This document shows, piece after piece, positions 1 to 56,972 of a stretch of 56,972 nucleotides of DNA. The translations under genes and the position numbers were made by a program. The DNA is from a virus (lineage: Duplodnaviria; Caudoviricetes), in the IMG/VR virus record IMGVR_UViG_3300048837_000350, positions 1 to 56,972 of that record. One strand, 5' to 3'. The notes below the pieces were generated by a model. It had not been told where the DNA came from and searched no databases. It saw only the letters and a list, made by a program, of their open reading frames with translations. The stretch's first letter is position 1. Each line of letters begins with the position of its first letter.

Positions 1-1
1 T

Positions 2-100
2 GTGGAGTTTGATGCTGATAAGACTCCGATGCTTGGCAATCCAGATACGATTGATCCCGCCGTGGTGCGTTTGATTCGCTCGCGTCGTTGGAGGAACTAG
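2..100 (+). CDS. C-terminal end of the Dit-like minor tail protein that starts at 55695 (wraps the window ends)
   Basis: Frame from pos 2 reads VEFDADKTPMLGNPDTIDPAVVRLIRSRRWRN*. Its TAG (98-100) overlaps the GTG of the next gene. In frame with 55695-56972 if the terminal TGTG is merged. Confidence 0.7.
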   Translation: MEFDADKTPMLGNPDTIDPAVVRLIRSRRWRN

Positions 101-1161
101 TGAGCGAGTGCGATCCACGGTATGACGTTACGTACCAGATTGGTGGTTCGTCTACGGTCGCTGCTCCGCAAGGCTTGCGTTCGATTAGTTGGGAGCGCAG
201 GCTAGACGATATTGGTACTGCACGATTCGTGTACGTGAAGAGTGGCCAGACTGATCTGTGTTGTCAGAACATGGGGAAGATTACTCCGTGGCGTGACGCG
301 GTGAACATCGTTCGCGATGGCAGAGTCGTCTGGTTCGGAACAGTCATGGATGTTGAAGAGTCTCGTGACGAGATTGTGATCAATGCTCGCGATCCACTCG
401 TGTGGTTAACGCGTCGTATTGTGCGCTCTAGCTTGCAGTTCACGCAGACTGATCTCACTGATATTGCGCGTCGCATCATTGATGACGTCTTGTCGTACGC
501 GAATCCGTGGGCACCAATCGGATTCAATGTTCAATATCAGCCTAGTGGAGTGTTGAGCGATCTATTGGTTGAGGCTGATAGGTTCCCTCGATACGCGTGG
601 AACGTGTTGACGGAGAAGTTGGCGTCAGGCTTGGATGTCGTGACTGTTGGCAAGACTGCATACTTTGGATCTGCTCCGCCAGCGGCTACTGTTCGTTTGA
701 GCACGAGTGATTTTGAGGGTGATGTTTCTATTCGTAAGGATGGGAACATCTACGCGAATAAGGTGTTTGTTAACGCGAATGATGATGTGCGCGGGGAGTA
801 TCCTACCGCTCCTGCGTCTACTCCATTCTTGGTTGAGAAGATCATTAGCGATGCGCAGATTCAGACGCAGGAAGCTGCGGAGAATCATGCTAAGGCTATG
901 TGGGCGTATAGTGGGCAGCAGGGAGTGCCTGTGATTGTGCAGGCGTCTGACAGCTTGACGCTGAATCCGAATACGCAGATCACGTTGCCGCAGCTAGTTC
1001 CGGGCGCTCAAGTATTGTTGAACGCTGATAACTATTGTTTTGGTCGTTTTCAGGCGTTTAGGCTTGGTCGTGTTGAGGTTGACATCGAGGCGAATATCGA
1101 GAAGATCAGGATATCCCTGCAGCCTGTCGGGCCTCAAGCATTATCAGACGTCAGTGAGTAG
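100..1161 (+). CDS. minor tail (baseplate hub/Tal-like) protein
   Basis: ~353 aa, follows the Dit-like gene. Segments SISWERRLDDIGTA and RDGRVVWFG are typical of actinophage minor tail proteins. GGAGGA SD before GTG100 (ORF track start 88). Confidence 0.65.
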   Translation: MSECDPRYDVTYQIGGSSTVAAPQGLRSISWERRLDDIGTARFVYVKSGQTDLCCQNMGKITPWRDAVNIVRDGRVVWFGTVMDVEESRDEIVINARDPLVWLTRRIVRSSLQFTQTDLTDIARRIIDDVLSYANPWAPIGFNVQYQPSGVLSDLLVEADRFPRYAWNVLTEKLASGLDVVTVGKTAYFGSAPPAATVRLSTSDFEGDVSIRKDGNIYANKVFVNANDDVRGEYPTAPASTPFLVEKIISDAQIQTQEAAENHAKAMWAYSGQQGVPVIVQASDSLTLNPNTQITLPQLVPGAQVLLNADNYCFGRFQAFRLGRVEVDIEANIEKIRISLQPVGPQALSDVSE

Positions 1162-1833
1162 GTAATCGTACTCTCCATTCTTTAGGAAATACCCGGTGTA
1201 GAAGCTACTGCTGATTGCCACTCCAAACTCTGTCGTGCCCCTTCTTGCGAAGAGTGATTTTTTGCACGACTTAAAGTTTATTCCTCCACCACACTCGCCA
1301 AGTTTCTTTGATTGCTCAATCACATCCCTGCTTCTGCAGGCTGTTATTGATTTAGCGTAGTAGTCCCATAGTGACTTGTCTAGCGAGAACATTCCACACC
1401 AATATATCCTTCGAGGAGTGACGATATATCCATCATTGTCGATAGATATGCCCGCATCAAACCTTGTTGATGACACGACTTTTCTTCGTCCTTTTCTCAG
1501 TGAGCAAACGACAGTTGATTTCTTCGACATGCAGCCTTTCTGCTTTTTTCTGCGATGCTTTACCGATCTTGCGTTCAGCCACTTGCACTCGGAGTCGTCT
1601 CCAAGCCTCATCGTTGTGATTGCTGATCCCCTTTTGGATGAACACATATTTGGCTGGATGTATTTTTGTGATGGGAAGTTTTGAGAGAATGTTTCGGGCT
1701 GCATTTCAGGATCGGTTACCCGCATGTCGGAATCGACGTAAAAACCATTCACCAAGCTTTCCCCAGCATGAGCGCTTGACGCTATCACTAGCGTTAGAGT
1801 GATAACAATCAATACTTGCAATAGTAGTTTCAT
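1144..1833 (-). CDS. secreted Cys/Lys-rich protein (moron-like)
   Basis: Signal peptide MKLLLQVLIVITLTLVIASSAHA with AxA site, 8 Cys, basic. Lower GC, antisense to the tail operon. Confidence 0.65.
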   Translation of the reverse strand: MKLLLQVLIVITLTLVIASSAHAGESLVNGFYVDSDMRVTDPEMQPETFSQNFPSQKYIQPNMCSSKRGSAITTMRLGDDSECKWLNARSVKHRRKKQKGCMSKKSTVVCSLRKGRRKVVSSTRFDAGISIDNDGYIVTPRRIYWCGMFSLDKSLWDYYAKSITACRSRDVIEQSKKLGECGGGINFKSCKKSLFARRGTTEFGVAISSSFYTGYFLKNGEYDYLLTDV

Positions 1834-1866
1834 GATATGCCCCATTTGTTCTAGCCCTTACATGTC

Positions 1867-1894
1867 ATGATAGCGCGTGATTACTCTCGCGCAA
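1867..1894 (-). promoter_or_regulatory. SigA-like promoter for the moron gene
   Basis: Reverse complement reads TTGCGC-N16-TATCAT. Confidence 0.4.
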
Positions 1895-2004
1895 GGGGTA
1901 TAATCATGGTTACGAATGGCTCGTCCCGAGGGTTTCCATATTTACATCGGCGTTGCGAATAACCTTTCGTACATCTGACCTACCGAGTTGTAGGAACAGG
2001 ACAT

Positions 2005-2030
2005 GCGCCCTCGGTTCACGCCGGGGGCGC
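2005..2030 (+). terminator. GC-rich hairpin, probable terminator
   Basis: GCGCCCTCGG-TTCACG-CCGGGGGCGC. Confidence 0.55.
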
Positions 2031-2042
2031 TATGCGTTTCGC

Positions 2043-2051
2043 GGCATAATA
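2043..2051 (+). promoter_or_regulatory. late-promoter motif GGCATAATA
   Basis: 7 nt before GTG2059; one of 10 copies. Confidence 0.65.
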
Positions 2052-2058
2052 CGCGCCA

Positions 2059-2247
2059 GTGGAAAGATCACAACCAGATAGACGAATCGAAACCACGATT
2101 AACGACATACTGAAGCGTCTTCGTGTGCTTGAGGAAGTATCAACCAGTCGCGTACTGCCGCCCAACTACGGGTTCCGATTGAACTCGGGTGGGCAACTTG
2201 TGATCTTCAACCGAGCCACTGGCGCAGAGTCATCTGGCATCGTCTAG
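2059..2247 (+). CDS. small virion-associated protein
   Basis: 62 aa with coiled-coil ILKRLRVLEE, in the tail module. Confidence 0.6.
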   Translation: MERSQPDRRIETTINDILKRLRVLEEVSTSRVLPPNYGFRLNSGGQLVIFNRATGAESSGIV

Positions 2248-2259
2248 GAGGACGACATA

Positions 2260-2484
2260 GTGAGTGAAGATACTGTAGAAGAGAATACTGAAGCATTGAA
2301 GACCGTGAAGCCTCGCAAGACGCCGATCACCCCAGAGCCTGTGAAGACTATTAAGGTTGAGGCTGTTCAGAGCTTTGGCTCTGCTGAGACTGGAGATATT
2401 CGCAGGGGAGAGCAGGCTGTATTGACTCGATCTAAGACCGTGACTTCTCTTGTTAATGCCGGGTATTTGCTAGAGGTTAAGTAA
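2260..2484 (+). CDS. hypothetical protein
   Basis: 74 aa, AGGAGG SD. Confidence 0.65.
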   Translation: MSEDTVEENTEALKTVKPRKTPITPEPVKTIKVEAVQSFGSAETGDIRRGEQAVLTRSKTVTSLVNAGYLLEVK

Positions 2485-2485
2485 C

Positions 2486-2833
2486 TTGGCTTGCTCGTCG
2501 TGTGGTCAGAGGGCAAGGATCGCAGGCTTGTCTGCCGCGAATCCTCTTACTATCGGCAATGCCGATGATTCTGCCGCGCTTCCATATCGCGTTGCGGAGC
2601 AGGGTGCTGCTGGCAGTTTGCCTGTTGGTACTAGGGTGTGGATCACTGGTGATGGTGTTGCGGAGGCAATCGAGAAGGGATTGTTCGCCGATAGTCCTCC
2701 TATGACGTATTCCCATGATGGCAATCAGCCGAATACGATCTACTGGGTAGGGACTAGGGGCTTCACGAATCTTGCTCGAGCGGAAGCTGTTAGCGCTAAG
2801 ACTGGCATTGAGATTAGGACGGAGTCTAGGTAA
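2486..2833 (+). CDS. hypothetical virion protein (MACSSCG N-terminus)
   Basis: 115 aa, TAATG coupling to the next gene. Confidence 0.6.
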   Translation: MACSSCGQRARIAGLSAANPLTIGNADDSAALPYRVAEQGAAGSLPVGTRVWITGDGVAEAIEKGLFADSPPMTYSHDGNQPNTIYWVGTRGFTNLARAEAVSAKTGIEIRTESR

Positions 2834-3627
2834 TGGCTATACCAGCTTGCGTAGATCCTAATGCCTGTGGCACTAATGTCACGTTCAATACGAGCGGTAT
2901 TCGTGTTGACGTTGAGCTTGATAACTCTGGCTGTGGCATAGACCTTAGCTGTAGCGCTGCTGGCGTTCGCGCTGATGTGAGGGCTGCTACTCCAGCAATA
3001 CTTGCTAATCAGGGTGGCATAGGATGTGATGCTGGAACACGCTCAATGTATGTTCGGAGGTATGGAAGCTCTGCGGCATCGAGTCCGGGTAACTGCTACG
3101 ACCCAATAAATGTTGATCCGTCAGGCGAGCTTTGGACGCCCAAGACATTGGTGAGGAATGATGGGTTGGGTGATATGACACCCATCAATGTGCCCGCCAC
3201 CGGAGATCCCGTGCAGGTTGTTAACCTAGGATCAATAGATAATGATACGTCGTGCCCCGAGACTTGGCTTATCAAGGCTAAGTGTTCACTTAATGTTGAG
3301 CGTCAGTCTGTTGCTAACCCATGCGTTCCGCCAGAGGCAGACTTTGTTGGACTTGCATTTGCTTGTGTAGAAATGCGATTGCGCGAGACTGTTACCGTAA
3401 ACGACTTTACCACTAGGATAACAGCAGCTTGGGATGCTAGCGCTGGCAACCCATCAGTATCTCAGGATGTATGGATATCTACTGTTATCAACGTGCCAGC
3501 CGGTGGCGTTAGGACTTTTCAGGCGAGGTTCGACACCATAGCGAGATCAGGAATAAGAACTTGCCTTGATCCCATTACGAATAATGTTTCCATTCAGGGA
3601 CTGCAAGTAATCAGGATGTTCAACTAA
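2833..3627 (+). CDS. minor tail/fibre-like protein, paralog A1
   Basis: 264 aa, Cys- and beta-rich. Shares SGCGIDL and DxSGxLWxP with 3627-4355. Confidence 0.55.
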   Translation: MAIPACVDPNACGTNVTFNTSGIRVDVELDNSGCGIDLSCSAAGVRADVRAATPAILANQGGIGCDAGTRSMYVRRYGSSAASSPGNCYDPINVDPSGELWTPKTLVRNDGLGDMTPINVPATGDPVQVVNLGSIDNDTSCPETWLIKAKCSLNVERQSVANPCVPPEADFVGLAFACVEMRLRETVTVNDFTTRITAAWDASAGNPSVSQDVWISTVINVPAGGVRTFQARFDTIARSGIRTCLDPITNNVSIQGLQVIRMFN

Positions 3628-4355
3628 TGGCCGATCTCCTACTCTGTCTCGACTCTGGGTGTGGCATTGACCTCACTAATAACAGTGGTCGCCTTGGCGC
3701 TGCGATACGCGCAGACTCTTCACGCGCACTGAAGTGTGACGGCACTACGCGTAACCTCTATGTTGGTACGCGTAACTATGCTGGGCAAGTCAATCCCAAC
3801 GCGGAACAGGATTGTAGCAATCAGCTAAGGATTGATGGTAGTGGAAATCTTTGGGTTCCTCCTACCATCGGCGCTTGTGATATCACTCTTCCGGACACGA
3901 GCTTCCTTGACTTGCCGGGTCCGGGGTCAGATGATCGCGACGCTGATTATGACGTGTATACGAACACGTCTGGTTGTACCCTGATGCTTCTATGGAAGTA
4001 CGATGTTCAAGTCAACGTACAGGCCGCTGCCGGGTTCACGACTGGTGATGTATTGCATTGGTCTGGTCTTATCTCTGTAGAGAATATGGGTGGCGGCGTT
4101 GGTACGTACCCTGCGAGTATCCGCAGGACTGTCCAAGCTCCGTTTAGCAGTGGCGGTATTGGCGCTGGAGACTCGTATCGTGAGTGGTTCCAGATAAGCG
4201 GATTCCATATTTTGAACGCTGGCCAGACTATGCGGCATAGGCGTGTCGTGTATGGAGCGAGCAAGAACGCTCAGGTTGCCGCTGCTACGAGCGCTGATAA
4301 CGGTATCGCTTTCACGAATGGCGGCGTTATGGTTTCATACGGAATACAGGTATAG
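3627..4355 (+). CDS. minor tail/fibre-like protein, paralog A2
   Basis: 242 aa, LDSGCGIDL...IDGSGNLWVP. Confidence 0.55.
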   Translation: MADLLLCLDSGCGIDLTNNSGRLGAAIRADSSRALKCDGTTRNLYVGTRNYAGQVNPNAEQDCSNQLRIDGSGNLWVPPTIGACDITLPDTSFLDLPGPGSDDRDADYDVYTNTSGCTLMLLWKYDVQVNVQAAAGFTTGDVLHWSGLISVENMGGGVGTYPASIRRTVQAPFSSGGIGAGDSYREWFQISGFHILNAGQTMRHRRVVYGASKNAQVAAATSADNGIAFTNGGVMVSYGIQV

Positions 4356-4358
4356 CTT

Positions 4359-5726
4359 GTGGCTTGTGGATGCCCCTCAGAGCAGTGTACTTGCTTCCTA
4401 AACGGTGACGCGTTCACTGGAGGGAATGGTAGCGCTGGGACTCCATACACTGTAGAGAACCTTCCGTTCGCTCCGACGAGTCCCACGAATAGCGTAACGA
4501 TCACACCGGGTGGAGTTAAGAATCACACACCGGCTATTGACGTGGCACTCTCGAGTGATCCTACGAACGCTATTCAGTATGACGCTGATGGCTTGCTAGT
4601 TGATCCATGCGACATGGTTGACATTGTTGCTACGGAGAACGCACTAACGTGTGGTCCTGATGGACTCTTGGTTGATCGCTGCGATATCTTGACGCCTACG
4701 ACGCAGGCTGTGGGAGACTTGCTGATTGCTGGTCCTGATTGCACTGCACAGGTGATGGCTGATCCTGCTGCTGGTGATCAGATCATTGCTGCGCTTGGTG
4801 GTCAGTGGGGTCAGCGTCCGTTGCTGTCTGCTGATGGTGGTAACGCTTCGAGTATTGGTAGTGATGGTGGTATCTTTAGCCCATCGTTTGGCGCTGCTGC
4901 GCCTACGTTTGGTGTTCAGTACTTTAGCGCTACCGATACAATCGTTGCAGCCGATGGGCCGATTGTTGTCTACAATGGTGTTGGAGGCCACGACCTGACT
5001 CTCCCTCCTGCGGTTATCGGCCTATCGTTCGATGTGTACCACGAGGGTATTGCTGGGCCAGTAAACATACTGTCTGATGCTGGCGATTCCATACTGGTTG
5101 AGGGATATGTTTTTGGACAGACTGATTTTGGTATTCCGTCCGGAGTCAGCTATCGTCTTATAGCTATCTCTGCCACTGAGTGGCGTGCTGAATATATGGG
5201 CGAGAGGTATACGCTCGGCGTCAGCCAGCTTCCTACTAACGCTTTGCCGGGTTGCAAGGTCAGGCTTATCTGGGCTGCTGGCGGCAGTGGCGCTGTTATG
5301 GGTACTTTTGAAACTAAGGATTATGGAAACACGTGGATGCACACTGGAGGCCCGGCTGCGTGGGATGCTGATGGCTCTACGGAAGCTTCCCTGTCTAGTG
5401 TTTATGTCAACCTTGGAGCTAATAATCCAGAGATTGATGTGTTCGCTCCCGGATCTTTCCACTGCATAGTCCAAGCCCAGTCTTCAAATAACACTATTCA
5501 AGGATTCACATTTTCGGCCATTGATCCTCCTTCTGCTGCCGCCAATGATCTGTATGAGGCTTTGTTCTGTTCGACCATAGCTAATGTAGCTGGCCATTCT
5601 AGGTCTGGTCGTATCATTGTTGACGCTGCTGCGGGGATCTATCGCATGGCTAATCGCGTGAACTTCGGTACAGGATCTTGGACTGATCGTCGCATAGAGA
5701 TTATCCCAGAATACATAGAGAGCTAG
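4359..5726 (+). CDS. tail fibre/receptor-binding-like protein, paralog B1
   Basis: 455 aa. The N-terminal ~175 aa (MACGCP..QCTC...) is near-collinear with 5733-6914; the C-terminus is unrelated. Confidence 0.6.
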   Translation: MACGCPSEQCTCFLNGDAFTGGNGSAGTPYTVENLPFAPTSPTNSVTITPGGVKNHTPAIDVALSSDPTNAIQYDADGLLVDPCDMVDIVATENALTCGPDGLLVDRCDILTPTTQAVGDLLIAGPDCTAQVMADPAAGDQIIAALGGQWGQRPLLSADGGNASSIGSDGGIFSPSFGAAAPTFGVQYFSATDTIVAADGPIVVYNGVGGHDLTLPPAVIGLSFDVYHEGIAGPVNILSDAGDSILVEGYVFGQTDFGIPSGVSYRLIAISATEWRAEYMGERYTLGVSQLPTNALPGCKVRLIWAAGGSGAVMGTFETKDYGNTWMHTGGPAAWDADGSTEASLSSVYVNLGANNPEIDVFAPGSFHCIVQAQSSNNTIQGFTFSAIDPPSAAANDLYEALFCSTIANVAGHSRSGRIIVDAAAGIYRMANRVNFGTGSWTDRRIEIIPEYIES

Positions 5727-5732
5727 GTAGCT

Positions 5733-6914
5733 ATGGCTTGCGGATGCCCAGCAGATCAATGTACATGCGTCATGAGTGGCGATGCCTACACGGGCGGGTC
5801 TGGTAACGCGTCAGACCCATTCGTGGTCGAGAACACTCCGTTCGCTCCGACCAGTCCACTCAACTCGATACAGTTCACTCCGGGTGGCGTTAAGAACCAT
5901 AGTCCCGGTATTGATGTTCAGCTTTCTGCAGAGCCGAATAATGGTTTGAGCTATGAGGCTGATGGACTCATGGTTGATCCCTGCGATCTGATTAGTGCTG
6001 ATGTTGATAATAAGCTGACGTGTGTTGCTGATGGCTTGAAGGTTGATGCGTGTGACATTGTCACTGCTACGCAGCAGGCTGTTGGTGATCTTGTTATTGC
6101 CGGGCCTGATTGTACGACTCAGTTGATGGCTGATCCGACTGACATCAATCAGATCATTGGTGCAGAGTCTGGGCAGTGGGGTCAGCGCCCGCTGGTTAGT
6201 AGCGATGCTGGCAACGACTTGACTGTCGGTACTGATGGTGGAGTATTTGGCGACTTTGGCACTATTGTTCTTGATGAGATTCAGCGCTGCGATATTTTTG
6301 ATGTAGCCACGACGCAGAACTCCGGGAACATCTTTATTCAGGGTGGCTTAGATTGTCGCCCAGAGCTACTGCGCGATCCGGCAGTATGCGAGATCATTGG
6401 AAACGCTGCCGGTAATGCTGGGTGGATTACTCCAACTGGAGCAGCGGTTCTTCGTCAAAACGCGCAAACCTATGGGCCATTCAATGTTGCCGGTCCCGCG
6501 TCCACATCAGGTCCGATTGTAGCTTGGACCATCACCAATACGAGGGACTGCCCAGTATTAGTTGTTCACGATCACATTTACGAGGAATCAATAGCGATCA
6601 CGGCTGCTGGCACGCTAAGGGTTGATACTACTAACAACTACCAGCTTCAGGCAGATAGGAATCAGGCTGGCGGGGTTCAGGCCATGGCTACCGTTGACAC
6701 TCGAGGCTTAAGCACGTACTCGTATGATGCTGATACAGCCCTTAATAAAACGATATTTAACACAGGATTTCAGAAGTATGTTCATCGGCTTAATGCTGGC
6801 GACACAGTAACCATACAAATCGTTATTGGATTCTCGAACTTTGTCGGCAATACGGCGCAACTGATCACGTATGCAAAGCAGTTTGCCACCGTATACCCAC
6901 TCCTATCAGTGTAG
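5733..6914 (+). CDS. tail fibre/receptor-binding-like protein, paralog B2
   Basis: 393 aa, same N-terminal module, internal VDxCD repeats. Confidence 0.6.
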   Translation: MACGCPADQCTCVMSGDAYTGGSGNASDPFVVENTPFAPTSPLNSIQFTPGGVKNHSPGIDVQLSAEPNNGLSYEADGLMVDPCDLISADVDNKLTCVADGLKVDACDIVTATQQAVGDLVIAGPDCTTQLMADPTDINQIIGAESGQWGQRPLVSSDAGNDLTVGTDGGVFGDFGTIVLDEIQRCDIFDVATTQNSGNIFIQGGLDCRPELLRDPAVCEIIGNAAGNAGWITPTGAAVLRQNAQTYGPFNVAGPASTSGPIVAWTITNTRDCPVLVVHDHIYEESIAITAAGTLRVDTTNNYQLQADRNQAGGVQAMATVDTRGLSTYSYDADTALNKTIFNTGFQKYVHRLNAGDTVTIQIVIGFSNFVGNTAQLITYAKQFATVYPLLSV

Positions 6915-6920
6915 GAAATC

Positions 6921-7166
6921 ATGACAGATCACTACTATGCAAACATCATGGGATTCCCAATATCTTCGAGCGTTGAGATTGATGATGACTTTAATACAGA
7001 GATCACAGAGTCAGAGTACAACAATCTCGTAGAGAATCCACCTCTTCTCGAGTCCACGCCACTCGACCCATCGCTCATTCCACCAGAGCTTACCCCACTC
7101 GAGAAGCTTGAATCTATTGGCCTGTCAGTCGAAGAGCTAAGGACGCTACTTAATGAAGATGCCTAA
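6921..7166 (+). CDS. small acidic protein, possible fibre chaperone
   Basis: 81 aa, directly after the fibre genes. Confidence 0.5.
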   Translation: MTDHYYANIMGFPISSSVEIDDDFNTEITESEYNNLVENPPLLESTPLDPSLIPPELTPLEKLESIGLSVEELRTLLNEDA

Positions 7167-7374
7167 CATAACGCAATCACAAGCTGCTGCGCTATTACAA
7201 TCATTTACTGCTGTTGTAATAGCGTTCACCGCTGACATCACTGAGGAGCAGTCGATTGCTCTCCTAGGATTATCCGCAGTGATAGGCGGAATCCTGATGC
7301 ATAGTGACGCGAAGATTCGTAAGGCTCGGAATAAGCGATTGTCTGGGCAGAATACTACTCAGAACGACGAGTAG
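7159..7374 (+). CDS. putative holin
   Basis: Two hydrophobic segments and a basic C-terminus, immediately upstream of the endolysin. Confidence 0.6.
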   Translation: MPNITQSQAAALLQSFTAVVIAFTADITEEQSIALLGLSAVIGGILMHSDAKIRKARNKRLSGQNTTQNDE

Positions 7375-7383
7375 GATTCTCTC

Positions 7384-7845
7384 TTGGCGAAGTACGGTAA
7401 GAACGGTAAAGTCGGCCCTGTAGGACGTATAAGCTGGGCAGAGCTTGAGTGTACCGATGGTACCGATGTTCCACGCGCATACCGCGATGACGCTGTCGTA
7501 CTCGGCAAGGCACTCAATAAGGTGCGTAGCAAGATCGCGAAGCACTACAAGGTCAAGGATAGTGACGTAGTCGTCAAGATCAACTCTGGCTATCGCTCGC
7601 CACGATATAACCGTAAGATCGGTGGAGCTTCAAATAGTCAGCACTTGTATGCTCGAGCGGCTGATACGCAGTGGTATGTGAAGGGTAAGCGTCTAGGCAA
7701 TAACGCTGTCGCGAACTTCGCTGCTCAGGTGAAAGAGTTTAAGCGTGGAGGCATCGGCATCTACGATAAGAAGCATGGGAACTTTGTTCACCTAGACGTG
7801 CGTGGCGAGTACGGCAATCCCAGCGCACGATGGTATAACCAGTAG
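7384..7845 (+). CDS. peptidase M15A-type endolysin
   Basis: INSGYRS..YN..IGGASNSQHLY..AAD and GIGIY....FVHLDVRG zinc-peptidase motifs. Confidence 0.9.
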   Translation: MAKYGKNGKVGPVGRISWAELECTDGTDVPRAYRDDAVVLGKALNKVRSKIAKHYKVKDSDVVVKINSGYRSPRYNRKIGGASNSQHLYARAADTQWYVKGKRLGNNAVANFAAQVKEFKRGGIGIYDKKHGNFVHLDVRGEYGNPSARWYNQ

Positions 7846-7847
7846 CC

Positions 7848-8069
7848 ATGAATCCTCCCGCTCCCCACGAATCTGAGGATCTCGTCGCGTACCGTATTAA
7901 GGTTCTCGAGGATAATCATGCTGCTCTGGCGGAATCCTTGGATGGGTTGAATGATGGATTCCGCGAGTTTCGTGTCAAGGCTGAAACGTACGCTAAGGCC
8001 GCGTTGATAGTATTCGGCGTTGTACATCCAGTTCTAGTTGGAGTCGTCGTATATGGCCTTACACGATAA
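7848..8069 (+). CDS. small coiled-coil plus TM membrane protein (lysis accessory)
   Basis: Coiled coil followed by a C-terminal hydrophobic helix. Confidence 0.6.
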   Translation: MNPPAPHESEDLVAYRIKVLEDNHAALAESLDGLNDGFREFRVKAETYAKAALIVFGVVHPVLVGVVVYGLTR

Positions 8070-8268
8070 TCAGAGGCGCAAGGATAACTGTCCTAAGTGT
8101 GCGCGATACTCGTGGGACGCGACAGACTCGTATTGCATGTACTGTGACTATCCGGAAGTACTCGAGCAGCGTCGCTTAGAGAATGTTGGTGGGAAGAATC
8201 GTCGGATTCGTATGAAGAAGCCTACCGAGAAGGACATGATCTACTTGAAAGAGAAGCATGGATCATGA
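8053..8268 (+). CDS. small zinc-ribbon protein
   Basis: CPKC...CMYC. Confidence 0.55.
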   Translation: MALHDNQRRKDNCPKCARYSWDATDSYCMYCDYPEVLEQRRLENVGGKNRRIRMKKPTEKDMIYLKEKHGS

Positions 8269-8477
8269 TGCCGGATCGCGCTCGCACCATGCTGGAGTAT
8301 CTACTCGTCAGATTCGACGGGGATGCGGTAGACGCGCAAAGGATAGCGAGCGCTGGTGCGGAACACAACGACTGGTACGCAGGTTATGCTGCCGGACTAA
8401 GGGCTGGCCAGAGTCTGGTTGCAGATTCCGTTAGGTACCTAGATAACGTCGCTTCTGGTTGGAGCGAACAGTCTTAG
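8265..8477 (+). CDS. hypothetical protein
   Basis: 70 aa, ATGA overlap. Confidence 0.55.
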   Translation: MMPDRARTMLEYLLVRFDGDAVDAQRIASAGAEHNDWYAGYAAGLRAGQSLVADSVRYLDNVASGWSEQS

Positions 8478-8501
8478 TGGCACGACGCCGTAAGAACTGG
8501 G

Positions 8502-9875
8502 ATGGATTCCCGAAAAGCGGGAGTAGCCTTGAGCGTACCCAACGAGCGAGACAGAGACACGTCCGTGGTTCTGGGAATCACGACGCAGGACGGTCGGAAG
8601 ATTCCGAGCGAAGCCATCGCGGAAGTACTCTCGACTCCGGACATGAGCCAGAGGAAAGCATCGGAGATTCTGGGTTGCTCGAGGAAGGCGATCAAGAACT
8701 GGATTAGGCGTGCTAATGGTGGGGTGCCCACGAATAGTGTGCCCACCGTGATAGCTCCGGAGCGTCCCGGATTCACTATTGATGGTGATAATGCAGTCCT
8801 TGTCAGTCCAAGCTCCGAGGAGCGTAAGCGCCTATTCACGAAGGAAGAGTTACGCGAAGAGTACGGATTCCCGGAAGAAGATTGGATCGAGACTCGCGCT
8901 GTTATCAGCCAGTATGGGAGTCCAGATAATCCTAGTGGCCAGATCAAAATGTGGCTTACGAAGCGCGTGGATATTGGGCAGATCGTTCCCGCACGCTTCC
9001 CCGAGTCGTATGTTGCGCCAAAGATCAATCGTGCGCTCACGAATAAGCCCATATTTGGGGTAGTCTGTGGCGACTCTCAGGTTCCACACAACGATCTCTG
9101 CATGGAGGACTGTCTCCTACAGTTAGTGGCGGAGCTACAGCCTGACATCCTTATTGATCTTGGTGATCAGGGTGACAATCCGACGATCTCGAGCTACTTG
9201 AAGAATCCTAAGTGGAACGCTGATTTTAACGAGTGTATACAGGCCACGACTAACCTGAACTATTATCGGCGTCGTGCTTGCGAGAGTATGGAAATGATTG
9301 TTCTCGCATCGAATCATGACACTGAGCGCGTGAAGAACTATGTCCTATCGAAAGCTCCAGACCTGTATGGCGTGCAGCGCGGCATGTTCCCCGGAGAGGA
9401 AGACCCAGAGAAGGTACTCACGTGGGGTTACCTCACGAAGATGGATCTACTGAATATCAAGCTCATTGGCGAGGATGGGGATTCGTATCAGCACGCGAAT
9501 CACATTATTTCGCAGGGCACTCCAGACTCTCCGGGCCTAGCCGTGGAGCATGGGAGTGTGACTGGTAAGAGTGCGATGTTGAAGAACATTGAGAACACGA
9601 ACTACTCCATGTTCTTCGGCCACACGCATCATGCTGGTATGGAAACGAAAACAGTGTATGACACTGATGGAAATCCACACTTCATCTACTCGTACAATAC
9701 TGGGACGATGGCGAAGCTGAAGGGTAGCCTTGGTTTCGCGAAGCGTGCGCAGTGGGTGAATACGTTTTGTACGTACCAGTTGTGGCCTGATGGACGGTTC
9801 ACTGTGGACTTTGCGAAGTATGAGAATGGTGAGTTGTTCTGGCGTGACAAGCGCTGGCGTAGCAACCTTTACTAA
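8502..9875 (+). CDS. HTH-fused calcineurin-like metallophosphoesterase
   Basis: N-terminal HTH (MSQRKASEILGCSRKAIKNWI). Motifs GDSQ, LGDQGD, SNHD, EHG, FGHTH. Exact start uncertain. Confidence 0.8.
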   Translation: MDSRKAGVALSVPNERDRDTSVVLGITTQDGRKIPSEAIAEVLSTPDMSQRKASEILGCSRKAIKNWIRRANGGVPTNSVPTVIAPERPGFTIDGDNAVLVSPSSEERKRLFTKEELREEYGFPEEDWIETRAVISQYGSPDNPSGQIKMWLTKRVDIGQIVPARFPESYVAPKINRALTNKPIFGVVCGDSQVPHNDLCMEDCLLQLVAELQPDILIDLGDQGDNPTISSYLKNPKWNADFNECIQATTNLNYYRRRACESMEMIVLASNHDTERVKNYVLSKAPDLYGVQRGMFPGEEDPEKVLTWGYLTKMDLLNIKLIGEDGDSYQHANHIISQGTPDSPGLAVEHGSVTGKSAMLKNIENTNYSMFFGHTHHAGMETKTVYDTDGNPHFIYSYNTGTMAKLKGSLGFAKRAQWVNTFCTYQLWPDGRFTVDFAKYENGELFWRDKRWRSNLY

Positions 9876-9894
9876 GTGATCTCTATGGTAAAGG

Positions 9895-10278
9895 TTATGG
9901 TTTTCCGCCACGGACGATTCGCTTCAGTTCATCGACCGCGCACTCATCGCAGATGTGCCAGCTATAGACGTCATGCTCGCATGGGATTGCTTTAGAATCA
10001 GTCTTGGGATCTGGTATGCGATAGTCAGTCAGGTAACTGATTATACGTTGACGCTCTATACATATAGGCGACCCATCGTGTAGCTCTCCAGAATATAAGT
10101 AGTTTTCGCAACCGTAGCGTATTAGATAGCGACTGCTGACGGACTCTATTGACACTCCGGGAGATCCGCAATGCGGGCATGGATCTACTTTCATCACTTG
10201 ATACTCCACTTCTCTATCGTGTTCCCGGCGTGACGCCATAGTTCTTCGTTCTCTGGCGCTGGGCGCTGCGCGTACCAC
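9895..10278 (-). CDS. hypothetical Cys-containing protein
   Basis: CPHC and CEH...CDEC; true start may be downstream. Confidence 0.5.
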   Translation of the reverse strand: MVRAAPSARERRTMASRREHDREVEYQVMKVDPCPHCGSPGVSIESVSSRYLIRYGCENYLYSGELHDGSPICIERQRIISYLTDYRIPDPKTDSKAIPCEHDVYSWHICDECAVDELKRIVRGGKP

Positions 10279-10385
10279 ATGAGCGCGATGAGTCTACGTG
10301 TTCCTTGTAGTTCACGCTTGCGTTTGAGTTGTGACGATTCCAGTTGATCGAGATAGTCTCGACTGATTGTCACTAGCTCAGTCAT
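10194..10385 (-). CDS. hypothetical protein
   Basis: MTELVTISRDY..., ATGA overlap with the HNH gene. Confidence 0.45.
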   Translation of the reverse strand: MTELVTISRDYLDQLESSQLKRKRELQGTRRLIALMWYAQRPAPENEELWRHAGNTIEKWSIK

Positions 10386-10969
10386 GGAACGACTACTCCA
10401 GATGAACGCCATTCATACGCGGTCATCTTTATGGTATTTTTACCATTGTCGTCAGACGATCTCCAAGCAGAAATAACATCTGATATTACCGTAAACTCGT
10501 CAGAGTCCCAGTGTGATCCTTTTCTGTTATTACACTTAAAGCAGCAGACAAGTACATTGTCCAGCGAGTACCCCTTGGTATTATCTCTCCTGTCCATATT
10601 GTATGGACCGGGTCGATATTCGTTCCAAGATACTTCCTCGCGGCAGTAGGCGCACATCTTAATCTGTGACAAGAAGACAAAGTCATCGAACGTCATGTCG
10701 ATTGGGACATCGCGACTGAATCGCTCGTTCGTTCTGCTGACACTTGATAAAAATCCATTCCACACAGTTCTCAGAGGATGCCTAGTCCTCTTCACGCACT
10801 TTACGCAATACCCAGTATGATTGCGTATTCCCCAATCATCTTTGGGCATTTCTTTACCACACGTAATACACTCAAAAATGTATATGCGCTTCTTATATTC
10901 ACCATTCCTATGAGGAATCATGCGTATCTCAACCCGCTTGGCATCGCGTATATCAAGAGCCATACCCAA
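10382..10969 (-). CDS. HNH homing endonuclease-like protein
   Basis: CAYC...MDRRDNTKGYSLDNVLVCCFKCNNRK, plus N-terminal CxxC pairs. Confidence 0.8.
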   Translation of the reverse strand: MGMALDIRDAKRVEIRMIPHRNGEYKKRIYIFECITCGKEMPKDDWGIRNHTGYCVKCVKRTRHPLRTVWNGFLSSVSRTNERFSRDVPIDMTFDDFVFLSQIKMCAYCREEVSWNEYRPGPYNMDRRDNTKGYSLDNVLVCCFKCNNRKGSHWDSDEFTVISDVISAWRSSDDNGKNTIKMTAYEWRSSGVVVP

Positions 10970-11573
10970 AACCCTTTAGTGATAGGTCAAAGTCTCCAGT
11001 AGCAATAACGGCTTCTAGCATTGATTGAGCAATGTCTCGTATTTCCTTTTGCGCATCACTCTTATTGCGTAGTCCTTGAAAGTGCATGAATGATCGGAAG
11101 TTGAATCCAACATCCATTGTCACCTGAGAGTTGTATGGAAGGTAGAATCTCGCAGACTCTTTGGCCCTCTTGCGATCCATTCCTCCAGCCACTAGTCTCT
11201 CAAGTGTTTCGTGGTATAGGCGGAAGGCATTGCTGGTAAAGGAATCGAGTAGCGACGCTTCATCCTCGCTCCAGTCATCTGGAATCATCCATTTATCTTC
11301 CGTATGCTCCTTATAGCGAGCAGACTCAGCATTGACATTGACGCCAATACGATGCTTGATTATGTGTATGTGCGAAGCAGTGTCACATGTGACTAGAAAA
11401 TGCAGAAATGATTTCTCGAACGGAGTGTGGTGTCCAGCCTTGGCGAGGTTATCAAGTAGGTTTCCCATGCGGGCCTTCTTGCTATCGGTGAGATCGCGCG
11501 ATGTTGACGTCCACGCTGATAGCGCGTGAGATTCATCACCTCCATAATGACCAATAAGCTCAACGCTATTCAT
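10953..11573 (-). CDS. thyX: FAD-dependent thymidylate synthase
   Basis: GHHTPFE, KHR-x7-SARY, AKESARFYLP, NFRSFMHF..LR...AQKEIR. Confidence 0.93.
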   Translation of the reverse strand: MNSVELIGHYGGDESHALSAWTSTSRDLTDSKKARMGNLLDNLAKAGHHTPFEKSFLHFLVTCDTASHIHIIKHRIGVNVNAESARYKEHTEDKWMIPDDWSEDEASLLDSFTSNAFRLYHETLERLVAGGMDRKRAKESARFYLPYNSQVTMDVGFNFRSFMHFQGLRNKSDAQKEIRDIAQSMLEAVIATGDFDLSLKGFGYGS

Positions 11574-12054
11574 TAGACCCTCCGAGTAGCGAGTCTGGGC
11601 ATACCCATTCCACGATATCGCGCTCTTCCGTCACGTCGTGATACGCGTCTGATGGTAGTTCTTCCCTCAACTGTCTAGTCGTGACAGTTTCCTTACCGAC
11701 GACAATCTTCTGGCAGATCGACTCTCGAGCCAAGCACATTCTCACGTATAGAGATCCAACCCTACCGTTCAGGTAGAACGATCCGTGCGCGACGTCCTTC
11801 TCGACCTTGCCGGGGATTACCCTACTGAATCGTGCTGCTGATGCTTTCGCAGAGTCAGCGCCTTCATGATCCCAGAAGTAGATTGGACTCCAATCGTACT
11901 GTCCCAAGTCTGGTAGTTTCAGCTTGGGATTCTCTTCAAGTATGTCTGCGAGTTGTCGTAGCGAAGCGACATACTCGTTACGCAGCGTCTGCCCTGCCGC
12001 CGCGTACGTTACCTCGGCATCGTTTTGTTGTTCCAGTAGTTCGTCTGTACTCAT
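11566..12054 (-). CDS. hypothetical protein
   Basis: 162 aa, AGGAAGG SD. Confidence 0.7.
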   Translation of the reverse strand: MSTDELLEQQNDAEVTYAAAGQTLRNEYVASLRQLADILEENPKLKLPDLGQYDWSPIYFWDHEGADSAKASAARFSRVIPGKVEKDVAHGSFYLNGRVGSLYVRMCLARESICQKIVVGKETVTTRQLREELPSDAYHDVTEERDIVEWVCPDSLLGGSNE

Positions 12055-12180
12055 GATTGCCTTCCTGTTGTTGTTAAACCTTATCCGATGTGAACTGTCA
12101 GAAGACGTGAGCCTCTTAATGAGTCGCCTTGTTCACGGGGAGGATATCGACTGCGCTCGGATTACACGCATCCCCAACCT

Positions 12181-12387
12181 TTAGATACCGTTGATAGCTT
12201 GTAGTAGTGGACTCCACTGCGCCATTAGCACAGTCGTAATAACCTCATCTGGTAGTCCCTGCTCCTTCAGCAGTCGATACTGTAATCCCATAGCGATAGC
12301 GATAGGCTTAAACGCCTCACCCATCTGGTCTGCGCTGGCGATTGCGGCGGCCACAACATCGTCCTGAAACTCTGGTGAATCATCCAT
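12181..12387 (-). CDS. hypothetical protein
   Basis: 68 aa in the leftward operon. Confidence 0.5.
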   Translation of the reverse strand: MDDSPEFQDDVVAAAIASADQMGEAFKPIAIAMGLQYRLLKEQGLPDEVITTVLMAQWSPLLQAINGI

Positions 12388-12397
12388 TCGAGGAATG

Positions 12398-12889
12398 TTA
12401 CTCGATCACATCAGGCGAGTCAACACTCCCACCCATGCCCTCCATCGCCCACAATACAGTCTCCGTAGATACGGGCACGACTTGACGCCGCACCTCCACC
12501 GTACCCTCTGGCCAGCCCCTGCTACTACCTGCGAGCATGAGGCTACGCACGGTGACTCCAGTCATTTCTGATAACTCTTCGAGCGTGAGGTATTGGCATC
12601 CGTTGATTGCGATCTTCCCACCTACTGGTGGTAGTCCAATAATGCGAGTGACATCCCCAGCATCGAGTGGAGTGACGTCTGCCTCGGCAACGGCTGCAGC
12701 GCCGTACGCATCAACTGCTTGAACCCTGTTGTACTGCGTGACCGGAGTCAACGATTGTGCGAGTCGCATGACCTTGTTTGTTTTGAACGCGACTAGTCGT
12801 TCTACTCCATGAATCTCGATTACTCCATACCGATGCGTGGCCGCGTATGGTGGGCGATCATGTAATACAAACTTCTTGCGTTTAGCCAT
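12398..12889 (-). CDS. hypothetical protein with C-terminal HTH-like segment
   Basis: YLTLEELSEMTGVTVRSL; AAAGGA SD. Confidence 0.6.
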   Translation of the reverse strand: MAKRKKFVLHDRPPYAATHRYGVIEIHGVERLVAFKTNKVMRLAQSLTPVTQYNRVQAVDAYGAAAVAEADVTPLDAGDVTRIIGLPPVGGKIAINGCQYLTLEELSEMTGVTVRSLMLAGSSRGWPEGTVEVRRQVVPVSTETVLWAMEGMGGSVDSPDVIE

Positions 12890-12979
12890 GGTGATCCTTT
12901 CGCGTCCACTACCATCGCTATGCTATCGCTTCCGATACGGTGACGTGGTCGGAGGGCAATCAGAAAAACTTTATATTCA

Positions 12980-13662
12980 AGCGTGGCGGAACTGATCACG
13001 AAAGTGTGAAAGCAAGTCAGCTTGGAGCGTCAGGTTATACCTGAGCAGGACATACTCTGGCCTAGATATCACGGTAGTGCAGTTAAGTGGTATTGATGGG
13101 TAGCGATGGTGACGGGATGTCAGTCGTCCGTACGGAGGAGGATGTCAGTACACACTGTACGTGTACGCAGAGGGGGCGCTCCCATGCAGTTTCAACGAAT
13201 GAATATGAACCACTTAGTGGTCTATCACAAGTGTAGAGGGGGGCGATCTCCCGGCGGAGCGTGCGGCAAACAACCACACTACTTCACGCTAATGAACCGC
13301 CCTCCGAACACAGAGCCAATCTGGACAGTGCCAGAGCGTACGAGCGTAGACAACAGGCTGCCCGCAAGGGTGTGGACAAAGTCCACATTGTCTACAAGCG
13401 AGACAGCGTCGGCGCAACCAAACCATCCATGTGTAAGTGTGCTAGGGCCAGCGGCCCGCACACTGAAATCATGAGTAACTTTCTATAGACGAACCATTGC
13501 CTAGAACAATGTGTATGACTGCACACGATTCCATGGAATGACGTGAGTCAGATTCTTTAGCTTCAAAATAATCCGTCAGTGTCCACACTGTCTGATACAC
13601 TATTCATACCCTGCTGGGCCAGTGATCTCGGAGTATCTGCCTTGATCGCTGGCCCTCTTTTT
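12980..13662 (+). ncRNA. candidate large structured RNA (or structured origin region)
   Basis: Dense stem-loops with GNRA loops and a 3' terminator; no convincing ORF. Confidence 0.35.
13616..13662 (+). terminator. intrinsic terminator
   Basis: GGGCCAGTGATC...GATCGCTGGCCC-TCTTTTT. Confidence 0.7.
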
Positions 13663-13697
13663 ATGCTATGGTCTACGCCACAGTTCAGGGGGGCTAC

Positions 13698-15029
13698 GTG
13701 TCGATCATTCCAACAGAACGAGCATTGCTCGGAATCTGCATCGTGTCAGATAAAGCGCGAGAATACGCGCTCCAGAAAATAGCTCCAGACTATTTCCTCG
13801 CACCAAGCCATCAACATATTTATCAGGGGATCAAGGATCTCGCTGACACTAACCTTGACGAACTTACTCTAGTAGGACACCTACGCACGAAGGGCACGCT
13901 CGAGGAATCTGGTGGAGCATCCTTCATCATGAGCCTCGGCTCTGCTTTTCCGTCACTCAACTCCTACAAGCAGTACTGTGATCTAGTCTTCGCAGAGTAT
14001 GGTCGTCGTCAGGCTACTCTCGCAGCCGCTGAGATCACGAAAGCAGCAGAGCAAGCTAGTGAGATCGACTCGATACTTGAGAACGCAGACGCGCTCCTAT
14101 CAACGATCAGAAATAAAGTATCTCTCGCTAAGGGTGAAGTAGGTCAACACATATCTCTTGTCCAGAAAACGTATGAAGAGTATGAGCAGACTCAGGGAAT
14201 CCCATTCCCATTCTCTGACCTCAACAATATCGCTCGAGGCCAACACCCCGGAAACATCATCATGACCGGAGGATACTCGGCTGATGGTAAGACGTGGTGG
14301 GGATTGCAGTGTGCAGAGGAATCGGCTTCACTCGGTAATAGGACTGCGTGCATCACGCTCGAAATGCCGAAGATGGAACTCTATGAGCGACTACTCATCC
14401 AGTTCCCCAATGTCACTGACGCTGACATCTTGTCGCGCAGGGAAACAGAATCAGTTAAGCGTCGAAAGAAATACCTACTGGGACTACCCCTGTATATATA
14501 TGACTCCGATGATGGTATGGATAACATCGGTGCGATAGAGCGTGAAGTCATGCGTGCATACGCGGAGGGCAATCCGTACAAGTACATCGTCATCGACCAT
14601 ATGCACCTCATGAATCATGGGTCTGCTGACATGCGTATAGCTATCGGTGAAACCATGAAGCGTGCGAAGAGTCTCGCCGTGAAGTATGGAGTCGTCATAC
14701 ATTTCCTCGGCCAGCTACGTCGTGCTACCGATAAGGGTAAGAATAAGTTTCCGATGCCAACCATGGCTGACTTCCGAGAGTCGTCTGCTATCGAGAATAT
14801 CGCCGACTTCATCATGATGGTATGGCGCGAGCGTGACGAGGAGCAGCAGCCCATGAATACTGGGAAGCTCATCATTGCTAAAGTGCGTCGCGGGCAAGCA
14901 CCACACCCAATCAACATCACGTGGAAAGAAGACGTGTGCAAGTTCATAGTAACGCCTAGCCTCAGCACGTGGCGTCCAGTGAAAACAGCTTGGGGCGCAG
15001 ATCGCCCAGAGGAAACAGTCGTCTACTAG
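13698..15029 (+). CDS. dnaB: DnaB-like replicative helicase
   Basis: DnaB N-domain (ERALLG...F..P.HQ.IY), Walker A GYSADGKT, ITLEM, IVIDHMHLM, QLRR, DFRESSAIENIAD, IAKVRRG. Confidence 0.9.
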   Translation: MSIIPTERALLGICIVSDKAREYALQKIAPDYFLAPSHQHIYQGIKDLADTNLDELTLVGHLRTKGTLEESGGASFIMSLGSAFPSLNSYKQYCDLVFAEYGRRQATLAAAEITKAAEQASEIDSILENADALLSTIRNKVSLAKGEVGQHISLVQKTYEEYEQTQGIPFPFSDLNNIARGQHPGNIIMTGGYSADGKTWWGLQCAEESASLGNRTACITLEMPKMELYERLLIQFPNVTDADILSRRETESVKRRKKYLLGLPLYIYDSDDGMDNIGAIEREVMRAYAEGNPYKYIVIDHMHLMNHGSADMRIAIGETMKRAKSLAVKYGVVIHFLGQLRRATDKGKNKFPMPTMADFRESSAIENIADFIMMVWRERDEEQQPMNTGKLIIAKVRRGQAPHPINITWKEDVCKFIVTPSLSTWRPVKTAWGADRPEETVVY

Positions 15030-15038
15030 GAGTGGGTC

Positions 15039-15251
15039 GTGAGGATTATTGTTAAGGGTGAGAATGTTATTGAAGTGTCACTGTCTCGAAAGAACATTGA
15101 GTCACTACTACACATGCTCGATAATCGGGACAAAGCACGACCAGCGTTAGCTCGCGAAGACGATGATTGTGTACTACTGGTAGTGGCTGAAGAGAACGAC
15201 GAACACTACATGCAGCGTGAGCCGGGAACTATGAGTTGGGAACGCGAATAA
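15039..15251 (+). CDS. hypothetical protein
   Basis: 70 aa, AGGAG SD. Confidence 0.6.
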   Translation: MRIIVKGENVIEVSLSRKNIESLLHMLDNRDKARPALAREDDDCVLLVVAEENDEHYMQREPGTMSWERE

Positions 15252-15256
15252 CTTGC

Positions 15257-15285
15257 TTGACTACGACCACTAGCGTCTGTAATAT
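15257..15285 (+). promoter_or_regulatory. SigA-type promoter upstream of ssb
   Basis: TTGACT-N17-TAATAT. Confidence 0.65.
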
Positions 15286-15340
15286 CCCAACCACATTCAG
15301 GGAACAGTCGGCGGGACTGTTGGGGATATAGGGGAATACT

Positions 15341-15700
15341 ATGACGCTAGTAACCTACGGTTTCGGTACCGTAAAGAATGTGCAATCACGCACGTTCGGA
15401 CAAGACAATGAGCGCGTATCGTATCGCGCTAACCTTGAAGCTTTCGACGGGTCGCTCATCGAGTTTGATGCAGGCCCAGACGATCCCTCACCATTCGAGG
15501 GTAAGCTCGTCTTCTTCTCTGGTCGCGTGGAAACGATCAAGTACAAGAAGAAGGACACGGGCGAGGATAAGACTTTCAATGTCACTCGCCTCGGCACGCT
15601 GAAAGAGTTGAAGGACCTCCACCCTTCGCAGCAGCCTAATACGCCTGATCAAGCGGCCACTACTGGCAGTTCATACGACGACCAAGATTTGCCCTTCTGA
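15341..15700 (+). CDS. ssb: single-stranded DNA-binding protein
   Basis: OB-fold-like (FSGRVETIKYKKKDTGE), acidic tail YDDQDLPF. Confidence 0.75.
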   Translation: MTLVTYGFGTVKNVQSRTFGQDNERVSYRANLEAFDGSLIEFDAGPDDPSPFEGKLVFFSGRVETIKYKKKDTGEDKTFNVTRLGTLKELKDLHPSQQPNTPDQAATTGSSYDDQDLPF

Positions 15701-15981
15701 TGAACGTGGTCAGCATGGACGTGTTCAAGGCTGTCATTGGAGACACGACTCTCCTCGCCTTGACACACACAGTCACGATAGACGGCAAGGAAGACCGACG
15801 CACAGAGTATGTGCGGATGAGTCACGAGAACGCTCGCGCTATTAGCGCAGCACTCCTAGCCGCAAGCAGCGATTCGGATGGGGATGACGATGCGCCATAT
15901 GAGTGCGAAGAAGAAGAAGTTGAGGATGCCACAACTATGGTGCGCGGTGGTCTTATCGACCCGCATGGCGGTCTTCTCTAA
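15700..15981 (+). CDS. hypothetical acidic protein
   Basis: TGATG coupling. Confidence 0.6.
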   Translation: MNVVSMDVFKAVIGDTTLLALTHTVTIDGKEDRRTEYVRMSHENARAISAALLAASSDSDGDDDAPYECEEEEVEDATTMVRGGLIDPHGGLL

Positions 15982-16019
15982 CGCTACATTCGCATATTCG
16001 TTGGGGAGCGAAGCGAATC

Positions 16020-16553
16020 ATGAGTAGTACTCGAGAAGAAGCAGTACCAGCGGGAGCGTCTGGCCCGCTGGTACTGTTCACCCATCTAATAATCCCCGGA
16101 CAGATCCATCCTAAAGGTTCGATGAGATCATTCGGGCCGGGGCGTATGGTAGAGAACTCCAAGCTCGGAGTGGCATGGCGCAAGAACGCCATCCCGCACA
16201 TCCGTGAAGCAGCGAGTCGCATACCCAGCGGATGGATCGAGCAAGAGCGCGGGATAGTCATCGCTGCCAGCTATGTTGTTAACCAGTTCAAGACTGTGCA
16301 GCGAGAGTGGCCATGGTCACGCAAGCATGGTGACGTTGACAAGTATGACCGCAACCTGCATGACGCGCTCGAGCAGGGTGGATTACTAACAGACGACGCT
16401 CGAGTCGTAGCCCACTATTCGCATAAGCGATTCGCTCGTGACGACGAGGATGCTCACACGTATGTTGAGATCGCTCACGGAACAGAGTTCGACATACCCG
16501 AGTACGTGAGTACGTTCATCACTAGGCAACTATCTGGGGGAAGCAATGACTGA
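16020..16553 (+). CDS. rusA: RusA-like Holliday junction resolvase
   Basis: PKGSMR; GDVDKYDRNLHDAL..GGLLTDDARVV. Confidence 0.85.
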   Translation: MSSTREEAVPAGASGPLVLFTHLIIPGQIHPKGSMRSFGPGRMVENSKLGVAWRKNAIPHIREAASRIPSGWIEQERGIVIAASYVVNQFKTVQREWPWSRKHGDVDKYDRNLHDALEQGGLLTDDARVVAHYSHKRFARDDEDAHTYVEIAHGTEFDIPEYVSTFITRQLSGGSND

Positions 16554-17172
16554 GCTATACATCATCGGACTACATGCCGCTGCTGGCGCAGGGAAATCTA
16601 CTACAGCTAAACAGATAGCTAAGTACAGTGACGGTGAGACTCTGGTCCTAGCAACGAGCTTCGCAGGCCCACTATACGAGAGCGTGTCGGCACTACTTGG
16701 ACTGACTGTTGATCAGGTTCGCGACATCAAAGTCAATGGCGAAGTGGTTGCATACCTTCATGGCGATGTGCGGCAGGAGGAAGTGCTAGCCACATTAGAC
16801 GGGCGTACACTCCTCGAGCGTTATGGAACAGAAGCGCATCGCGACGTATTCGGGCAAACATTCTGGCTCGACGTGTGGGAGAAGCGAGTCTTCAAACTAC
16901 ACGATCACTACGAGGATCAGGTAGAGCGCATCATCGTTACTGTTGATGACGCACGATTCAAGAATGAGCTAGCGAAGATTCGTAGCATCGGAGGGTTCGT
17001 AGTTGGGATCAATGGCAGTAACGATTTTGGCCTAGACCAGACTGGTCATCCGTCACGTCAACAACATCCTGTCGATTACACGATGGATATTCGACATGGC
17101 GACGAGGAGCAGAATCGTATCGCTGTACGAGACATGCTTCGCGATCTCATCGGCGACGTGGTACTCGGATGA
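16546..17172 (+). CDS. deoxynucleoside monophosphate kinase
   Basis: IIGL.AAAGAGKST, R.LLE.YGTE, VDDARFKNE. Confidence 0.85.
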   Translation: MTELYIIGLHAAAGAGKSTTAKQIAKYSDGETLVLATSFAGPLYESVSALLGLTVDQVRDIKVNGEVVAYLHGDVRQEEVLATLDGRTLLERYGTEAHRDVFGQTFWLDVWEKRVFKLHDHYEDQVERIIVTVDDARFKNELAKIRSIGGFVVGINGSNDFGLDQTGHPSRQQHPVDYTMDIRHGDEEQNRIAVRDMLRDLIGDVVLG

Positions 17173-17438
17173 TACGTGTCGCACGCTTAGAGGATTGCAA
17201 GCAGTGCATGAGTAGGCTCGCGCACTCGAAGCATTGGTGGCAGATGAGCGATGATTCTTGGACTCTGCTCATGCGCTGCCCAGAGTGTAACTTTGAGTGG
17301 CTCGTGATTGAAGGAGTGGATACTCTTGATAGGTTCCAGCGCGTATGGAACACGGGAGTGGACAGGCTCATGGATGATCTCGAAGCAATCTCGAACGCTA
17401 ACACGCACGCGATAGGACTAGAGAGGGATAGCGCATGA
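17169..17438 (+). CDS. small Zn-ribbon protein resembling a Solirubrobacterales-type conserved hypothetical
   Basis: CxxC...W....W.LLMRCPEC...DRF......L..DL.....AN. Confidence 0.6.
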   Translation: MIRVARLEDCKQCMSRLAHSKHWWQMSDDSWTLLMRCPECNFEWLVIEGVDTLDRFQRVWNTGVDRLMDDLEAISNANTHAIGLERDSA

Positions 17439-17542
17439 TCATTGACAGGATCATTACTCCACCAATCAAGCCACCAAAGCAGGAGGTTCCTACACCTCCA
17501 TGGCTCGTCAAGGATGAGCCTAAGACTGGAGCATCAAAGTGA
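17435..17542 (+). CDS. 35-aa Pro-rich microprotein (below ORF-track cutoff)
   Basis: MIIDRIITPPIKPPKQEVPTPPWLVKDEPKTGASK*, with ATGA and GTGA overlaps on either side. Confidence 0.6.
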   Translation: MIIDRIITPPIKPPKQEVPTPPWLVKDEPKTGASK

Positions 17543-18213
17543 GTGAAGCAGAAGTACGCGGATACTATGAGCGCTCGAAGCTCTGGAATGAGGAGGCTCC
17601 AGTACCGCACACCATGATGATGAGGCTACTCGCGAATAACGCGATACGCCTAGCTCCGGAAGCAGACGCGCATCTACGTATCGCGGAAGTTGGGTCACTA
17701 CCCGGACGAGAAGCGGCGAGTGTTCTCGGTGGAGCAATCTACTATCACATAGAGGATGAGCATGCGCCAGACGATGTACTGTTCCATGACATCCTCTCCG
17801 GGCCACTACCAGAGCATTACGGTGTGGTCGTCGCGGGCCTACTACTACAAGAGTTTGACCAACCAGACGATTTACTGCTCGCGATCAAACACTTATCGCA
17901 GTCGTCTAGCTATCTTGTGGTTAGCTACTTCAGCGAGCTACTCCACGGTGTGTGGCAGGCAGACACGATACTACCGCCCGGTATGGTTCGTCCAACAACT
18001 ATTCGTGGGCACCTACAAGATGTGGCTTCGTGTGTAGAGCGCATTGATATGGAGTGGGCTGCACGCCACGAGTACGTGGAAGACGCGTACCTCAAGTATG
18101 CGCGTAATGGAAACAAGATGCGTGACCCTCGAGAGTGGAAGTACACGTATGGAACAACTGACGACGAGGGTTACAGAATCAAGCTCACGTTTGAAACTTG
18201 GAGGATTAAATGA
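17539..18213 (+). CDS. divergent class I SAM-dependent methyltransferase-like protein
   Basis: Motif I-like IAEVGSLPG; YGVVVAGLLLQEFDQPDDLL resembles FDvVv...vLhh..dp. Confidence 0.5.
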   Translation: MSEAEVRGYYERSKLWNEEAPVPHTMMMRLLANNAIRLAPEADAHLRIAEVGSLPGREAASVLGGAIYYHIEDEHAPDDVLFHDILSGPLPEHYGVVVAGLLLQEFDQPDDLLLAIKHLSQSSSYLVVSYFSELLHGVWQADTILPPGMVRPTTIRGHLQDVASCVERIDMEWAARHEYVEDAYLKYARNGNKMRDPREWKYTYGTTDDEGYRIKLTFETWRIK

Positions 18214-18752
18214 GCCACGACTTAAAGCATCTACTCCGCCCGTTCCCAGCATCCGCTGTGAACTTCAGGCCAGCAGACTCGAAGCCTAATAGGAATGGGT
18301 CTGTTAGAGTACTCACATACATTGATGCGACTGACGTAAGGCGCAGGCTCAACGAGTTCGATCCTGAGTGGAGCTTCAGTATTGACGGGCCAGCGCATTG
18401 GCGTCACGGCATTGTTGAGGTACGAGGAACACTCAGTATCGGAATGTCTAAGCGCTCAGACTATGGCGCTGCTGAAGTTAATCGGCCGCGCAACTTTGAT
18501 GGAGATCCACAAGAGAAGGATCTGCACGCAGTGAAGTCTGCTACGAGTGACGCGTTGAAGCGTTGCGCCACCATGTTCGGTATCGGAGATTACCTCCGAG
18601 AAATGGGGCAGATGTATACCGATAAGCCGAAGCTCTATAACGGATTCGTCCAAGGAATAGAGAAGGACGGAGTTGCGGAACTCAAGGCGCAGTACACGCG
18701 CATCATTAGCCACGAGCGATTCGTTGCACGATATGGAGAGGCGTCACTGTAA
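18210..18752 (+). CDS. Rad52/Sak-family single-strand annealing protein
   Basis: LTYIDA..V..RLNE; KSATSDALKRCA.MFGIG.YL. Confidence 0.88.
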   Translation: MSHDLKHLLRPFPASAVNFRPADSKPNRNGSVRVLTYIDATDVRRRLNEFDPEWSFSIDGPAHWRHGIVEVRGTLSIGMSKRSDYGAAEVNRPRNFDGDPQEKDLHAVKSATSDALKRCATMFGIGDYLREMGQMYTDKPKLYNGFVQGIEKDGVAELKAQYTRIISHERFVARYGEASL

Positions 18753-19498
18753 TGGCAGTCACTGTTGTAATACCAGACCTACAGGGAATCCCTGACAGGG
18801 TAGACGCTGCGCTCGACGCTGCCCATGATCTCGGCGCGTCACGCATCATACAGCTAGGTGATGGTACCGATAACCGCACTGCTCAAGCAGAGGGTGATTG
18901 GTATGTGCTGAATCGCCTACTCGACGCTGGCGTAGAGCTTCACATTGGAAACCATGAGGCTTCAGTCGTGAGTCCACCTCCGTCATACCCATTCGGTGGT
19001 GTTGATTCTACGACTGAAGCATCACGCCTAGTCGCTGACTTGTATCAGGATGGCGCGTATCGAATCGCTACCGCTGTGGGTCCGACACTGATCACGCACG
19101 CGGGACTACTCGAGGGTCCATGGACTAGGGATGGTGAGATTGATCCATCGCTTGAAGCTCATGAGGTTGCGAAGATTCTGAACGAGCGGCTAGAGAACTT
19201 GGATGGGTTTGATCCAGTGATCTCGAGCGTGCCAATCATTCGCGGTGGGAGGCAAGCTGTTGGCGGCGTACTGTGGGCAGACTTTGGCGAGCATGTTCGA
19301 CAGATGCGTATGAACCAATCAGGCTTCCATGGCTTCCAGATCATCGGTCACACTCCTAACAGCGCTGCTGTCATCAGCCCGCGCATAGCTGCCATTGATA
19401 CGCGCAACGAGCATGGCGTGACGATTGCGTACACGGCAGACAATGGCGTGTCGTGGAAGTACAAGGTTGCTCAGATCGAGGGAGAGTCTAATGACTGA
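18752..19498 (+). CDS. calcineurin-like metallophosphoesterase
   Basis: PDLQG, LGDGTD, GNHE, THAG, IGHTP. Confidence 0.85.
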   Translation: MAVTVVIPDLQGIPDRVDAALDAAHDLGASRIIQLGDGTDNRTAQAEGDWYVLNRLLDAGVELHIGNHEASVVSPPPSYPFGGVDSTTEASRLVADLYQDGAYRIATAVGPTLITHAGLLEGPWTRDGEIDPSLEAHEVAKILNERLENLDGFDPVISSVPIIRGGRQAVGGVLWADFGEHVRQMRMNQSGFHGFQIIGHTPNSAAVISPRIAAIDTRNEHGVTIAYTADNGVSWKYKVAQIEGESND

Positions 19499-19709
19499 TG
19501 TATTCATCCTGACCGCGTATACAATCTCATGGATCATCGTGTTCCTAGGGACGCTATTCCTCGTGTGGGCATCGCTCGAGTTCAGGGCAGAGCGTGGAGA
19601 CAAGGACATGACTAGTGACGTGCGCCTACTGATCTTCATCTACACACTCAACGTGATCATTCTGTCAGTCACTGGTTACAGTCACATCATTGACTATGTG
19701 AGGGCATAG
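19491..19709 (+). CDS. small two-TM membrane protein
   Basis: Two hydrophobic helices; GGGAGAG SD. Confidence 0.6.
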   Translation: MTDVFILTAYTISWIIVFLGTLFLVWASLEFRAERGDKDMTSDVRLLIFIYTLNVIILSVTGYSHIIDYVRA

Positions 19710-19710
19710 C

Positions 19711-20598
19711 ATGCCTCCGATCTTTAACGCTCCACTCCATATGCCAACGAGTGGGTGGACTCCACCACCCGTAGAGCATGTTGAGAATGATCACCTCACA
19801 TACAACATGCGGCTCAGTGAACCATGCCCAGTCAAGCGTGTAGCGTATGACTTCATGGATGAGGAGGCACGCGCAGAGCGCTATGGGAGCTTCTCTCAGG
19901 GCACGGCAATGCTCGGCCACCTCCTAGCCTCCATATGGATTCACGAATCGTTTGGAGTCCACGGAGAAGAGCATTATCCCGAAGCTGAAATCATGTGGGA
20001 TTATGGTGTCAGCCACATAGACGTGTTCATACCACCGGGCAGCCCAGACTATGGACTGTACGAGATTAAGACGACGTCGAAAAAAAGACTGACTCCAGTA
20101 CCAGATAACTATGAGCAGGTTAAGCGTCAACTGTACGCGCTACGACTCATGGGCATGACTGATGTGCCAGCCACGATAGTCATCATCGGCAAGAGTGGGA
20201 TAGCCGGGGGCATAGTCGGCGATCCATACCCTGTTAGCCTCACGCCGGAAGACATCGACAGGCTCGATGATGAGTGGGCCTTCGTTAATAAGCTGGCCGC
20301 TTGCGCGATAGAACATGGAACACTCCGCCCATTAAAGGATGAGATCCCGTCATGGTGTAGGTGTAGCAAGTGTGTGCCAGCACCTAAGAAAGATGCGAGC
20401 GAAGAGCTTGAAGACCTGATCGAGAGTGACTATGCGCTCTACATAGACCAGTACCAAGAATCGGTTGACTGGTATGAGGGTATCCGCGAGAAGATCAAGA
20501 ACATCGCAGGGTCTGAACGCGTCGAATACGTGACGAGTAATCACATAGTGAAGATTGCAAAGAATGGCGCGTTGAGTATCAGTCGCAAACCTGTATAG
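19711..20598 (+). CDS. Cas4-like PD-(D/E)xK exonuclease
   Basis: CP..R, G..LGH, HID...YEIKT, Q...Q.Y, CRCSKC. Confidence 0.75.
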   Translation: MPPIFNAPLHMPTSGWTPPPVEHVENDHLTYNMRLSEPCPVKRVAYDFMDEEARAERYGSFSQGTAMLGHLLASIWIHESFGVHGEEHYPEAEIMWDYGVSHIDVFIPPGSPDYGLYEIKTTSKKRLTPVPDNYEQVKRQLYALRLMGMTDVPATIVIIGKSGIAGGIVGDPYPVSLTPEDIDRLDDEWAFVNKLAACAIEHGTLRPLKDEIPSWCRCSKCVPAPKKDASEELEDLIESDYALYIDQYQESVDWYEGIREKIKNIAGSERVEYVTSNHIVKIAKNGALSISRKPV

Positions 20599-20618
20599 AC
20601 TATCTACTTCAACAATCC

Positions 20619-20891
20619 GTGGGGGCACGGTTGAACGTAGCGGTAGACATACTGACTGATGACTTCAAGGAAGCGATCAACGCGATCAACGATCTTGAGG
20701 ATCTATTCGCAAGCACAGAGTGGAGCATCGACAGGATGCAAGACGATTCATTCAGTGTTAGTGGAGTAGTACTAGATGCTGATATCACATCAATGCACGC
20801 ACTGCTAGAAGAGGGCATTGCCTGCAACGCTAAGACCATACAACTACAAGCACCAAAAGTATCCATGAGGTGGAGTCCAACATGCCGGTAG
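20619..20891 (+). CDS. hypothetical protein
   Basis: 90 aa in operon; start uncertain. Confidence 0.45.
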   Translation: MGARLNVAVDILTDDFKEAINAINDLEDLFASTEWSIDRMQDDSFSVSGVVLDADITSMHALLEEGIACNAKTIQLQAPKVSMRWSPTCR

Positions 20892-21184
20892 CACCATTAC
20901 CAGAACACCCAAGAGCGAAGCAAGCACGCATCATTGGAGGGTACACAAGTGGCCCGAATATGAGCGAGGAAAACAATGTGTCTGGAGGAGAATACTACTT
21001 CGTAGGATACCGACAGAATGGCGATGTGTTCGTGCGTGGTCGCGAGCAATCAATCGACAGGATGCGTGCCCGCAGCGTACAGCTAGGTATGACTCCAGCA
21101 GTTCATCGGATAGAGATTCAAGGCCCGGACGTGAAGACGAATATGTACCGGGTAAACGGCAGCATGGAGGCAGCCACATGGTAG
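20870..21184 (+). CDS. hypothetical protein
   Basis: 104 aa in operon. Confidence 0.5.
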   Translation: MESNMPVAPLPEHPRAKQARIIGGYTSGPNMSEENNVSGGEYYFVGYRQNGDVFVRGREQSIDRMRARSVQLGMTPAVHRIEIQGPDVKTNMYRVNGSMEAATW

Positions 21185-21561
21185 TCACGAAACTAACACT
21201 GATCGGTGTACTGGTAGCGTCAAGCTACGGACCCGGACTCATAGGCAACACAACAGCGTGCGGTCAGACACTGACTCCACGCACGATTGGGGTAGCGCAC
21301 AAGACGCTGAAGTGTGGGACGCTCGTGCGCCTATGCCATGGGCGTAAGTGTGCTGACGTGAAGGTCATAGACCGTGGTCCATTCAGTGGGGATAGGACTT
21401 GGGATATCACAGAGGGAACAACTAAGAGGGTATGGGGGATCAATGCTAACCAGTGGGGTGTCCGGAAAGTACGCGCTTTCCGAATCAGAAAAGTCAAGGC
21501 GACTAGCAATGCGCCAGCAAAACGACCTACGTATCCGAGCCATCTACGATCCACTCTTTGA
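21178..21561 (+). CDS. rlpA: RlpA-like (DPBB) lytic transglycosylase
   Basis: ASSYGPGL.GN.TACGQ......GVAHKTL.CGT.V...VIDRGPF...R.WDIT. Confidence 0.85.
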   Translation: MVVTKLTLIGVLVASSYGPGLIGNTTACGQTLTPRTIGVAHKTLKCGTLVRLCHGRKCADVKVIDRGPFSGDRTWDITEGTTKRVWGINANQWGVRKVRAFRIRKVKATSNAPAKRPTYPSHLRSTL

Positions 21562-21880
21562 ACAACTCGGGTTTAAGCTCCCAGAAGGACGTATTCCTAC
21601 CAACAAGTGCGGCGTAAGGAAGCTCGTACCCACGGCACCATTCGGAATGTTGGTGTGTGAGATCATAGACTCGGGCGAGCATAGCGTCGATAATGTCTGC
21701 GACCTAACAGGGGTTCTGCACCGCAGGCTACACGCCATCAGGCACAACGAAGCAAAGTACTTAGAGTTAGACCTAGCAGACGCGTTGCTAGTAGGTCTGG
21801 GGCGCACGCATTTGTGGCACTTAGACTTCGCTCCAATCTACGACTTTGCTTTCCATGGGTGCGTAGAGACAGGCTCATAA
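21509..21880 (+). CDS. putative HTH DNA-binding protein
   Basis: SVDNVCDLTGVLHRRLHAIR...LDLADALLVGLG. Confidence 0.45.
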   Translation: MRQQNDLRIRAIYDPLFEQLGFKLPEGRIPTNKCGVRKLVPTAPFGMLVCEIIDSGEHSVDNVCDLTGVLHRRLHAIRHNEAKYLELDLADALLVGLGRTHLWHLDFAPIYDFAFHGCVETGS

Positions 21881-21881
21881 A

Positions 21882-22157
21882 ATGAGCAAGAGCGGTAGGA
21901 GTAGGAGGAGAATCAATAGCCGCCGCAGGAGATCGCGAAACACATTCGTCTACGAGTATTGGGAATGGAAGTGCGCTTACTGTGGAGTGGAGATCACTGC
22001 TGGCGATGCGAATAAAGTCACAGACAAGACGGCAACGATAGATCACATAGTGCCGATCTCTATGGGCGGAGAGAACACGCTAGAGAATATCGTCGCATGT
22101 TGCCGCAAGTGCAACTTCGTTAAAGACAACGATCATCCAGACGATGCGTTCCTATAG
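21882..22157 (+). CDS. HNH endonuclease
   Basis: CAYC...TIDHIVP.S.GG.....N.V.CC..CN..K. Confidence 0.9.
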   Translation: MSKSGRSRRRINSRRRRSRNTFVYEYWEWKCAYCGVEITAGDANKVTDKTATIDHIVPISMGGENTLENIVACCRKCNFVKDNDHPDDAFL

Positions 22158-22874
22158 TGACATCACGCGCTGAAGCTCGAGCGTAGCCTTCTCGACTAGA
22201 TCCTTAGCAGCGTTCGCGCTCACACCCAGCACGCTACCAATCTTCGGATACGAGTGAGCTTCCCCGCCCCACAATCCGTAACGCATAGCGAGTACGCGGA
22301 TCATGTCATCGTTACCATCCTCAGTCATCTGCAGCATCGCGGCATCCATGCGATCCATGATGTCGAATAAGTATGTGGGATAGTGCGCGTCATTATCGTC
22401 ACGCATGTTCACGTCACTATCAACAAGCGGCAATGGAGTGACAGACTTCGCAAGCTCTTTCGCAAAGTCCTTGTCACCGGACTCCCACGCGCTTAGGAAG
22501 ACATGAGCCTTGGCTGCTCCGTTAGTTAAGTCTCGAGCAGCGCTCCTGCGGATCTCCGCATACACGAAGCTGAAGCAGTACGTCGTAGGATTACCGGGTA
22601 TCTTCTCGAGCTTGATACGTCCCATGCTGTGCAGTAGGCCAGTCATGCCAGCTTGGAAGAGATCCTCGAATGGTGTACTCACTGCTCCGCTTCGACACCA
22701 CTTCACTACGCACGCAACAACCATCTTCGAGTTGCGTATGCTGAACTCTTCCCACGCACGCTTGTCACCCTTGAGGTAGCGCTCTACTAGCGCTCGAGAC
22801 TCATCAAGAGTAGGCTTGCCGCCCATCCTGTCGGCCTCTTCCATGATCGCTATGACCGACTCCGGGATAATCAC
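22152..22874 (-). CDS. sigma70-family RNA polymerase sigma factor
   Basis: Region 2 (N.KMVV....FEDLFQAGM.GLL.S...P..Y....V) and region 4 (MRYGL.GGEAHSY..IG.VLGVS). Confidence 0.85.
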   Translation of the reverse strand: MIIPESVIAIMEEADRMGGKPTLDESRALVERYLKGDKRAWEEFSIRNSKMVVACVVKWCRSGAVSTPFEDLFQAGMTGLLHSMGRIKLEKIPGNPTTYCFSFVYAEIRRSAARDLTNGAAKAHVFLSAWESGDKDFAKELAKSVTPLPLVDSDVNMRDDNDAHYPTYLFDIMDRMDAAMLQMTEDGNDDMIRVLAMRYGLWGGEAHSYPKIGSVLGVSANAAKDLVEKATLELQRVMSL

Positions 22875-23098
22875 TTAGGAGCCTTGGCCTTGGCTGCCTC
22901 GACCTTGTCCTTCACATACTCGAGATTACGAATGTGATTCAGGACCGTGCGATTAGCGAAGCGCATAGCGGCTACACCTTCATCGACTTTGTCGGTGTCT
23001 TCCTTGTCCTTGTACTCAGCCATGACATCAATCATGCTGCGTAGGATTTCGGAGTGTTCCCGCGCATTGGCTATGAGCCGGTCTATATCTTCAGTCAT
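22871..23098 (-). CDS. hypothetical helical protein
   Basis: GTGA overlap with the sigma gene. Confidence 0.55.
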   Translation of the reverse strand: MTEDIDRLIANAREHSEILRSMIDVMAEYKDKEDTDKVDEGVAAMRFANRTVLNHIRNLEYVKDKVEAAKAKAPK

Positions 23099-23159
23099 CA
23101 GATCCCCCAAGATCGTTGCGTGTGCAACTACTGACTGACTGTGATGTTACCATTACGAC

Positions 23160-23381
23160 ATGATGCCAAACGACTCAGACATACTCAGGGCATGCCTCAC
23201 GCTATGCGGATTGGGTGTCGTACGCTTCGCTGAAATAGTGGGAGTGTCGAAGACTCAAGCAGAAATGATGACGCTTGGAGTATGCGAGATACCAGAAGAA
23301 GTGTGGGAGAAACTCGATGCCGGTCTTGGAGTTGTGGAACAAGTACGCAGTAGCGCACGCGCTGGGACTGAAGGACGCTAG
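23160..23381 (+). CDS. Cro/XRE-like HTH protein
   Basis: CGLGVVRFAEIVGVSKTQAEMM..G..EIP. Confidence 0.6.
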   Translation: MMPNDSDILRACLTLCGLGVVRFAEIVGVSKTQAEMMTLGVCEIPEEVWEKLDAGLGVVEQVRSSARAGTEGR

Positions 23382-23808
23382 CCGCGTCGTACACTCCAAG
23401 ACTTTCCCCGAACCAGCGTATAGGAGTGGGCGCTCGAGCCTGTGGCACTCGGCAGAAGTAACGCTATGGGCACGACAAAACAACCGAACGGTTGTGGATG
23501 AGAAAGATTGGCCCGGACCAGACGAGGAGCATCTAGCGCTGAAGTGGTGGCGCAGGATCTACTTCATGGATGTGAAGCGACGCGCAAAGATCAGGCTAGG
23601 CTTGGTAGAAGACTTGAAGCCAGCGCAGACGTTCGAGAAGAATCGTCAGAACCTATTAGCGCAGAGCGATGAGCGGGCAATCATCGCCCTGCGCAGACTC
23701 GTGATTGCTCGAGTCGGTATCAGTAATGGATCATTCGTAGCAGCGTACGAGCTACTCAGCGGTACTGTGTTTACGCTTCCGAGCTTGCCGCCTGATCTCG
23801 TAGAGTGA
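23317..23808 (+). CDS. protein with AlpA/excisionase-like N-terminal DNA-binding domain
   Basis: VAHALG.......FPEP...GRSSLW...EV..W. Confidence 0.5.
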   Translation: MPVLELWNKYAVAHALGLKDASRVVHSKTFPEPAYRSGRSSLWHSAEVTLWARQNNRTVVDEKDWPGPDEEHLALKWWRRIYFMDVKRRAKIRLGLVEDLKPAQTFEKNRQNLLAQSDERAIIALRRLVIARVGISNGSFVAAYELLSGTVFTLPSLPPDLVE

Positions 23809-24291
23809 CTCGAGCGCTTCCCATACTGGGCGGAATCCACGGAGTGGTTGATCTTCGCGCCTATCCCCACCAGTCCTATCATCACGCCCGAACATTACTA
23901 AGCGTAGTTCACCGGCCACACTCCTGCCTACTCCTAGGTATGTAGCGATCTCTCCGACGCGTGGTACGCGCCCAAGGCTAGTAGCTAGGGTTCGTATCTC
24001 GATCAAGCGATTGATGTTGATAGAATCGTTTACAGCCTGCCTACAGTGGAAGCAGTGCCCACTCTCATTGTCTCGCGGAATGGCCGTGCCGCATGCGCAG
24101 CGTGTAGCACTCATGTGATTGCGATTGATTGCACGCTTACGGGTAGGGCGGGGATTGCGTAGGTAGTAGCTGTTGACTACGTTGAGGCTAAGGCCAGTCT
24201 CGGTAGCGATCTCTTGTGGAGTGTAGTCGCAGTCGTGTAGTCGATGCACTTCATCCCACGCATCCATGCTTGTCTTGATTTCAGTCTTCAT
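23752..24291 (-). CDS. HTH plus Zn-finger regulator
   Basis: TPQEIATETGLSLNVV; CACG...CFHC; PRVGEIATYLGV. Confidence 0.65.
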   Translation of the reverse strand: MKTEIKTSMDAWDEVHRLHDCDYTPQEIATETGLSLNVVNSYYLRNPRPTRKRAINRNHMSATRCACGTAIPRDNESGHCFHCRQAVNDSININRLIEIRTLATSLGRVPRVGEIATYLGVGRSVAGELRLVMFGRDDRTGGDRREDQPLRGFRPVWEALESLYEIRRQARKRKHSTAE

Positions 24292-24431
24292 GACCTCATC
24301 CTCTCTACCTTTGCCTCGAACTCTTCAATCACTGCGCGGTACTCTTGGATGTACTGCGCTTGGCTTGGCTTAGGCTTCCCGCGTAGCCTGATTAGATTCA
24401 GGATTATACCACCGATGATGTAACCAATCAT
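24288..24431 (-). CDS. 47-aa membrane-anchored microprotein (below ORF-track cutoff)
   Basis: MIGYIIGGIILNLIRLRGKPKPSQAQY...; coupled to neighbours on both sides. Confidence 0.55.
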   Translation of the reverse strand: MIGYIIGGIILNLIRLRGKPKPSQAQYIQEYRAVIEEFEAKVERMRS

Positions 24432-24604
24432 TACTCGCTCACCCTCTCGATGTCGGTCACGAACCTATCGTGATTAAGGTTGATTGATACGCCTCGCTCT
24501 ATCTTCTCTGCCTTGTGGTAAGAGTGCGGCCCCATCCTGCGTACCTCTGCGTACTCTCCGTCGATCTCCTCCGAGATCACTACGTAGTAGTTGTCATCGC
24601 TCAT
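24431..24604 (-). CDS. 57-aa hypothetical (below ORF-track cutoff)
   Basis: MSDDNYYVV...AEKIERGVSINLNHDRFVTDIERVSE*; ATGA overlap with dnaN. Confidence 0.6.
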   Translation of the reverse strand: MSDDNYYVVISEEIDGEYAEVRRMGPHSYHKAEKIERGVSINLNHDRFVTDIERVSE

Positions 24605-25713
24605 GCTGGCAACCTTACTGGCATCAAGATAGCCTGTCGTCGTGGACTATCAATACTCGAGAAGAGCAGCGGCCTATTCGTAACCGCGTGATACCCAAGC
24701 TCGCAACCACCACCCATGAACTCGAGACAATCAATAGCGAACTCACAGTTCACGCCAGTAGTAACGTCTTCCTCGCCATGCGTTCGACTAACCAGATGAC
24801 CAGACGTATGCGACGGCCCGTCTTGTACGGTCACGCCTAACGATAGTCTGGTGCTATGCGTCGAATGATTGATTGACATCCTTACCGGACTGTTGCGCAT
24901 GTTCAGTTTATTCATGAGCTTCAAGCTCTCAAGCATGTCGCTGACCGTGCCGTCAAGGATCTCGAGCGTCTCGGTCACTGGAGGACGCAGCCTGTCATAG
25001 TCAGGATACTGTCCCTCGATGTTGCGTAGATGCAAGGTGAATCCCTCGCCGACAAGCGTCGTGTACTTGCAGTCCTTGTCGTAGTAGACGCACGATAACT
25101 CAGTCATGGTTGCGACTGATACCGCTGGCAGTATCACGCTGAAGTCCACGCTCTTGCCAAGCTCTGTAAAGTCGCACGCCATACGATACGAGTCTGTGGC
25201 CGTGACACGCAGCGCTCCGTCTTGTGATCGAAGATTAACTCCAGTCAGCACAGGGCGTGACATATCAACGCTAGCGAACTTGGATACAGCCTTGATCACT
25301 GGCATGGGATTGCCAAGCATGCTCGTCATCGTGTTCTTGTTACGCTTGGGCAAGTCCAAGGTTGGCCAGTCTGATAGCTCGAACGTGTTGATGCCAGTAT
25401 TGCCGATGCGACTCGCAACCAGTAGCTCGTCTTCAGCACCAAGCAACATGACGACGGAGTCCTTAGCCTTCAATGATGAGAGCAGCTTAGACAGTGTGCG
25501 TGAGTCTGCGATGACATCACAGTCAAGACCAGTGTCGATCTCGACTACAGCATAGGCTTCCATGTTAGTGGCCTCAATAGTCTTCGGTGTGATCTTCACG
25601 CCGTAGAGGACTTGGATACTGGACTTGTGCTTCGTTGCCTTGAGAACACGGGAGAGCGCGTCCTTTAGTTCTTTGACTGGTACTGATCTCTTTGTCTTTG
25701 TGGCAGTTGCCAT
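24601..25713 (-). CDS. dnaN: DNA polymerase III beta sliding clamp
   Basis: 370 aa; ATNME, SRPVLTGV, ATDSYRM, IEGQYPDY..L, C-terminal ILMPVR. Confidence 0.9.
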   Translation of the reverse strand: MATATKTKRSVPVKELKDALSRVLKATKHKSSIQVLYGVKITPKTIEATNMEAYAVVEIDTGLDCDVIADSRTLSKLLSSLKAKDSVVMLLGAEDELLVASRIGNTGINTFELSDWPTLDLPKRNKNTMTSMLGNPMPVIKAVSKFASVDMSRPVLTGVNLRSQDGALRVTATDSYRMACDFTELGKSVDFSVILPAVSVATMTELSCVYYDKDCKYTTLVGEGFTLHLRNIEGQYPDYDRLRPPVTETLEILDGTVSDMLESLKLMNKLNMRNSPVRMSINHSTHSTRLSLGVTVQDGPSHTSGHLVSRTHGEEDVTTGVNCEFAIDCLEFMGGGCELGYHAVTNRPLLFSSIDSPRRQAILMPVRLPA

Positions 25714-25734
25714 GATGTAGCCTTCCTGTTTGTT
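25711..25734 (-). promoter_or_regulatory. start-associated sequence AACAAACAGGAAGGCTACATC-ATG
   Basis: Near-identical copies before starts 27663 and 30787; variants elsewhere. Confidence 0.6.
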
Positions 25735-25739
25735 AATGG

Positions 25740-26168
25740 TTACTCGTTACGTGCAAGCACAGCGGTCAAGTCTTCCCATACAGGAGGAGTGACCGTCGTG
25801 TTCAACACCTTCACTGAAGTCTCTTCCACTAGGTAGATATAATCCTCACCCCACCTAGCGAACTTCCAGTCTGCGCGATCTCTCGGAATCTCCAGCGGTG
25901 GAAGTTCGTACCCCGGATTGATTCCACAACTAATGAAGTCGCACGGGTTATCGCTTCCGGGCTGACGAAACTTGTCAGCCAAGTATGCAACGTACCGTGC
26001 CGCAAGATACGGAGGATCTGCTCGACGTGAACCGTTCGACGCCTCTTGATCAAGGCCAAGGAAACTCATGAGGTCTGCGCCTGCAACGTCAGGATTTCCA
26101 TCGCGGTGCCGATAGACTGCAATGACATCATCGCCGTCCTTGAATAGTGTTACTGCTGAAGTACTCAT
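25740..26168 (-). CDS. hypothetical early protein (YRHxDGxP motif)
   Basis: 142 aa, TAATG coupling. Confidence 0.7.
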   Translation of the reverse strand: MSTSAVTLFKDGDDVIAVYRHRDGNPDVAGADLMSFLGLDQEASNGSRRADPPYLAARYVAYLADKFRQPGSDNPCDFISCGINPGYELPPLEIPRDRADWKFARWGEDYIYLVEETSVKVLNTTVTPPVWEDLTAVLARNE

Positions 26169-26566
26169 TATGATCCCGTCTTCTCTGTGATGACGTCAGC
26201 GTTAGCCGACAACTTTGCGACCAGTCCAACAAGATGGTCAGTGTCCTCGTCGTCTGCGTCTAGGTAGCTCATGATGTGCTTGACCGTGAGTGAGCGGTAC
26301 CTGATCTCTGCCGCAGGGTAGACTGTCACGTCACCCTCGCAGTAGTCGATGAGGCTTCCGTCTGGCATGACTGCAGCCCAGCGATAGGATGCTTCACGAT
26401 AGAACCAGACGATGCCGCCCCGCTCTTGCCAGTCATACAACTGATCGTCGCCGTCGTATCCCTCCGCAGACTTGGGAGAGAATCCTACGTAGTAGCCCAT
26501 GCCACTAGACTCGTTGCGCTTACACACTGCGCCTGTCTCATTGATTATGTCCTGAGCGGTGATCAC
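26168..26566 (-). CDS. hypothetical early protein
   Basis: 132 aa. Confidence 0.65.
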   Translation of the reverse strand: MITAQDIINETGAVCKRNESSGMGYYVGFSPKSAEGYDGDDQLYDWQERGGIVWFYREASYRWAAVMPDGSLIDYCEGDVTVYPAAEIRYRSLTVKHIMSYLDADDEDTDHLVGLVAKLSANADVITEKTGS

Positions 26567-26748
26567 GTTAATACCTCGTTTGCTACGCCATGCGCCACGG
26601 CCGGATACTTTCGGGCAAGCATGGCTAGGAACAACTTTTCAAGATGATCGTCGTGTATCAAGATTCTCATTGACTTGAATCCGTCGTCCACTATGATGGT
26701 CTGGTCAACCCAGTTGATTCCAGTTGACTCGTGTGTGTGATTGCTCAT
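26563..26748 (-). CDS. hypothetical early protein
   Basis: MSNHTHEST..., overlapping start/stop codons. Confidence 0.55.
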   Translation of the reverse strand: MSNHTHESTGINWVDQTIIVDDGFKSMRILIHDDHLEKLFLAMLARKYPAVAHGVANEVLT

Positions 26749-27083
26749 CCGTACACCAACTCTCCGAACGCAGCGAACTGCACGACACAATCAGCAGCGT
26801 CAGCATCGATATAGCCAGCGTCACGATACTTCAACGCTTCCTTTATTTGATCAGTCAAGTCGCTACGGATACGCCCACCCTTGGCAAGCTCACGCGCAAC
26901 CTTCTCAAGCTGCGTAGCCTTGACTATCATGGGATCGAAGTCGTCTTCAGTCTCGGGCGTTCCCTTGATCTTCACCTCGACCCATGTCAGGTCTTCCAGA
27001 CGCTTCGCTGAAGTGATGATGCTCCAGTATCCGATGCCGCCCTCGACTGCTGTTGTCAGGATGTCCTCGCCGAATGTACTCAT
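26745..27083 (-). CDS. hypothetical phage protein
   Basis: DILTTAVEGGIGYW...IDADAADCVVQFAAFGELVYG. Confidence 0.7.
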   Translation of the reverse strand: MSTFGEDILTTAVEGGIGYWSIITSAKRLEDLTWVEVKIKGTPETEDDFDPMIVKATQLEKVARELAKGGRIRSDLTDQIKEALKYRDAGYIDADAADCVVQFAAFGELVYG

Positions 27084-27262
27084 GACGTCACCTTCCTGAT
27101 CTGGTAAGAGTCGATATCGTTACGCACTAGGTTGATCTCGGCCAGCGCGTCTAGTAGTTGCCTTCGCAGTTGCGCTGGCAGATTGTTGTACTCGTCGTTG
27201 TAGTGGACGCAGATCGCGTCAAGCATGCTGCCGTACGCGTCACTGATTGAATCGCCAAGCAT
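27080..27262 (-). CDS. hypothetical protein
   Basis: 60 aa, GGAAGG SD. Confidence 0.6.
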   Translation of the reverse strand: MLGDSISDAYGSMLDAICVHYNDEYNNLPAQLRRQLLDALAEINLVRNDIDSYQIRKVTS

Positions 27263-27264
27263 GA

Positions 27265-27663
27265 CTATCCTTCCTTTGTGATTGTTGGATTGTCTACAAA
27301 TCGTGCTACTAGTTCAACGACGTTGTCGGACACGAACATGGTCTGGAAGTATTCCATCAACGCCTTCTTGGAGTAGCGGTCAACACCCTGCCCACGGTCT
27401 GGTCGAATCCACTCCATCGGATGACACTGACGTACTAGGAAACCACGATCACTAGAGTGGATCTCGTCGCCGACGACAGTGCTGAAGCGCTTCCAGTCCT
27501 TGTCGTGGCTACAGGATACGACGACGTAGCGCCCATCTTCGCCTTGCTCTTGCCCGTCCACTGGTAGTTCCCAGCGGATGCTTCGCTGCTGCTTGCCGTA
27601 CATGTCAACCTTAAATGCGGTGACGTTGCCATTGCTTAGTGCGTATGTTTCTCGGTAGTTCAT
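27265..27663 (-). CDS. hypothetical early protein
   Basis: 132 aa, downstream of a consensus promoter. Confidence 0.7.
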   Translation of the reverse strand: MNYRETYALSNGNVTAFKVDMYGKQQRSIRWELPVDGQEQGEDGRYVVVSCSHDKDWKRFSTVVGDEIHSSDRGFLVRQCHPMEWIRPDRGQGVDRYSKKALMEYFQTMFVSDNVVELVARFVDNPTITKEG

Positions 27664-27696
27664 GATGTAGCCTCCCTGTTTGTCTCTGTACTAGTC

Positions 27697-27725
27697 ATCT
27701 TAGCGTGCTTGTCGGACGCTGTCAA
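27697..27725 (-). promoter_or_regulatory. early SigA-type promoter
   Basis: Reverse complement TTGACA-GCGTCCGACAAGCACGC(17)-TAAGAT. Confidence 0.8.
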
Positions 27726-28642
27726 CCCTTGTGTCGAATCGGCATGCACAATCCCATGATCACGTCGCCAGTAGGTGAGTGGAATGTAATCGGCTTGAGC
27801 GGGCCAGTCGTGCCAACGATAGCCCACGGCATAGCCTTCTCCATGTTGCGCATGTACTCGCCGTTCGCGTAAACAGCGTAGCCGGACACCGACAACCTGA
27901 TCATATGCTTCGTAGTCTTGGTGGCCTCAAGGTCGATAGCCGTGTCCATGACGCAGCCGATATGCTCAAGCTCAAACGTGGCCCGTGTGCGCTCGCCCTC
28001 CATCAGCATGTGCAGGTTAGGGATAGGACGCCCAGTCTGGCACGCGTACATGACTAGCACGCCAGCCTTCTGCGACACTGCAACGAGGATGTCCTGCCGT
28101 AGCATCGGCAAGTCTCCGTCACGCAGATGCGCAACCTGCAAGTCTCCCAGCATAGTCTTCGGCAAGTCCACTAGCATGCGCCCGATGTTGTCGTAGTCCT
28201 TCGGCGCTCCGTAGCGAATCATGCTATAGCTATCGGTCACGTATATGAACCCGTCAGTGACGTGCCCGGTTGCAAGCACGTCATCATGACCGCGCACCTT
28301 CCGCTCATTCTTCACGATCTCCTTCGCGCCGGGTAGCTCCAGCTTGCGCGGAGACGTAAGTCCGATACGGTCTAGGTTATCCATGATGTGATCGAACGCG
28401 GCCAATGTGACAGCGTCACAATCGAACATGACCATGCCGCTAGTCTCGCCGTTACACTCGGACAGCGGCACGATAGCGCACGTGGCAGGATGTGAAGAGT
28501 AGCTGTACTTACTCGCCTTCACTGCAACATACCCGCCGGGTACCATGATGCTCTCACCGCTGACGCTCTGCCGCCCGCCCGTGATTCGCCGTGCGTATGC
28601 TTGCATGGACTTGGTTACTGGTGTTTTCGTTTGCGTTGTCAT
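27722..28642 (-). CDS. divergent beta-clamp-like protein
   Basis: VTDSYSM, PIPNLHML and C-terminal PLKPITF...GLCMPIR parallel the DnaN motifs. Confidence 0.5.
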   Translation of the reverse strand: MTTQTKTPVTKSMQAYARRITGGRQSVSGESIMVPGGYVAVKASKYSYSSHPATCAIVPLSECNGETSGMVMFDCDAVTLAAFDHIMDNLDRIGLTSPRKLELPGAKEIVKNERKVRGHDDVLATGHVTDGFIYVTDSYSMIRYGAPKDYDNIGRMLVDLPKTMLGDLQVAHLRDGDLPMLRQDILVAVSQKAGVLVMYACQTGRPIPNLHMLMEGERTRATFELEHIGCVMDTAIDLEATKTTKHMIRLSVSGYAVYANGEYMRNMEKAMPWAIVGTTGPLKPITFHSPTGDVIMGLCMPIRHKG

Positions 28643-28643
28643 G

Positions 28644-28793
28644 TTATTGCTCCTCGTCTGTGTCTAGGATGTCTCGGCCAGACATGCGAACGATGTCGGC
28701 AATCTCTTCCAGTGTGTCTGCGCTCCAGTCGTTAGCCGACATGATGTCGGTTATTAGGTTCAGCGCATGCTCGTCTGATATCTCGCGCATCAT
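28644..28793 (-). CDS. 49-aa acidic microprotein (below ORF-track cutoff)
   Basis: MMREISDEHALNLITDIMSANDWSADTLEEIADIVRMSGRDILDTDEEQ*. Confidence 0.6.
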   Translation of the reverse strand: MMREISDEHALNLITDIMSANDWSADTLEEIADIVRMSGRDILDTDEEQ

Positions 28794-29275
28794 GCACCGC
28801 CCTTGTTAACCTTGACCGAACGCGTACCCGTAGACTCGGCAACGTACCGAAGCACCCACTTCTCGCCCGCCGCCATAGCGTCAAGCGCCTTCAGGTCTGC
28901 CTTATGGAATACAATCGGCAGCATGTCGGGACGCTTACGCTTCAGCGCCCGATACAGTAGCGTGTTGTTAACCTCGCGCACCCGTGGCGCTTTGGTTACT
29001 GTAACGCCACCGTACACGCCCGGATCTGCCGCCTGTAGCTTCGCCTTAATCGGTGCTTGCAAGTCCTTACACGCGCTCACGATAGCCTCAAGCGCTGCGT
29101 ACTCGGTACCCATAGCGTCAAGGCTACGCGCCTTAGAATCTGGCACACTCGCCACGATATCTAGTGCCGCCTGTATTGCCTTCCCGCGTCCGTCCCTAGA
29201 CTCCAGCGCGGTAGCGATAGAATCCATCAGTGCTTGCATGTCGGCAGTTGCCTGCCCGGTAGTTTCTGTTTTCAT
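28790..29275 (-). CDS. hypothetical early protein
   Basis: 161 aa, GGAAGGCTATACC SD. Confidence 0.7.
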   Translation of the reverse strand: MKTETTGQATADMQALMDSIATALESRDGRGKAIQAALDIVASVPDSKARSLDAMGTEYAALEAIVSACKDLQAPIKAKLQAADPGVYGGVTVTKAPRVREVNNTLLYRALKRKRPDMLPIVFHKADLKALDAMAAGEKWVLRYVAESTGTRSVKVNKGGA

Positions 29276-29301
29276 GGTATAGCCTTCCGTTCGTGTATGG
29301 A

Positions 29302-29574
29302 CTAAATATCGTAGTAACTGCGTTCTTCGCTGTTGCGGTCGTATAGGTGTTCTCGCATGGCGTCAATGTCTTCCCACGTGTCGCGGATCTCCTCGCATGC
29401 CACCGATCCATCGGGGAATGTCCACCCCGGTGTATGCCGGTCGATATCGATGAACGTAGCCACGATGCCGTGCCGCTCCTTCAGCCACACGGTAATCTGT
29501 GGGAATGATCCGTACCATCCGCTATTGTCGTCGCTATTGTCTAGTATCTGTACCGCGCGTTCTGCAAGGTTCAT
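29302..29574 (-). CDS. hypothetical protein
   Basis: MNLAERAV..., GGAGG SD. Confidence 0.6.
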   Translation of the reverse strand: MNLAERAVQILDNSDDNSGWYGSFPQITVWLKERHGIVATFIDIDRHTPGWTFPDGSVACEEIRDTWEDIDAMREHLYDRNSEERSYYDI

Positions 29575-29711
29575 GATGTCTCGCCTCCAAATCTCCTGCC
29601 CGCACACTTAACGCGCACCGGGCAATCTCCGCATGCCAGCATCCATAGGTCTGCCAGTGTTCCATCCCACGTCCGCCAACCGGACGAACCTATCTGTACC
29701 CTGTAGTTCAT
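29571..29711 (-). CDS. 46-aa hypothetical protein
   Basis: MNYRVQIGSSGWRTWDG..., GGAAGG SD. Confidence 0.5.
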   Translation of the reverse strand: MNYRVQIGSSGWRTWDGTLADLWMLACGDCPVRVKCAGRRFGGETS

Positions 29712-29739
29712 ATCGCACCTTCCGTTGTAGTTACATTCC

Positions 29740-29768
29740 ATCATAGCGCCAATGTCGGACGCTATCAA
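29740..29768 (-). promoter_or_regulatory. early SigA-type promoter
   Basis: Reverse complement TTGATA-GCGTCCGACATTGGCGC(17)-TATGAT. Confidence 0.75.
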
Positions 29769-30787
29769 CCCTTTAGCGCACGCTTAAGCCGGTTCTCGCG
29801 TCGCTCAGTCTTCCCAAAGCGTCCCGCCAGTTTATGCCCGGCCACCCATATCTGCGCCTGTACATCACGGGGAGGCAATCCAACCTCCGCCGCTATAGTG
29901 CGCACCGCATCAGACATCGCTGCATACTGCCAGCCGTTTGGGGATGTCTTAGACTCTATCCCTGCCAGTAGTAGCATATGAACGTCAACGGTAACGGCAC
30001 TAGACGTTGCGCTGTATAGGTTGCGTGCGTATGCCCAGCGCTTCTGCGCATCATACCCGAAGCGTACCATCGCACCCCGCGCACATTCCCGAGCAGATTC
30101 GCGAAAAACTGTCATACCGTGTTCGGCCTTAGACGTATCCCCGAGCGCACCGGGCAGCAGGACGTCCCGAGCGCGTTCCCACTTCGCACGTGGACTGACA
30201 GCGCTTGCAACCTCGCACGATGTACGCGCATCCGCACCATAACGCGCACCGATAGACTTAACCGCTAGACCCTCCAGACGGTACCATTCCGCCGCATCGG
30301 CCAGCGTATCCGCATCGGCCAGCGATAGGATCTGCCGATACCGCTTAAGCGCATCACGTTGTAGTTTCCGGTACGCCTTCGCGGTACGATTCTGCCATTC
30401 CCGCGAATCATCCAACGGTTGCATGATTGCATAGCACCCAAAACCGGTCAACGCGTTGCGCAGCGAATCGTGTAGGCGCTCAAGGTTAGCCTCCGCAATG
30501 TCTGCGACAACTACCTTAGAACGCTTCCCGGCATACACGCCGATAGCCTGCCTGCAATCCGTCGCACCATTACGCTCAAGCACGCCAGTCACGTAGTCTA
30601 CCGTCGCACCATTACAATCCACCGATACAATCGCGCGGTCTAGTCGCACCTGCCCATAGTCTCCAGCAGCATAACGTGCGCTGCAGAACACTTCGCACTG
30701 TACTACACGCTTACCCTTGCTCAGCCAATATCCGGCATCGTCGCCAGCGTAATAGGTACCGTCAATAATCGTTGCAGCCCGTGTCAT
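29765..30787 (-). CDS. DUF7178-like protein (possible HhH DNA-glycosylase-like fold) with extra N-terminal domain
   Basis: EWY...A..SP...W...KR..Y..N...VTVDVHM...QY....A......P..VQA.IW. Confidence 0.55.
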   Translation of the reverse strand: MTRAATIIDGTYYAGDDAGYWLSKGKRVVQCEVFCSARYAAGDYGQVRLDRAIVSVDCNGATVDYVTGVLERNGATDCRQAIGVYAGKRSKVVVADIAEANLERLHDSLRNALTGFGCYAIMQPLDDSREWQNRTAKAYRKLQRDALKRYRQILSLADADTLADAAEWYRLEGLAVKSIGARYGADARTSCEVASAVSPRAKWERARDVLLPGALGDTSKAEHGMTVFRESARECARGAMVRFGYDAQKRWAYARNLYSATSSAVTVDVHMLLLAGIESKTSPNGWQYAAMSDAVRTIAAEVGLPPRDVQAQIWVAGHKLAGRFGKTERRENRLKRALKG

Positions 30788-31137
30788 GATGTAGCCTCCT
30801 TATAGTCTGCGATAATCCACTCAAGCAGTTCGGATGAATCCTCGGCATCATCCCCGCGAAGTGTTGCGATGTCATCCATAACACGTTCAAACCGCAGGTC
30901 GTGTTGATTGTGGTGCGCGTGATTATCCGCCGTGTTCCACCGATGAAGGGCCACGCTATCCCATGCCCAAACCCCGGCCTCTTCCAGAATCACCTCAAGA
31001 AGTGAGATTGCCAGAAGCTTCTCCGCCTCCTGCGCAGACTTCTCCGCCGCGTTCGCCGTAACACGCAGAATCCGCGCATCCTCCAATAGTCTAGTTTCAG
31101 TAGATAGAAACATGAGCTTCATCCTTCCAGTTGTCAT
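30784..31137 (-). CDS. hypothetical protein
   Basis: 117 aa; start uncertain. Confidence 0.55.
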   Translation of the reverse strand: MTTGRMKLMFLSTETRLLEDARILRVTANAAEKSAQEAEKLLAISLLEVILEEAGVWAWDSVALHRWNTADNHAHHNQHDLRFERVMDDIATLRGDDAEDSSELLEWIIADYKEATS

Positions 31138-31291
31138 TCAGTTCCCCGTACACTTGACCCGTACCGTCGAAGCAATACCCTGCCCACGTGTCGGGATGTA
31201 CGCGCACGGACAGTTCATAGCAGTTCGCATCAGCAGGGCCACTAAACGTCACTAGTGTCGCTAGTAGAATCGTTAGCATCACGCACCCCAC
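31097..31291 (-). CDS. small secreted protein
   Basis: Hydrophobic signal-like N-terminus, paired Cys. Confidence 0.5.
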   Translation of the reverse strand: MGCVMLTILLATLVTFSGPADANCYELSVRVHPDTWAGYCFDGTGQVYGELNDNWKDEAHVSIY

Positions 31292-31512
31292 TCAAGCCGC
31301 GCCTGTAGTTGCGCAATCTCCCACGCCTCACCAGCGGTCATGAACACGGCATATGATCCGCCGACATCGGGTAGTTCTGCCTTCACGCGTACAATCGGCA
31401 CACCGCGCTTAACCTCCTGCACGTCGCATCGGCACGAGCTAGGTTCATCACGTGCGCATCCGTCCTCGTGCCGTAGGTACGTGTCTTGAATATATGTTTG
31501 GACTATGTTCAT
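31279..31512 (-). CDS. hypothetical protein
   Basis: AGGAGG SD; HxxxC...CxC. Confidence 0.6.
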   Translation of the reverse strand: MNIVQTYIQDTYLRHEDGCARDEPSSCRCDVQEVKRGVPIVRVKAELPDVGGSYAVFMTAGEAWEIAQLQARLEWGA

Positions 31513-31540
31513 CGGTTCATTCCTCCTGTATCGTGTTGAC

Positions 31541-31879
31541 CTAGGCTAGTGCAGCAGCGCCACACTCAAGCATCACGCGCATATCCGTGATTAGCTCCAA
31601 CGCGGCATCCACCGAATCGGCCGCGCACACAATCGCCTCCGGGGTACCCGTAGCGAATCCCGTACCCTGCCTAAGACCTGCAGCGAATAGGCGTTCAATC
31701 GTACTAGCCGATACATTCCCGCGTGCCGTATATCCGCGCACCCCGAACATATCTTCTGCAATAGCGTCACTAGTTAAGCGTGCGAGAGTCTCGCGTGCAG
31801 CACGCACAACCGCCGCAGGTGACCCGCTAGCAATCTGCGCCACGTTACCATTAGCACTGTAAACGTAGAGATTAGACAT
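31541..31879 (-). CDS. hypothetical early protein
   Basis: MSNLYVYSANG..., preceded by GGAAGGCTAATA. Confidence 0.65.
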   Translation of the reverse strand: MSNLYVYSANGNVAQIASGSPAAVVRAARETLARLTSDAIAEDMFGVRGYTARGNVSASTIERLFAAGLRQGTGFATGTPEAIVCAADSVDAALELITDMRVMLECGAAALA

Positions 31880-32048
31880 TATTAGCCTTCCGTTGGATTG
31901 ATTGATACCCGGCATGCGCCGGATCATACGCACGTCAACGTGCGCACGATTCGAAGCACTGTAAGCACAATCTTCCCGAACCTGCCAGCGGTATCCACCT
32001 GCCAGCCCAACCTATACGCGGGAACCTTCCCGCTATGTACTCAAACCG

Positions 32049-32288
32049 TTACGGTAGTGCCCGCTTAAACGCACCCGGCGCAGGCGCTGGCCTATCTTCC
32101 CGCACGCCTTCAAACGATAGCGATAGATCGACCGCGCCGCTATGCACGCGAATCGTGCGGGCTACAGTATCGCGCCGATTCTTCCCCGCATTGCGCGCGG
32201 TGGCAGGCTGCTCAGGATAGCGCGCGCCGATAGCATCCGCCAATCGCGCACGTTCGCGTTCACGCTTGCCTAGCCTACGCGTAGCCAC
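32049..32288 (-). CDS. basic hypothetical protein, first gene of the leftward early operon
   Basis: GGAGGTG SD before GTG32288. Confidence 0.45.
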   Translation of the reverse strand: MATRRLGKRERERARLADAIGARYPEQPATARNAGKNRRDTVARTIRVHSGAVDLSLSFEGVREDRPAPAPGAFKRALP

Positions 32289-32829
32289 TAGAGCACCTCC
32301 AGAGTCAACACGCCACCATACGCAGCAGCATCCGCAGAGCGTGCCCAAATAGCGCGCAAATCTTCAGAGCCAAGAACCGCCAAGAGAGTCAAGCGCGCCC
32401 TAATGATTCCATTACAGTCAGTAAGAGTCAGTATCACGTGTAAGCCTTCTAAGTAAGTGGCCAGTAGGCCGTTCAACCTTATGTCTTCAGTATCGTCCTA
32501 ACCTAGCCGTTTGATTAGTCCAACGTCCAAGCAGGCCGACTATCTCTCTCTTTTTTCCTGCTTCTTAGCCAAATAACTCCTGATCCACGTGTGCGTACTA
32601 TGGTTCGTTACGTGGTGTTTATTTACTGTGGTCGTGTGCGCGTGCGCGTGTGGGGGATTGTGATTCTCACCGGAAGATTTGCAAGTGGTATCCACTGCGA
32701 TGTGGAAGTATTGTTTTTTCCTGCTATTGATCGTTCTGTGTGTACAGGATTTTCTGCAAATGTTGGTATAGAATCATCGGTAAAGTCCCTGCAAAATATC
32801 TGTGATATTTACCGGGGTGGTGAATATGC

Positions 32830-32858
32830 TTGATTTGGTGAATGTGTCGTGACACAAT
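32830..32858 (+). promoter_or_regulatory. rightward promoter
   Basis: TTGATT-N17-CACAAT. Confidence 0.5.
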
Positions 32859-32891
32859 GGTGGGACTTGTTCACTACTAGGAAGGCTACGC

Positions 32892-33341
32892 ATGTCTACT
32901 GATATTGCTTGTGGTAGGAGCGCGTATGTTGCGTGTTCTCAGGATGTTGATGATCGTGTTGAGGTGAGTACGAATCCCGATCTTGTTGATCCGGGGTTTG
33001 TGCATGTGAGTGTGACTCAGGTCGATGACTCGAATGAGGTTGTGCTTACGAAGGCTAGTGCGTTGTTTCTTGCTGATCAGTTGAGGTCGATTGCTTCTAG
33101 TGTTCAGAGTCCTGCGCGTGCTGGCTGTGATGGTGAGGATCAGATTGCGCGTGTGAGGTTTGCTCCGAATGGTAAGCAGTATTGCTACTACGCTCCTGCT
33201 CGCGCGGAGGTTGGTGATTTGTTGAAGGTGACCACGTATGGTAGCAAGGAGAATCTTGTGGAGATCGTGGCGCTTGGTCGCGGGTTTTATGAGGGGCCTA
33301 TCAGTGAGTGTGATGCGTGGTATCGGAAGGGTAGTTCATGA
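32892..33341 (+). CDS. hypothetical protein
   Basis: AGGAAGGCTACGC SD. Confidence 0.7.
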   Translation: MSTDIACGRSAYVACSQDVDDRVEVSTNPDLVDPGFVHVSVTQVDDSNEVVLTKASALFLADQLRSIASSVQSPARAGCDGEDQIARVRFAPNGKQYCYYAPARAEVGDLLKVTTYGSKENLVEIVALGRGFYEGPISECDAWYRKGSS

Positions 33342-33649
33342 GTATTCAGGAGAGTAGTCGTCGCGTGTATCGTTATCGCCTCCCGCTACAGGTCGTGTCT
33401 GTGGAGACTGATTGGCCCGTAGGTTCGGTTCCTATCAGTGTCGCCTTACGAGGTGACGAGTTTGATGTGTGGGCTGATGTCCCGTATCCGGATCTTAGGA
33501 AAGTCTCTAAGCGATTCTTTGTTGTTGGTACTGGCCAGAGTGTTCCTCGTTGCGATGTGTTCTTAGGAACGCTTGTACAGTTTGCGGAGGATGCTCCTGA
33601 TGGCCGTTGGGTGTGGCATGTGTTTCATGATCCGGATGAGGGTGTCTGA
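33338..33649 (+). CDS. DUF7352-like phage protein
   Basis: VYRY.L...P.G..PISV.....VWA.V...F.VVGTG.....FLGT......VWHVF. Confidence 0.65.
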   Translation: MSIQESSRRVYRYRLPLQVVSVETDWPVGSVPISVALRGDEFDVWADVPYPDLRKVSKRFFVVGTGQSVPRCDVFLGTLVQFAEDAPDGRWVWHVFHDPDEGV

Positions 33650-34098
33650 TGAGTAAGTCTGGTGCTTATGCTAGTGCAGAGTCTCAAGTGATTCTTCAGG
33701 CACGCTTATTGAAGAATCTGATTGACGAGGATGAGGATCGTGTGAGGCTTAGTATTGGCTCGTCTTTGTGGACGCGTTTGGATGACTTGTTTGCTGCGCT
33801 CGATGAGTTGGATGTTGTGGTTGCTGATGAGTGTGAGCCGATTCGTCCGGTGACTACGTGTCCGGGTGCTGCGTTGAAGCGTGTGGTTGATGGGACTCAC
33901 GAGTATGGTGATCAGCATTTGGTAACTATCGCTGGTGATCATCCGTTGATTGGGGAGAGTATCTCTGTGTTCCGTATTCTGGGTGCGTATTTTCAGGGTG
34001 TTGCTGATCATAGTGATAGTGAGGCTATTGTTGATAGTGCTGTTGCGTATGGTGAGTGGTGTAGTCGTATGGCTACTCAGTGGGAGGATTTAGCGTGA
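33649..34098 (+). CDS. hypothetical protein
   Basis: TGATG coupling. Confidence 0.65.
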   Translation: MSKSGAYASAESQVILQARLLKNLIDEDEDRVRLSIGSSLWTRLDDLFAALDELDVVVADECEPIRPVTTCPGAALKRVVDGTHEYGDQHLVTIAGDHPLIGESISVFRILGAYFQGVADHSDSEAIVDSAVAYGEWCSRMATQWEDLA

Positions 34099-34355
34099 GT
34101 GAGTTGGAGCAGGCGGTAATCAAAGCCGCACGAGAAGTAGTTGAGACTTGGCAAATCAATATGGAGCCAATGAACGAGCGGGAACTATTACTAGCTCAAC
34201 ACATTCAGGCTCTAGACGAGTCACTTCGTCCCGATCCATGGCAGTTACTAGAGCGCATGTACGCCTATCACAATCATAAGGGTGGAATGGCCATGGAAGA
34301 CCCGAGGGGCAAGGTTCATGCGGCGTTGGAGTGGAGGCGAACCCATGAAGAATGA
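34095..34355 (+). CDS. cassette gene 1, hypothetical
   Basis: GGAGG SD; ends ...HAALEWRRTHEE. Confidence 0.6.
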   Translation: MSELEQAVIKAAREVVETWQINMEPMNERELLLAQHIQALDESLRPDPWQLLERMYAYHNHKGGMAMEDPRGKVHAALEWRRTHEE

Positions 34356-34530
34356 ACCATTCAAAGAACTTGAGCAATCTTGGCGATGCGAGTGCGGGTT
34401 CATAGACGTACATTCAGATGGGTGCAAGAACTGTGACGGTGGATGGGATCGCGGCGGCTACATAGAAATACCACTTGAGCGGCGCATCGAGCATATTGAG
34501 GATTATTTGAGAGGACTACCCCATGACTGA
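34345..34530 (+). CDS. cassette gene 2, small Zn-finger-like protein
   Basis: Start supplied by the repeat; CECG...CKNC. Confidence 0.6.
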   Translation: MKNEPFKELEQSWRCECGFIDVHSDGCKNCDGGWDRGGYIEIPLERRIEHIEDYLRGLPHD

Positions 34531-34568
34531 TGGCAAGGTTCATGCAGCGTTGGAGTGGAGGCGAACCC

Positions 34569-34754
34569 ATGCCGTATAGCGGGCCGTCATGCACAGCGGA
34601 AGTGAGGGATTGGACAGACCGTGTGGTTGGGTGGACCTTTAGGTGGCCAGAGGCATCGCATAAGTGTGGAAAAAGGAAGAACCTTGAGTGGGTTATGTAT
34701 GGCTACAGATGCCCCGCCCATTATGAAGAGTGGAGGCGAACCCATGAAGAATAG
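34569..34754 (+). CDS. cassette gene 3, small Cys/Trp-rich protein
   Basis: Start supplied by the repeat; ends EEWRRTHEE. Confidence 0.55.
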   Translation: MPYSGPSCTAEVRDWTDRVVGWTFRWPEASHKCGKRKNLEWVMYGYRCPAHYEEWRRTHEE

Positions 34755-34944
34755 AACAGACAAGCATGGGTGGCCACTGTCTTGCGTCGTTTGTGGGGCA
34801 GCCATTATTCACGAATCCTACGAGGATCTAGTCTTCTACAAGTGCGGGGGCGAAGGCAATAAGTGGGGATGGATTGGTGGCGATTGGCGGTGCGATGAAC
34901 TCAATGCAATCAACCCAGTGAATAGGAGGGGCAACCATGACTGA
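34744..34944 (+). CDS. cassette gene 4, small Zn-finger-like protein
   Basis: Start supplied by the repeat; CVVC...C...C. Confidence 0.6.
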   Translation: MKNRTDKHGWPLSCVVCGAAIIHESYEDLVFYKCGGEGNKWGWIGGDWRCDELNAINPVNRRGNHD

Positions 34945-35398
34945 TGGTTTCATCCCAGCAAGCGACCGCGAATATCGCTTCGAGATTGTTGAACGAGACG
35001 GAGACTATTGGCTTACTCACAAGACTGCGTATTCGGTGACTGAGTGGCCTATCATTTCGATGGCTGATGGAGAGTCTGCCGCTCTTGTAGTGGCTGCGGA
35101 TCGGCGTATCGCGGAACTCGAAGCAGACCAACGAGACTGGCGTAAAGGAGTTGAGCTTATTGCATCCTCGCTTGGCGAGTTCGCCCCTGCCAATCTTTCC
35201 TGTGTCCGTATCGCTGAGGTTGCTCTTGGAGTGCGGGCAGAGGCCGAACAACTTGCCGAGGCGCGGAGTCTCATAGACGAACTCGCGGAACAGCTAATCG
35301 AACATAGCTCAACGAATGGAAGCGCAAAGATCCCGTCACACCATAAAGCCAACACAGTGCTTGCCAAGGTTGAGGCGTATCGAAAGGAACAAGCATGA
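34937..35398 (+). CDS. hypothetical coiled-coil protein
   Basis: AGGAGG SD. Confidence 0.65.
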   Translation: MTDGFIPASDREYRFEIVERDGDYWLTHKTAYSVTEWPIISMADGESAALVVAADRRIAELEADQRDWRKGVELIASSLGEFAPANLSCVRIAEVALGVRAEAEQLAEARSLIDELAEQLIEHSSTNGSAKIPSHHKANTVLAKVEAYRKEQA

Positions 35399-35658
35399 GT
35401 AAGTGCATAAGGCAGTCTTGTGATAACCCTCCGGCGTTCGGAGCCTTTTGCATTGACCACGTAGACGATGAATACAAGGACGTGGGCATCGTAGAGGCTG
35501 CTTTCAGGCTACGGGACGCGCGAAAACGGATGGACGATGCTCGGGGCAGTAACGACCACTATGGACGTGCTCAGTTACGAGAGCAGGAGGGTCGTGCTGG
35601 TCGGGCATTAGATAAGGCCGTGGACATGCTCCGCGAGATTCAGGACGGTAAAGCATGA
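35395..35658 (+). CDS. hypothetical protein with Cys/His cluster
   Basis: C....C.........C..H. Confidence 0.6.
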   Translation: MSKCIRQSCDNPPAFGAFCIDHVDDEYKDVGIVEAAFRLRDARKRMDDARGSNDHYGRAQLREQEGRAGRALDKAVDMLREIQDGKA

Positions 35659-35984
35659 GCGTGTGCACGGATTGCAATGACGACTCCCACCAATGCACGG
35701 AATGCGGGAACGCATACTTCTCTATTCCCTGCGAACAGTGGCACGACAAGGAGCAGGTGACATTCAATGGCGGGGTCAAATACGGAGAGTGGAAGGGTTA
35801 TGCCGCTTGTCTTGCAGACGTAGTGGCATGGCTACGAAAGACTGGCGATTGGTTTAGCGACATTACCGACAACGGGCAATGCGAACACGGGAACTACAGT
35901 TGGGAAGGATGCGAGACGTGTGGCATCAAGGGTGTGGCTGATGCGATTGAGCGGGGCGAAGCGAAAGGCGCAAGCAATGAGTAG
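35655..35984 (+). CDS. Cys-rich hypothetical protein
   Basis: CTDC, CTEC, CEH...CETC. Confidence 0.6.
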   Translation: MSVCTDCNDDSHQCTECGNAYFSIPCEQWHDKEQVTFNGGVKYGEWKGYAACLADVVAWLRKTGDWFSDITDNGQCEHGNYSWEGCETCGIKGVADAIERGEAKGASNE

Positions 35985-36330
35985 AGGCGAGCTACTATTC
36001 TCGGTCAGTATTAAAGATTGCAAAGTAGAGTCCCTGCGTAACAGTAAAGGCGCTGGTGGACAGCATCGCGATAAGACCAGTAGCGCCCAGAGAGTTACTC
36101 ACGAGCCAAGTGGAGCTAGCGCGTATTGTCAGGATCATCGCGAGCAGTATCGCAATAAGCGTGATGCGTTCCTGAAGATGATTAGAACTCCACAGTTCAA
36201 GTCGTGGCATCGTCGGATGATTAATGAGTTGAGTGGGATGCCTACTGTTGAGCAGGTTGTCGAAGAGCAGATGACTGAGTGTAACATCATGATTGAGGTT
36301 CGTGGCGATAAGGGTTGGGAGAAGATATGA
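35977..36330 (+). CDS. GGQ-motif peptide chain release factor-like (RF-1 domain) protein
   Basis: SKGAGGQHRDKTSSAQRVTHEPSG....CQDHREQYRNK..A. Confidence 0.85.
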   Translation: MSRGELLFSVSIKDCKVESLRNSKGAGGQHRDKTSSAQRVTHEPSGASAYCQDHREQYRNKRDAFLKMIRTPQFKSWHRRMINELSGMPTVEQVVEEQMTECNIMIEVRGDKGWEKI

Positions 36331-36848
36331 GCGTTTCTATTAACTGCATCCCTAGCCGCACTAGATACAGGATGACTCTCGAGTTACATTGCACTAAGTG
36401 CGATTGCTACTTCGGTTGGTACCCTGATGATGAGGCTGGCTACGACGCCGCGAAGGAACATCAGAGTAAGCATGAGTCTAGCTGTACTGGCAATGAGAGG
36501 CTCACTAGTGACGCGCTGGCAGCCAAGATGAAAGCCCACATTAAAGAACGTAAGGCGATATACGATGCACTCACTGACAATCCAGATCGAGTGATTGCAA
36601 ACAGCGGAACCGAGTCATTGCAAACAGCGGATCAAGATAAGATCCATGACTGGTCTACGTTTATTCGTCTTAGGGGTTCAATGGAGTTGCCCGGTCGCAT
36701 GGCCGAAGCATTGATTGCTCTTGACGAGTGTAACTATGATCATGATTGTGGAGGCGAGGGTGATTATCCTCGCTGTAAGGAGTGTCGTGCTGTGCGTCTG
36801 CTGCGTACAATGATATTGGAGCTTGGCGCTCATGGGATTGGTCGTTAA
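36327..36848 (+). CDS. hypothetical Zn-finger-containing protein
   Basis: CTKC...H...H; C...C......CKEC. Confidence 0.6.
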   Translation: MSVSINCIPSRTRYRMTLELHCTKCDCYFGWYPDDEAGYDAAKEHQSKHESSCTGNERLTSDALAAKMKAHIKERKAIYDALTDNPDRVIANSGTESLQTADQDKIHDWSTFIRLRGSMELPGRMAEALIALDECNYDHDCGGEGDYPRCKECRAVRLLRTMILELGAHGIGR

Positions 36849-36951
36849 GCCGTTCGGCTAATAATCGTTCCATATCTCCTAGTCTCGCCCTGAATAACGC
36901 CGAGCGGCGTTAACGGTCACACGGACTTCGATTAGTGGTCACACGAGTGTC

Positions 36952-36960
36952 GGCACAATA
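36952..36960 (+). promoter_or_regulatory. late-promoter motif GGCACAATA
   Basis: 6 nt before ATG36967. Confidence 0.6.
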
Positions 36961-36966
36961 GTGTGC

Positions 36967-37470
36967 ATGACTCAACTAGCTAGACCACGTAGTAACTGGG
37001 GCGCAGCGAAGCCGAAAAAGAATCCTACTCGAGTAGACTGGGATGAGAATACGGTGGAGCGAGCGCACCACACGGCTACGCGTAAGCCGAAGGGTAAGAC
37101 TCGCAAGCTTCTCATTGAGGACGAGCAGCGTTGTATGCGCGAGATCCAGTCTGCGGCGATGAAGGGTAAGGACGCTAAGTACAGCGATATTCCCTACAAC
37201 TTCCTGATCATGCCTAGTGGTCGTCGCTATACTGGGCGTGGCGCAGAGATCCTTGGTGGCCACACGCTTGGCCATAACACTGATGTGGGCATTGCATTCG
37301 TCGGGAACTATGAGATTGATAAGCCTACAGTCGCTTCGCTTGTCTCATTCTGGCAGCTACGGCGTGAGCTTCGTAAGCGTTACGGCATCAGCGTTAAGGT
37401 GTATCCGCACAGTGACACGTTCCCGACTGCTTGCCCCGGTAAGTATTTGAAGAAGGCTCTAAAGATTTAG
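36967..37470 (+). CDS. N-acetylmuramoyl-L-alanine amidase (PGRP/Amidase_2)
   Basis: HHTA, DIPYNFLI...G..Y.GRG....GGHT.GHN...GIAFVGNY, PHSD..PTACPG. Confidence 0.9.
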   Translation: MTQLARPRSNWGAAKPKKNPTRVDWDENTVERAHHTATRKPKGKTRKLLIEDEQRCMREIQSAAMKGKDAKYSDIPYNFLIMPSGRRYTGRGAEILGGHTLGHNTDVGIAFVGNYEIDKPTVASLVSFWQLRRELRKRYGISVKVYPHSDTFPTACPGKYLKKALKI

Positions 37471-37477
37471 GAGCCTG

Positions 37478-37981
37478 ATGGGTGATGTTGTTCACATAGG
37501 AGCGGGCGGCTCATCGTGGGGTCGCATGGATGGTGAGTCCTCTGGAGAGTACGCGCTGTTTGAGGAGTATGTGCGGCTTGGAGACTTGAAGCGAGTAGCT
37601 TCTGGATCTGGAGTATCCCTTGCGCGTGTTAAGCGTGCAGCGCAAGTCTGGGATTGGAAGGGTCGGAAGGAAGCACTCGTGTCTGAGGGGCAGAGTGTTC
37701 TCACGTCTAGCGCGTTCCTTGAGGGTGTTGTCTATGAGAAGGCGGTGCAGTTGGTGGCTGAGAAGCTGCTTGAGCTTGGACTCGACACGCTCACACTGCG
37801 AGATCCTAGTCTTATTCCTGTTGAGACTGCACAGTCTATGGTTCGTGACGCTGTGGGCATCCTGAAGGGTAGGGATGCTGCTGATATTAACGTGAAGATT
37901 AGCCGCGAGGAGAGCGTCGCGTTCATTGATGGTCTGGTCGGGGAGATTCTCGACGCAGAGGTTATTGATGAGACTGAGTGA
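37478..37981 (+). CDS. terminase small subunit (putative)
   Basis: HTH-like N-terminus (ES...YALF..Y..LG......W.W..R), immediately upstream of terL. Confidence 0.6.
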   Translation: MGDVVHIGAGGSSWGRMDGESSGEYALFEEYVRLGDLKRVASGSGVSLARVKRAAQVWDWKGRKEALVSEGQSVLTSSAFLEGVVYEKAVQLVAEKLLELGLDTLTLRDPSLIPVETAQSMVRDAVGILKGRDAADINVKISREESVAFIDGLVGEILDAEVIDETE

Positions 37982-39317
37982 GGAGTCTCGGACTAAGCTC
38001 GCAAAGCTTCCTGATGATCAGAGGCTTATGGCTATTTGCGCTATCCGCGCTAGGCTCTGGCAGAAGCTTGCTCGTCCAAGTCAGGTGCCTCCAGATGTTT
38101 CGTTACCGTGGTTTCTTTGGTATTTCCAATCCGGGCGCGGATGTGGGAAATCAAGATCCGCGTCTGAGTGGATCGTAGAGCAGCTTGGCAGGCGTCCCGG
38201 TACTCGAGGGTTCCTTATGGGTCCAACGATGCGTCACGTCCATCAGGTGATGCTTCAGGGCGAGTCTGGCGTCCTGAGTCTCGTGGGAGACAATACGACG
38301 TACAAGTTCCGCGAGTTGAAGAACGAAGTCGTATTCTCTAACGGTAGTGTCCTCATCTTGTACACGTCGGAGCGGCAAGACTTGTTCCGTGGTAACGAGT
38401 TTCATTATGGGTGGATTGATGAGCCTGCGGAACTAGAGCGTGGGCTTGACGCTTGGGAGACTATTACCCCGGCGATTCGTTTAACTGACGGCTTGCCTAC
38501 GCACACGCTTGTGACTGGGACTCCTAAGCAGAAGCCGCTGACAAAGTACTTGAAGAAGCTGTGCGAGTCTGATACCGAGCGGCACGTGTTCCGTCAAGGA
38601 TCTACGCTCGACAATATGTCGAACCTCGACGCGGGAATGATCGCACAGATTGAAGCTCGCAAGGGTACACGCTGGTATCGTCAGGAGATACTAGGCGAGC
38701 TACTAGAGGACGCGGAGGACGCTCTGTGGGATAGCGTGCTGATCGAGAATATCCAGATCGCTAAAGCAGAGCTTCCCAAGTTTGATCGTAAAGTACTCGC
38801 GATTGACCCAGCGTTGTCTACGGATAAGAAAGCTGACGAGACTGGTATCGTTCTTGGCGCTCGAGGAGTCGATAAGAAAGCCTATATCCTAGCTGACTAC
38901 AGCTTGCAGGCTTCAGCACTAGAGTGGGCTAGGCTTGTTGCGAAGATTGCAGTAGAGCAGAAGGTTCGCGAAGTGATTTACGAGCGTAACCTAGCCGGGC
39001 CACTGCTTGAGGAGATCCTGAAGAAAGTCCTAGGCGAGCATGCTCCGGGCGTGAAGCTCACTCCAGTACATGCGAATAAGAGCAAGATGCACAGAGCAGA
39101 GCCTGTATCGGCTGCGTACTATGGTGGTAAGGTCATGCACTGCTTCGACTATATCGCTGGCCGAGACTTGTCAGACCTCGAGTCGCAGCAGACTACATGG
39201 TCACCGTCTGATACGAAGAGTCCGGATAGGATTGACGCGCTCGTTCACTTGGTTGATCGGCTCGTGATTCGCACTGGTGGTATGACTGCTATCGCTCCGG
39301 ATCGTATTCGTATCTGA
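37968..39317 (+). CDS. terL: terminase large subunit
   Basis: Walker A GRGCGKS, Walker B WIDE, TGTP, nuclease motifs AIDPA...DETGI and SPDRIDALV. Confidence 0.93.
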   Translation: MRLSEESRTKLAKLPDDQRLMAICAIRARLWQKLARPSQVPPDVSLPWFLWYFQSGRGCGKSRSASEWIVEQLGRRPGTRGFLMGPTMRHVHQVMLQGESGVLSLVGDNTTYKFRELKNEVVFSNGSVLILYTSERQDLFRGNEFHYGWIDEPAELERGLDAWETITPAIRLTDGLPTHTLVTGTPKQKPLTKYLKKLCESDTERHVFRQGSTLDNMSNLDAGMIAQIEARKGTRWYRQEILGELLEDAEDALWDSVLIENIQIAKAELPKFDRKVLAIDPALSTDKKADETGIVLGARGVDKKAYILADYSLQASALEWARLVAKIAVEQKVREVIYERNLAGPLLEEILKKVLGEHAPGVKLTPVHANKSKMHRAEPVSAAYYGGKVMHCFDYIAGRDLSDLESQQTTWSPSDTKSPDRIDALVHLVDRLVIRTGGMTAIAPDRIRI

Positions 39318-39320
39318 ACG

Positions 39321-39351
39321 AAATAAACGAAACCCCCGCCAGAGCGAGGGT
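39321..39351 (-). terminator. intrinsic terminator for the HD gene
   Basis: Reverse complement ACCCTCGC-TCTG-GCGGGGGT-TTCGTTTATTT. Confidence 0.6.
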
Positions 39352-39454
39352 CGCGTCATGATTCTGATTGTTATGTAGATCAGATCGAGGGTTTCTTGTT
39401 TTTATGCGGGAGACTTATACGGCGCTCCCGCGACTGTTACCGCTTTCCTCCGTG

Positions 39455-40087
39455 TTACCACGTTACGAGGGAAGGCTTAGTCTCTGCAGGCTCTGGGTCG
39501 AAGACTCCATCGAGCCTTGCTGCTCGCTCGATCATTGCTGTTGCCAATGCGTGTGCGTGGCTAATGAAATGTCCGGGCCTACCGAACGCTTCAAGCACGT
39601 GATCCAAGCATCGACCATATGCTCCGCATTGCTCTGGGAAGTATTGTGGTGCTGCGTGTCCACATATCTGAGCTTCTGTGGCTACCGCTGCTTTGTCTGC
39701 AACCTCAACGTCTTCCCACGCATCGTCAGACATGAAGTAGTAGTCGAAGCGTGCATCGTCCAGTTCGAGTTCTTTTCGTAGGCTGTCGATGATCTTCAAG
39801 CATAGTTGATGTTCTAGTTGTGACTGCTCGTCGGTCTTCCATGTTCCGACACAGTCACCAACGATTGCTTCCGCTGCATCGTGTAGTAGTCCGAGGAGTG
39901 CGAATCGTGGATTACATAGATACGATACGAAGATGCTGTGTTCCGCGACGCTGATCTGGTCTTCCGTCTGCCCAGCGAAGCGGATGATCGCGGAGAGTCC
40001 TCGAGCGACGTCTTCTAGTGTAGGCATTTCTCCTGTGTGACGAGCGTCTACTTCTGGGAATACTGCTTTACCTGAGTATGTAATCAT
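39455..40087 (-). CDS. HD-domain (YfbR-like) deoxynucleotide phosphohydrolase
   Basis: LS..IRFAGQ....SVAEHS...LLHDAAEA..GD...AD; AGGAAGG SD before ATG40087. Confidence 0.85.
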   Translation of the reverse strand: MITYSGKAVFPEVDARHTGEMPTLEDVARGLSAIIRFAGQTEDQISVAEHSIFVSYLCNPRFALLGLLHDAAEAIVGDCVGTWKTDEQSQLEHQLCLKIIDSLRKELELDDARFDYYFMSDDAWEDVEVADKAAVATEAQICGHAAPQYFPEQCGAYGRCLDHVLEAFGRPGHFISHAHALATAMIERAARLDGVFDPEPAETKPSLVTW

Positions 40088-40103
40088 CTGTGCCTTCCTG
40101 CGC

Positions 40104-40112
40104 GGCATAATA
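40104..40112 (+). promoter_or_regulatory. late-promoter motif GGCATAATA
   Basis: 6 nt before ATG40119. Confidence 0.65.
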
Positions 40113-40118
40113 GGCCGC

Positions 40119-40538
40119 ATGACGATTGTGGTTTTGTATCTGTTAGCTGTTGCTCGGATAACTAGATTATTGGGACGGGATGTTATCACACAACGATTGC
40201 GTGACGCAATCTTCGTCTTCAGTCCACCGCCGATTGATACTCCCGGAGCTTCCGACGCTACGTGGGCGCACGTACATGTTTCCGGTTTCCGGAAAAAGCT
40301 GAAGCTCTTATGGAGATCACAGCGGGGAGACTGGGATTATGTTCAGCAGCACGTCGGTGAAACGACTCCCGGTTTTTTTGGGAAACTTTTTTCTTGCGCT
40401 GATTGTCTCTCGGTCTGGGTAGCTGCTGGTCTTGGATTGTTCTATTGGGCATATCCTGATATCGCGTACTGGGTACTGCTTGTTTCCGCAGGAGCATGGG
40501 CTGCTAGCGCTAGTCAACGACTCGTCTTCAAGGATTAG
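40119..40538 (+). CDS. DUF1360-like membrane protein
   Basis: LAVARITRLL..D.IT..LRD...L..C..C.SVWVAA, TM helices. Confidence 0.8.
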   Translation: MTIVVLYLLAVARITRLLGRDVITQRLRDAIFVFSPPPIDTPGASDATWAHVHVSGFRKKLKLLWRSQRGDWDYVQQHVGETTPGFFGKLFSCADCLSVWVAAGLGLFYWAYPDIAYWVLLVSAGAWAASASQRLVFKD

Positions 40539-40540
40539 GT

Positions 40541-40819
40541 GTGAGCGAACAGGAGCAAACCATCGTGCAGCTACTCCTCCTCTCTGATGGGGATCATGGG
40601 GTTGTGTGCGAGAAGCTTGGCGTGGACGAGAGTGATGTGGAGCAGGCGTGGCTCAGGTTGTATGGCGACGCTCCGCCAGTCTTGCGTCGTAACCGTAGCT
40701 TAGTGTGTCAGTGGCATCGCGCTCAAATGATTCGTAATCGCGCTACAGCGAGTGGAGACTTGCGGGCGGAAATGAAAGCCGAGGAGCTACTGCGTAGACT
40801 CTTGGCCGGGCGCGTGTAG
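40541..40819 (+). CDS. hypothetical protein
   Basis: 92 aa before the portal gene. Confidence 0.6.
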   Translation: MSEQEQTIVQLLLLSDGDHGVVCEKLGVDESDVEQAWLRLYGDAPPVLRRNRSLVCQWHRAQMIRNRATASGDLRAEMKAEELLRRLLAGRV

Positions 40820-40834
40820 GCAGGATATTAGAGC

Positions 40835-42097
40835 ATGACTTCACGATTTGATATTGGTAAAAAGGAAGAGGCGCACCTTACTGGTGCGTCAGAGTTTATC
40901 TCCGCAGATAATCCTGCTTCCCCGAAGATGATTCGCGGCAGGCAGCAGAACTGGCAGCGCCGAGTATTCGCTTTCAGCGATGCCATACCAGAGGTCGGAG
41001 CGGCTGCTCGCTGGATCTACAATGCTGTTAACAAGGTTGAGTTTAAGAGCGCGAACGGAAATGCTGCCATCGACGCAGAACTGCTGCTACTCGACGCTGG
41101 TCGTATAGCGCAGCACCTCATGCTGGTAGGAGAATCCTACTTATTGTCTGGAGAGAAGATCCCGAGTCGCTGGGAAGAGCTTGCTCCCGGTGAGTATGAG
41201 TATGAGAAGGGGAAGTCTAAGTACCGTGTTAATAGCGGGTCGATGGCTCCAGTTCCTGCTGGCACGGATATTCTCCGAGTATTCATTCCACAGCCGAAGG
41301 ATCGGTTCGCTGCGGATAGTGTTCATCGTGGGATGCTCGATTTGCTGGAGGCGCTCTACCTCCACCAACTGGCCGATGTTACGCTTGGCGGGTCGCGAGC
41401 GGCATGGGCTGGGTTCCAGTACATTCCCGCGAATGAGCTAACCGAGAATCCTCCCGGTCATAAGGGTGAGCCTGATCCGGGAACACGCGAGTGGCTAGCA
41501 CAGGACATCAGCAGGTTCCTACGCGAGAGTATCACTAAGGGCGGGGATCGCGATAAGGTCTTAATGCCATACTTGCTATTCGGCGATGCCGAGTATGCGG
41601 ATGGTTTGAAGCACATGCTTCCAGAGCGCAGTGATGATGGCGAGGGATTCACTAAGCGCATTGAGGGATATGTGAAGCGCTACGCTCGCACGACTGGAGT
41701 TCCAGCCGAGGTGATCCTTGGTTATGAGGATGCTTCACATTGGTCTGCGTACAAGATGTCAGAGGACGGGTACCGCTACTATGTAGCTCCACTCGTGAAG
41801 ATCATCACAGACGTATTGACGCGCCTATATTCTGAGCGTGCAGGTACACTGACCTTGATCACTGCTGATCCGCAAGCACTGATTTCCAAGCCAGACTTGA
41901 CTGATGCTGCTATCAGACTATTCCAGCTTGGAGCGCTCAGTGCGGAGGCTGCGATTGTCGCTGCCGGATTCAAGCCTGAAGACATCGGCTCCGGATCTGC
42001 CGTGGCTACTACTCCGAATACGACGGGGGAGAATCAGCACTCTGGCGTTGATCGTACAGGGCAATCTCCTCGCGCCGGGACTGGTAGCGTGGTATAG
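40835..42097 (+). CDS. portal protein
   Basis: Position between terL and protease; WQ........IPEV, L.LVGESYL, GVPAEVILG..DASHWSA. Confidence 0.8.
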   Translation: MTSRFDIGKKEEAHLTGASEFISADNPASPKMIRGRQQNWQRRVFAFSDAIPEVGAAARWIYNAVNKVEFKSANGNAAIDAELLLLDAGRIAQHLMLVGESYLLSGEKIPSRWEELAPGEYEYEKGKSKYRVNSGSMAPVPAGTDILRVFIPQPKDRFAADSVHRGMLDLLEALYLHQLADVTLGGSRAAWAGFQYIPANELTENPPGHKGEPDPGTREWLAQDISRFLRESITKGGDRDKVLMPYLLFGDAEYADGLKHMLPERSDDGEGFTKRIEGYVKRYARTTGVPAEVILGYEDASHWSAYKMSEDGYRYYVAPLVKIITDVLTRLYSERAGTLTLITADPQALISKPDLTDAAIRLFQLGALSAEAAIVAAGFKPEDIGSGSAVATTPNTTGENQHSGVDRTGQSPRAGTGSVV

Positions 42098-42127
42098 TGT
42101 GAGTAGCGATTGCTTGCTTGTCGCTTT

Positions 42128-42170
42128 GGCCCGCCTCCGGTTCTAGCCTTCCGGGGGGCGGGCCTTCTTA
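42128..42170 (+). terminator. hairpin terminator
   Basis: GGCCCGCCTCCGG-loop-CCGGGGGGCGGGCC-TTCTTA. Confidence 0.65.
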
Positions 42171-42172
42171 TT

Positions 42173-42181
42173 GGCATCATA
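42173..42181 (+). promoter_or_regulatory. late-promoter motif GGCATCATA
   Basis: 6 nt before ATG42188. Confidence 0.65.
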
Positions 42182-42187
42182 AGTTCC

Positions 42188-43153
42188 ATGCCAGCACCAC
42201 TTAATCCGCCCACCGAATGGTTCGCTCCGCCACAAGAGGGAATCCCTACAGATAAGCGCATCACGATTGATGCTGACGGTAGGGTCTATGGCTATATCGC
42301 TCTCCGTGGTTCGTGTCATGTTGGGATGGAGGGATGCGTTACTGCTCCGCTTGGACAGTCGAAGAGTGGGTACGAGTTCGCTCATCAGGGCGAGACTCTG
42401 ACTGCTTCCGGTGATATGGTTCGTACCGCTGTGATTCCGGGGGGGATTGCGCATGCTGGTACTGGAATGAGCGCAGATGAGGCGGGCGATGTTTACGCTA
42501 ATACTGGACGTCAACTCATGCGAGTGCGCTACGGTGAGGATGCGAATGGTTTGTGGTTCGCGGGGAGCCTCTTCCCAGACGTGTCTGAGTTGGATATTGC
42601 GCGAATACGCGCTTCCAGTATCAGTGGCGATTGGCGCTGGCAGTCTGGGTGGCGCAAATCTGGTAGCGGAGCAGAGTTCGTAGGAGCTTGCCTAGTAAAC
42701 ATTCCGGGCCTACCAATCCCGGCTAAGGGTAGCGAGCGTATCGCAATGGGCAACGGTAAGCCTTTCGCGCTCGTTGCTTCACTCTTCCCTAACGCAGACG
42801 TATTCTTGACTGCTGACGGGTCAACCACTACAGAAGGAGCGACAGTGACTGAAGAGGCTACTACCGAAACAGGGGCGAGTGTAGAATCTACACCATGCTC
42901 ATGTACGGGACATACTGGAGAATCTGATGCTGCTGGGAATGATAGCGACGCTGGCGATGCTGGAAGCGATACTACTCCTGCTGGAGTTGATGGCGAAGCT
43001 AGTGGAACAGAGTCTGTTGAGGATCGGCTTGCCCGGATTGAGCAGACTGTTCTTAGCATGACCGAGCCTGTGAAGGCTTTGTATAACGCTCATGCCGCTG
43101 ATGCTCGTAAGCGCGAAGCTGAAGTACTATTCGCAGCGTTTGTAGAGGAATAG
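42188..43153 (+). CDS. capsid maturation protease
   Basis: GRVYGYIA...CHVG...P...SGY..AH; GED.NGLWFAG; ISGDWR; VNIPGLP. Confidence 0.75.
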   Translation: MPAPLNPPTEWFAPPQEGIPTDKRITIDADGRVYGYIALRGSCHVGMEGCVTAPLGQSKSGYEFAHQGETLTASGDMVRTAVIPGGIAHAGTGMSADEAGDVYANTGRQLMRVRYGEDANGLWFAGSLFPDVSELDIARIRASSISGDWRWQSGWRKSGSGAEFVGACLVNIPGLPIPAKGSERIAMGNGKPFALVASLFPNADVFLTADGSTTTEGATVTEEATTETGASVESTPCSCTGHTGESDAAGNDSDAGDAGSDTTPAGVDGEASGTESVEDRLARIEQTVLSMTEPVKALYNAHAADARKREAEVLFAAFVEE

Positions 43154-43176
43154 CTTGCGGAGAGATCCGTAATACC

Positions 43177-43207
43177 GACGCCCCCGGCTTGTCTGGGGGC
43201 GTTCTTA
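43177..43207 (+). terminator. hairpin terminator
   Basis: GACGCCCCCGG-CTTGT-CTGGGGGCGTT-CTTA. Confidence 0.65.
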
Positions 43208-43213
43208 TGTGGC

Positions 43214-43222
43214 GGCATAATA
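43214..43222 (+). promoter_or_regulatory. late-promoter motif GGCATAATA
   Basis: Upstream of the major capsid gene. Confidence 0.65.
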
Positions 43223-43262
43223 CGCAGCGAAGTAACCCGAGTACAAGGATTTGCACAAAACA

Positions 43263-44828
43263 ATGGACGAGCTTCTCAAGCGACTAGCCGAGATCCGCAC
43301 ACGAGCGCAAGAGCTTCGTGGTGTTGAACTAACCGACGAGGTTCTGGCTGAAATCAAGGCACTCGCTGCCGAGCAGGACACTATCAACGAGAAGGTTGCA
43401 GCGCTCCAGAGCGTTGAAGCTCTCGCTGCAGAGCCTGAAGAGGCTCCTGCCGAGGAGACTCCCGCCGAGGAAGCTCCAAAGGAAGATGCTCCTGCAGAGG
43501 AGGCTCCGAAGGAAGAGCCTGCCGAGGAGCTAGCGCTTGCTGCTTCCGCTGGTATCGTTGACGAGGCTCCAGCCGAGCCTGCCGCTCCACGATCTGTCTT
43601 CATGGCTTCTGCTTCGTCTGGTCTTCCCAGCGCTGGTAGCGAGCTTGACTACGCTGGTGTCGTTGACATCGCTGGCCGAGCTTTCAAGGCAGACGCTGGA
43701 TCAGAGGTTCGCTACGCACAAATCAAGAATACTGCCACTGGCGGTGTTGTTGGTTCGCGACATGGCGCTCTCGAGAATACTCGCACGATGCTCGCTGCTC
43801 GCCCAGATGGCTCGCTGCAGGCGATGACTGCTGCAGCTTGTTTCTGCTCGCAGGAGGATTTCATCCGCGAGATCATGAGTCCTCTGCAGGCTGGTCGGCC
43901 ATTCGCTGACTTGTTCGGCAAGGTTGATGTGACTGGACGATTCAAGTATGTACGCGGCCTCGCACTCAGCGTTGTTGATCCCGGCGTTGGCCAGTGGACT
44001 TGTGTTGAGCAAGAGGATGTAGAGTTTGACAATGCGGCTACTTGGAAGCCTTGTGTTGATCTTCCTTGTCAGGACGATGTCAGCGTTGAGCCTTACGCGA
44101 TCTACGCTTGTGGCAACGTCACTACGTTCCAGCAGGTTAGCTCTCCCGAGCTTATCGAGAACTTCCTCTACACCATGGGCGTACTGTACGACCGTGTTGC
44201 TGAGACTCTCCTGCTTGACGCGTTCGTTGCTTCCAGCAATGTGTTCACGTACACGCTTGCCGCTAAGGGTATCCTGCATACTCTGACTCGCATCCTGTCT
44301 GCACTGCCTGCAGTGTCTAGCTATGGTAACCGCGCTCCTTGGGGCGGGTACACTCTGGCTCTTCCTCCGGGCTTGATCGAGACTCTGATTGGCGATGAGC
44401 ATCTTCGTGGCTTCACTCGCAACGCGACTCGCGAGGATGTCCTCTCCGCGCTTCGCTCACTGGGTGTCGGTAACGTAGTTGAGTTGCTTGACGTTGATAC
44501 TGCTGCGATTGGCAACTACACTGCTGCTATTGCCGCTCTTGGCGCTCTTGGAAATCCGGGGCAAGCGTTTGTTTTCGGAACGAATGATGTTGTCGAGTTC
44601 CCTGTATACCTCGTTCCTACCGAGGCTTACCGAATGGGTCAGCGAGACATTGTTGACGCTGGCTGGTACCGCGATGGTACTCTCGTTCAGCAGAACGCTG
44701 TTCGCTGGTTCATGGAGTCCATGGAGTTCCTTGAGAAGATGACGGACATTCCGTCCTACACTCTGCGAATCACTGGCTGCGCGAATGGTGGACAGGCTGC
44801 TCTTACTGAGCCAGAAGCTTGCTCATAG
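43263..44828 (+). CDS. major capsid protein (hexamer-type) with N-terminal scaffold-like domain
   Basis: Follows the protease; coiled coil plus EEAPA linker, then a capsid-sized domain (TAAACFCS..., WKPCVDLPC). Confidence 0.75.
   Translation: MDELLKRLAEIRTRAQELRGVELTDEVLAEIKALAAEQDTINEKVAALQSVEALAAEPEEAPAEETPAEEAPKEDAPAEEAPKEEPAEELALAASAGIVDEAPAEPAAPRSVFMASASSGLPSAGSELDYAGVVDIAGRAFKADAGSEVRYAQIKNTATGGVVGSRHGALENTRTMLAARPDGSLQAMTAAACFCSQEDFIREIMSPLQAGRPFADLFGKVDVTGRFKYVRGLALSVVDPGVGQWTCVEQEDVEFDNAATWKPCVDLPCQDDVSVEPYAIYACGNVTTFQQVSSPELIENFLYTMGVLYDRVAETLLLDAFVASSNVFTYTLAAKGILHTLTRILSALPAVSSYGNRAPWGGYTLALPPGLIETLIGDEHLRGFTRNATREDVLSALRSLGVGNVVELLDVDTAAIGNYTAAIAALGALGNPGQAFVFGTNDVVEFPVYLVPTEAYRMGQRDIVDAGWYRDGTLVQQNAVRWFMESMEFLEKMTDIPSYTLRITGCANGGQAALTEPEACS
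43431..43530 (+). repeat. degenerate 15-nt tandem repeat encoding an EE(A/T)P(A/K) linker
   Basis: EPEEAPAEETPAEEAPKEDAPAEEAPKEEPAEE. Confidence 0.8.
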
Positions 44829-44868
44829 CACGTACTGGCTCTCGTCTAATACTTTGAGAGGCTTTTGA

Positions 44869-45657
44869 GTGCTAACTCTTCCACTACCACAGCGACCTAG
44901 TACCTATCAGCCGGGCGGCATTATCGCAGCCGCCCGGCCTTTGGGTGTTTCTGTTGACGAGTGGCGTCAGGGCATTAGTCTTCGCAAGAGTTGCGTGACC
45001 GGCTCTACTGCCGGAGGATGTAGCCGTCCTTCATTCTTGCCTGTTCAGGATCTTGATGGTGACGCGGTTTTCGAGCCGTTCAATATCAATACTGGAGCGA
45101 GGGTTTGCGATCCCTTGTCTGGCGATGATATTCGTCTTGCTGCTGAGAATGATGCGATTAAGGCTGCTGGATCTAATATCGCTTCGGCGCTTACCCAGTC
45201 TCCTATGGGTAGCCCTGATATTGAGAATGATTCGATTGACATCACTCCTCTTGCTCCTAGCGGGTTTGCCGCGACGATGCAGGGATTGATTGAGCAGATG
45301 GTTTCGTGCGGTCAGCATGAGATTGTTTTCCATGTTCCTGCTGGCTATGAAATGTACCTACTTAGCAATGACCTTATTGAGTGGGACGCGGTTAGTGGTA
45401 CGTATCACGCTGGCCCTCATCTTGTGATTGTTGATGAGTATCTGAATGTTGGCCCAGCGCTTGCTCCTCCTCCAGTGGTTGATGGTAGTCAGGTCTGGAT
45501 TCATGCTACTGGACCTATCTATCTTGAAATGGATGAGGTGAAGATCGTTGAGCATACTGTTCAGCCCGCGAATACGACTGCGATTGGTTCGGAGCGCTTG
45601 GTGCTTCTAGCTTTTGATCCTTGCTGCATGTTCTCGGCCGTTGCGCAGGTGTGCTAA
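44869..45657 (+). CDS. second capsid protein (putative pentamer-type)
   Basis: 262 aa directly after the MCP; W.QGI....C, F.PF, WIHATGP, ER..L.AFDPC. Confidence 0.55.
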   Translation: MLTLPLPQRPSTYQPGGIIAAARPLGVSVDEWRQGISLRKSCVTGSTAGGCSRPSFLPVQDLDGDAVFEPFNINTGARVCDPLSGDDIRLAAENDAIKAAGSNIASALTQSPMGSPDIENDSIDITPLAPSGFAATMQGLIEQMVSCGQHEIVFHVPAGYEMYLLSNDLIEWDAVSGTYHAGPHLVIVDEYLNVGPALAPPPVVDGSQVWIHATGPIYLEMDEVKIVEHTVQPANTTAIGSERLVLLAFDPCCMFSAVAQVC

Positions 45658-46551
45658 ATGAGTCCGATTCCTCCAGATTGTAGTGACTGCTCTTGCAGTG
45701 GCGGTGGCGGCGGATGCTGTCCTGAAGTTGATGGCACTCCGGGCCAGTTCCTCGGCATTGATTCTTTGGGTGACAGTGCTTGGCTGACTGCTCCGTATAC
45801 GAGTTACGTGTACGACTCTTCAGAGCCTGCTACTGTCGGTAACGTCTTTAATGACTGGGCCGACTTGATGGTGGCTACGGCTGCTGTTGCTGGCCCTAAG
45901 ACGATTACGTTTAGGCAGGATGAGACTCTGCCTGTTGGTGCTTGGGATTTGACTGACATTTTCCTTGTTGGTAATGGTAACCCGTTTGCTATTAACGTGG
46001 AGTTCCCTACTGGTGTTACGGTCACTAGCTGGCTTAATGGTGGTATTGATAAGGGTATCCTTGCTTGGTCTTCTAGCACTGCTCCGATTATGACTATTGG
46101 TCCGGGCGGCGCTCTTGTGATTGCTGCTAATCAGGCGTCTGGCTTTTCTGCTACTACCGAGGTCTTCTTCGATGTTGATGGCGCGGCAAACATTTTTGTT
46201 GCTGGGCTTGTTAACGGCGGCACGCTGTGGAATGTGAACGCTGGTGTTCGCGGCGGGTATGAGGTTGTTCAGGTTGGGGCAGGGACTGTGTTTGCAGGGG
46301 TGTCCTTGAGTAATAACTCTCCGTCGATTGATGATGATACTTTGCGTGGCGCTGGTATGTTCGTGCGCCTAATACAAACTGTTGTGACAGACTTGACGCT
46401 AGGCGCTACTCAGACGAACTTAGCTGGTGGATTGTTTGACCAGTTCTTCACCAGCGCTGCCGCTCTTGCCTATGATCCTTCGACGTCTGGTGGCGTGTTG
46501 TCTTCTACAACTGTTCAGGCGGCTATTGATGAGTTGGCGGGTCTAGTGTAA
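45658..46551 (+). CDS. putative virion decoration/fibre protein
   Basis: CSDCSCSGGGGGCC N-terminus, beta-rich, ends STTVQAAIDELA. Confidence 0.5.
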   Translation: MSPIPPDCSDCSCSGGGGGCCPEVDGTPGQFLGIDSLGDSAWLTAPYTSYVYDSSEPATVGNVFNDWADLMVATAAVAGPKTITFRQDETLPVGAWDLTDIFLVGNGNPFAINVEFPTGVTVTSWLNGGIDKGILAWSSSTAPIMTIGPGGALVIAANQASGFSATTEVFFDVDGAANIFVAGLVNGGTLWNVNAGVRGGYEVVQVGAGTVFAGVSLSNNSPSIDDDTLRGAGMFVRLIQTVVTDLTLGATQTNLAGGLFDQFFTSAAALAYDPSTSGGVLSSTTVQAAIDELAGLV

Positions 46552-46745
46552 TGAGTCTTGGCGCTTATGATCAGTATGAGATTCTTGGGTATGACGTAGT
46601 GTCAGAATCTGGGGCTATCATCGCTGGACTGGTAGATCGTACTGCTGCGGAGCAGATTCAAGCCGCACAGGGTGGGACGATTATTGCTGTTCCTCGAGCT
46701 TTCGTTCATCGTGCCGCGTATGTGGCTCGTCAATCAAGTAACTAG
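46551..46745 (+). CDS. hypothetical protein
   Basis: TAATG coupling. Confidence 0.55.
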   Translation: MSLGAYDQYEILGYDVVSESGAIIAGLVDRTAAEQIQAAQGGTIIAVPRAFVHRAAYVARQSSN

Positions 46746-46756
46746 TTGGAGTACTT

Positions 46757-47083
46757 ATGGGTGTTTGGATTGCGCATTGGACTAAGAATGGTCCTCTTGT
46801 TAAAGACCGCGAGATTGTTCGCCTTGATGGTAGTGGATTGTCTACGCGTATTGTCGAGGATGTCGTCGTTGGCGATAAGCGCTTGAAGCCTACTAGCGCT
46901 AAGGGCGCTGATCATGCTGTGTTCAAGCACGATTCTGGCCTACTTGTCGCTCTCAAGGCTGGTCACGCGTATACGGTTCGTAGTGGTGATGCTGTGCTTG
47001 AGACTGATGTTCTAACAAAGCACACGCTCGTGCCAGCGCCCGGCCCTGATCCAGAGGTCACCGCTGTAGTAGTGGCGGCATAA
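46757..47083 (+). CDS. hypothetical protein
   Basis: GGAG SD, 108 aa. Confidence 0.6.
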   Translation: MGVWIAHWTKNGPLVKDREIVRLDGSGLSTRIVEDVVVGDKRLKPTSAKGADHAVFKHDSGLLVALKAGHAYTVRSGDAVLETDVLTKHTLVPAPGPDPEVTAVVVAA

Positions 47084-47085
47084 TA
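47077..47085 (+). promoter_or_regulatory. late-promoter motif GGCATAATA
   Basis: Upstream of the major tail gene; overlaps the upstream stop codon. Confidence 0.6.
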
Positions 47086-47122
47086 CTAAGCGATCAAACA
47101 CTAATAAGGACGATCTTATACC

Positions 47123-47821
47123 ATGCCTGAGATTTGTATTCCCGCTGGCTGCGTAGACATTGTACGATTCTTCGCTATCGACCAATGTACTGACGCGCCT
47201 ATCGCTGGTGCCAACGCTATCGTGCAGGGAGGCGTTGTTGCTTTCACTGCTACCCCACAGATCGAAGAGGGCGAGTCTAACGTCGTCCGTACTGCTTGTG
47301 GCGCTATCTGCGCTCGAGATAAGCAGTGTGACGATCTGAATGGCTACGAGCTTGAGATCCAGATTTGCAACCCACACTACGAGCTTCAGACTCTATTGAC
47401 TGGACAGTCTGGGATTGTTGACACTGAGAGCTTGAACACTATTGGTGTTCTTCAGGACACTGGTGTTGTCTGCTCTCCTTATGTTGGTGTTGAAGTCTTC
47501 GAGCGAATCCCACGCGAAGAGTGTGTTTCGATTGGTGATATCAGCCCATACTACCGTCGCCGAATCTGGGGCAAGGTTCGCTTCGGCCCCGCTCCGACTG
47601 AAGAGCGCGAGGGTACTATCCGCACGCTGACTTGGAGTGGCATGAGTGTTCCTGCTCGAGTCGCTGGTTATGCTGATGGCCCGTTCAACGATCTCGCTCC
47701 AGACCTTGCTGTTGCGTTCCCCGGAGTGTCTCGCTTCGATCACGCAGAGCTACTCGACTTGAGTGTTCTCACTCCAATCACTGGACTGTGTGGTCGCCAG
47801 ACTGTTCCCGCACAAGCCTAG
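47123..47821 (+). CDS. major tail protein
   Basis: 232 aa; R...ID.C..P, EEGE...R.ACG.IC, LEI..C..H.EL..LLTG, DGPFN. Confidence 0.7.
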   Translation: MPEICIPAGCVDIVRFFAIDQCTDAPIAGANAIVQGGVVAFTATPQIEEGESNVVRTACGAICARDKQCDDLNGYELEIQICNPHYELQTLLTGQSGIVDTESLNTIGVLQDTGVVCSPYVGVEVFERIPREECVSIGDISPYYRRRIWGKVRFGPAPTEEREGTIRTLTWSGMSVPARVAGYADGPFNDLAPDLAVAFPGVSRFDHAELLDLSVLTPITGLCGRQTVPAQA

Positions 47822-47841
47822 TACCACTCGCGCATAAAGTT

Positions 47842-47880
47842 CAAAGGCCGCTCCTACGCTCCGGGGGCGGCCTTTGTGTT
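47842..47880 (+). terminator. hairpin terminator
   Basis: CAAAGGCCGCTCC-loop-GGGGCGGCCTTTG-TGTT. Confidence 0.7.
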
Positions 47881-47889
47881 GGCATCATA
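47881..47889 (+). promoter_or_regulatory. late-promoter motif GGCATCATA
   Basis: Directly after the hairpin. Confidence 0.6.
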
Positions 47890-47913
47890 TAGGGAGACTA
47901 ACGGTGGTGTTTT

Positions 47914-48654
47914 GTGGCTTATGAAGACCCTTTTGTAGTATGCGCTCCGTGGATTGATGTCGCTGATTTGTGCGAGATCCCCACGGATGAGACTGACTGC
48001 AATGGCGTCGTAGTCCCACTCGTGTATCCAGACTCGATTACTGACATGATTGAGGCTGTCAGCAATATCCTGTTCGGACTCACGTGCTATCGCTATCCGG
48101 GTATCTGTACGACTCTGATCTACCCGTGCGTTGATTGTGCGTGTGGTTGCCATCCGTGTTCTTGTGGACGCTTTGATGCTATCGACCTTGCAGAGCTTCC
48201 ATATCCTGTGCAGAGTGTCGTAGAGGTACTCATTGATGGTGTCGCTGTGAATCCTGCTGAGTACACGATTAAGCATAATCGTTACCTCGTGAAGCTTAGT
48301 GGAGATAGGTGGCCTACTTGTAATGCGATGGACTTGCCAGACTCAAGCTCGAGTACTCTCACGGTTGAGGTTGAGTATGGGCGCACTCCTCCGATAGAGC
48401 TACGCATGGGTGCGGCTCGTCTTGTTGAAGAGTTGTACAAGGCTTGTAATCAGAGTCCGTGTGATTTGCCGAGTAATGTGACGAAGGTCACTAGGCGTGG
48501 AATCGACTTTGACATGACGCCGCTCACACAGCTTATGGAGTCTGGGAAGACTGGTATCGACATCCTTGACTATGCTCTCAAGAAGTATGGGAAGTGTAAC
48601 AAGATGTGGGGCTATGATCCTTCTGTGAAGCAGTCGTACTATAGGGCACCGTAA
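47914..48654 (+). CDS. head-to-tail adaptor protein
   Basis: C.CGC..CSC, V.SVVEVLIDG, WP.C, YG..PP, EL.KAC...C.LP.NVT.VTR.GI, TGI..D. Confidence 0.7.
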   Translation: MAYEDPFVVCAPWIDVADLCEIPTDETDCNGVVVPLVYPDSITDMIEAVSNILFGLTCYRYPGICTTLIYPCVDCACGCHPCSCGRFDAIDLAELPYPVQSVVEVLIDGVAVNPAEYTIKHNRYLVKLSGDRWPTCNAMDLPDSSSSTLTVEVEYGRTPPIELRMGAARLVEELYKACNQSPCDLPSNVTKVTRRGIDFDMTPLTQLMESGKTGIDILDYALKKYGKCNKMWGYDPSVKQSYYRAP

Positions 48655-49121
48655 TGACTCTTGTTGATGTTCTTGACGCGACGCTTGATGAGGCGATTCG
48701 CTGTATTGGTAACACGTCGTGCGAGTATGTCGCGAGTGTAGTTCTTGGCCCTCCTCCAGAGGGCTGCAATATGTTGACTGCGTACTACGCGAATAGCAAT
48801 GTGCGCGAGTCTCTGCCGGGGTGTAACCATACGATTGATTCGACTATCGTCGTGCAGTTGACTCGCTGCTGCGCTCATGATGCTCAGGAAGATTTTGATT
48901 GGGTGGCTGAAGCTCGAGAAGCTGCGTGTTGGCACCGAGATTTCTGGCAGCTACTAGCGTGCTTGAGTTGTACGATTCAGGGCGTACTCGAGCCGTGGGT
49001 CACGTCGTGTGACAGTATCACGATTGATGCTAACGCTCCGCACGAGCGCGAGGGTGGATGCTACTCTGGATATATCTATATCTCATATAAGACTGCTCCG
49101 TGCTGCCCTGACTTTGCGTAG
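48654..49121 (+). CDS. Cys-rich neck/tail-terminator-like protein
   Basis: Position after the adaptor; RCC, EGGC. Confidence 0.5.
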   Translation: MTLVDVLDATLDEAIRCIGNTSCEYVASVVLGPPPEGCNMLTAYYANSNVRESLPGCNHTIDSTIVVQLTRCCAHDAQEDFDWVAEAREAACWHRDFWQLLACLSCTIQGVLEPWVTSCDSITIDANAPHEREGGCYSGYIYISYKTAPCCPDFA

Positions 49122-49131
49122 GTGATTGGCT

Positions 49132-49857
49132 ATGGCTAGGTCTAAGGTTCGCATTGATACTGAGAAGCAGATACTGACGAAGAACTATCGTCCGGGGCAA
49201 GTGCTTGCCGTCATGTCTAAGGACATTGAGAAGCGTGCGGTGAGGCTCGCGCGTACGAATAATGGTAGAGGCTGGGCTTACGATGATCCAGAGAATAATG
49301 TGCGTGGATTCAGTCGCGGTATCACCACTCCTAATGGGCGCTACGCTGCTGGCATTAAGTACAAGCCGGGTAGTGGCGCTCGACCACGAATGGAGTTGAT
49401 AGCTACCGCGAAGCACTCCCAGTATGTTGAGTTTGGTAATGGCCAGAAGGATATTAGGCCCAATCAGAGCTTCAGAAATAAAGCGCTGGCTCCACTGCTG
49501 AAGAAGGCGAGAGAGAACAAGAAGATATACGAAGCTCGCAAGGCTCGTGAAGAGTACATTATTGACAATGGAAAAGGTGAGGCTGTTAAGAACGCGGAGG
49601 ATCGGCTAAGAAAGCTTGAGGATCATTACAAAAAGTGGCTCAAGGATCTTGCGATTAAGAAGAACGCCATCCGCAAGGCTAGGTTCGTACTCAATACTCC
49701 CAACGGGATTGTTGCCCCAGACCGTGTTCGCCCCATGGGTAAGGGTAAGGTTCCCAGTGAAGCGGAGGTTGGCGGGTATGGCACGATTAACCGTGCGATG
49801 CGTACTGCCGTGAAGGAAGCTCGCAGGGATATCAATAGGCGTCGTAGATCGGCATAA
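49132..49857 (+). CDS. HK97 gp10-like neck protein with basic insertion
   Basis: A.HS.YVEFG motif, position in the module. Confidence 0.5.
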   Translation: MARSKVRIDTEKQILTKNYRPGQVLAVMSKDIEKRAVRLARTNNGRGWAYDDPENNVRGFSRGITTPNGRYAAGIKYKPGSGARPRMELIATAKHSQYVEFGNGQKDIRPNQSFRNKALAPLLKKARENKKIYEARKAREEYIIDNGKGEAVKNAEDRLRKLEDHYKKWLKDLAIKKNAIRKARFVLNTPNGIVAPDRVRPMGKGKVPSEAEVGGYGTINRAMRTAVKEARRDINRRRRSA

Positions 49858-49859
49858 TA
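49851..49859 (+). promoter_or_regulatory. late-promoter motif GGCATAATA
   Basis: Upstream of the tail chaperone; overlaps the upstream stop codon. Confidence 0.6.
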
Positions 49860-49894
49860 GCCCGCGTTACGAATCCGAGTCTAGGAGCAATACG

Positions 49895-50248
49895 TTGGCT
49901 ACAGCCACTAAGAAGCGCATCATTGGCGGAGAGGCTTTCGCGGCCCTGCAGGAGCGCAAGAAGAAGACTGGTCAAGAGCAAGTCGTACTCGAGATTGGTG
50001 GACACGACTTCACTGTCAAGAGCTTCGTTCCAGCCGCTGTAATGATCGACATGATCCACTACGCTAACGAGGCTGATCTTCGCGGCGCTCTCGACGCGCT
50101 CGCTAAGGCGTTTGTTGATGAGGATCAGGAGAAGCTGCTAGCGATTCTCGGATCAGACTCAGACGTTCCGGTCGATATGGAGTACGTCGCAGACCTCATC
50201 GGTGTACTCGCCGAAGAGTTGACTGATCGCCCTTTAGAGAAAGAGTAG
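49895..50248 (+). CDS. tail assembly chaperone (G)
   Basis: AGGAG SD, precedes the tape measure gene, slippery site near its end. Confidence 0.8.
   Translation: MATATKKRIIGGEAFAALQERKKKTGQEQVVLEIGGHDFTVKSFVPAAVMIDMIHYANEADLRGALDALAKAFVDEDQEKLLAILGSDSDVPVDMEYVADLIGVLAEELTDRPLEKE
50230..50236 (+). other. -1 programmed ribosomal frameshift site C CCT TTA
   Basis: X XXY YYZ in the correct phase; -1 frame open to 50586; GAGTAG/CTACTC hairpin just downstream. Confidence 0.85.
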
Positions 50249-50586
50249 TACTCTACTCAGTCCTCGTTGATAACTATGCGAGGATCGAGGGGCACTACCC
50301 TACTATCGAGGATCTACTCGACTTATCTAGTCGCCGTGTTTTCAATCTAGTGTTCAACTGGATTTGGGAGAACGTGGACTCTGAGACTTTCGATAAGAAC
50401 TTTGCTGCGCATTTTGATGCGTATCGTCAAGAGCATCATGAGTATCTCGAGGATCGCGATGAGCGTATCAAGACTCAGGTGACTGGTGAGGCCGACATTA
50501 ACATTGTCGTGACGAAGCCTAGTCAGGAGGATGTTGACGAGCTTCTGAGGATGATGGGAGTGAAGCCTGCGGAGGAGTCTGAGTAG
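50230..50586 (+). CDS. tail assembly chaperone GT extension (frameshift product)
   Basis: -1 frame PFRERVVLYSVLVDNYARIEG...DLSSRRVFNLVFNW continues into the track ORF 50350-50586. Confidence 0.8.
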   Translation, partial: PFRERVVLYSVLVDNYARIEGHYPTIEDLLDLSSRRVFNLVFNWIWENVDSETFDKNFAAHFDAYRQEHHEYLEDRDERIKTQVTGEADINIVVTKPSQEDVDELLRMMGVKPAEESE

Positions 50587-50594
50587 GCATCATA
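50586..50594 (+). promoter_or_regulatory. late-promoter motif GGCATCATA
   Basis: 7 nt before ATG50602. Confidence 0.65.
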
Positions 50595-50601
50595 TAGTGT
50601 C

Positions 50602-53600
50602 ATGGCTGAGAAGATCGGAAACGTCAGCGTTGCCCTTATTCCTGAAGCGAATACCGCTCAGTGGAAGAAGGAAGTTCAGGCTGCCGTAAACAAGGTTGGG
50701 CCAGTCACCGTAGAGGTTCTTCCTGACGTTTCTCGTCCGGCGATGGTTAAGTTCAGAACCGTGCTTCAGGCGAAGCTCGACAAGATGAACTTCTATGTGA
50801 ACGTGACGCCGAAGATTAGCAAGGCTGCGCTTCGTAAGACTACGCGTGAACTGAACAAGTATTACAAGGAGAAGGATAACGCTCCCGGCGTTTACTTGAA
50901 TCCGCAGTTCCGCATGACTGATGTTCGTAAGAGCATCGTTGATCTCAATAAGAAGCTTGCTGCCGCTGGCAAGCCTACGATCTACATTGATGTCTCTACG
51001 AAGGAGGGGCTGGCTGCTCGTCAGGCAGAGGTTGCTGCGTTTCAGGCTCGTACGAGCGCGATGCAAGCCGCGACTATTGAGCGTACGAAGAATCGTGAAC
51101 TCAACGCAAATAGAATCGTTGCCGCCAATAAGATCGCGCTCCTAAAGCTTGAGCAACGCGAGCGTGAGCGTATCTCTGCGATAGTCAACAGGGGTCTTGA
51201 TGCTACTGGAATATCTAGGTATGAGGGTGCCGTTCTTCGTAGCCTGAAGGTTTTGACGAAGGCGTGGGCGGTTTACTCCGTATCGGCTACTGCTGCCGTA
51301 GCTGGTCTTTCGGCGTATGCGATCTACTCGTTCGCGCAACTTGAGGATTCAGCGAACATGGCTTCGCAGGTTTTTGCCAACAATATCGCTGGAGTATCTC
51401 GCCTCACTGCTGACGAGTTCGTCAAGGTTAATAGGGATATTCGAGCGCGTGTTCTTGTTGGCGCTGGTCAGATTGCTCGCGCCACTGCTTTCGATCTTGA
51501 GCAGGCTGCAGGTTCGATGAGGGCGCTGGCAGCTTCTGGTGTTGATCTTGAGGTTGCGCTTGGTAACTCTACGGACAAGATCAAGGGTCTTGGTCTTGTT
51601 GTCGCGCAGTTCGCTCAGGCCGCTGGGATTGAGGATCTTGAGCTTGCCACAGATAAGCTGATTGCCATACAGCAGCAGGCTGCTGCTGCCCCAGCGTTTA
51701 CTAGCGTGTATAAGACTCAGGCTGATCAGGTTCAGCGTGTCGCCGATCTTGTTATCCTCGCCTCGAACAAGGCGCTGGGTAATGCACAGCAACTATCTGA
51801 AGCTCTTGCTAATCGTGTTACCGGCCAGCTAGCTTCGATGAATAGGCCACTCGAGGAAGCGGTCACGTTGACTGCCGTCTTGTCGCAGTCAGGCTTGCTC
51901 GGTAAGCCCGGTGGTGAGCAAGCATCCATCATCATGCGCGACTTGGCTATTAAGGCCGAGAAGTTTAGGGAAGAGTTTAAGGCGCTTGGCGTTGAAGTTT
52001 TTGATCAGAATGGGAACATTCGTTCTGCTACTAGCCTGATTGACGAGTTGTCTAATAGTCTTGGCGGCATGAGTGATCAGGAGCGTGTTGCTGCTCTTGC
52101 AAGTGCTGGTATCACGCTTCGCTCTCAGGGTGTTTTCTCTCGCTTGATTGCTACGTCTACGGCGATTAGACGCGAGCAGGGGATGAGCCTTAAGGATATT
52201 GAGAACTCTTTGAAGCGTGATGCTGCTGGCGCTGTTGCTCGTCAGGCAGAAGCTCGCTTGGATACTCTGTCGATGCAGTGGCAGGCGTTCACCGAGTCTG
52301 TGAAGGTTACGTTCGCATTGTTTGGCGGCCGTGCCGGGGAGACTATCAAGGATTTCTTGAAGGAGATCAATGGCGATCTTGAGAGTGGCGGGGATAGCCC
52401 TCTATTTACCGCGCTCGAGTCTCAGATCACTAGACTGTCTAAGCGTCTTGACGCTTTTGTTAAGCGTGCGATTACTGTTCTTAAGAGTGATCAGTTTAGA
52501 GAGTTTGCAACAGACTTGGCAGAGTCTTTGATTCTTGCATCTAAGAGCTTGTTGACATTCTTCCAAGGCTTCGCAACAGGATTTACTGGGGTTGAGGTGG
52601 AGGGTAGCGATGCACTGAAAAGCATCGGCGATATTATCCGCTCTATTTCCGAGCGATTGCCTTCCCTATCACGTAGTGTCGGTGAGGCTTTTGGGAAGAT
52701 TGCTCGATTCATTAGCGAGAATCGTTCACTGTTGGCCAGCTTGGCTAAGGCTTGGCTAGCTATTGGCGCTGCCTCTTTCGTTGTGCGTAGAGCTATTGCT
52801 CCATTCGTATTCATATTCAATGCCGTACGATCTATTCTCGCAAAGTTTGGTGGAGCTAGCGGCCTACTGACCAAGCTTGGCATTGGCCTGAAGTTTGTTG
52901 CGCAGAACTTTAAGTTCGTATCTCAGTGGGCAGCGATCATTGTCGCTGCCATATCTGTTGTTGCCGGAGTTATCAAGGGTGTCTTTTCGGAGATAAGCAA
53001 GCAGAAAAGCGAGGCCGGTGGTTTCGTAAGATTCTGGCGGATGCTCAAGATTGTTCTTGATCCGATCAATGAAGCTATAACGTGGATTCTTAAGAAGCTG
53101 TTTAACCTTGGCGAGTTCCTAGGATCTGGCTTTGTCAAGGTTGTCAGTGGGGCGCTTGGTCTGCTCGCTGATTTGTTTGACGTCGCACTTCAGGGTCTTG
53201 GTGGAGTCTTTGACGCGATAGGCAAGTTGCCCAAGATGGAGTGGGCAGAGAAGGCAGCGAAGAGTATTGATGGCTTGCGCCGAGAACTGAATCGCGCCGG
53301 AGATCAATCTGTTGTTACTGCGGATAAGGTTGAGAGAAGCAGTAAGCGTATTCGCAAGGCTCTCGATGTTCAGCCTGTTGATATTAGGAAGGAGAATAGT
53401 AATCTCGATAAGCAGATTAGTGTTATCGAGAAGCGCTTAGAGGCTGGCAATCTCAGCAAGCAGGACATCTTTGCTTTGCAGCAGCGCCTGCAAGAGGTGG
53501 CGCTGAATGAGATTAAGATTTATGAGAAGCGCGATAAGCGCTTAGAGGGTCTTGCGAAGCGTCGTAAGGATTTGCTGGCAACTGTTTTTGCTGATGAGAA

Positions 53601-55695
53601 GATGAGCGTTGGACAGCGCGACGCTTTGTATGCTACTCGCGATGCCGTGCTGAAGAAGCAGGAGGATACTCTTGCTAGGAGGGCTTCTACTCAGGTTGCT
53701 TCTATTCAGAAGCTATTTCAGGCCGGTGCTATCGGCCCGACCGAGGCTCGCCTGCGCTTGATTGAGTTGCAGAAGCTTTTGGATAAGGCTGGGCTTGGGG
53801 TTAAGATCCCGACGAAGCTTGATGAAGCTACGTTTATAGATACTAAGCGTAAGCTTGATGAGGTATCTAAGCCGCGTACGGCTACTCTTACCATCGTAGA
53901 GCGCATCCAGAGCGCCGGCAAGAGCATCCTAGACATATTCAAGGCTGGTGCTGCTGCGAAGCAGAAGAGCCAGCTAGAGGCCGCCATAGCTCTTGCGCAG
54001 GCTGAGACTACGAAACTACAGACAGCGCTTGGAGCTTTGAAGACTGCGATGCGTCGCCCTGCTGTTGAGGCTGTTAAGGGTCTAGTCGCTGTGCTGATGG
54101 ACGTTCCGCGCCAGTTGCGCATGGCGTTCAGCGTTATCTCCCCGCAGGTTGTCCAGCTTGGCGCTGGCGTCGGAAAGACTCTCGCCGCTGGCATGCGCTC
54201 TGAGATTCAAAAAGTATCCATGGCTGGCACCGAACTTGGCAAGGCTGCGATGGCTGGTCTTGGCGCTGGCCTATCGTCTGGATTCAATACGATTGTCAAG
54301 CCGATGCTCAAGGGATTCACCGAGGAGATCCCGAAGCTGAAGGGGCCAATAGCGTACGACGCCACACTCCTCCAGCCTGCTGGTACCGCAATCATGGGCG
54401 GCTTCGCCCGAGGACTCGAGTCTGGATTCGATAATGTTCGTAGCTGGCTAAAGGCTGTCGCTCCGGCTATTGAAGAGTCGGTGCCAGACAACCTCATGGT
54501 TGAGCGTACAGGAAAGTTCCTCGTTGATTGGCTCAGGAGCGGGAAGACGCTGAAGCCAGAGGATGCGTTTGGCGATCTCGTGCCGAAGGTTCCAGACTTC
54601 ATGGGTGGGGATATTGGGCCGATAGATGCGAGCCTAGGATTCCTACATCCAACAGCATCGCTGCGCGATACAACTGTGATGGCTCAAGCGCTCGCCAAGA
54701 TGTTCGGGCTAACAGTCACGGACATTAAGCGTCCGAGTGGCACAAAGACTGCTAGCGGAAATATCTCAGACCACAGTATGGGCTGGGCTGCTGACATTAG
54801 TGGTTCTATGTCGAACACTGATCGCATGGTTGCTGCGATCAAGGGACTCTTCCCGAGTGTCATCAAGCAGTTGATCTGGCGCAACAAGGATGTCAACCGT
54901 GGATTCTTCGTCGGCGACCATATGGATCACGCCCACCTAGCGTTCCGTCCAGCCGCTGGCTTTAGCTTGAATAGCGGAAAGCTCGGAGTTACTCCAGTCA
55001 TGCCCGGATCTGGCGGCAAGGCTGGTAGCTCATCGGTCATGCAGGCGATTGCCCGAGCGGCTGCCGCTACTGGTATGCCTGTCGCACTGATCAAGGCTAT
55101 CGCGAAGCAAGAGTCTGGCTTTAATCCTCGCGCTGGTTCTCCTGCTGGAGCGAAGGGCTTGATGCAGTTGATGCCGGGTACAGCTCGCGGTCTTGGCGTG
55201 CGCGATATCTATGATCCTTTCCAGAACGCTCTTGGTGGCGCTCGATACATCCGTAGCATGCTTAGTATGTTCAAGCGACTCGATTATGCACTCGCTGGAT
55301 ATAACGCTGGGCCGGGTGCTGTTCGCAAGTTTGGTGGCATCCCTCCGTATCGCGAGACTCAGAACTATGTTCGAGCAGTCATGCGTTACTTCCAGCAGTT
55401 CGGTGGAGCGTTCGGAGGATTCCGCGCACAGGGAGGCATGGTTTCGCCGGGTAGCGCGTATGTGGTTGGCGAGCGTGGTCGTGAGCTATTCGTTCCGGGT
55501 CAGCGCGGTAATGTGATCACGAACGCGAACCTTGAGCGCCTCATTAAGTTGATGGAGGAGCAGGAGCGTAAGGGCAAGAAGGGTGTGACGTACCAGAACA
55601 ATATGACGGTGCAGTCCAACTCGAGTGACCCACGTGTGGTTGCTAGCCTGATTGATTCGCATAATAGGTATTCGATGAGCAGGCTTAACCTCTAA
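50602..55695 (+). CDS. tape measure protein with C-terminal peptidase-like and SLT transglycosylase domains
   Basis: 1697 aa, Ala/Leu-rich helical. SDHSMGWAADISG...HMDHAH; AKQESGFNP.A.SPAGAKGLMQLMP...ALAGYNAGPG...ETQNYV. Confidence 0.93.
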   Translation: MAEKIGNVSVALIPEANTAQWKKEVQAAVNKVGPVTVEVLPDVSRPAMVKFRTVLQAKLDKMNFYVNVTPKISKAALRKTTRELNKYYKEKDNAPGVYLNPQFRMTDVRKSIVDLNKKLAAAGKPTIYIDVSTKEGLAARQAEVAAFQARTSAMQAATIERTKNRELNANRIVAANKIALLKLEQRERERISAIVNRGLDATGISRYEGAVLRSLKVLTKAWAVYSVSATAAVAGLSAYAIYSFAQLEDSANMASQVFANNIAGVSRLTADEFVKVNRDIRARVLVGAGQIARATAFDLEQAAGSMRALAASGVDLEVALGNSTDKIKGLGLVVAQFAQAAGIEDLELATDKLIAIQQQAAAAPAFTSVYKTQADQVQRVADLVILASNKALGNAQQLSEALANRVTGQLASMNRPLEEAVTLTAVLSQSGLLGKPGGEQASIIMRDLAIKAEKFREEFKALGVEVFDQNGNIRSATSLIDELSNSLGGMSDQERVAALASAGITLRSQGVFSRLIATSTAIRREQGMSLKDIENSLKRDAAGAVARQAEARLDTLSMQWQAFTESVKVTFALFGGRAGETIKDFLKEINGDLESGGDSPLFTALESQITRLSKRLDAFVKRAITVLKSDQFREFATDLAESLILASKSLLTFFQGFATGFTGVEVEGSDALKSIGDIIRSISERLPSLSRSVGEAFGKIARFISENRSLLASLAKAWLAIGAASFVVRRAIAPFVFIFNAVRSILAKFGGASGLLTKLGIGLKFVAQNFKFVSQWAAIIVAAISVVAGVIKGVFSEISKQKSEAGGFVRFWRMLKIVLDPINEAITWILKKLFNLGEFLGSGFVKVVSGALGLLADLFDVALQGLGGVFDAIGKLPKMEWAEKAAKSIDGLRRELNRAGDQSVVTADKVERSSKRIRKALDVQPVDIRKENSNLDKQISVIEKRLEAGNLSKQDIFALQQRLQEVALNEIKIYEKRDKRLEGLAKRRKDLLATVFADEKMSVGQRDALYATRDAVLKKQEDTLARRASTQVASIQKLFQAGAIGPTEARLRLIELQKLLDKAGLGVKIPTKLDEATFIDTKRKLDEVSKPRTATLTIVERIQSAGKSILDIFKAGAAAKQKSQLEAAIALAQAETTKLQTALGALKTAMRRPAVEAVKGLVAVLMDVPRQLRMAFSVISPQVVQLGAGVGKTLAAGMRSEIQKVSMAGTELGKAAMAGLGAGLSSGFNTIVKPMLKGFTEEIPKLKGPIAYDATLLQPAGTAIMGGFARGLESGFDNVRSWLKAVAPAIEESVPDNLMVERTGKFLVDWLRSGKTLKPEDAFGDLVPKVPDFMGGDIGPIDASLGFLHPTASLRDTTVMAQALAKMFGLTVTDIKRPSGTKTASGNISDHSMGWAADISGSMSNTDRMVAAIKGLFPSVIKQLIWRNKDVNRGFFVGDHMDHAHLAFRPAAGFSLNSGKLGVTPVMPGSGGKAGSSSVMQAIARAAAATGMPVALIKAIAKQESGFNPRAGSPAGAKGLMQLMPGTARGLGVRDIYDPFQNALGGARYIRSMLSMFKRLDYALAGYNAGPGAVRKFGGIPPYRETQNYVRAVMRYFQQFGGAFGGFRAQGGMVSPGSAYVVGERGRELFVPGQRGNVITNANLERLIKLMEEQERKGKKGVTYQNNMTVQSNSSDPRVVASLIDSHNRYSMSRLNL

Positions 55696-56972
55696 TGACT
55701 TTCACTCCCTCATACATGCAGTACGGATGCGTTAGCGTCGCGAACAATGCGAAGACGTACGCGTACTACAACTGGGCGTGTGAGAATGGGATGTTCAGTG
55801 ACCCCGGATGCTTCTTCCAGCTAGAGGACTGCTCGTGTCCTGATGATTTGATTTGCGAACCCGGCCCGTTCATTAGTCCTGTTGATGATAACGCGTGCTG
55901 GTACGATCCACTCGTCCCAGAGTCTGCTGATTTCCTTGGCGTGTACATCACTAAGGTGACTGGGATTCGTGACTCTACGTTCTCTCGCGAGGTTGTAGAC
56001 AGCGTGGGCGTCGGCAGCATCCTGCAGCAACCACGGTTGCGCGGGCGTGCGTTCGCGTATGAAGTGATGTTGATAGCGACGTCTTGCGCTGGTATGCAGT
56101 ATGGCTCTGAGTGGCTTAGGCGCACGCTGGAGGACACTCAGCAGTGTGGTGGCGATGGGTGTACGTCGTGTCAGGGTCGGGAAATGACTCTCCGCGTGTT
56201 CTGTCCGGAAGAGGGACAGCTTGATCGTGGGCTGCGTCAGTGGAATAGCGTCGGCCTAGTCGATGGCTTGGTAGAGATCGTTGACGAAGAGAATCGCAAC
56301 TGTTGCTGTACGGTGACGCGTTGGACGTTCACGATGCAGTCAGAGTCTCCATACTCGTATAGTGATACGGAGACTGAGTGCGAGGTGGAGGCCAGTGTCG
56401 CGCTCGACGGGTACTGCAACTTTGATTTCAGCGAGGGGATTTGTGATAACTGCATCACGATTCCATGCTCTGGGTCTTGCGAGAACTGTGGTGATGATCC
56501 GCTCTGTCAATGCTCGTTCATCTTCGAGTGTCCACCAGTACTGAATGATGATTGTGAAACGTGTGAGCCGTGGCGTATCATGCGCTCGTGCTGTTGTATC
56601 GAGGACTTGCCGAATGGTCACGATACTACGTTTACGATTGAGATTGATGGTGGGCGTGCAGCGCCGTATACAGACTTGTATGACTTGAAGGGATTACGCA
56701 ATGTGCGTATACGCTTCTGGGATAAGGTTGCCGCGTTCCCATGCCCTGAGACTCAGGAGGAAGTGGATACGTTCACGAGTACTCGAGAGCCTTGCTGGGA
56801 CTTGACGATTCCATACATCCCGTATGAAGGTACTGTTCGGTTGAATGGCAAGAGTGATCGCGTTGAGGTGATCTGCAATAAGACGTGTCAGTCATATGAT
56901 CGTCTTGTCGGCGCGGCTAATGGTAGCGTCTTCCCGCTCGTGACGAACTGTAGCGGCATGTTCATGTGTGTG
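55695..56972 (+). CDS. Dit-like minor tail protein, very Cys-rich (runs off the window end; absent from the ORF track)
   Basis: TAATG coupling to the TMP; open for 426 codons to the end; WYDPLVPESADFLGVYIT.V.G..DST motif; about 36 Cys. Confidence 0.8.
   Translation, partial: MTFTPSYMQYGCVSVANNAKTYAYYNWACENGMFSDPGCFFQLEDCSCPDDLICEPGPFISPVDDNACWYDPLVPESADFLGVYITKVTGIRDSTFSREVVDSVGVGSILQQPRLRGRAFAYEVMLIATSCAGMQYGSEWLRRTLEDTQQCGGDGCTSCQGREMTLRVFCPEEGQLDRGLRQWNSVGLVDGLVEIVDEENRNCCCTVTRWTFTMQSESPYSYSDTETECEVEASVALDGYCNFDFSEGICDNCITIPCSGSCENCGDDPLCQCSFIFECPPVLNDDCETCEPWRIMRSCCCIEDLPNGHDTTFTIEIDGGRAAPYTDLYDLKGLRNVRIRFWDKVAAFPCPETQEEVDTFTSTREPCWDLTIPYIPYEGTVRLNGKSDRVEVICNKTCQSYDRLVGAANGSVFPLVTNCSGMFMCV

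Follow-up and report, generated by a model that had tools for sequence, protein, structure and literature searches.

A conserved non-coding region upstream of a phage dnaB gene that probably yields a folded regulatory RNA

The window analyzed here is the whole 56,972-nt stretch of DNA from a virus of the Caudoviricetes. Within it, a non-coding gap of 808 nt (12890-13697) has a minus-strand operon on one side and dnaB on the other. An earlier note had singled out this region as a hairpin-dense exception in an otherwise tightly packed genome and as a candidate large plus-strand non-coding RNA or RNA-primed origin; the packing is only partly as described, since other gaps of 958, 641, 581, and 575 nt appear on our crude gene map. 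The relatives compared are contigs of sequencing runs X1-X3, which form one lineage, and X4, which represents a second. The features of the gap are as follows:

12890-12965, minus strand: variable spacer that probably serves gene 12398-12889, on the same strand, as its 5′ untranslated region
12966-13490, plus strand: conserved non-coding core, defined by alignment to X1-X3 and X4, codon usage, frame breaks, and the lack of homologues
12970-12977, both strands: AT-rich TTTATATT at the left edge of the conserved block, −10-like as TATATT on the plus and TATAAA on the minus strand
13031-13043, plus strand: hairpin CAGGU-UAU-ACCUG (pair probability 0.94; z −3.53 for 13026-13050)
13080-13101, plus strand: 5′ arm of a long-range helix predicted to close the fold, pairing with 13571-13590
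13346-13395, plus strand: predicted three-way junction with an 8-bp outer stem, a CCC-GCAA-GGG hairpin, and a hairpin at 13372-13386
13436-13464, plus strand: strong bulged hairpin of 7 + 5 pairs (pair probabilities 0.99-1.00; z −3.76)
13491-13562, plus strand: variable insert containing the TGACT...AGTCA hairpin, with 30 replacing letters in X1-X3 and 33 in X4
13563-13615, plus strand: conserved 3′ block carrying the 3′ arm 13571-13590 and aligning with the dnaB piece in X1-X3 (z −2.41)
13616-13662, plus strand: predicted intrinsic terminator, a 12-bp GC-rich stem (one G-U) with a 16-nt loop, followed by TCTTTTT
13664-13672, plus strand: candidate extended −10 (TGnTATGGT) of a separate dnaB promoter, a weak sequence match
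13687-13700, plus strand: ribosome site AGGGGGG and probable dnaB start GTG 13698, from a recurrent motif and the starts in the DnaB cluster

GC skew is negative in 12890-12965, as in the minus-strand genes. In place of 12889-12965, X1-X3 have 79 unrelated letters, and X4 skips the segment; the alignment restarts at 12966 in X1-X3 and at 12971 in X4. GC and AT skew take the plus-strand sign at about 12960, which we count in favor of a plus-strand RNA, and become positive at the AT-rich element itself. The TATATT noted earlier lies at 12972-12977, and the element may serve as a promoter. A consensus scan of the gap for sigma-70 promoters returned none, the TTTATATT element escaping it because it has no −35; the −35 position upstream falls within the non-conserved segment, which counts against a plus-strand unit.

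No credible gene lies in 12890-13697, as the earlier note had held, whether judged by codon usage, by reading frames, or by homologue searches. Neither ORF 13106-13474 nor ORF 13261-13488 has a Pfam or PHROG match, and their codon-usage scores are −0.157 and −0.010 bits/codon versus 0.377 ± 0.111 for 38 genes; the best 60-codon window in any frame reaches at most 0.22 bits/codon. The ORF called in a relative (P0058) joins frame 2 of the window (51/54 identical) to frame 1 (52/62); compared with the window's frame, the relatives' ORF also has five consecutive residues exchanged. The fused frame path matching P0058 scores −0.018 bits/codon, a value as low as which is found in none of 747 real 115-codon gene windows. 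Between P0058 and P0060, 12 of 115 residues differ (90% identical), 1 conservatively and 11 non-conservatively, and the stop is not kept, whereas DnaB is 97% identical across lineages. A 125-codon open frame arises in 13.6% of 1000 dinucleotide shuffles. The frame switch, the non-conservative changes, the lost stop, and the shuffle frequency together speak against the coding-type conservation of ORF 13106-13474 that would have undone the non-coding claim.

The searches of protein collections agree. A search of 1.84 billion representative proteins gave P0058 no homologue, its two matches being itself and a repetitive 1838-aa protein; in a 5.8-billion protein collection there was 1 match among 7 candidates, and the protein collection lacks the window's three ORFs here, taken from their longest starts. 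The minus-strand ORF 13279-13461 was rejected as a gene, with 8 of 9 inferred changes non-synonymous and no ribosome site. The region holds no tRNA or tmRNA. The 11-mers it has in common with other parts of the genome are about as numerous as our chance estimate predicts.

The non-coding core is conserved at least as well as dnaB. It differs from X1-X3 by 41 substitutions and 3 gaps across 525 nt (7.8%) and from X4 by 22 substitutions and 1 gap across the 346 nt of 13134-13479 (6.4%); the corresponding divergences are 7.3% and 9.3% for dnaB and 14.7% and 18.9% for the left-hand genes. DnaB is identical to the X1-type protein at 428 of 443 residues, so most dnaB differences must be synonymous and the neutral rate would be several times that of the core. 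By this comparison, the alignments show purifying selection on the core, a reading to which the wholesale replacement of both flanking segments (12889-12965 and 13491-13562) adds. Farther right, 13563-15200 differs from X1-X3 by 119 substitutions and 4 gaps in 1638 nt, and the X4 changes within the conserved 3′ block fall at 13588, 13589, and 13612. Among the 40 of 521 differing positions listed, none lies within 12966-13490, and no change is visible in 13389-13488 in the P0058 translation.

A very close relative, with flanking proteins 99% identical and DnaB identical at 451 of 453 residues, has in its core three indels as in X1-X3, with which the P0058 frame switch fits, and two clustered patches; part of this pattern of variation may reflect recombination. 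Beyond these contigs, blastn of the DNA against 50,697 phage records gave no match, and searches of IMG/VR with DnaB, the DnaB alignment, P0058, and the 163-aa protein found no relative of the locus, the only match of the DnaB alignment being an unrelated locus at 22% identity. Two hairpin patterns searched in IMG/VR were likewise without a match, and JGI metagenome contigs and GTDB genome contigs contained no relative of the locus. A portal-protein search led to an IMG/VR fragment of 17,063 nt that is 99% identical and does not include this region. Variant contigs of 57,095, 58,021, 57,362, 51,097, 24,570, and 8,235 nt are evident from the protein collection, and more distant DnaB relatives stand at 48% (P0002) and 32% (P0003).

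The U-tailed hairpin that the earlier note took for a plus-strand terminator is indeed found, at 13616-13662. Its stem-loop stands directly before a U-tract, which is the structure of an intrinsic (Rho-independent) terminator, and the segment 13608-13662 folds at −27.1 kcal/mol with z −5.54 and a pair probability of 1.00. In a genome-wide terminator scan it scores −25.9 and groups with the terminators that follow the major capsid and major tail genes; the stock scan, which allows loops of up to 8 nt, missed it because its loop has 16. Beside the hairpin, the minus strand lacks a T-run. The terminator ends 25 nt 5′ of the dnaB ribosome site, which fits a cagg(a/g)aggctac motif that recurs ahead of start codons in this phage, and three of six members of the DnaB cluster are 443 aa long, starting at the GTG 13698 codon; on these grounds GTG 13698 is the probable true start of dnaB. 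Between the two, the TGnTATGGT at 13664-13672 would be expected by chance about 0.05 times by our own estimate, and the V2I difference in a relative's DnaB call would imply a base change toward the extended −10 consensus.

Folding of the whole region gives moderate support. For 12980-13662, with 100 shuffles, the plus strand has z −2.70 (1/100 as good) and the minus strand −1.64 (6/100): there is a signal with a plus-strand bias, of moderate size, and the z −4.06 for 12960-13662 from 20 shuffles is inflated in comparison. The core alone (12980-13490) reaches −1.64 on the plus strand, with 6/100 shuffles as good, and −0.67 on the minus, which counts against a structured-RNA unit confined to it; the 5′ part, 12951-13100, is of ordinary foldability (z +0.3 to +1.2). 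Among 1126 spans of 700 nt compared by composition regression, those starting at 13151 and 13101 rank first and second on the plus strand and second and fourth on the minus, so that by this model no 700-nt span of the genome is more foldable than 13100-13800. Rfam returned no match in the whole window at gathering thresholds, which leaves the region without an Rfam family. With Rfam 15 (4227 models) at E up to 10, 12800-13750 gave only a chance match, to a mammalian lncRNA exon (15.6 bits versus a threshold of 40, E 0.33).

Every helix named in the earlier note is present in the sequence, and they differ greatly in quality. Hairpins that beat shuffles, in windows picked after the hairpins had been seen, are 13026-13050 (z −3.5), 13236-13312 (−2.8), 13340-13400 (−3.4), 13430-13472 (−3.8), and 13608-13662 (−5.5). 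Four of the named helices are at chance level: 12988-13024 (z −0.4), 13120-13170 (−0.2), 13204-13230 (−1.2), and 13510-13558 (−0.8). The TCTGG/CCAGA helix and the long-range CGGAGG/CCTCCG pairing are both altered in relatives, and the TGACT...AGTCA hairpin (local z −0.77) sits in the segment 13491-13562 that relatives lack. The predicted closing helix 13080-13101/13571-13590 has 19 pairs in three runs, with four G-U in the 11-pair run, and a mean pair probability of 0.66-0.87 in the fold of 12980-13662, both of its arms lying in conserved blocks. In the three-way junction, the pair probabilities are 0.89-0.97 and z is −3.43 on the plus strand and −2.40 on the minus; relatives replace the inner hairpin 13372-13386, while their translated flanks over the outer stem are without amino-acid change. 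In the bulged hairpin 13436-13464, the sole inferred variant change sits in the bulge, at 13444.

Inferred substitutions in general favor positions predicted to be unpaired. From the amino-acid differences of two translated variants, a source in which changes silent in that frame are invisible, 19 substitutions could be inferred; their mean probability of being unpaired is 0.63 versus a regional 0.40 (p 0.004, and 0.045 after base matching). All ten substituted A's have a P(unpaired) of at least 0.91, compared with 42% of all 92 A's, and helices with pair probability > 0.8 contain none of the 19. T13290C and C13226T preserve a pair via G-U and G13299A breaks one; the changes at 13299, 13322, and 13323, which disrupt predicted pairs, we count against a structured RNA. 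Run on the minus-strand fold, the test does just as well (p 0.0125), and therefore separates neither RNA from DNA hairpins nor one strand from the other.

We believe that the gap probably yields a folded regulatory RNA of undescribed type. The earlier claim of a large plus-strand non-coding RNA stands as far as it concerns a non-coding region, conserved at least as well as dnaB, with top foldability, a plus-strand bias, and a terminator; the structural case is weaker than was claimed. Taken together, these properties describe a conserved, non-coding, putative plus-strand transcription unit, and that a functional plus-strand RNA is made from it we regard as fairly likely. RNA polymerase would begin near the AT-rich element, at about 12972-12985, and transcribe roughly 680 nt of purine-rich RNA. 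This RNA would fold into the stable hairpins 13031-13043, 13346-13395, and 13436-13464, closed by 13080-13101/13571-13590, and transcription would halt at the terminator, 25 nt before the dnaB ribosome site.

As a cis-acting leader or gate, RNA and terminator might then control the replication operon, with dnaB reached solely by read-through of the terminator, under control of the attenuation or antitermination type; alternatively, the terminator might insulate a separate dnaB promoter. The order of leader, terminator, and dnaB on one strand suits such a gate, its upstream promoter being just the −10-like hexamer that the consensus scan left unflagged. The candidate extended −10 just past the terminator would make read-through unnecessary and counts against gating, as does the 525-nt conserved core, far longer than any attenuator that we know of requires. 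A 10-bp perfect complement, 13444-13453/13647-13656, was rejected as an antiterminator pairing: it is at chance level, and equally long complements also include 12911-12920 and 12945-12957, which are not conserved. A specific gating role in the replication operon is a tentative proposal.

A different use of the same transcript, as in the hybrid-primed replication likewise proposed for ColE1 RNA II, would be as a transcription-primed origin, in which a persistent RNA-DNA hybrid primes the leading strand and exposes single-stranded DNA for loading of DnaB. We think this unlikely. The non-coding region does lie between divergent modules and adjoins dnaB, its plus strand is purine-rich (A 0.276, G 0.286), it is hairpin-rich as DNA too (z −2.99, 20 shuffles), and the divergent neighbor resembles HTH_17/MerR DNA-binding folds, although this is a lead only. 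Scanning the ORFs with Pfam and PHROGs revealed no primase, polymerase, or initiator family, which is weak evidence because many ORFs are without any family. Against an origin here, and one of the iteron/DnaA-box type in particular, the gap contains neither direct-repeat arrays, its repeat families of 10-20 nt having only two copies, nor an AT-rich unwinding element, the lowest GC in 60-nt windows being 0.40. On the minus strand, 13371-13379 is a 9-mer that we take to be an actinobacterial DnaA box; it was dropped, as relatives replace it. An origin call from GC skew was dropped as well, the cumulative skew mirroring gene orientation, with a deeper minimum at about 32 kb. The strong 3′ terminator would be unexpected for a primer RNA, and a DNA match was found in none of the 50,697 phage records. 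In Ceduovirus, the origin is a non-coding stretch that separates divergent modules; its PE1 transcript is regarded as crucial, and the origin types vary in sequence (PMC7150918). The gap shares this placement. The stronger version, in which an approximately 0.7-kb structured RNA is itself the replication initiator and its R-loop gives both a primer and a single-stranded landing pad for DnaB, seems to us improbable; if true, it would give a phage that has a helicase and a sliding clamp, and lacks a recognizable initiator protein or primase, a way to start replication.

The RNA could also be a stand-alone, trans-acting large non-coding RNA, a gene with its own promoter and terminator and with host or phage targets, the adjacency to dnaB being incidental. 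The strong terminator of its own, the possible dnaB promoter immediately downstream, the long blocks without visible variant change (13389-13488 in P0058, for example), and the absence of an Rfam family would all suit it. Its restriction to one narrow phage lineage, with no relatives in the phage records, IMG/VR, JGI metagenome contigs, or GTDB genomes, the lack of a nameable target or partner, and the modest thermodynamic support make it a doubtful candidate.

Control at the level of DNA alone, with the conserved blocks serving as protein-binding sites (for instance for the divergent HTH-like 163-aa protein), the hairpins incidental or cruciforms, and no functional RNA, would agree with the position between divergent operons, the HTH-like C-terminal half of the neighboring protein (a lead only), the equally strong substitution signal on the minus-strand fold, and the folding as DNA. 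A 13-nt motif occurs twice, 200 nt apart, with 12/13 identity, and one copy lies within a hairpin that relatives replace; there is no repeated operator-like family, and an unbroken conserved stretch of 525 nt is longer than one would expect of operator sites. The plus-only terminator and the folding asymmetry between strands would need another explanation, and we give this reading little credence. Finally, a small basic protein gene like P0058/P0060 (115-122 aa), frameshifted in the window, is very improbable in view of the codon scores, frames, replacements, and searches given above, even though gene callers predicted a “hypothetical protein” on two related contigs, its N-terminal part matches frame 2, and GGAGGAGG lies directly 5′ of ATG 13142; the spacing of this ribosome site, 3 nt where 6-8 nt is usual in the phage, also counts against it.

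The phage is abundant in some wastewater samples. If the folded regulatory RNA is real, a wastewater and freshwater siphovirus lineage would carry a large non-coding RNA not described before, placed where the replication genes get switched on. Phage non-coding RNAs of such size are to our knowledge rare, and the few origin transcripts and RNA antiterminators known to us all come from well-studied model systems; a new conserved case beside a DnaB gene would be a tractable one in which to ask how replication is controlled or started in phages that lack an obvious initiator or primase. If there is merely a leader with a terminator, the layout is an ordinary regulatory one. Even then the annotation would be corrected, with GTG 13698 as the start of dnaB and the “hypothetical proteins” of two related contigs recognized as spurious.

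Several known systems resemble parts of this arrangement. GOLLD, ROOL, and OLE are large bacterial and phage non-coding RNAs of unassigned function, widespread and with strong covariation support; the candidate RNA is like them in size (about 0.6-0.8 kb), in its occurrence in phages or prophages, and in its many helices, and unlike them it comes from one narrow lineage, its structural support being indirect. In lambda, tR1 sits before O and P and the leader contains cro, while phage P4 has a leader RNA. As in these, an intrinsic terminator would stand in the gap between an early promoter, here a putative one, and replication genes; unlike in lambda, the 680 nt upstream are non-coding, and no N, Q, or nut-like component was identified in analyses directed at other features.

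In Ceduovirus (lactococcal phage c2), the PE1-T transcript of the origin is proposed to act as a hybrid primer exposing single-stranded DNA. Origin activity there was demonstrated by plasmid assays, the gap being a candidate from its sequence; unlike the c2 region, the gap adjoins the DnaB gene and ends in a strong terminator, and blastn against the phage records gave no sequence similarity to it. The two are alike in having several hundred non-coding nucleotides between divergent blocks with no ORF behind a proper ribosome site, and the c2 region has a non-coding transcript regarded as essential and sequence types that vary among close phages (PMC7150918).

The conAn2 element of pLS20-type plasmids, put of HK022, and EAR are cis-acting RNA antiterminators or long structured leaders of mobile elements (PMC8191782). 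Unlike the gap, conAn2 follows the conAn1 protein gene in one transcript and its function was established with reporters (PMC8191782), whereas the gap has a single terminator before dnaB and no named partner protein, and read-through would be hypothetical. The put and EAR RNAs are much smaller than the candidate RNA in the same account (PMC8191782), and the gap is without an Rfam match. With the conAn2 type, the gap shares a non-coding length in the range of several hundred nucleotides (260-600 bp there), a position upstream of terminators in an operon (that of a mobile element), stem-loops together with a GC-rich stretch, and poor sequence conservation across systems (PMC8191782).

The phage (IMG/VR virus record, linear, 56,972 nt; CheckV completeness 74%) is siphovirus-like, with genes for terminase, portal, capsid, tail and tape-measure proteins, a DnaN-like clamp, sigma-like proteins and a DnaB helicase, together with ThyX, an endonuclease VII-like protein, an Erf/Rad52-like annealing protein, RusA and a dNMP kinase. 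The gap studied here separates a minus-strand gene of no family (12398–12889, 163 aa) from dnaB. The listed dnaB start, ATG 13668, is without a ribosome site; GTG 13698 is preceded by caggggggctac, matching the phage's recurrent initiation motif cagg(a/g)aggctac(atc)ATG, and three of the six cluster mates of DnaB, each of 443 aa, begin at this codon. With GTG 13698 as the start, the gap covers 12890–13697 (808 nt). On a crude gene map it ranks second in size beside gaps of 958, 641, 581 and 575 nt, so that the description of the genome as otherwise tightly packed was only partly right. The near-identical 15-nt motif cagg(a/g)aggctacatc stands directly before the ATG of at least seven genes:

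Genes preceded by the motif
11566–12054, minus
24601–25713, minus
26745–27083, minus
27265–27663, minus
28790–29275, minus
29765–30787, minus
32892–33341, plus

The 163-aa protein has no match in Pfam, PHROGs or NCBIfam. Its C-terminal half may resemble HTH_17/MerR/excisionase-type DNA-binding domains (ESM Atlas structures, TM by query 0.30–0.40), which we treat as a lead only, and its counterpart in an 8,235-nt relative is called from residue 23. Elsewhere, 35920–36330 is an ORF with an RF-1 domain (peptide-chain-release/ArfB-like; PF00472, E 2.5e-13), and 15341–15700 encodes a 119-aa protein of no matching family whose end, ...DDQDLPF, resembles the acidic tip of bacterial SSB at its C terminus; it fits the SSB of the earlier note.

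The gap is not coding, on five lines of evidence. Its two overlapping ORFs have no Pfam or PHROGs match, and 13.6% of 1000 dinucleotide shuffles contain at least 125 codons in a row without a stop. On a codon-usage log-odds scale trained on 38 genes (gene score 0.377 ± 0.111 bits/codon; small accepted genes 0.24–0.47), ORF 13106–13474 scores −0.157, and every frame in the gap stays at or below 0.22 in any 60-codon window. A search of 5.8 billion proteins gave one relative, P0058, a “hypothetical protein” of 115 aa from the 8,235-nt contig, which corresponds to window frame 2 at 13142–13303 (51/54 identical) joined to frame 1 at 13306–13488 (52/62), exactly as the indels of related contigs predict (+1 after 13304, +1 after 13374, −1 at 13385). 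The window's version of this path scores −0.018, under all 747 real 115-codon windows. Between P0058 and its cluster mate P0060, 12 of 115 residues have changed, only one of them conservatively, and P0060 continues past the stop. No homologue of P0058 turned up among 1.84 billion representative proteins, and the window's three ORFs (longest starts) are absent from the protein collection, in which its DnaB and 163-aa protein are present. The absence of a credible gene, read earlier from the sequence, is thus borne out: frame path, codon score, residue changes and homologue search leave ORF 13106–13474 without coding-type conservation.

Relatives' DNA was compared in Logan contigs from four sequencing runs in four studies, with the window as reference. 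Two related variants are represented, one of them shared by runs X1–X3 (a 51,097-nt contig in X1).

Differences of related phages from the window (runs; positions; change)
X1–X3; 11570–12184; 68 substitutions in 615 nt
X1–X3; 12181–12888; 104 substitutions in 708 nt (14.7%)
X1–X3; 12889–12965; replaced, 79 unrelated letters
X1–X3; 12966–13490; 41 substitutions and 3 gaps in 525 nt (7.8%)
X1–X3; 13491–13562; replaced, 30 letters
X1–X3; 13563–15200; 119 substitutions and 4 gaps in 1638 nt (7.3%)
X4; 12456–12884; 81 substitutions in 429 nt (18.9%)
X4; 13134–13479; 22 substitutions and 1 gap in 346 nt (6.4%)
X4; 13678–14377; 65 substitutions in 700 nt (9.3%)

Conservation of the non-coding core (12966–13490) equals or exceeds that of the helicase gene, and the two segments flanking the core are replaced. 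DnaB of the X1-type contig is identical to the window's at 428 of 443 residues, so most dnaB nucleotide differences are synonymous and the neutral rate would lie several-fold above the core's 6–8%. Proteins encoded beside the gap in the 8,235-nt contig share 99% identity with those of the window (DnaB 451/453); its ORF nonetheless follows the frame path predicted by the X1–X3 indels, and it differs from the window in two patches, 13302–13325 and 13372–13386. Conservation is therefore patchy, and recombination may be involved. An IMG/VR contig (17,063 nt), a fragment of a near-identical phage with a portal protein 99% identical, ends short of the dnaB region.

A U-tailed terminator on the plus strand, claimed in the earlier note, is present: the hairpin at 13616–13655 (12 pairs, one G-U) is followed by TCTTTTT, and the opposite strand has no T-run there. 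Its score in a genome-wide scan is −25.9 kcal/mol, which places it alongside the terminators that follow the major capsid gene (−30.3) and the major tail gene (−19.1) and the one at 42165 (−26.3).

Strong plus-strand intrinsic terminators
42128–42172, plus: near the end of the portal gene
44900–44955, plus: after the major capsid gene
47847–47880, plus: after the major tail gene

With no plus-strand gene upstream of it, the 13616–13655 terminator implies that the gap itself holds a transcription unit on that strand. At its left edge (12966 and 12971) the conserved block coincides with TTTATATT, −10-like in both directions, and GC and AT skew turn to the plus-strand sign there. A sigma-70 consensus scan of the gap found no −35 and no consensus promoter. 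Since two sigma-factor-like proteins are encoded at 22152–22874 and 23752–24291 (minus; phrog_351 E 1.6e-09, weak Sigma70 r3/r4 matches), phage-specific promoters invisible to such a scan may exist. A second, longer divergent gap, 31934–32891 (958 nt), contains weak ORFs only and no sigma-70 consensus match; unlike the dnaB-upstream gap it folds worse than composition predicts (200-nt windows, z +1 to +2.6), and it may be an early promoter region.

The helices named from the sequence are all there, but are unequal in meaning. In windows picked after the hairpins had been seen, five local folds are better than 200 shuffles: 13026–13050 (z −3.5), 13236–13312 (−2.8), 13340–13400 (−3.4), 13430–13472 (−3.8) and the terminator at 13608–13662 (−5.5); four are not (12988–13024, 13120–13170, 13204–13230 and 13510–13558; z −0.2 to −1.2). 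The whole stretch gives z −4.06 on only 20 shuffles. With 100 shuffles, 12980–13662 reaches −2.70 on the plus strand (1/100 as good) and −1.64 on the minus strand (6/100); for the conserved core by itself (12980–13490) the values are only −1.64 and −0.67. As a genome-internal control, 2272 windows of 200 nt were folded and energy was regressed on dinucleotide content (R2 0.70): plus-strand windows from 13351, 13401, 13201, 13551 and 13301 rank 9, 20, 46, 52 and 55, while those starting at 12951–13051 lie at or above expectation. Of 1126 spans of 700 nt, those starting at 13151 and 13101 take first and second place on the plus strand, and second and fourth on the minus strand. Taken together with the shuffles, these ranks make ≈13100–13700 the most consistently foldable part of the genome, modestly biased towards the plus strand; the 5′-most 130 nt of the stretch lie outside it. 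The full-length fold predicts a long-range helix of 13080–13101 with 13571–13590 (pair probability 0.66–0.87, four G-U pairs), which would span the variable insert and link two conserved blocks. A search of Rfam 15 gave no matching family, even with E as high as 10.

Translations of the two variants show amino-acid-altering changes only; from them we inferred 19 isolated base substitutions in 13142–13488. In the predicted fold of the window alone, P(unpaired) averages 0.63 at these sites and 0.40 over the region (p 0.004). Values above 0.9 occur at 10 of the 19 sites, a class with 18% of positions, and none of the 19 falls in helices of predicted pair probability >0.8. All 10 substituted A's have a modelled P(unpaired) ≥0.91, against 42% of all 92 A's; when sampling is matched by base, p is 0.045 for the fold of the plus strand and 0.0125 for that of the minus strand. 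T13290C and C13226T keep their pair via G-U; predicted pairs are lost through G13299A and through changes at 13322 and 13323. In the three-way junction the inner hairpin (13372–13386) is replaced wholesale, and the translated flanks covering the outer stem are without change. This is moderate evidence that the predicted hairpins are under selection. Sites containing GTCCACA occur at 13371–13379 (minus), 13379–13387 (plus) and 13579–13587 (plus); the first matches the 9-mer actinobacterial DnaA box, probably by chance, as it lies inside the hairpin that relatives replace.

What is best supported is a plus-strand unit, non-coding and conserved, whose end is a canonical terminator lying 25 nt ahead of the ribosome site of dnaB; a functional RNA is probably made from it. 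As to its role, we tentatively favour a leader or gate acting in cis on the replication operon. The position of the terminator is the sole direct clue to function. The main rival, somewhat less likely, would be a transcript-dependent origin by analogy with that of phage c2 (PMC7150918); it would suit both the position of the gap and the lack of a recognisable initiator or primase, but nothing in the sequence speaks positively for it. There are no tRNAs, no iterons and no AT-rich unwinding region, the GC-skew minimum is no greater than gene orientation gives, and 11-mers common to the gap and the rest of the genome recur at about the estimated chance number. We consider a trans-acting RNA unlikely; a possible extended −10 element at 13664–13672 would speak for an independent RNA gene rather than a leader that is read through. 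The comparison of substitutions with pairing separates neither RNA from DNA nor the two strands, and a purely DNA-level control region seems just as doubtful as a trans-acting RNA. A small protein is highly improbable given the codon score, frame switch, non-conservative changes and lack of homologues.

A limited literature check, no proof of absence, found no described RNA family upstream of phage dnaB. For a leader or gate there are known systems for comparison: according to PMC8191782, mobile elements have long leaders, structured and non-coding, whose RNA acts on terminators downstream (conAn2, put and EAR), the conAn2 feature measuring 260–600 bp.
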